The position numbers and the translations under genes were made by a program. From positions 1-25,023 of the IMG/VR virus record IMGVR_UViG_3300024513_000080: a stretch of DNA of 25,023 nt; one strand, 5' to 3'. Origin of the DNA: a virus (lineage: Duplodnaviria; Caudoviricetes). Below are positions 1 to 25,023 of the stretch, one piece after another; positions within the stretch are counted from its first letter, which is position 1; every line of letters starts with the position of its first letter. The notes under the pieces are model-generated. The model worked only from the letters and a program-made list of their open reading frames with translations, did no database searches and had not been told where the DNA came from.

Positions 1-1
1 C

Positions 2-298
2 GTCAAGCGTGAAGGCGGGAAGCTTGTCTACCGAGGCCAGAAGTTTGACGGCTTCAACAAGCCCAAGGACGCCCCGGACGGTGCCAAGGAAAAGAAGATG
101 GTGCTGGCCAAGAAGGGCGATGAAGTGAAGCTGGTGCGGTTCGGCCTGCGTGGCATGGAGGACTTCACTCAGCACAAGGATCCCGAGCGTCGAGCCAACT
201 ACCTTGCCCGGTCTGCCGGGATCAAGAACAAGGACGGGAAGCTGACCAAGGATGACGTATTCAGCGCGAACCACTGGGCTCGCAAGGTTCTCTGGTGA
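2..298 (+). CDS. Small basic protein, DUF5754-like (5' partial)
   Basis: Frame 2 is open from the window start (VKREGGKLVYRGQKFDGFNKPK...), so the 98..298 call is likely truncated. Motifs VRFG..GMEDFTQHKDPERRANYLAR and SANHWARKVLW resemble the viral DUF5754-type family (recall). Confidence 0.7.
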   Translation, partial: VKREGGKLVYRGQKFDGFNKPKDAPDGAKEKKMVLAKKGDEVKLVRFGLRGMEDFTQHKDPERRANYLARSAGIKNKDGKLTKDDVFSANHWARKVLW

Positions 299-306
299 GG
301 TGACCA

Positions 307-996
307 ATGATTGCAAGCGACATCATCAACCGTGCTCGGATCGTCCTGAACGATGCTGATGGAGTCCGTTGGCTTGACTCCGAGCTCCTGGGCTGGATCA
401 ACGATGGCCAGCGAGTCATCGCCCTGGTGCGGCCTGATGCCTGCGTCAGTAACTCCACGATCACTCTGGTCGCCGGAACCAAGCAGTCGATCCCGAACGA
501 CGGCCTGCGGTTGCTGGACGTGATGCGCAACATCAACCCCGACAACTCCGGTGGCCGGGTGGTGCGCCATGTCGATCGCGACGTGCTGGATACCCAGAAC
601 GTGAACTGGCACAGCGAGAGCGGCCAGGCTGTCGTCAAGAACTACATCTACGACAACCGGGATCCCAAGACCTTCTACGTCTACCCGCCTGCGCTGAACA
701 CGGCCAAGCTCGAGATCATCTACTCGAAGAACCCGACCGACGTGACTGCCACCGGCTCTACGGTGGCTGTGGCCGACATCTACGCTGACCCGCTGCTGAA
801 CTACGTTCTGCACCGCGCCTACAGTAAGGACGCTGAGTTCGCTCAGAACTTCCAGCTCTCGGCTACCTACCTCCAGATCTTCCAGTCGATGCTGGGCATC
901 AAGACCAGCAAGGACGCAGCCTTCTCGCCCGACCTAAACAGCAAGGGCAGGACGACGGCTCCGAGCGCAGCCTCGCTGCAAATGGGCGGTGTCTGA
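307..996 (+). CDS. Head-to-tail adaptor protein (DUF6682-like)
   Basis: 229 aa; SD GAGGTG upstream; motifs RW.DSELLGWINDGQR.I...RPD, FYVYPP and YVLHRAYSKDAE, typical of podoviral adaptors; strong C/G third-position bias. Confidence 0.8.
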   Translation: MIASDIINRARIVLNDADGVRWLDSELLGWINDGQRVIALVRPDACVSNSTITLVAGTKQSIPNDGLRLLDVMRNINPDNSGGRVVRHVDRDVLDTQNVNWHSESGQAVVKNYIYDNRDPKTFYVYPPALNTAKLEIIYSKNPTDVTATGSTVAVADIYADPLLNYVLHRAYSKDAEFAQNFQLSATYLQIFQSMLGIKTSKDAAFSPDLNSKGRTTAPSAASLQMGGV

Positions 997-998
997 TC

Positions 999-1652
999 GT
1001 GGCCAGCTACGACGACTTTCTGTCACGGGTGCTTCCTGAGGTTCCTGGTTGTGCCGAGATCACGGCGCTCCAGGCGATCAAGGACGCGACGATCGAGTTC
1101 TGTGAAAAGAGCCTGATCTACCAGGCCGATCATGACCCTGTGTCTGTCGCGGCGAAGACGGCTGACTACGATCTGGATTCTCCGGTTGCGGACACCAGGA
1201 TCATCAAGATCATGAAGCTTTGGTACTCGGGTAATGAGCTCGCCGCCTCAGCTCCCGACCAGGTGTCAGACCCAACCCTCTACAACCAGCAGGTGGGTGA
1301 CTACAGCACTCAGTACGGCACGCCTCGGACGTTTGTGCAGAAGGACTCGGAGACTTTCTCGTTATTTCCGATTCCGGAGAGGCAACTGTCCAACGCCATC
1401 ACCATGCGCGTGGCCTTGGCTCCGCTTCGCAGCGCGACGTCTTGCGCCGATTTCCTGTTCGAACAATTCGTTGAGCCTATTGCCGCTGGCGCTGTTTCTC
1501 GGCTGCAAATGACGCCCAACAAGGCGTACTCGAACCCCAAGCTCGCTGGCTACTACCAGGGCCAGTACATGGTCGGCGTCAATGATGCGCGTCAGAAGGC
1601 GACTCGCGGTTTCACCCGGGCAAATCTGAGCGTGCAGATGCGGAGAATCTGA
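999..1652 (+). CDS. Second adaptor-like tail connector protein
   Basis: 217 aa, GTG start 2 nt after the previous stop; motifs FLSRVLPEVPGC, AIKDATIEFCEKS, LFPIPE and IAAGAVSRL.M.P.KAYSNP, typical of podoviral adaptor/stopper proteins. Confidence 0.75.
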   Translation: MASYDDFLSRVLPEVPGCAEITALQAIKDATIEFCEKSLIYQADHDPVSVAAKTADYDLDSPVADTRIIKIMKLWYSGNELAASAPDQVSDPTLYNQQVGDYSTQYGTPRTFVQKDSETFSLFPIPERQLSNAITMRVALAPLRSATSCADFLFEQFVEPIAAGAVSRLQMTPNKAYSNPKLAGYYQGQYMVGVNDARQKATRGFTRANLSVQMRRI

Positions 1653-1653
1653 C

Positions 1654-1986
1654 ATGACCCAGAAGATCAAGCTCGTTCAAGGCGACACTCGTCCACAGAT
1701 TCAGGTGACCTTTACGGACGAGACGACTGGCCTGCCCATCAACATCACAGGCGCTGTGCCGCGCATGTACTTCCGCGCTCTGGGATCTTCAGAGACCCTA
1801 GCGACCCTCACCGGGATTGTGCTGGATGGCCCCGCTGGCAAGACCGTTTTCGCTTGGGGGCCAACTACCCTCAACGTTCCCGCTGGCGACTACCAGGGAG
1901 AACTAGAGCTGACGTTCTCCAATGGAGACAGGCAGTCGGTCTACGACACTGTCAGGTTCAAGGTGCGCGAGGACTTTAGCGCATGA
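1654..1986 (+). CDS. Small virion protein, BppU N-terminal-like Ig-fold (fibre attachment)
   Basis: 110 aa; IKLVQGDTRPQI..., PINITGA and GDYQGELELTFSNG...F.VRE pattern typical of BppU-like domains; coupled to both neighbours. Confidence 0.7.
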   Translation: MTQKIKLVQGDTRPQIQVTFTDETTGLPINITGAVPRMYFRALGSSETLATLTGIVLDGPAGKTVFAWGPTTLNVPAGDYQGELELTFSNGDRQSVYDTVRFKVREDFSA

Positions 1987-3623
1987 AGATTTCTGCGGTC
2001 GCGCTTGAAAGCCTTAGGGCGTCCATTTCATGCGTCACCCTGCGCGCAGAGATTTCTGTTGTCAAGTTTCGCTCATCTGTTGTTGAGGAGACGCGAGCCA
2101 AAGCCGCTACCGCTGCAAGCCTACTGAAGGCCAGCGCAACCGCCTCACAAATCGAGGCGGCGGCGTATGGCGCTCTTATCCAGGCCAGCCTTGTGCTTGG
2201 CTACTTCACTCGCATCTACGACGCAGAGAGCGCCGCAATCACGAGCGACTCCAGGGTCGCATCGCTTCAGAAGTCATTCTCCGAGCTTGCTTCCGCGATT
2301 GACATCCTGGGCAAGTCGTCGTCCAAGCAGTTCAACGAAAGCCTTGCTGCGGTTGATGCTGCAACGTCTCTGCTGAACAAAGCGATCGCGGAGATTGCGT
2401 CCACATCGGATGCTCAGATCAAGGGCGTCGGTCTTTCAAAGCTGGACTCCGCTTCTGCGTCAGAGGAGATCGGCAAGGCGATCTCAAAGATTGCGCTCGA
2501 CGCCGCCACGAGCACGGACGACTCCGCTCGACTTCTGGTCAAGGCTCTTGTAGAAACCGTGTCCACCTCTGACCGGATAGCGGTTGGCTATGTTCGTAGC
2601 TACAACTATTCGGACGTCGCGGTCACAACAGATCAGGCTGGTCTTGACCTGTCGCGCCATGTCCAAACCGACGCGATGGCTACGGACGACCTGGATGGAG
2701 CTGCGACGGCAGATGACGATCAGACAGCGCAGTTTATCAAGGCGGTCTCTGACATCGTCTCAAGCAGCGATCTGTTCGATCTCGCTGTTGAATACATCCG
2801 GTCTCAGGACGAACAGATCACTTCTTCTGATGTCCTGGCGCGCTCCTTCGCGAAGGAGTTGGTTGACTCCGTATCTGTGCTTGACTCGGCCCTGGTTGGT
2901 TATGTTCGGGGCAGAGAGAGTTCATCCGACGCCACAACGACGGACATCAGTAGCGTTGCGCTCGGCAAAGTTCTTGCCGACTTGGCTGGTCTATCTGATT
3001 CAACGGCTCTGGCCGTCACCAAGGGCCTAAGCGACGGCGTGTCGCCCACTGAGCTTGCGAGTCTGATCGCCAGCAAGATCCTTGGCGACACAGTGCAGAG
3101 CGCAGATGAGGATGTGCTTTCGTTTGGGAAGATTGCAGAGGACGCGCCTGCGGCATCTGACAGCAGCGCCCTGTCATCGTCCAAAGAGTTTGCTGACCAG
3201 TCAGCAACCTCGGACATCGCGACAAAGCTAGTCGGACGAGTGTCCGCTGATGCTGCGGCGTCCGCCGACTTTGTCGCAAGGCTCATCTCGAAGAGCACTT
3301 CCGAACAGATCACGACCGGCGATGCCGCCCTCCTCAGCTCTGGAAAGTCGTTTGCTGAACCGCTTAGTGCCGCAGACATTGCGGCAAGAGTTGTTGCGAA
3401 AGCAATAAGCGACTCCGCAATAGTGGGTGACCTGTTCGATGCGCGGCTTGGCCGAGGCGCTACTGACTCAGCGTCAAGCACCGATGCAGCTTTGCTTGCC
3501 CCGCGAAAGAATCTATCTGACACCACCTCTGCATCCGACGCAGGGAGTGTTTTGAAGCAGGACTACTGCGATGCCTCGTACTTCGCAGCAGACTACGTCG
3601 GAAATGTCGTTGTCAACTTTTGA
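1983..3623 (+). CDS. Ser/Ala/Asp-rich repetitive virion appendage/fibre shaft protein
   Basis: 546 aa; ATGA overlap with the upstream gene; many degenerate ~18-aa units (K-x-x-x-D/E-x-x-x-x-S-D); aromatic C-terminus DYCDASYFAADYVG. Confidence 0.7.
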   Translation: MKISAVALESLRASISCVTLRAEISVVKFRSSVVEETRAKAATAASLLKASATASQIEAAAYGALIQASLVLGYFTRIYDAESAAITSDSRVASLQKSFSELASAIDILGKSSSKQFNESLAAVDAATSLLNKAIAEIASTSDAQIKGVGLSKLDSASASEEIGKAISKIALDAATSTDDSARLLVKALVETVSTSDRIAVGYVRSYNYSDVAVTTDQAGLDLSRHVQTDAMATDDLDGAATADDDQTAQFIKAVSDIVSSSDLFDLAVEYIRSQDEQITSSDVLARSFAKELVDSVSVLDSALVGYVRGRESSSDATTTDISSVALGKVLADLAGLSDSTALAVTKGLSDGVSPTELASLIASKILGDTVQSADEDVLSFGKIAEDAPAASDSSALSSSKEFADQSATSDIATKLVGRVSADAAASADFVARLISKSTSEQITTGDAALLSSGKSFAEPLSAADIAARVVAKAISDSAIVGDLFDARLGRGATDSASSTDAALLAPRKNLSDTTSASDAGSVLKQDYCDASYFAADYVGNVVVNF

Positions 3624-3634
3624 GAGGTGAATGA

Positions 3635-4078
3635 ATGAACACGCAAGAAATCCTCAAGGCGACCGGTGCCTTGAAAGTCGTACTCACTGGCGCTGATGGC
3701 CGGGTCAAGCATGAGCAGGAAGTCAAAAACCTGGTCGTAACGACCGGCCTTGGCTACATCGCTTCGCGCATGAGGGATACAAGTCAGGCCGCTATGAGCC
3801 ACATGGCTATTGGGGCCGGAACCGCCAACGCAATCGCAGGGGATGCGGCGTTGGGCAGTGAGCTTGGCCGCGTTGCCCTGACATCCACTGTCGTCACCGG
3901 CAATCAAGCGGTCTACACCGCCACGTTTGCTCCTGGCACCGGCACCGGCGCGGTGACTGAAGCTGGCATCTTCAATGCAGCATCCGCTGGCACGATGCTC
4001 TGCCGCACCAAGTTTGCCGTGGTCAACAAGGACGCTGGCGACACCTTGTCGATCACCTGGACTGTCACGATCTCCTGA
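3635..4078 (+). CDS. Conserved small tail/fibre-associated structural protein
   Basis: 147 aa; SD GAGAGG; motifs KNLVVTTG, HMAIGAG, ELGRVAL, TEAGIFNA and DTLSITWTVTIS, common in phage fibre-base proteins. Confidence 0.8.
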   Translation: MNTQEILKATGALKVVLTGADGRVKHEQEVKNLVVTTGLGYIASRMRDTSQAAMSHMAIGAGTANAIAGDAALGSELGRVALTSTVVTGNQAVYTATFAPGTGTGAVTEAGIFNAASAGTMLCRTKFAVVNKDAGDTLSITWTVTIS

Positions 4079-4111
4079 TCTGGTGCATAGCGGGTTGAGA
4101 ACGAGAGAAGC

Positions 4112-5608
4112 ATGGCGGCAATAACTCTAAGGTCGGTCAAAGGCTCTCCGCTGACGAACGCGGAGCTTGACGCCAACTTCTCCAATCTCAATACGGAGCT
4201 GACTCAGAAGCTGAGTGAGGTCACGAGTGGCGTTATCACGAACGCCCTCGGATACACACCAGCGAACAAGGCTGGCGACACTTTCACCGGGCAGGTGAAG
4301 GTGGATAGCTCCGGCGCAAACTCGTCGTTCTTCGTCAACAGCGCCACGTCCAGCGGAAACATCACCCACCTAATCGCCAACACAACGCCGTTTAGTGGGA
4401 GCAATGGCGCTCTGACTGGCACGCTGTTTGGAGTGCTGTCTCAGCCGACCATTAGCAACAGTGGATCTGGCGGGTCAAACTCCAACATTGCCTGGGGCGG
4501 CTACTTTGTTCCGCAGATCGCCTCATCTGGCGCATCTGCCCCGGTCGTTCTGTATGGGGTGCAGGCGTTTGGTGAAAGGTCGAATGCAGGGGACACCTCA
4601 ACAGCGAGCGCCAACAGTCTGTATGGTGGGTTCTTTACGGCCCGCCACACCGCCGCCATTAGCAATGGTGCATCCAGCCAAACCATCGCAGCGGTCAATG
4701 CTTCTGCAATTGTTCAGGGCGGGTCTGCCACGAACGTCTACGGAGTCTGGACAACCGGCAACATCGGGTCTTCTTCAGCCGTTACCAACAACGTTGTTGT
4801 AGCGAACTACTACCAGTTCTACGCCAATCCGGTCACGGTAGGGTCGAGTTCTGCTGGTGGAAGCGTAGGAACGATTGCCAACTTCTATGGCTTGTATCTG
4901 TCTGCGCCAAACGTCCAAAGCGGCGGCAGCATTTTGGGTCGTTACGGCATCTTCCAGGCTGACAGCGCGAGTCAGAACTTGCTATTTGGGTCACTTGAGG
5001 TCAACGGAGCGGTCACTGTAGGCGGCACTCTGGGCGCAAGCCCTTTTAGGATCCCAGTTGGTAGCTCTGCAAACAGACCGACCAACCCAGTTGTCGGCCT
5101 GTTGCGCTACAACACAACTACCGGCTCATACGAGGGTTATTACCCGAACGGCTGGGGCAATATCGGAGGCGGCGGGAGTGGTTCTAGTGGCGGAGCTAGT
5201 TCTGGCTACACGAGAGTCTTTGTTTACAACGGAACCACAACCAATAGCACGGAGACCGAGCTGTTTGTGGATGGCGCGTCCAATTCTCGCCTGACGGTTG
5301 GTGCCACGACTCGAATAGTGGCGTATGTGGCTGAGTTTGTTGGCTACCGCAGCGACACGAACATCAGCTCCTCGACACCAAGAGACAGTGTCTACATAGT
5401 TGTTCGTGGCTCAGCGGAACTGATAGGCGGGGTGTTCTCTGACAAGGGCAATCTGTTCGAGCAGATTGTCGTGCGAGATGACGTTCTTGTCTCCGTTGAC
5501 ATCAGGTCTGTCTTTGAGTCGTTAAGTTCGTCGCTTCGAGTCTACGTGACGGGCCCCGCTTCTAAGACATACAGTTGGCGCGTCATTCTTTCTCTCAATG
5601 AGGTCTAG
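4112..5608 (+). CDS. Tail fibre / receptor-binding protein
   Basis: 498 aa; N-terminal anchor ITLRSVKGSPLTNAELDANFSNLN; ALGYTPANKAGDTFTG; G/S/N-rich beta-helix-like middle; fibre motif IPVGSSANRP...GLLRYNTTTGSYEGY...W; C-terminal beta domain. Confidence 0.8.
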   Translation: MAAITLRSVKGSPLTNAELDANFSNLNTELTQKLSEVTSGVITNALGYTPANKAGDTFTGQVKVDSSGANSSFFVNSATSSGNITHLIANTTPFSGSNGALTGTLFGVLSQPTISNSGSGGSNSNIAWGGYFVPQIASSGASAPVVLYGVQAFGERSNAGDTSTASANSLYGGFFTARHTAAISNGASSQTIAAVNASAIVQGGSATNVYGVWTTGNIGSSSAVTNNVVVANYYQFYANPVTVGSSSAGGSVGTIANFYGLYLSAPNVQSGGSILGRYGIFQADSASQNLLFGSLEVNGAVTVGGTLGASPFRIPVGSSANRPTNPVVGLLRYNTTTGSYEGYYPNGWGNIGGGGSGSSGGASSGYTRVFVYNGTTTNSTETELFVDGASNSRLTVGATTRIVAYVAEFVGYRSDTNISSSTPRDSVYIVVRGSAELIGGVFSDKGNLFEQIVVRDDVLVSVDIRSVFESLSSSLRVYVTGPASKTYSWRVILSLNEV

Positions 5609-5610
5609 TC

Positions 5611-6096
5611 GTGCCGAGAACAAGATCAATCATCATTGATGCGCCATTCGGTCGAGCGTTTGCCAACACGCAATCCTCTATCGGCGCAAGCGCAACACAG
5701 TTGATAGCTGGTGCCGCGCCAAGAACGGTAACCGTTGGCGCGTTCAATAGCTCCAGGACTCTCGTGCAAGTCGCGTCAAACATTGGCAGTGGAGGCCGAA
5801 TCGGCGGCGGTGTCGGTGGTCTCATGACCAGCATCACGGCCAGACTTTCAGTAGCGCCAGCACTTTCGCGGATTGTGCTGCGAGTGAAGGTGGGCAGCGA
5901 CCCAACATCTCCAGGCCTGCACACTGTGATCGCAACAATGATCATCCCGGTTGGTTCAGTCTCGGTAACCACCTCTGTGGCTCATCAATTTACGGCATTC
6001 GACAGCATGTATGTTGATGTGATTGAGGCTGCTGGAACCTCTGCCAACAGGGCTGCTGGACTCAACGTCATTGGAACCTGGTATCAATCGGCATAA
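5611..6096 (+). CDS. Hypothetical beta-rich virion protein
   Basis: 161 aa, GTG start 2 nt after the upstream stop; beta-strand-rich C-terminal half; lies in the fibre block. Confidence 0.6.
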   Translation: MPRTRSIIIDAPFGRAFANTQSSIGASATQLIAGAAPRTVTVGAFNSSRTLVQVASNIGSGGRIGGGVGGLMTSITARLSVAPALSRIVLRVKVGSDPTSPGLHTVIATMIIPVGSVSVTTSVAHQFTAFDSMYVDVIEAAGTSANRAAGLNVIGTWYQSA

Positions 6097-6099
6097 ATC

Positions 6100-6297
6100 A
6101 TGAACGCACAAGACGCGATCAATCATTTTGGAAGCTCAGACTGCCTGTATCGATTCGATGGCGGCAGGGACGACCTAGAGCCATACATGGCCTCTCTCGA
6201 AGTCTCCTACTCGTATCTGCTTGGCGAAGGATGCTTCGTTCGCACGGAGCGTCCAGTCTCCGACCCTCGCCTTCTGCCTATTGAGGAGAGCGTCTGA
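6100..6297 (+). CDS. Small acidic hypothetical protein
   Basis: 65 aa; exactly fills the gap between neighbours; its TGA overlaps the next ATG. Confidence 0.6.
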   Translation: MNAQDAINHFGSSDCLYRFDGGRDDLEPYMASLEVSYSYLLGEGCFVRTERPVSDPRLLPIEESV

Positions 6298-7340
6298 TGT
6301 TTGCCAAACTTGTTACCCCTACTGGACTCAACGCCTGCGCTGCCTTCCGCGACATTGCGCGGCTACTGACGTCGCAATCGCCTTCACTGAGTCTGTTGAG
6401 CGGATTCAGTCAATCGACCTCCGTCATTTACGACGCCGCCCCGGCTGGTTGGACGTATGTCGGGGGTTCGTATGCCGCTGATCAACCAACCATCTACAAC
6501 GGCTCATTAGCTGGCTTTACTACGACCGCCGACGTCGTGTGGCGCTTGTGCTTAAGCGCGCCATGTCTTGCGACGACCAAGCTGAAGTACGCAGTGCTCA
6601 CTCAAGAGATTGGCCTCGCTCAGGCGTCCAATGGCACGACAGCCGTATATGGCTGCTTGACCGGCGCGACGAACGCGACCTCGACAGGCGTGGTGACAAA
6701 CGAGGGGCCAAGGTACTTTCACTCTTCAACAGATGGCGTGACGGAGGGGGAGCCTACCGCCCTTGGGTTCACCGCCAACTCCACGACCTACGTGATTGCC
6801 GATCAACGGCATATCACCATCATCCAAGAGGGTCGCGGGTTTTCTGCGCTATGGGAGCATCAGGCGTCTCCACTCCACCTGTACTCAGACACTGTTCCGA
6901 TGGTTCAGTATTCGCACAATCGCTCAGACATATTCACAAGAGCGAATATCATTGTTCCCACAAACAGCTCCGCGGTCATATCCAACACCATCCTCGCGGC
7001 GACATTTAACTCGTACCGCACAAGCGACGCCAACATTGCGGGAACATACGACTTTACCGAGAACATGACTCGGAATCTCGGCAACTTCATTCAGAATGCG
7101 TCAACGCTGCGATCAACAACGATTGATCAGTCTGGATTCCCCGTCTACCAAGTGTCGCCCGTGTGGTTCCAGACCGGAGCACGAGGGCATCCCGTCGTGT
7201 TTGTGACCGGCGTTGTGCCTGTCTATTTCACCGCACCCAGCATTGGAACCACTCTAGACGTCGTATCGATCAGTGGTCAGCAGTATCGCTGGTTCAACTG
7301 TGGCGCCGGCTTTGGAATGGCCTTTCTGACTGGAACCTGA
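6297..7340 (+). CDS. Putative virion structural / receptor-binding protein
   Basis: 347 aa; T/S/G/aromatic-rich beta protein; coupled start; C-terminus LDVVSISGQQYRWF resembles that of other phage appendage proteins (recall only). Confidence 0.6.
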   Translation: MFAKLVTPTGLNACAAFRDIARLLTSQSPSLSLLSGFSQSTSVIYDAAPAGWTYVGGSYAADQPTIYNGSLAGFTTTADVVWRLCLSAPCLATTKLKYAVLTQEIGLAQASNGTTAVYGCLTGATNATSTGVVTNEGPRYFHSSTDGVTEGEPTALGFTANSTTYVIADQRHITIIQEGRGFSALWEHQASPLHLYSDTVPMVQYSHNRSDIFTRANIIVPTNSSAVISNTILAATFNSYRTSDANIAGTYDFTENMTRNLGNFIQNASTLRSTTIDQSGFPVYQVSPVWFQTGARGHPVVFVTGVVPVYFTAPSIGTTLDVVSISGQQYRWFNCGAGFGMAFLTGT

Positions 7341-7342
7341 TC

Positions 7343-8302
7343 ATGCCATCTCACAACGAACTGGTCTCCGCAGTCGCGGCTACAAGCCCGCTTCTGTACT
7401 ACCCGATGTCTACTGCGGGTCAGGGCGCTGTTTCCAGTATCAGCTTTGCGAGCCAGGGGTCTGTGACCGGGGTGGCCGCAACCATGAACTCGACAGTGGT
7501 TTCGGGTTCAATGTCGGCCAGCGGTACGTTGATTCCGGGTGATGCTCAACAGTACCTGACGATCGGTAGTGCGAGTTCGGTCAGGCTTGTGACAGACATC
7601 ATTGGGACAGTGCTCGGAGTTCCGCTATCAAATCTCACGATGCAGATCATTGTGAGACCAGCCGACGGAAGCGGGACGCCAGACTCTTTTTGGGGCTGGC
7701 CCATCCTGCATCTTGGCAAGAGTGGTACAGGCTCAGCCGACAACTACCAATTTACATACGGTATGTTGTCTGACTTCTCCCAGAAGTTCGTGTGGGAGTA
7801 CACGACTTCAGCGACAGACCAGATTGTTTCTGGCGGCTACTTTGGCTCGAACTTCGCAATGCCAAGCCCCATCGCAAAGACACTTCATTTCATCATCACA
7901 AGAGACGCCACGACTAAGCAGATCACAATCTACTTCAACGGTGCGCTCGACGAGCAGATCTCCTACGCAAACGACGCAACCCACGGCAGTAATGCAAAGT
8001 TTTCCGTCATCGGTGTTGACGCCGGATCAGTCAATAGCTTGGCTGGCACGTACGGACACGCAGCTCTCTGGGGCAGAGTGCTTAGCATGTCCGAGATCGC
8101 CTCATTGTTTACGGCATCTGGAATCTACTTCACCGCTCCATCAGCAGACAGGCTGTCTCTGTTGCCAGTGGACGCACAGATTCCGCTTGCGCAACTTAGC
8201 GATCTCCTGTCCCCTATCGCTAACAAGTCTATTGAGATTTACGTTGACGGAACGATCGATACCGGCTCGCTTGATCCGGCGAACGAGTACTACTGGTCAT
8301 AG
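7343..8302 (+). CDS. LamG/concanavalin A-like lectin-domain virion protein
   Basis: True start is likely the ATG at 7343 (MPSHNELVSAV), 2 nt after the upstream stop. Motifs PLLYYPM, LHFIITRD....ITIYFNGAL and HAALWGRVLSMSEIASLF are characteristic of Laminin_G_3 domains. Confidence 0.75.
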   Translation: MPSHNELVSAVAATSPLLYYPMSTAGQGAVSSISFASQGSVTGVAATMNSTVVSGSMSASGTLIPGDAQQYLTIGSASSVRLVTDIIGTVLGVPLSNLTMQIIVRPADGSGTPDSFWGWPILHLGKSGTGSADNYQFTYGMLSDFSQKFVWEYTTSATDQIVSGGYFGSNFAMPSPIAKTLHFIITRDATTKQITIYFNGALDEQISYANDATHGSNAKFSVIGVDAGSVNSLAGTYGHAALWGRVLSMSEIASLFTASGIYFTAPSADRLSLLPVDAQIPLAQLSDLLSPIANKSIEIYVDGTIDTGSLDPANEYYWS

Positions 8303-8310
8303 GTGTTGAA

Positions 8311-8676
8311 ATGATTGGCGAATTGATTGCTCTACTCTTCCTGTCAAGAGACGTTGCTCATCGGGAACACCTGAAGGTGACCGGGCCGGGTAGCTACGCC
8401 GCGCATATCGCCCTCGGCAGCTTCTACGACGAGGTGGTTGATCTGGCGGACTCCCTGGCCGAGGCCTACCAGGGGCGCAACGGCATCATCGAAGACATCC
8501 CGTATCTGGACGCTGACAAGGGGGAAGTCATCCCCGTCCTGGAGCAGCACCTCAAGTGGGTCGAAGACAATCGATTCGAAGCCGTCCCCAAAGAGGACAC
8601 GGCCCTTCAGAACATCATCGATGAGATCGTGGGTCTGTACCTGTCCACGCTCTACAAGCTGAAGAACCTGAAGTGA
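8311..8676 (+). CDS. Ferritin/Dps-like four-helix protein (DUF5856-like)
   Basis: 121 aa; SD AGGTG; motifs AHREHL, SYAAHIALGSFYDEVVDLADSLAEAYQG and LQNIIDEI....STLYKL match the phage DUF5856 pattern (recall). Confidence 0.75.
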   Translation: MIGELIALLFLSRDVAHREHLKVTGPGSYAAHIALGSFYDEVVDLADSLAEAYQGRNGIIEDIPYLDADKGEVIPVLEQHLKWVEDNRFEAVPKEDTALQNIIDEIVGLYLSTLYKLKNLK

Positions 8677-8683
8677 GGGTGCA

Positions 8684-8971
8684 ATGGAAGGCAATGAGTT
8701 GACACCAATCCACACCGATTTCCGCCGACTGGAGGAGAAAGTGGACAAGCTCACTGATGCAGTGATGCGCCTTGTTCTGCTTGAGGAGCGCCAGTCGAAC
8801 ATGAATGAGCGGATCGGCGTGGCTGAGCAGCGTATCGCCAGCACGGAGACAGCCATCACCAAGGTGGACACCAAGGTCGAGCGGTGGATCAACCGTGGCA
8901 TTGGTGCCTGGGCTGTGGCGGCTGTGCTGTTCACCCTGGTTCAGTTCGGCTCCAGCATCCTCAAGCAGTAG
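8684..8971 (+). CDS. Coiled-coil protein with a C-terminal TM helix (holin/antiholin or XhlA-like)
   Basis: 95 aa; SD GAGGG; heptad-rich N-terminus, then hydrophobic GIGAWAVAAVLFTLVQF; lies at the start of the lysis cassette. Confidence 0.7.
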   Translation: MEGNELTPIHTDFRRLEEKVDKLTDAVMRLVLLEERQSNMNERIGVAEQRIASTETAITKVDTKVERWINRGIGAWAVAAVLFTLVQFGSSILKQ

Positions 8972-9456
8972 TGGATCCGATCACCGCCTTCACCGTCGCG
9001 AGCACTGCGTTCGCCACCGTCAAGAAGATGGTGGCTGCTGGCCGTGAGGTGCAGGACGTCGCTGGTCAGATCGGCAAATGGTTCGGAGCCGTCACCGAGT
9101 TCAACCGCTCGGTCAACGTCCAGGCCAACAAGAAGCCGTCGATCTTCAAGCGAGTCCTGGACCAGGGGAGCATCGAGCAGCAGGCGCTCGAGATGACGAT
9201 GCGTCGTCAGGCGATCCGCAAGCAGGAGTACGAACTCAAGATCCTCATCATCGCCAAGTACGGCGAGAACGTCTACAACGAGATGATGATGGATCGCATT
9301 CGGCTTCGGAAGGAGCAGGAGAAACGCGAGCGAGAACACGCCAAGCGCAGGGAAGACTTCCGGCTGAACGTGCTCTACGGCTCCGCCATTGCGGTGATGT
9401 CCGCCGCTGTGATCTGGCTCACGGTGTTCCTGTTCGACTATGCACAGAAGAAATGA
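8971..9456 (+). CDS. Membrane-anchored coiled-coil protein
   Basis: Likely start is the GTG at 8971, overlapping the upstream TAG (MDPITAFTVASTAFATVKK); charged helix followed by a C-terminal TM (AIAVMSAAVIWLTVFLF); 161 aa. Confidence 0.7.
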   Translation: MDPITAFTVASTAFATVKKMVAAGREVQDVAGQIGKWFGAVTEFNRSVNVQANKKPSIFKRVLDQGSIEQQALEMTMRRQAIRKQEYELKILIIAKYGENVYNEMMMDRIRLRKEQEKREREHAKRREDFRLNVLYGSAIAVMSAAVIWLTVFLFDYAQKK

Positions 9457-9929
9457 TGTTCAAAGCACCACCCCCTACCGCGAGTCGGTCTGAGCGCGAG
9501 GCATACGTCAAGGGTCTTGCCGCATTCTCCATCTCGATCTTCGCTCTACTCCTGGCTATCAACGGAATGTTCGGCAGCAGCAACTCTGGTCGCGTTCTGA
9601 ACAAGACGATCGAGGCCAACAACCTGTGGACTTGGTATGGAACAAAGAATGTTAGAGCGACGATTCATGACACGGTTGGTTCGAAGGAGGAGGTGGTCCG
9701 CCTCAAGACTGACATGGAAGAAATTCAGTCCAAAGCTCGTCAGTCCGAAGCGGATCGTGATGCGGCGAAGAACAAGTCGCCTTGGTATTCCTACGCTGGC
9801 ATGGCCCTCCAGCTATCTATTGTTCTTTCGTCGGCTGCGATCCTCGCCGTCTCGATGATCCTGTTCTATTCGTCTTTGTTGGTGGGCGGCTTTGGTGCCG
9901 TCCTGTTCTTTGTTGCACTTGGAGCATGA
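9453..9929 (+). CDS. DUF4337-like membrane protein
   Basis: Likely start is the ATG at 9453 or 9456, overlapping the upstream TGA. One TM, then ANNLWTWYGTKNVR, a coiled coil, LQLSIVLSSAAIL and further TMs: the DUF4337 pattern (recall). Confidence 0.7.
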   Translation: MMFKAPPPTASRSEREAYVKGLAAFSISIFALLLAINGMFGSSNSGRVLNKTIEANNLWTWYGTKNVRATIHDTVGSKEEVVRLKTDMEEIQSKARQSEADRDAAKNKSPWYSYAGMALQLSIVLSSAAILAVSMILFYSSLLVGGFGAVLFFVALGA

Positions 9930-9930
9930 C

Positions 9931-10260
9931 ATGCAGAAGTTCCTTTCCGTCATCGGTAGCCGCTGGTTCCAGTTCGCCCTGATCCCCCTGGTCGTCCTGG
10001 TCTGGTTCGTTGTGACCGACCCCAGTGGTGGTGCCGATACGGCGCTGCGTGTCCAGTTGTGGGCGCAAGCCCTCCTGGTCACCGGCCTGGCCTACCTGAT
10101 CGCCAAGGCCATGCTTGGTCGTGCTTCCAGCGAAGCCCTGTACGACAGGGCTCTCAACGAAGGTAGCTTCGGCGCAGGCGTTGCGTACATGGGCATCTGC
10201 CTCCTGCGCGCCCTGGTGCTGATCGGCCTGCTGCTGTTCTTCGCCCAGGTTCAGAGGTGA
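9931..10260 (+). CDS. Putative holin (about 3 TM helices)
   Basis: ATG at 9931 after a GGAG SD; 109 aa with three hydrophobic segments; immediately upstream of the endolysin. Confidence 0.65.
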   Translation: MQKFLSVIGSRWFQFALIPLVVLVWFVVTDPSGGADTALRVQLWAQALLVTGLAYLIAKAMLGRASSEALYDRALNEGSFGAGVAYMGICLLRALVLIGLLLFFAQVQR

Positions 10261-10263
10261 TCC

Positions 10264-10968
10264 GTGTTGCGCTGGTTGCTGACCTCTCTGCTCGCCTTCG
10301 GGCTTGGTTGCGCCAGTTCGCAGCCGGTGGAGACGTTCATCCCCGAAAGGGCAAAGGAACACCTCCCGACGCTCAGCGCCCAGGTCAAGGACGTCTGGCC
10401 TACGATGCCCACGCCGAACTACTTCGCGGCCCTGATCGAGCACGAAAGCTGTATCAGTCTCAAGCACTCCCGGTGCTGGGCACCAACTTCTCGGCTGAAG
10501 TCTGACCGGGAGGAGGGTGCTGGATTGGGTCAGTTGACTCGCGCATTCAACCAGGACGGCAGCGTCCGGTTCGACGCCTTGGCCGACAGCCGCCGCCTGG
10601 ATCCCCGTGGGCTCAACGAGCTGCGCTGGGAGACGGTTTACCAGCGTCCTGACCTCCAGATGCGGGTGATCGTCCTGATGACCAGGGATGCCTACAACCG
10701 GCTGGTCAAGCTGGTGCCGGATCACTTGCACAGGCTGGCTATGGCTGATGCCGCCTACAACGGCGGGATCGGTGGCCTGCTCAACGAGCGCCGTGCCTGC
10801 GGTCTGAAGTCCGGATGCAACCCGAACGTCTGGTTTGGCAACGTCGAGCACACCTGCCTGAAGTCCACCAAGCCGCTGTACGGCAACCGCAGTGCCTGCG
10901 ACATCAATAGACACCATGTACACGATGTCCTGCTGACCAGGATGCCGAAGTACCAGGGGAAGGTCTGA
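10264..10968 (+). CDS. Endolysin, SLT-type lytic transglycosylase with an N-terminal export signal
   Basis: SD GAGGTG; catalytic IEHES, GAGLGQLT and AYNGGIG motifs of the SLT/GH23 fold; hydrophobic N-terminus MLRWLLTSLLAFGLGC. Confidence 0.85.
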   Translation: MLRWLLTSLLAFGLGCASSQPVETFIPERAKEHLPTLSAQVKDVWPTMPTPNYFAALIEHESCISLKHSRCWAPTSRLKSDREEGAGLGQLTRAFNQDGSVRFDALADSRRLDPRGLNELRWETVYQRPDLQMRVIVLMTRDAYNRLVKLVPDHLHRLAMADAAYNGGIGGLLNERRACGLKSGCNPNVWFGNVEHTCLKSTKPLYGNRSACDINRHHVHDVLLTRMPKYQGKV

Positions 10969-11459
10969 TGCTGAAGATCCTGGATCTGGTTCCTAGCTGG
11001 GTATGGGCGGCGCTGGTCGCCCTTTTCGCGTTACTGGCCGGGATCTCCTACGTTCGGATGCACAGCGCGAAGGCCGAGCTGGCGGACTACCGCGCAGAGG
11101 TCGCAGAAAATACACGCCGAGCTGAGGCTGAGGCTCGAGCCAAAGAACAAGCAATGCGTCAGCAAGCTGAAAGGGTCTCCAATGAGCAAGCACAGAAGCA
11201 GGAAGTTCTCAATCGCCGGATTGCTGCTACTGAGTCTGTTGCAAGCAGCCTGCGCGACCAGATCCTCCGACTCAATTCCGGTACAGCCCCCACAGACCCC
11301 GAGTCTGCCGCCCTCTTTGAGCAAGCCCGTACCGCAAGAGAGCTTCTTGGAGCGTGCGCAGGCAGATATACGGACGTGGCTCGATCGGCTGACCAACTCA
11401 GAGACCAAGTGAGCGGGCTGCAAGACTTCGTCGGCAGCGTCTGTCACGCAGCAAAGTAG
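10968..11459 (+). CDS. Rz: Inner-membrane spanin (Rz-like, DUF2514-type)
   Basis: N-terminal TM, long Ala/Glu/Arg coiled coil, C-terminal Cys residues; follows the endolysin; contains an embedded lipoprotein ORF. Confidence 0.85.
   Translation: MLKILDLVPSWVWAALVALFALLAGISYVRMHSAKAELADYRAEVAENTRRAEAEARAKEQAMRQQAERVSNEQAQKQEVLNRRIAATESVASSLRDQILRLNSGTAPTDPESAALFEQARTARELLGACAGRYTDVARSADQLRDQVSGLQDFVGSVCHAAK
11182..11412 (+). CDS. Rz1: Outer-membrane spanin lipoprotein (Rz1-like), embedded in Rz in the +1 frame
   Basis: 76 aa: basic N-terminus, hydrophobic IAGLLLLSLLQAAC ending in a lipobox-like Cys, Pro-rich linker PVQPPQTPSLPPSL; purine-rich SD (AAAGGG) upstream; same arrangement as lambda Rz/Rz1. 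Confidence 0.8.
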   Translation: MSKHRSRKFSIAGLLLLSLLQAACATRSSDSIPVQPPQTPSLPPSLSKPVPQESFLERAQADIRTWLDRLTNSETK

Positions 11460-11467
11460 GGCACCAC

Positions 11468-13093
11468 ATGGCACTGATCGGAATCAAGGGCTTCAACGGC
11501 ATGAAGCCGATCTCCAACCCAATCCTCTTGGATTCGGGTGAGGCGCAGCTTGCCCGTAACGTCAAGCTGATCTCCGGTGCCATCTCTGCGCTCAAGGGCA
11601 CGACCACTCTCAAGGCCACCACCTCTGCCTCGCCGCAGACGATCTACCGCTACGGCACCAGCGCGACGGAGACCAACTACTGGCTCGAGTTCCCTGGTGA
11701 TGTGGATGTCGTGCGCTCACCGATCGTGGCCGATCAGTACGATCGCCTGTATTGGACTGACGGTGTAGCTCCTCGCTACTCGCCCAACAACCTGATCTTG
11801 TCTGGCGCGAGCTATCCGGGGGCGTCATACCTGCTGGGCATCCCGAAGCCAACGACGGCTCCCACGGTCACGGCATCTACCGCTCCGACGGAAGCTGTTC
11901 ACACCGAGAGCCGCACCTACGTCATCACGTACGTGTCCGCGTTCGGCGAAGAAGGGCCTCCGTCCAACGCCTCTGCTGTTGTCTCGATCAACAACACCCA
12001 GCCGGTCACGGTCAGCATCCCGGGCAACCCAGGTGGCAACCGCAACCTGACGCTCAAGCGGATCTACCGCTCTTCGGCTACTGGCGCTCAGGCGTACTTC
12101 CAGTTCGTGGCTGAGGTTCCGATCGCCACGACGAGCTACACCGACAGCAAGACTCAGGCAAGCCTGGGAGAAGTACTCGGCACAGAGGACTGGGTAGAGC
12201 CTCCTGCTGGCCTGAAGGGGCTGCGGATGATGGCCAACGGCGTGGCTGTTGGCTTTGTCGGCAACACCGTCTACATGTCCGAGCCGTACCTGCCTCATGC
12301 CTGGCCGCATGAGTACCCGGTGGATGCTGACATCGTGGGCCTTGGCACCTTCGGTCAGACGGTTGTGGTGCTGACCAGAACCTTCCCGTATCTGCTGCAA
12401 GGCGTGGATCCGTCGGCCATGTCCACGACCAAGATGGAGCTGCGGCAAGCCTGCGTCTCCAAGCGATCGATCGTGGAGACCGGTGACGGCGTGATGTACG
12501 CATCGCCTGATGGCCTGGTGTCGATCGGCGGCAGCGGTGTCCAGGTGGTCACCCAGAACATCCTGTCGCGGGAGCAGTGGCAAGCCTACAAGCCGGACTC
12601 GATCCTGGCCTTCCTCTACAACGGAAGGTGGCATGGGTTCTACAACACCGGCTCTGAGCGTGGCCTGCTGATCTTCGACTTCACCGGTCAGGGCGCGTAC
12701 ATGACCGTGTCAGACCTTGGGTCTGGCGGAGCTCAGCCGATCGTCTCTGGCTTCCAGGATGCGTCTACGGACACCCTGTACCTGGTGCAGGGGGCGAACA
12801 TTGTTCGCTTCGATGCCGGGACAAACCTGCCGTACCTGTGGCGCTCGAAGGTCTTCCGCGCCCCGCAGCATGTGAACTTCTCTGTGGCTCAGGTTCGAGC
12901 CTCGGCCTATCCGGTGCAGTTGAAGGTCTATGCGGATGGCGCTCTCAAGCTGACGAAGAGCGTGGCGTCAGAGGCTCATTTTCGTTTGCCAGCCGGGTTC
13001 AAGGCCCTGGACTGGTACGTGGAGATCGAGGGCACAACTGATGTGACCGAGTTCTACATGGCGACGTCTGTTGCGGAGCTGATGCAGGTATGA
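11468..13093 (+). CDS. Podoviral tail nozzle / packaged-DNA stabilisation protein
   Basis: 541 aa; motifs RTYVITYVSAFGEEGPPS, SEPYLPHAWP, QACVSKRSIV, VMYASPDGLV and YLWRSKVF resemble 933W-like phage tail hub proteins (recall); beta-propeller-like composition. Confidence 0.8.
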   Translation: MALIGIKGFNGMKPISNPILLDSGEAQLARNVKLISGAISALKGTTTLKATTSASPQTIYRYGTSATETNYWLEFPGDVDVVRSPIVADQYDRLYWTDGVAPRYSPNNLILSGASYPGASYLLGIPKPTTAPTVTASTAPTEAVHTESRTYVITYVSAFGEEGPPSNASAVVSINNTQPVTVSIPGNPGGNRNLTLKRIYRSSATGAQAYFQFVAEVPIATTSYTDSKTQASLGEVLGTEDWVEPPAGLKGLRMMANGVAVGFVGNTVYMSEPYLPHAWPHEYPVDADIVGLGTFGQTVVVLTRTFPYLLQGVDPSAMSTTKMELRQACVSKRSIVETGDGVMYASPDGLVSIGGSGVQVVTQNILSREQWQAYKPDSILAFLYNGRWHGFYNTGSERGLLIFDFTGQGAYMTVSDLGSGGAQPIVSGFQDASTDTLYLVQGANIVRFDAGTNLPYLWRSKVFRAPQHVNFSVAQVRASAYPVQLKVYADGALKLTKSVASEAHFRLPAGFKALDWYVEIEGTTDVTEFYMATSVAELMQV

Positions 13094-16008
13094 GCCGCGA
13101 GACCCAAGTACCGGCGATCCCGGCCCCATCCGACAGCAACGTCGTCCAGGCGCTTCAGGCGATCAAGAGTTCGCTTGACGTCCGAGAGGGTCGACTTGGT
13201 GATCCGCTCGATCAGTTTGTCAGCCTGCGCGAGCTGAAGGCGCTCGGTCTTGCGAAGGATGGTTCGACCACCCTAGCCCCCGTTGGCGGAACCGGCAAGC
13301 TGCCGGTCGTAGGCAATGGTGGTGGCGTCTTTGGCCCAGACCCTTACGACGAGACCACAGATCTCACAACACCTCCTGCTCCGGGCGGGCTGACGGCCAC
13401 CTCCACGTTCTCGACCATCGTCCTGGAGTGGACTGGCGCGGCGTACAGCAATCACAGCTACACAGAGGTGTGGCGCAGCGCCACCAACGTTCTTGGCTCT
13501 GCCGTCTTGATCGGCACGACTATTGGCTCGATCTTCTCTGATCCTGTCGGCAAGACGAGTCAGACGTATTACTACTGGATCCGGTTCGTCTCGATGGCGA
13601 ATGTCATTGGGCCTTACAACGCCACCAGCGGCACCGCTGCAAGCACCAGCATGATTGGTGGTCAGGATCTGTCGAACCTGATCATCACAGCCGAGAAGAT
13701 CGCCAATGGCTCAATCGACCTTGGTGGAAACAAGATCTATGGACTGCTCAAGAACGCGAACATGGAGGTCATTACTGACCCAACCAAGATCGCGGACTCA
13801 CTGATCGGAAACACCAAGCTCGTTGACCTTGCGATCACAGCAGGCAAGATTGCCAACGGAGCTATCGACCTGGGCGGCACCAAGATCACTGGTCTGTTGG
13901 CAAACGCCAACATGGCGGTGATTACGGATCCGACCAAGATTGCCGATGGCCTGATCGGCAACACCAAGTTGGCGAACCTTGCAATCACTGCTGGGAAAAT
14001 TGCCGATGGTGCGATCGACCTGAGCGGAAGCAAGATCACTGGATTGCTGGCAAACGCCAACATGGCAGTGATCAGCGATCCCACGAAGATCGCCGACTTC
14101 ATCATCAGCAACACGAAGCTGGCAGATCTGGCCGTCACGGCGGGAAAGATCGCGTCTGGCGCTGTCACGCTAACCAAGTTTGCGTCTGGCATTGAGCCAG
14201 TGACGATTGTGACCGGCGCGCTGCCGACGACCAAGAGCACAGAGACCATCGTCTTCAGCGGCAAGCTGTATCGCTGGAGTGGTACGGCGTATACCGCAGC
14301 CGTAGATACATCAGACCTCAGCGGCACCATCACGGACGCCCAGATTGCCGGGGTCAATGCAACCAAGATCGCCGGTCAGATCACGACAACGCAGATCAGC
14401 GATGACGCCATCAGCACCCCGAAGCTGGCTGCTGGGGCCATCACTGCGGCAAAGATCGCGGCAGGCACGATCCAGGCAAGCAACATTGCAGCCGGTGCAA
14501 TTACCGGCGACCGCATCGCCGCAAACACCATCACAGGCAGCAACATCGCTGCGGACACGATCACTGCGGCGCAAATTGCGGCAGGGGCCATCAGCGCATC
14601 TGAGCTTGCCGCTGGAGCTGTGACGGCTGGCAAGATCGCGGTCAACGCGATCATCGCTAATGATGGCGTGATTGCCAACGCCGCAATCACGAACGCACTG
14701 ATTGCGAATACTGCTGTTGGGACTGCTCAGATCCAGGACGCAGCCATCACGTCCGCGAAGATTGCCAGTCTGGCTGTTGGTACCGCCGCCATTCAGACTG
14801 GAGCGATCACAAATGCGTTGATTGCCAACCTTGCTGTAGGCTCCGCGCAAATCCAGGACGCGGCCATCACATCTGCGAAGATTGCCAATCTGGCTGTTGG
14901 CACGGCAGCGATTCAGACAGGCGCGATCACTACAGCTCTGATTGCCAACTTAGCCGTCGGCTCTGCACAGATTGCTGATGCGGCTATCACATCTGCGAAG
15001 ATTGCCAATCTGGCTGTTGGCAACGCGGCCATCCAGAACCTTGCGGTCACCAACTCCAAGATCGCTGACCTGGCTGCGGACAAGATCACAGCCGGAACCA
15101 TCACGGCGGCAATCGACCTTCGCTCTCCAATTGTCCGCTCGGGAGCCGTGCTTCCTGGCAATGCTGGCTTCTACCTGGGTGACTACGGCGGGGTCAATCA
15201 GTTCTACATCGGCAACGGATCGACCGGTATCAACGGTCGTTCTCTTCAGTTCGACGGCACCAACGCGATTGTGCGAGGAGGTATCTACGCCTACTTCGGC
15301 ACGATCGGCTCGATCCTGATTGACGCCAACGGCATCTCGTCATCGAACTACGTCAGCGGCCTGACCGGCTTCTCGCTGAACCAGTCTGGCGCAGCAGAGT
15401 TCAGCAACGTCACGGTTCGCGGCAGCGTCTTCTCTACCAATGGACAGATCGGCGGCATCAACATCACCGGCGGCGGACTGTCGTCGAGCAACTTTGGCGC
15501 TGGCACAGGCTGGTCAATTACCGGCACTGGCAACGCAACCTTCAACAACATCTACGCTCGTGGCGACATCGAGGCGTCAACGCTGAAGGCCAACACGGTG
15601 ATGGTCAACACCCTGAACATTCAGGGCGGATCCGTGACCGCGATGAACATTGCAAGCGGATCTTCTGGCTCCCTTTCCTTTGGAAACACAGCAAGCACGG
15701 TAGTCGCTCTTGGGCTGACGATGGCGGGCGGGTCTAGCGGCGTGACCGTGATTGTCACGCTGAATGCGATCAGCTCTGGTGGCGGCTCAACGATGGGCAT
15801 CTACATCCGGCGCAACACAGTCCTGATCTCGTCTTCTGCGGTGTCCGTGCTCGACGCTCAGACATCTTCGTTTGTCGCCACTGCATTCGATCCATCGCCG
15901 CTGGATGGCTACAACGTCTACACGGTTGACCTCGTCAACCAGGGGCCCGGGTCTGGAACATTTACCTACAGCGCGGTCTCGCTGATCGCATCCGGTGGCA
16001 AGCGATGA
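13090..16008 (+). CDS. Tail fibre / tail tip protein with tandem repeats
   Basis: 972 aa; ATGA overlap; N-terminal helical anchor, FN3-like domain (TEVWRS..YYYWIRFVS..GPYN), long 10-aa-periodic shaft, AEFSNVTVRG/ATFNNIYARG motifs and a C-terminal beta domain. Confidence 0.85.
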   Translation: MSRETQVPAIPAPSDSNVVQALQAIKSSLDVREGRLGDPLDQFVSLRELKALGLAKDGSTTLAPVGGTGKLPVVGNGGGVFGPDPYDETTDLTTPPAPGGLTATSTFSTIVLEWTGAAYSNHSYTEVWRSATNVLGSAVLIGTTIGSIFSDPVGKTSQTYYYWIRFVSMANVIGPYNATSGTAASTSMIGGQDLSNLIITAEKIANGSIDLGGNKIYGLLKNANMEVITDPTKIADSLIGNTKLVDLAITAGKIANGAIDLGGTKITGLLANANMAVITDPTKIADGLIGNTKLANLAITAGKIADGAIDLSGSKITGLLANANMAVISDPTKIADFIISNTKLADLAVTAGKIASGAVTLTKFASGIEPVTIVTGALPTTKSTETIVFSGKLYRWSGTAYTAAVDTSDLSGTITDAQIAGVNATKIAGQITTTQISDDAISTPKLAAGAITAAKIAAGTIQASNIAAGAITGDRIAANTITGSNIAADTITAAQIAAGAISASELAAGAVTAGKIAVNAIIANDGVIANAAITNALIANTAVGTAQIQDAAITSAKIASLAVGTAAIQTGAITNALIANLAVGSAQIQDAAITSAKIANLAVGTAAIQTGAITTALIANLAVGSAQIADAAITSAKIANLAVGNAAIQNLAVTNSKIADLAADKITAGTITAAIDLRSPIVRSGAVLPGNAGFYLGDYGGVNQFYIGNGSTGINGRSLQFDGTNAIVRGGIYAYFGTIGSILIDANGISSSNYVSGLTGFSLNQSGAAEFSNVTVRGSVFSTNGQIGGINITGGGLSSSNFGAGTGWSITGTGNATFNNIYARGDIEASTLKANTVMVNTLNIQGGSVTAMNIASGSSGSLSFGNTASTVVALGLTMAGGSSGVTVIVTLNAISSGGGSTMGIYIRRNTVLISSSAVSVLDAQTSSFVATAFDPSPLDGYNVYTVDLVNQGPGSGTFTYSAVSLIASGGKR
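13684..14133 (+). repeat. Three 150-bp (50-aa) tandem repeats in the tail fibre
   Basis: Units start at 13684, 13834 and 13984 (ITAxKIAxGxIDLxGxKIxGLLxNANMxVIxDPTKIAD..IxNTKLxxLA); a partial fourth starts at 14134. Confidence 0.95.
14683..15042 (+). repeat. Three 120-bp (40-aa) tandem repeats in the tail fibre
   Basis: AITxALIANxAVGxAQIxDAAITSAKIAxLAVGxAAIQ repeated three times; the DNA atcacatctgcgaagattgccaatctggctgttggca is identical near 14866 and 14986. Confidence 0.95.
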
Positions 16009-16610
16009 AATTTGCAGCGTTTTACGACGAGTCGGGCACCGTCAAATACGTTTTCGGCTTCCCAGAGGACAGCCCTCCGCCCAACGATAAGCCTTGGGTA
16101 GAGGTCAACTCACCCGTTATGGCCGACGATGGCTGTGTTCGTGACGGCGCATGGGTTGCCTACACGCCCGAGGGTGCCGCCAGAAAAGCTGTCCCACCCC
16201 TGCACCCGGCCACATGGAACCCTGGCGCCGAGCAGTGGGTGGATGCGCGAACGCCTGATGCGCTGAAGGCGGACAAGTGGGCCGAGATCAAGGCTGCTCG
16301 AGATGCAGCCGAGCATGGCGGATTCACCTGGGACGGGTCGGTGTTCGACTCTGACCCGGAGTCACAGACCAAGATCGTCGGGGCCACTCAGCTCGCCAAC
16401 ATGAACCCTGCGTCGTTCTTGATGGACTGGACGCTCAAGGACAATACCGTACGGACGCTGACAGGTGCGCAGATGATCTCGGTGGGCCAGGCCCTGGCGG
16501 TACACGTCAACGCTCAGCACGTCCTGGGCAGAACCCTTCGGCAGCAGATCGAAGCGGCCACAACTGCCGCCGAGGTCAACGCCATCCACTGGCCCGACGA
16601 CACCCCGTGA
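16005..16610 (+). CDS. Tail fibre assembly chaperone, DUF4376-like
   Basis: 201 aa; ATGA overlap with the fibre gene; motifs KWAEIKAARD...GGFTWDG..FDSDPESQ, WTLKDNT..L and IEAATTAAEVNAIHW. Confidence 0.85.
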   Translation: MKFAAFYDESGTVKYVFGFPEDSPPPNDKPWVEVNSPVMADDGCVRDGAWVAYTPEGAARKAVPPLHPATWNPGAEQWVDARTPDALKADKWAEIKAARDAAEHGGFTWDGSVFDSDPESQTKIVGATQLANMNPASFLMDWTLKDNTVRTLTGAQMISVGQALAVHVNAQHVLGRTLRQQIEAATTAAEVNAIHWPDDTP

Positions 16611-16675
16611 CCAGAGACAATTGCGGCGTGACGACCTTCAATCACAACCAGACCTATCAGTAGAAACCCTAAGCA

Positions 16676-17122
16676 ATGCGGGACGCCAAAACGATCTCTC
16701 TGCTGCACAGGTTCTTCAGGGACGACCCTGATGCGGTGCAGCTCGCACTCATGTTGACCCGAATCGCTGACGTTTGGGATGACCTGATCGACAAGGACGC
16801 CGAGGTCACGCCGTCAGACATCAACGAAATGATGTGGCTCGCCCTGTCTGGGGTGAACCGCAACGCCTTCTTCCGCAATCACTGCTCTGAGCTTCTGCCG
16901 CTGATGGAGACCTCGATCCTCAACTGGCTGGCTTCCGACGAGCTGAAGGCGAACCACGGGCAGAAGGGTGTCGAGATCGCCAACGTGATCCGGCACAGCC
17001 TGTGTGATCTGTTTGTTCATATGGCACGAATCATCGGCGGCTTCGAGTGGGCTGTGTCGGTGACTCCTGAGATCAGGATGCTTGCACAGAACGACACACT
17101 CGAAGAGTTTTTGAAAGGGTAA
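16676..17122 (+). CDS. All-helical protein with a DDxxD motif (class I isoprenyl-transferase-like), function unknown
   Basis: 148 aa with host-like codon usage; helix ending in WDDLIDKD (16775-16798); sits directly upstream of the first ejection protein. Confidence 0.7.
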   Translation: MRDAKTISLLHRFFRDDPDAVQLALMLTRIADVWDDLIDKDAEVTPSDINEMMWLALSGVNRNAFFRNHCSELLPLMETSILNWLASDELKANHGQKGVEIANVIRHSLCDLFVHMARIIGGFEWAVSVTPEIRMLAQNDTLEEFLKG

Positions 17123-17126
17123 GACT

Positions 17127-18152
17127 ATGGGATGGATGAGCGCACCCCAGCCGGATCCGGGAATTGGCGAAGCAGCCAGGGCCAGCGCCGAGCTGGGCAA
17201 AGAAACATTCGACTTCTACAAGTCTATCTACCAGACCGACCTCAAGCCGATGCAGGAGCGCCAGCTTGCGCTCGCTGAGAGGGCGACTCAGAGCTACCTT
17301 GAAGACTCCCAGCTTGCCCGGGAAGAGGCTCGTCGCCGCATCGAGGAAGACAAGGCCAACAAAGACCTGCGCGACAAGGTCAAAGCCGATGCGATGGGCT
17401 ACGACTCTCGAGAGAACATCGAGCGTCGTCAGGGCATCGCTGCGGCCAGCGCCAACCAGCAGTTCTCGAATGCTCGAGATCAGTCGCTGCGTAGCTTGTC
17501 GCGATACGGCGTCAACCCCAACTCGTCCGCGTTTGCCCGTACCAACGAGCGGCTGACCCGTGATCAGGCCTTGGCTACGGCTGGTATGCAGACTGGTGCC
17601 GCCTTCGACACGATGGACAAGGCGATCGCATTGCGTGCCGGTGTCAACGAAGCGGCCAGTGGTCGTTCGAACACAGCCGGTCAGTACATCGGCTTGGCCG
17701 GGAATAGCCTTGGTGGTGCTGTTGGTGCCGGTAGCGGCGCTATGGCGGATGCTCGAGCCAATGCGGGCATGGTTGGTCAGGGTGCTGGATACGGCTTGCA
17801 AGGCTACAACCAGTCCGGAAACCTGTACGGCCAGGAGTTCCAGGGACGCATGGCTGGCTACAACGCCCAGATGGGCGCGATCGCTGGTTTGGCTGGAGCG
17901 GCAGGCACGTATTACGGCCTGTCCAACAGACCTCCTGGCAAGGCAGATGGTGGAGAGATTCACTCTGGGCCAGGCCACGTCAAAGGCCCCGGTGGTCCGG
18001 TGGACGACAAGGTTCCGGCGATGCTCTCGAACGGCGAGTATGTGATTCCCGCTGATGTTGTAAAGGCCAAGGGCGTCGAGTTCTTCGACAAGCTCAAGGC
18101 GAAGTACCACACCCCGGCTGCACAGCAGCGCATGGGTCTTCGGAGGAACTGA
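17127..18152 (+). CDS. Internal virion / DNA ejection (pilot) protein
   Basis: 341 aa; helical N-terminal half with LSRYGVNPNS, Gly/Ala-rich membrane-like segment, and C-terminal GG..GPG...D.VPAMLSNGEYV module; first of three genes ending in a giant protein. Confidence 0.75.
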   Translation: MGWMSAPQPDPGIGEAARASAELGKETFDFYKSIYQTDLKPMQERQLALAERATQSYLEDSQLAREEARRRIEEDKANKDLRDKVKADAMGYDSRENIERRQGIAAASANQQFSNARDQSLRSLSRYGVNPNSSAFARTNERLTRDQALATAGMQTGAAFDTMDKAIALRAGVNEAASGRSNTAGQYIGLAGNSLGGAVGAGSGAMADARANAGMVGQGAGYGLQGYNQSGNLYGQEFQGRMAGYNAQMGAIAGLAGAAGTYYGLSNRPPGKADGGEIHSGPGHVKGPGGPVDDKVPAMLSNGEYVIPADVVKAKGVEFFDKLKAKYHTPAAQQRMGLRRN

Positions 18153-18153
18153 A

Positions 18154-19431
18154 ATGGCTGCTGGACTTGGTATTGCTGCCGGTGCGTTTGCTGAGAACTA
18201 TGCGCGTGCGCTAGGGCTTCGTAGTCAGCTTGACGACGCCGAGAAAAAGCGTGAGGCAATGGGACTCCAGATGGAGAACCAGCGTCTTCAAAATGCCCAG
18301 CTTCAAGAGCAGCGCGATGCGAATCAGGCTGCGGTTGACCTCGAGAAGAACTGGTCGTCTGGCACTGGTTTCCGGCCAGATGGTGCGGATCAGAACTATG
18401 ACCACCGCAGTGATCCAGCCGCAGTGTCGAAGTACTACGACAACCTGCGCAGCGTGATGAGGCGGCAGGCCTCAGCCTATGGTCGCTCTCAGGTTGAGGC
18501 GGACGAGGCTGTCGATCGCGTCGTCAAGTCTCAGTTGGCAGAGAAGACGGGCAAGACCATTCAGATGCTGAAGATGTCTCCCGAGCGTGCGACTTCTGCC
18601 ATCAAGTCTGCTTATGAGGCTTTCCCGGATGGCGGCTCGATTTCGAACGTGACCTACGACAAGGCCAAGGATGCCTACATCATGACCGGCGTCGGCCCTG
18701 ATGGTACGCAGGGAAGCGTCGAGCGTTCGCGCAGCGACGTGATCGAGGCCCTCTCGTTTGGCGCACTGAACGGTCGCGATGCTTCTGCACTGCACATCAG
18801 TATGCTGGAGAAGGAGCGTGCTCGCGCATTCGAGTCTGGTCAGCTCGACAAGAAGATCGCGGCAGACAAGGACAACGTCGCCACCAAGGTTCAGGGCGAC
18901 AAGGATGTTGCTGGCATGAACATCCAGGGTCGCAAGGATGTCGCCAACATCGAAGGCGGCTACGGCATCAACATTGCCAACATCAGGGCCAACGCCGCCG
19001 GTCGAGAAGCCGCCACAGCTCAGCAAAACCAACTGCTTAATCGCCAGCTTGGGGCCGTGCGCCAGGGCTTCGAGGCTGTCATCAAGCAAGACATCGATAC
19101 CGCTGCCAAGCAGAACAGCAGATGGGAAATGATGCCTCAAGAAGCTCGTCAGAAGATCATGGACGACATCGAGAACAAGGTTGCTGAGTCTCGCCAGGTT
19201 GGTGAGGCCAACGTCTACCTTGGCGGCAGCTTGGATGCTCGCACCATTCATCGCGCCTACACCCAAACCAGAGATCCTCAGCAGGCGCAAGAGCTGTTCG
19301 CCCGTGACGACAATGGCAAGCTGAGACTCAAGCGAGACGAAGCCACCGGCCAGATCTTCGCGCTCACCAAGAGTGGCGTGTATGTCCCGGCCCCCAACGG
19401 CGCTCGATTCACCCTGCCTGGCACCAAGTAA
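18154..19431 (+). CDS. Second internal virion / ejection protein
   Basis: 425 aa; N-terminal AAGLGIAAGAFA followed by a Gln-rich coiled coil; positioned between the pilot and giant proteins. Confidence 0.7.
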   Translation: MAAGLGIAAGAFAENYARALGLRSQLDDAEKKREAMGLQMENQRLQNAQLQEQRDANQAAVDLEKNWSSGTGFRPDGADQNYDHRSDPAAVSKYYDNLRSVMRRQASAYGRSQVEADEAVDRVVKSQLAEKTGKTIQMLKMSPERATSAIKSAYEAFPDGGSISNVTYDKAKDAYIMTGVGPDGTQGSVERSRSDVIEALSFGALNGRDASALHISMLEKERARAFESGQLDKKIAADKDNVATKVQGDKDVAGMNIQGRKDVANIEGGYGINIANIRANAAGREAATAQQNQLLNRQLGAVRQGFEAVIKQDIDTAAKQNSRWEMMPQEARQKIMDDIENKVAESRQVGEANVYLGGSLDARTIHRAYTQTRDPQQAQELFARDDNGKLRLKRDEATGQIFALTKSGVYVPAPNGARFTLPGTK

Positions 19432-19436
19432 TCAGC

Positions 19437-22400
19437 ATGGCAACAGACCGACTCGGACTCAGGAACCCATACTTCTTGGACTCTGCTGAGGCCGAGCGAG
19501 GGGTTCGATCAAGGGACTCTGGCTTCTTGAGCGGCGATCTGGAGTTTGACGTCCAGGCCCCGAGCACCAGTGCGTCCGTGATGCGGGACTCGATGAACAG
19601 CGAGGTCAGCCAATCTCGACAGACTGCGCCATCAGGTCGAAGGGTCGCCCCTGGATTCATGGCTGGCGACATGGAGATCGATCCGGATTACAAGCCTCCG
19701 GTTGCTGAGCCTCAGCCGACCGCCAAGAAGGTCGCTGACGAGGACTACGGCTTCCAGCCCATCAATGCCTTGAAGAAGGGCTTCAAGGGTCTGGGTCTGA
19801 CCTGGGACTTCCTGGCCAACCGGCTTGAGAAGGCTGTCACTGGCGACACCAAGGACACCGCTCCCATCCTGGCCAAGAGCGTCGAGGAATACAACCAGAT
19901 CGCCTCTGATCCTCGCATCGGCAAGATGGTCAAGGAGGCCGACCAGAAGTACCAGGACGATGGTGTGGTAGCAGCCACCGGCTCAATGCTGGGCTGGATG
20001 GTTCGCAACCCGACGATGGTTGCCAACTTCCTGGCCGAGCAGATTCCTGGCGCTGCCGTTGGTGGCGGTATCGGTGGTGTGGCCACGGCTCCGCTCAAGA
20101 GTGCTGCTGCTGGTGCCGCAGCTCGAGCTGGCGCAAGCAAGGCCGTGCAGTCCGCTGTCGGCACTGGCGTGACCGGTGCAGGCATCAACACGTCTGCCGT
20201 GGTGTTCCAGTCCCTGGGCACGAACTACACCGAGGGCCTTCAGAAGTTCGATGGCGACACTGAGGCTGCTGCCGAGTACGCCGTCAGCAAGACTGCCGGT
20301 GAAGTACCGGCCAACGCTGTGGCTGGCGCGTTCCTGGGCATCAATCCGTTCAAGTCCAAGGTCGCCAACATCCTCAACCAGGCGAACATCCAGGGCATCG
20401 GTGGCGCTACCGGTGCCTACATGGCATCCAAGGCTGTCGGTGAGGATGCGAGCTTCGGTGAGATGGCGCTCGAGTACCTGGGCGAAGGCTTGACCGCACC
20501 CGGCGAGATCGCTGCCGTTGGCGTAGAGAAGTTCCGTGGCAAGCCGCAGGAGCAGGGGCCCAATGCCCCACCGAATCCTGTGAGCGATCGTAATGCTGGC
20601 GAGCCTCCTGCTGGCCCTGGCATGTCGCCCGTCCAGATGCAGGAGTTCGTCAACGACTCCCGCTCTGTGCCGTTCTTTGCCGCCCTGTACCAGACGGCGG
20701 ACGATGCCACCAAGACGCAGATCGAGCAGGCGATGGGCCGAAGCGATCAGCTCGAGGCATTCCAGACGGCTATCAACAACGTCCAGTCGATTGAAGATGG
20801 CAATCGCCTGGTTCAGCAGAACGGGGACTTCGCCAACTTGGTGCTTGGGTCTCTGGATCCGTTCCTGAAGACGCCGCCTCCAGCCGGTGTGTACAAATCC
20901 ACACCGCCCAGCTTGGCTCGGGCAGCTAGTGAAGATGCTTCATTCGGCTCTGACGAGAACCTCGCCTCTCTTGAAGAGGAGATCCAACGGTCTCGCGCTG
21001 TTCGAGAGTTTGAGCGAGAGCAGCCTGGTGGGCTCGTACCCAGTCAAGCCAGTAAAACCGGCGTCGAACCTGCTTCTTCAACTGAGACTCCCGCTACCGA
21101 ACCGATCGTAGCCCAGACGACAGATGGCACTCAAAACGAGCCACTGACAGTCGGCACAGCCCCCTCGATCAGCAACATCGAAGTCTCTCGCGGAGACGGT
21201 AGCTCCCTGTTCGTGCCGTCAGTGCGCTTCGAAAGTCGCGGCATGACCGCTTCGATGAGTGGCAGAGAGTTTGAGCTGCAACTAGCTGGGCCAGTTCAGC
21301 CTGGAGCTATCAGCTTCTCGTCGGTCAGGGTCACGCCAGACGCCACCTACTTTGGCGGCAGTTCTGACAGGTCAAGCAACCTGCTTGCGTGGGTTGATGG
21401 CCAGTCTATTGCCATCGAGGAACCGTCTACCTCAAAGATGGTTCGTCTCGACAGATCGTCTCCTGGCGGCTCCGCCGAGACTGCCTTGCGCAAGGCTGTC
21501 GGGGACGCGGCAGTTGATGCTTTCCTCTCCTCTGATCCATCAAATGCTCAGTCTGCGGTGTCTCAAGCCATTCTGGGCATGGACATCAATCCAGAGATCC
21601 AATCTGCGCGGAAGCTGTTTGATCGATCATTCTCTGCAACACAGGTCGCCGAGAGCGATGCGACTTCCGCCACGTCCGTGGCGCAGGACTCGTTCTCGCA
21701 ACTTCAGACAAGCCTGGAGCAGCGGGGTGCTGAGGCGGGCTCGATCAAGCGTGTCAAGAACCCTTCCCACCTGAACAAGATCGCCAAGCTGTTTGGCGTC
21801 GAGTTGTTTGCCTACAGCTACAACGGCAGCGATGCTCGCCTGAAGAAGCTTGCTGGCACCAACATCACGTCCCCGACTGGCAAGTCGATCATCGGCATCA
21901 ACGTCACCCAGTCACCCAAGGCGTCACTGTTCGTCCTTGGCCATGAGGTGTTCCACGATCTGGCCCGTCGTTTCCCGCAGCAGGCCCAGTCGCTGAGCCT
22001 TGAGATCAAGTCTTACCTCCAGGCCAACCGGTACGAGGACTACAAGAAGTTCTACGAGTCCAAGAACCAGACAGAGAAGACGGACGAAGAGGTTGCAGCC
22101 GATGTGCTCGGAACCCTGTTCACGGACAAGAAGTTCTGGGAGCAGCTTGGAGTGCGCAACCAACCTCTGCTGGCTCGCATCCTGTCGGTCATCGACAACC
22201 TGATCGCCAGCTTCAAGGCCAACGCCGACTCCGGTCGGATGCAGATCAAGCAGTTCATCACCGAGTACGAGAAGGTGAGGGACAGGGTCGCATCCTTTGT
22301 GACCGAGACCCAACAGGGCAAGCCTTCTCAGTCCCAGGTTGGGACTGCCACGGATGAGATGGCTGATCTGCCGATCGACCAGGTGCGTCAGCTCCTGGCT

Positions 22401-25022
22401 GAGAAGAGGATCAGTGATGCGGCCAAGCTGTTCAAGGCCAGCAACCTCCAAGCTCAGGGCTTCGACTTCTCGCAGGTGGCGAGGGAGGCTGGCGCACGGG
22501 TGATTGGTCGTTCTGTGGTGAAATCAGACACTGCGGAAGCCCAGGCACCGAGCGGCACTACAAGCGAATCCGACAGTGTCCGGACTGAGGGCGCGACTCA
22601 GCCTGCGGCTACCGCACCTACCATAAAGAAGGGTCCTCCCGACCGCTTCGAAAATAAGAACATCACGCTCAGCGACGAAGATCTGCGTACCGTTGAGGAC
22701 GAGGTGCGGATCGTCAAGGACTTGCTGAGAAACGCCAAGTTTGCCCAGCGAGAAAGCCTTAAGGCTAAGTTCCTCCAGGAGGCAAAAGACTCCTTCGACA
22801 AGTTTGCACTTGGCGCTCAAGGCCAGAGCTTCAACGATCTGGAGAAGCAGGTTGCAGAAGAGAAGGCTAAGAATCGCACCCCTCGGACTGAGCCGACTGC
22901 GGAGAACGTGATCCGCTCCCGTGTACGTCGCCTGATGACGGCTGCTGACAGCACGGCGGAAGATCGGGCCAAGCTCGAGCAAGAGGCCAAGAAGGCCAAG
23001 AAGGATCAGGAGAAGGCGGCCAATCAAGTCTCGAACGTCGATGACATCGAAGATCCCAATCGCTTTGCCGACACCCTCGGTGAGCGTGCGGACGATGCAA
23101 TCGGCAAGGAAGAAGGCGAGCCGAAGGCCGACAAGCGCGTATCTGACAGCATCATTGAGCAGCAGCGCAAGCTCCTGAAGCGTCGCGCCAACGAGGTTGC
23201 CAGCAACCCCGACGTGATGATGGGCGAGCTGCTCAACATCAAGTCTGAAGCCGAGAAGGCTGGGCTGTCCGCTGAGACGATCGCGGACATCTTCGACACA
23301 CCGATGGCACAGATCAAAGCTCTGGCTGACGGCTTGATGTCTGAGGTCAAGGCTGACGAGCAATTGACGGACGTCACTGACGAGACCAACGTCGAGCAGC
23401 AGCCTGCCGATGCTGGCGAGCCGATCACCAGCTATAACGCGGCGCGTAATGCCGTTCAGGCCATAACGCAGGGCGTTACTAGTGGGCGGATCACGGTTGA
23501 TGGAATCACCCGTGTGCTGCAACTGGCGCGTCGTGACGCCAACTTCTCGATCGGACAACTGATCCAGGCGATGCAGGAGGAGGGGATCGAGGTTCCATCC
23601 GTGTTCGATCGGATGAATGGCCGTCCGTTCACGCAGCCCTTTGTTGCCTTCGTATCCAGCTCACCCAACCATCCGGTGGCGCGTCAGGAGTGGTTCACCT
23701 CCCTGGATCGAGCCTTGCGTGAGTCAACCTCCGCAGAGAAAACCACCATCCTGAGTCAGCTCACCAGCGTTGAGCGCGAGCTGTACAACGACTGGAAGGC
23801 CAAGAACTCCCGCGCACCGGTAGATACCGACAGCAAGGATTTGCTCAAGGTCTTCCCGAACTCTCTGTTCACCAAGTTCAGCCTGACCCAGATGCGCAAC
23901 CCGGAGAGCATCCCGCAAGGGCAGCTCCCGCTGTCGGTTCGCTCTGGCATCGTGGACTTTGTGCAGGACTGGTATGCCGACGTCTCCAACGCTCTGACCT
24001 ACCGGCCCGACATGGCCCGTCAGATCCTTGGCGCTCTGGCTCCCCAGGATCTCAAGGCGTTCACCGCGTGGCGCAAGGCACAACAGCGGGCCACTATGAA
24101 GAAGGCCGAGGTGATCGGTCGCTCGGTTGACTACGGCAACCTGATGGGTCTGCGCTTCATCGGCCCCATGCTGACCGATGCCTACAAGCAGCAGCTCTCC
24201 CTGGCCGACCAGTTCATGGCCAAAGAGGCTGTAGCCTGGGCTGCTCGCATCGACGCACTGATTGAGCGGGTCAACCAGGATCAGAGTCTGTCGCCGCAAG
24301 ATCGCAAAAATGCGATACGGGACATCACCTACCGTGAGCTGAACCGGATCCACAAGACGATCCACAACCGCGCCAGGAAGCTGGCTGACACGACAGACAA
24401 CGCCGACTCGTTCGCCAACTGGGTTGCCGAGATGAACGAGCGCATGTCTCGTCCTGAGCAGCAGCAGGGTCGGACGGACGAAGGCGAGTTCGTGGCGATT
24501 GAGGAGCGGGCAGACGAATCGTTTGACGACATGGCGTCCCGCCTGGGTGACGCACTGTTCCGTATCGGCAACGGCGAGACTGGGTCTGTCGCATCGACGG
24601 TGCTGGTGCAGTCCCAGGTGTCCGAGATCATGGGCACCTTCAAGTCTGCTGCCAACGTCAAGGTGGTCGGCAACCCGTCGCATCTGCCTGACGGCGTGCG
24701 TGAGCGTTTGATGAAGCGTCTGACCAACGGCTACATGCCCAAGGGTCTGTACGACGCGCAGACGGGGAACATCTACATGTTCTCCGAGGCTGCTACATCT
24801 GAGCACGACACCCAGTTCACCCTGTTCCACGAGCTGTACGGCCACTTCGGTCTGCGTGCTTTCCTGGGCGACACCTACACCGACTACTTCACCTCGCTCT
24901 ACAACGGCAACAAGGCTATCCGGGAAGCAGCTAACAAGCAGAAGGAAGGCCGCAACATCTCCAACGCTGTGGCGGTTGAGGAAGCCCTCTCCGACATGGC
25001 TGGCGATGGCAAGTTCGCTGGC
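19437..25022 (+). CDS. Giant internal virion protein, polyvalent-protein-like (3' partial, >1860 aa)
   Basis: Absent from the ORF track, consistent with having no stop in the window. ATG at 19437 (MATDRLGLRNPYFL). Spot-checked segments, including 21000-21730, stay open in frame. Gly-zipper near 20050-20220; GHEVFH at 21939-21956; HELYGHFGLR from 24828. Confidence 0.85.
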   Translation, partial: MATDRLGLRNPYFLDSAEAERGVRSRDSGFLSGDLEFDVQAPSTSASVMRDSMNSEVSQSRQTAPSGRRVAPGFMAGDMEIDPDYKPPVAEPQPTAKKVADEDYGFQPINALKKGFKGLGLTWDFLANRLEKAVTGDTKDTAPILAKSVEEYNQIASDPRIGKMVKEADQKYQDDGVVAATGSMLGWMVRNPTMVANFLAEQIPGAAVGGGIGGVATAPLKSAAAGAAARAGASKAVQSAVGTGVTGAGINTSAVVFQSLGTNYTEGLQKFDGDTEAAAEYAVSKTAGEVPANAVAGAFLGINPFKSKVANILNQANIQGIGGATGAYMASKAVGEDASFGEMALEYLGEGLTAPGEIAAVGVEKFRGKPQEQGPNAPPNPVSDRNAGEPPAGPGMSPVQMQEFVNDSRSVPFFAALYQTADDATKTQIEQAMGRSDQLEAFQTAINNVQSIEDGNRLVQQNGDFANLVLGSLDPFLKTPPPAGVYKSTPPSLARAASEDASFGSDENLASLEEEIQRSRAVREFEREQPGGLVPSQASKTGVEPASSTETPATEPIVAQTTDGTQNEPLTVGTAPSISNIEVSRGDGSSLFVPSVRFESRGMTASMSGREFELQLAGPVQPGAISFSSVRVTPDATYFGGSSDRSSNLLAWVDGQSIAIEEPSTSKMVRLDRSSPGGSAETALRKAVGDAAVDAFLSSDPSNAQSAVSQAILGMDINPEIQSARKLFDRSFSATQVAESDATSATSVAQDSFSQLQTSLEQRGAEAGSIKRVKNPSHLNKIAKLFGVELFAYSYNGSDARLKKLAGTNITSPTGKSIIGINVTQSPKASLFVLGHEVFHDLARRFPQQAQSLSLEIKSYLQANRYEDYKKFYESKNQTEKTDEEVAADVLGTLFTDKKFWEQLGVRNQPLLARILSVIDNLIASFKANADSGRMQIKQFITEYEKVRDRVASFVTETQQGKPSQSQVGTATDEMADLPIDQVRQLLAEKRISDAAKLFKASNLQAQGFDFSQVAREAGARVIGRSVVKSDTAEAQAPSGTTSESDSVRTEGATQPAATAPTIKKGPPDRFENKNITLSDEDLRTVEDEVRIVKDLLRNAKFAQRESLKAKFLQEAKDSFDKFALGAQGQSFNDLEKQVAEEKAKNRTPRTEPTAENVIRSRVRRLMTAADSTAEDRAKLEQEAKKAKKDQEKAANQVSNVDDIEDPNRFADTLGERADDAIGKEEGEPKADKRVSDSIIEQQRKLLKRRANEVASNPDVMMGELLNIKSEAEKAGLSAETIADIFDTPMAQIKALADGLMSEVKADEQLTDVTDETNVEQQPADAGEPITSYNAARNAVQAITQGVTSGRITVDGITRVLQLARRDANFSIGQLIQAMQEEGIEVPSVFDRMNGRPFTQPFVAFVSSSPNHPVARQEWFTSLDRALRESTSAEKTTILSQLTSVERELYNDWKAKNSRAPVDTDSKDLLKVFPNSLFTKFSLTQMRNPESIPQGQLPLSVRSGIVDFVQDWYADVSNALTYRPDMARQILGALAPQDLKAFTAWRKAQQRATMKKAEVIGRSVDYGNLMGLRFIGPMLTDAYKQQLSLADQFMAKEAVAWAARIDALIERVNQDQSLSPQDRKNAIRDITYRELNRIHKTIHNRARKLADTTDNADSFANWVAEMNERMSRPEQQQGRTDEGEFVAIEERADESFDDMASRLGDALFRIGNGETGSVASTVLVQSQVSEIMGTFKSAANVKVVGNPSHLPDGVRERLMKRLTNGYMPKGLYDAQTGNIYMFSEAATSEHDTQFTLFHELYGHFGLRAFLGDTYTDYFTSLYNGNKAIREAANKQKEGRNISNAVAVEEALSDMAGDGKFAG

Positions 25023-25023
25023 G

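Follow-up and report, generated by a model that had tools for sequence, protein, structure and literature searches.

A predicted half-size isoprenoid-synthase-fold protein in the podoviral GNAT slot and its possible action on the N-terminus of the first ejection protein

Small lipidating enzymes encoded beside an exported protein are known from the HlyC-type acyltransferases of RTX proteins. In P22 (gene 14) and T7 (gene 13), a gene is found at the same position, directly before that of the first ejection protein, and T7 gp13 presumably adopts a GNAT fold. The questions addressed here are how short-tailed phages get their first ejection protein across the outer membrane, and which role is played by the small gene always found before it. 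According to the accessible text of the respective reports, T7 gp14 is the first ejected protein and inserts in the outer membrane (PMC8954989), and the GNAT of phage JC1, which is not marked as virion-associated, is classed among the morons, with no known role (PMC9144972).

The closest described prenylating enzymes are those of the ComQ type. In the accessible part of the StheQ report (bioRxiv 2026.08.29.745113), D85, D89, D91 and K174 of this ComQ homologue surround the diphosphate, with no metal at the second motif; Mg being present only at the first motif, one motif can therefore suffice to hold the donor. A second Asp-rich region recognises the Trp in all characterised trans-IDS-like peptide prenyltransferases, as stated in the accessible text of PMC13290415. 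In a literature survey with thin coverage of subscription journals and supplements left aside, we found no description of the protein family reported here or of lipidated ejection proteins, and the words acetyl, acyl, lipid and modification are absent from the accessible text of bioRxiv 2026.05.18.726046.

The locus and the slot before the pilot gene

The window analysed here, meaning the whole stretch of 25,023 nucleotides (IMGVR_UViG_3300024513_000080), is a linear virus record of 25 kb that is 44% complete, and was assigned to a podovirus because of its SU10-adaptor and GP4-type Pfam matches and the pilot matches to Bcep22- and GP4-like phages. An earlier note made from the letters of this DNA had pointed to a 148-residue helical DDxxD protein ending 4 nt before a pilot protein that starts MGWMSAP, and this description was confirmed by the open reading frames and by an all-helical model. 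The reading frame, which we refer to as the half-synthase gene, starts with ATG, has IADVWDDLIDKD within its translation in the ORF list, and its stop ends at 17122, with the pilot ATG at 17127 (Table 1). Its product has no Pfam, NCBIfam or PDB-sequence match and matches only phrog_21390, of unknown function.

Table 1. Features of the half-synthase locus in the window
Feature	Position	Strand	Basis
phrog_511 protein	11468-13093	+	PHROG match; synteny
Tail fibre	13090-16008	+	PHROG match; synteny
DUF4376 tail-associated protein, directly 5' of the half-synthase	16005..16610	+	Pfam E 4e-27
Half-size isoprenoid-synthase-fold protein (predicted), 148 aa	16676..17122	+	ORF list; phrog_21390 E 6e-24
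W34-D35-D36-L-I-D39-K-D41 Asp-rich motif, putative FARM equivalent	16775..16798	+	Sequence, conservation, helix limits
R106, near-invariant, putative diphosphate-binding basic residue	16991..16993	+	Conservation; helix break (95-105/110-137)
Pilot-type virion protein, first of the ejection proteins (341 aa), proposed substrate	17127..18152	+	phrog_8003 E 4e-37; starts MGWMSAP
Codons of Gly2-Trp3, the predicted N-terminus once Met is removed; putative acceptor through its alpha-amine or indole	17130..17135	+	Sequence; subclade pattern
Second ejection-like protein, 425 aa	18154..19431	+	In Bcep22/GP4 relatives, 'virion structural protein' at this position
Giant third ejection-like protein, >1862 aa, leaves the window	19437..25022	+	Position of the DarB-like gene in relatives

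By synteny, the module of the phrog_511 protein and tail fibre (11468..16008) is what precedes the GNAT slot in relatives, and adaptor genes and a lysis block lie further 5' in the window. The PHROG matched by the pilot is labelled 'virion structural protein'. The pilot is the orthologue of Bcep22 gp70 and GP4 gp71, and a tblastn search with it matched phages of the Bcep22, GP4 and related types (56 records, ~30% identity). The N-terminal Met is expected to be removed, leaving Gly2 at the mature end. The JC1 orthologue, gp64, is present in virions according to the accessible text of PMC9144972. Downstream of the pilot, the 425-residue protein has no family match in Pfam, PHROG or NCBIfam, and the giant third protein matches a PHROG only weakly.

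The linkage to ejection genes that the earlier note had proposed was recovered across the family. In 68 distinct loci, partly picked by a motif pattern, the next gene abuts on the same strand, and the downstream gene matches a DNA-ejection or virion-structural PHROG in 49/68, only a PHROG of unknown function in 1 and none in 18. Achromobacter phage CF418P1, whose pilot starts MGCMS, is the only cultured phage in which a half-synthase gene was found (1/50,697 records).

The slot itself was likewise found to be occupied by a GNAT in related phages. All seven records opened among the 56 with an orthologous pilot carry a RimL-type GNAT there (GNAT-A, phrog_4470; five annotated, two detected by profile, one with a small gene in between). 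Selection solely by the pilot (best 80 of 212) gave 73 distinct loci, of which 42 have GNAT-A, 5 the half-synthase and 26 neither; 23 of these 26 carry a second GNAT family (GNAT-B; phrog_1249, Pfam Acetyltransf_1) and three carry none. The GNAT-A profile scored P22 gp14 weakly (12 bits) and gave T7 gp13 no score. The GNAT slot in front of the pilot is real, and the half-synthase is a small gene directly 5' of the pilot that is replaced by a GNAT in relatives. Mutual exclusion with the GNAT, raised as a question in the earlier note, holds for the RimL type, with no locus common to GNAT-A and the half-synthase among 229 and 87 ORFs with flanks of 2.5-6 kb. Strict exclusion of all GNATs was rejected, as a third GNAT-like family co-occurs with the half-synthase, fused to it in one gene (P0205), directly 5' of it in another locus (L078) and, weakly, in a third (L090).

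Conservation, gene contexts and predicted fold

The half-synthase family, which has no name, comprised 1,675 clusters at 50% identity in a profile search. A DDxxD motif appeared in 7.5% of 20,000 shuffles of the 148-residue protein, and the motif therefore needs conservation to count. The pattern-picked loci were selected on the motif (best 80 of 186 viral and best 80 of 542 metagenomic matches; L011-L015 were dropped as false matches within a tape-measure-like ORF), and conservation was therefore judged instead on 233 homologues from protein searches, on a 150-row alignment and on copies found by profile. Of the 233 homologues, 222 carry WDDxxD, 8 WDNxxD, 1 FDDxxD and 2 IDDLID/HDDLID. In the alignment, at a mean identity of 30%, no row departs from A20, D35, D39 or G122, and at least 90% of the rows keep W34, D36, L37, D41, P61, N63, F65, P75, W84, R106 and G121. 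Seven prophage copies obtained by profile search with no motif filter have W34 replaced and the DDxxD and the Arg kept. Judged by these alignments, the conservation of DDxxD, which the earlier note had counted on, is not chance.

A SAM methyltransferase is fused to six of the homologues scanned, with either domain first. A stand-alone relative lies directly 5' in one locus (L121), and another locus (L151) has a relative 3' of the pilot, fused to a PAPS-reductase-like domain. GNAT-B and four homologues have a short N-terminal extension in common (E < 4e-4; none with a reversed control). By gene architecture, the fusions, including that to the GNAT-like domain in P0205, and the common extension tie the half-synthase family to tailoring enzymes.

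According to our reading of gene contexts, the gene lies outside prophages, in a Lap operon, in 20/57 bacterial genome loci. These copies, from Halomonadaceae and Alcaligenaceae, are found 3' of an RTX/VWA LapA-type adhesin or beside LapG and LapD, and nine of 121 Halomonadaceae genomes sampled have the gene, two in a Lap operon and seven in a prophage. In the enzyme tree, 26 rows of Lap-operon copies fall between phage members inside the Cys group described below (support 97), which suggests, under an assumed root, that the Lap-operon copies were captured from phage. The one full-length neighbouring adhesin, that of locus L137, has no Cys, though the bacterial copies nest in the Cys group, and no small Cys-start ORF was seen directly 3' of eight lap-operon copies.

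In the AlphaFold2 model of the half-synthase (pLDDT 93.9), helix 18-39 ends with the Asp-rich motif, and a helix break lies at R106. In a VIA wide search of 48,161 chains, the top 22 rows were all isoprenoid-synthase folds (rmsd 3.2-4.0), with nearly the whole model aligned to the N-terminal part of the target. The best row, 5h9d_D, reached Z 9.5 with rmsd 3.4 over 138 aligned residues, a score within the range below ~13 in which a match may reflect an arrangement common in helical proteins or bundles; polyprenyl-type matches span Z 7-9.5, with 131-147 residues aligned to the N-terminal part, and unrelated folds begin at Z 6.8, with 82 residues aligned. With Foldseek, 16 rows among the matches listed have a TMq of at least 0.5, all of them trans-prenyltransferases, and none of the matches has E < 0.001. 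A 30%-identical homologue gave the same structural match. Profile-profile comparison with 11 polyprenyl synthases returned 0.8-7% probability and hence no sequence-level support, and in a weak local profile alignment the Asp-rich motif lands on either synthase motif. As a lead only, DUF2600, polyprenyl_synt and HEPPP_synt_1 are among the four nearest named clusters in the ESM Atlas (0.77-0.78). Taken together, the top VIA rows and the Foldseek rows listed agree with the half-size isoprenoid-synthase-like fold suggested earlier, and on this model the half-synthase is likely, although not proven, to be related by fold to class I isoprenoid synthases.

The top two matches of the wide search are chains of heterodimeric heptaprenyl diphosphate synthase; the best, 5h9d_D, is a 188-residue chain, by length the small subunit, which we take to be non-catalytic. 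A natural tandem half-synthase gene with two motifs (P0087) forms a single-member cluster on one contig. Its model (pTM 0.53), with alignment depth for one half only, aligns to synthases over residues 148-315, the second copy, and does not superpose on a whole synthase. An adjacent gene pair (L280) was considered as a heterodimer and rejected as a truncated near-duplicate.

Slot gene and pilot N-terminus

We classed by pattern the 14 residues that precede the anchor motif in 126 distinct phrog_8003-type pilots; pilots in which the anchor could not be located were dropped. An early Lys was present in 69/75 pilots with GNAT-A versus 1/31 with the half-synthase (L010), and a Cys in 19/19 with GNAT-B. 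When inspected by eye, five of the six GNAT-A misses turned out to have a wrong anchor or a non-ATG start with the Lys present, which leaves L405 as the one genuine exception. Among the 31 pilots with the half-synthase, the start is M-(A)-G-W (10), M-(G)-C or leader-C, or a leader followed by L/F/I-D-L/M/F-G-G. On a pilot tree built from the anchor onward, and thus leaving out the N-terminus, the slot enzyme label changes nine times, and some half-synthase pilots of the MCC type (L142/L333, L384) sit within GNAT-A clades. Only four independent pairs fall on supported branches, none in the opposite direction (p 0.125). At the sequence level, slot gene and pilot start covary, an association that is new here.

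The enzyme tree (191 rows, FastTree, 146 columns) resolves this pattern into subclades. In the Cys group (support 80), all 45 phage pilots, counted by hand, have a Cys in the first 33 residues; they belong to three pilot families, with and without leaders, and outside this group such a Cys is found in 20/116. Its sister (support 95) has a Trp in 6/6 pilots, and the enzyme subclade of the window (support 99) has M-(A)-G-W in 8/8, although some are only ~30% identical. Family-wide, a Trp in the first four residues is found in 15/161 downstream proteins. The 164 non-RTX downstream genes start with M-(G/A/S)-W (13), an early Cys (32), M-P (24), a leader with hydrophobic residue and Gly-Gly (41) or otherwise (54), and the M-S-(F)-G-G start of the pilots from seven Halomonadaceae prophages includes no Trp or Cys. 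Trp is thus kept in the window subclade and rare family-wide, so that a ComQ-like Trp rule fails, and Trp3 was rejected as a family-wide acceptor. The covariation anticipated in the earlier note therefore stood as a pattern of Lys, Cys and half-synthase starts and fell as a Trp3 rule for the family.

The leaders of the pilots resemble the 20-residue leader of P22 gp7. As given in the accessible text of PMC8402733, the gp7 leader is removed by the host OpdA and is nearly dispensable, and mature gp7 was sequenced as Lys-Gly-Gly-Lys-Gly. Since this end was readable, the N-terminus is at least partly unmodified, though gene 14 precedes it, which argues against full N-terminal blocking in P22. For the other pilots, we infer leader cleavage sites by analogy. 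A leader-peptidase role of the half-synthase was set aside, many pilots being leaderless and the P22 leader being cut by OpdA.

Possible functions and comparison with known systems

The reading that we favour, at a confidence just short of even, is that the half-synthase prenylates the N-terminus of the pilot, a proposal that joins a predicted fold to a conjectured chemistry. The half-synthase fills the slot that acyltransferase-like genes occupy in related phages; it would use magnesium and a host prenyl diphosphate, and would attach an isoprenoid tail to the first ejection protein at its mature N-terminus. The DDxxD and R106 would bind the Mg-diphosphate, as does the first Asp-rich motif in ComQ-type enzymes, and by order and spacing only, D35, D39, D41 and R106 may be the counterparts of D85, D89, D91 and K174 in StheQ; a second subunit, or the substrate peptide itself, may stand in for the missing second half. 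As Trp is not general, the family would need the alpha-amine or subclade-specific side chains as acceptors, possibly Trp here and Cys in another group, and Trp3 is a fair candidate in this phage. An enzyme acting in the cytoplasm and tagging the mature N-terminus ahead of procapsid packing would fit such a scheme, in which the lipid tag would aid entry of the pilot into the host outer membrane, and would also fit the outer-membrane insertion of T7 gp14 and the presence in JC1 virions of the pilot orthologue, the JC1 GNAT not being marked so. An interchangeable podoviral cassette for N-terminal lipidation, consisting of GNAT-A with Lys, GNAT-B with Cys, or a half-domain prenyltransferase with Trp, Cys or the alpha-amine after leader removal, is a broader proposal that we consider possible and somewhat doubtful.

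Several observations weigh against prenylation. The acceptors would be very diverse, namely Trp, Cys, Leu/Phe/Met after a leader, Pro (24/164) and plain Ser-Gly, and the Trp-recognising second Asp-rich region is absent from the half-synthase. The fold match stands at Z 9.5, with no Foldseek E < 0.001 and 0.8-7% in profile-profile comparison, and the covariation amounts to four supported pairs (p 0.125), with a Cys group of support 80 from 146 columns. Further points against it are the presumably non-catalytic, small-subunit-sized chain as best structural match, the readable end of P22 gp7 and the Cys-free adhesin beside a bacterial copy of the Cys group.

Among the alternatives, the one that survives best, and that we regard as unlikely, is that the half-synthase and the GNATs are interchangeable, non-catalytic chaperones that grip the N-terminal motif of the pilot, loading it into the procapsid or keeping it soluble, with the Asp-rich motif binding only a metal or a basic partner. 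Such adaptors would explain the covariation and the diverse N-termini without new chemistry, and they would agree with a best fold match of synthase small-subunit size, with the P22 gp7 N-terminus reported as readable, and with Pfam calling T7 gp13 a probable scaffold protein and RefSeq assigning P22 gp14 to head morphogenesis. However, the invariant D35 and D39 and near-invariant D36, D41 and R106, at ~30% mean identity, look like an active site, the methyltransferase fusions speak against mere adaptors, and two unrelated enzyme folds converging as binders in one slot would be less economical.

A ComQ-like dimer that prenylates the Trp3 indole with a rebuilt two-motif site is a special case of pilot prenylation, which could hold for the window subclade only and which we consider rather improbable. 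The scarcity of Trp family-wide and the absence of a pseudo-SARM speak against it, whereas the M-(A)-G-W start in all eight window-subclade pilots, the second Trp group and the geranylation of an N-terminal Trp by PalQ (accessible text of PMC13290415) are in its favour. The two motifs of the tandem P0087 would suit the dimer, but this gene is the single member of its cluster and its model fails to superpose on a whole synthase.

Less probable still is a pilot N-terminus enzyme with another diphosphate-releasing donor, such as a nucleotide, PRPP or the product of the methyltransferase or PAPS-reductase-like neighbours. Only the Mg-diphosphate-binding half is evidently kept, sequence-level links to prenyltransferases are lacking, and methyltransferase, PAPS-reductase-like, sulfotransferase-like and desaturase-like genes are found in or beside the same cassette, yet each of the top 22 fold matches is a prenyl-diphosphate enzyme or a subunit of one, and FPP is available in every host (PF00348 in 5/5 host-type genomes and 14/14 controls). 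The half-synthase might instead mimic a small subunit and bind the polyprenyl diphosphate synthase of the host, or make a small isoprenoid, with no relation to the ejection proteins and with the slot position incidental. This would suit the top two heterodimeric synthase matches and the chromosomal copies outside prophages but is very improbable given the tight coupling to the pilot gene in phages, the replacement by GNATs in the same slot and the covariation with the pilot start.

The matching of three slot genes to three kinds of pilot N-terminus allows a direct and cheap test by mass spectrometry of one peptide. If prenylation of the pilot were true, it would represent a new kind of viral protein modification and the first phage-encoded protein prenylation, performed by the smallest catalytic isoprenoid-synthase unit, a 150-residue protein prenyltransferase usable for labelling. 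It would further give a function to the slot of P22 gp14 and T7 gp13, and would mean that bacteria captured such an enzyme for their LapA-type adhesin operons. On the view that the isoprenoid-synthase fold arose from a half-domain, the half-synthase would then be a living model of it. Even if the chemistry differs, the covariation would assign a substrate to a family of 1,675 clusters and to phage GNATs filed as morons.

Compared with known systems, the best structural matches of the half-synthase are the trans-isoprenyl diphosphate synthases (PF00348) and the PF07307 small subunit. PF00348 synthases have ~300 residues, two facing Asp-rich motifs and an Arg loop, whereas the half-synthase has 148 residues, one motif and no RRG; no Pfam family, PF00348 and PF07307 included, matched any of 84 family members, and no neighbouring large-subunit gene (PF00348) is present in the 25-kb record, which is 44% complete. 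HlyC-type acyltransferases have a parallel in the chromosomal copies that adjoin RTX/VWA LapA-type adhesins with LapG and LapD, although the fold differs and the gene here follows the adhesin. The podoviral slot genes (the RimL GNAT of the Bcep22 gp69 type, the phrog_1249 GNAT, P22 gp14 with DUF2824 and T7 gp13 with PF11090) are akin to the half-synthase in position and size and unrelated to it in fold; mature P22 gp7 starts with Lys and T7 gp14 with MCW.

Overall, ComQ, StheQ, PalQ and ChrPC (IPR033965 and kin) are comparable in their isoprenoid-synthase fold, predicted for the half-synthase, in a first Asp-rich motif that is followed, two residues later, by another Asp, and in a gene that adjoins its putative substrate. 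In contrast to them, the half-synthase has half the length and is phage-encoded, its putative substrate is a virion protein of 200-1000 residues, its chain ends before the pseudo-SARM and the Trp-recognising Gln/Asn region, and a Trp in the adjacent substrate is not general (15/161) outside settings such as the window subclade (8/8). The half-synthase belongs neither to ComQ nor to the polyprenyl synthases, and by analogy plausibly works like ComQ.

GNAT families and the pilot N-terminus

Across loci L165-L251 and L332-L411, the N-terminus type of the pilot, the ejection-type virion protein directly downstream of the slot gene, tracks the phage GNAT family, one type for each family: an early Lys with phrog_4470 and a Cys with phrog_1249. 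This pairing provides a substrate prediction, open to test, for the Bcep22 gp69-type 'moron' acetyltransferases.

Forms, neighbours and bacterial copies of the half-synthase

The half-synthase (DDxxD protein) and a SAM methyltransferase occur either fused, in both orders, or as adjacent genes; in L151 the methyltransferase is joined to a PAPS-reductase-like domain, and such a domain is also found downstream of the pilot in Bcep22 and GP4. The homologues P0087, a tandem gene with two motifs (315 aa), and P0205, joined to a GNAT-like domain (270 aa), are single-member clusters, each from one short contig. In Halomonadaceae and Alcaligenaceae, chromosomal copies sit in Lap operons, which encode an RTX/VWA adhesin, LapG and LapD; these copies nest among those of phages.

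Several other genes are found immediately or almost immediately upstream of the half-synthase in some phages (Table); in the Desulfovibrio prophages L146 and L149, it adjoins portal (head-tail connector) genes and is not directly before a typical pilot.

Table. Features in the window, in loci (L) and in half-synthase homologues (P)
Feature	Location	Context
SAM methyltransferase fusions	P0084-P0086, P0126, P0139, P0168	to half-synthase
SAM methyltransferase	L121:4845-5519	separate gene
SAM methyltransferase fusion	L151:7273-8616	to PAPS-reductase-like domain
Fatty-acid-desaturase-like	L021:4236-4958, L007, L009	directly/nearly upstream of half-synthase
Sulfotransferase-like	L050:4468-4974, L056:4481-4996	same
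AdoMet decarboxylase	L030:4435-4941	same
Lap-operon half-synthases	L098, L103, L104, L107-L109, L111-L115, L122-L124, L130, L137-L140, L147, L412, L413	
Leader-bearing pilots	L033, L042, L057, L090, L092, L151, L165, L168 and others	
Pilot C-terminal part	window 17960-18152	
LamG-domain gene	window 7163-8302	between tail and lysis genes
DUF5856 (ferritin/Dps-like PHROG)	window 8311-8676	same
DUF4337	window 9078-9929	same

Pilot termini

The window pilot ends in a GPGGPxDDxVPAMLSNGE domain that it has in common with tape-measure proteins and that is replaced in relatives by an intramolecular-chaperone-type tail. Many pilots carry a leader of 15-60 aa, with an aromatic motif (RLY, ICF, LMF) at its end, followed by a Gly-rich start; in L074, L090 and L093, an upstream gene also begins with a similar leader. 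These pilot leaders resemble that of P22 gp7, which is cleaved by OpdA.
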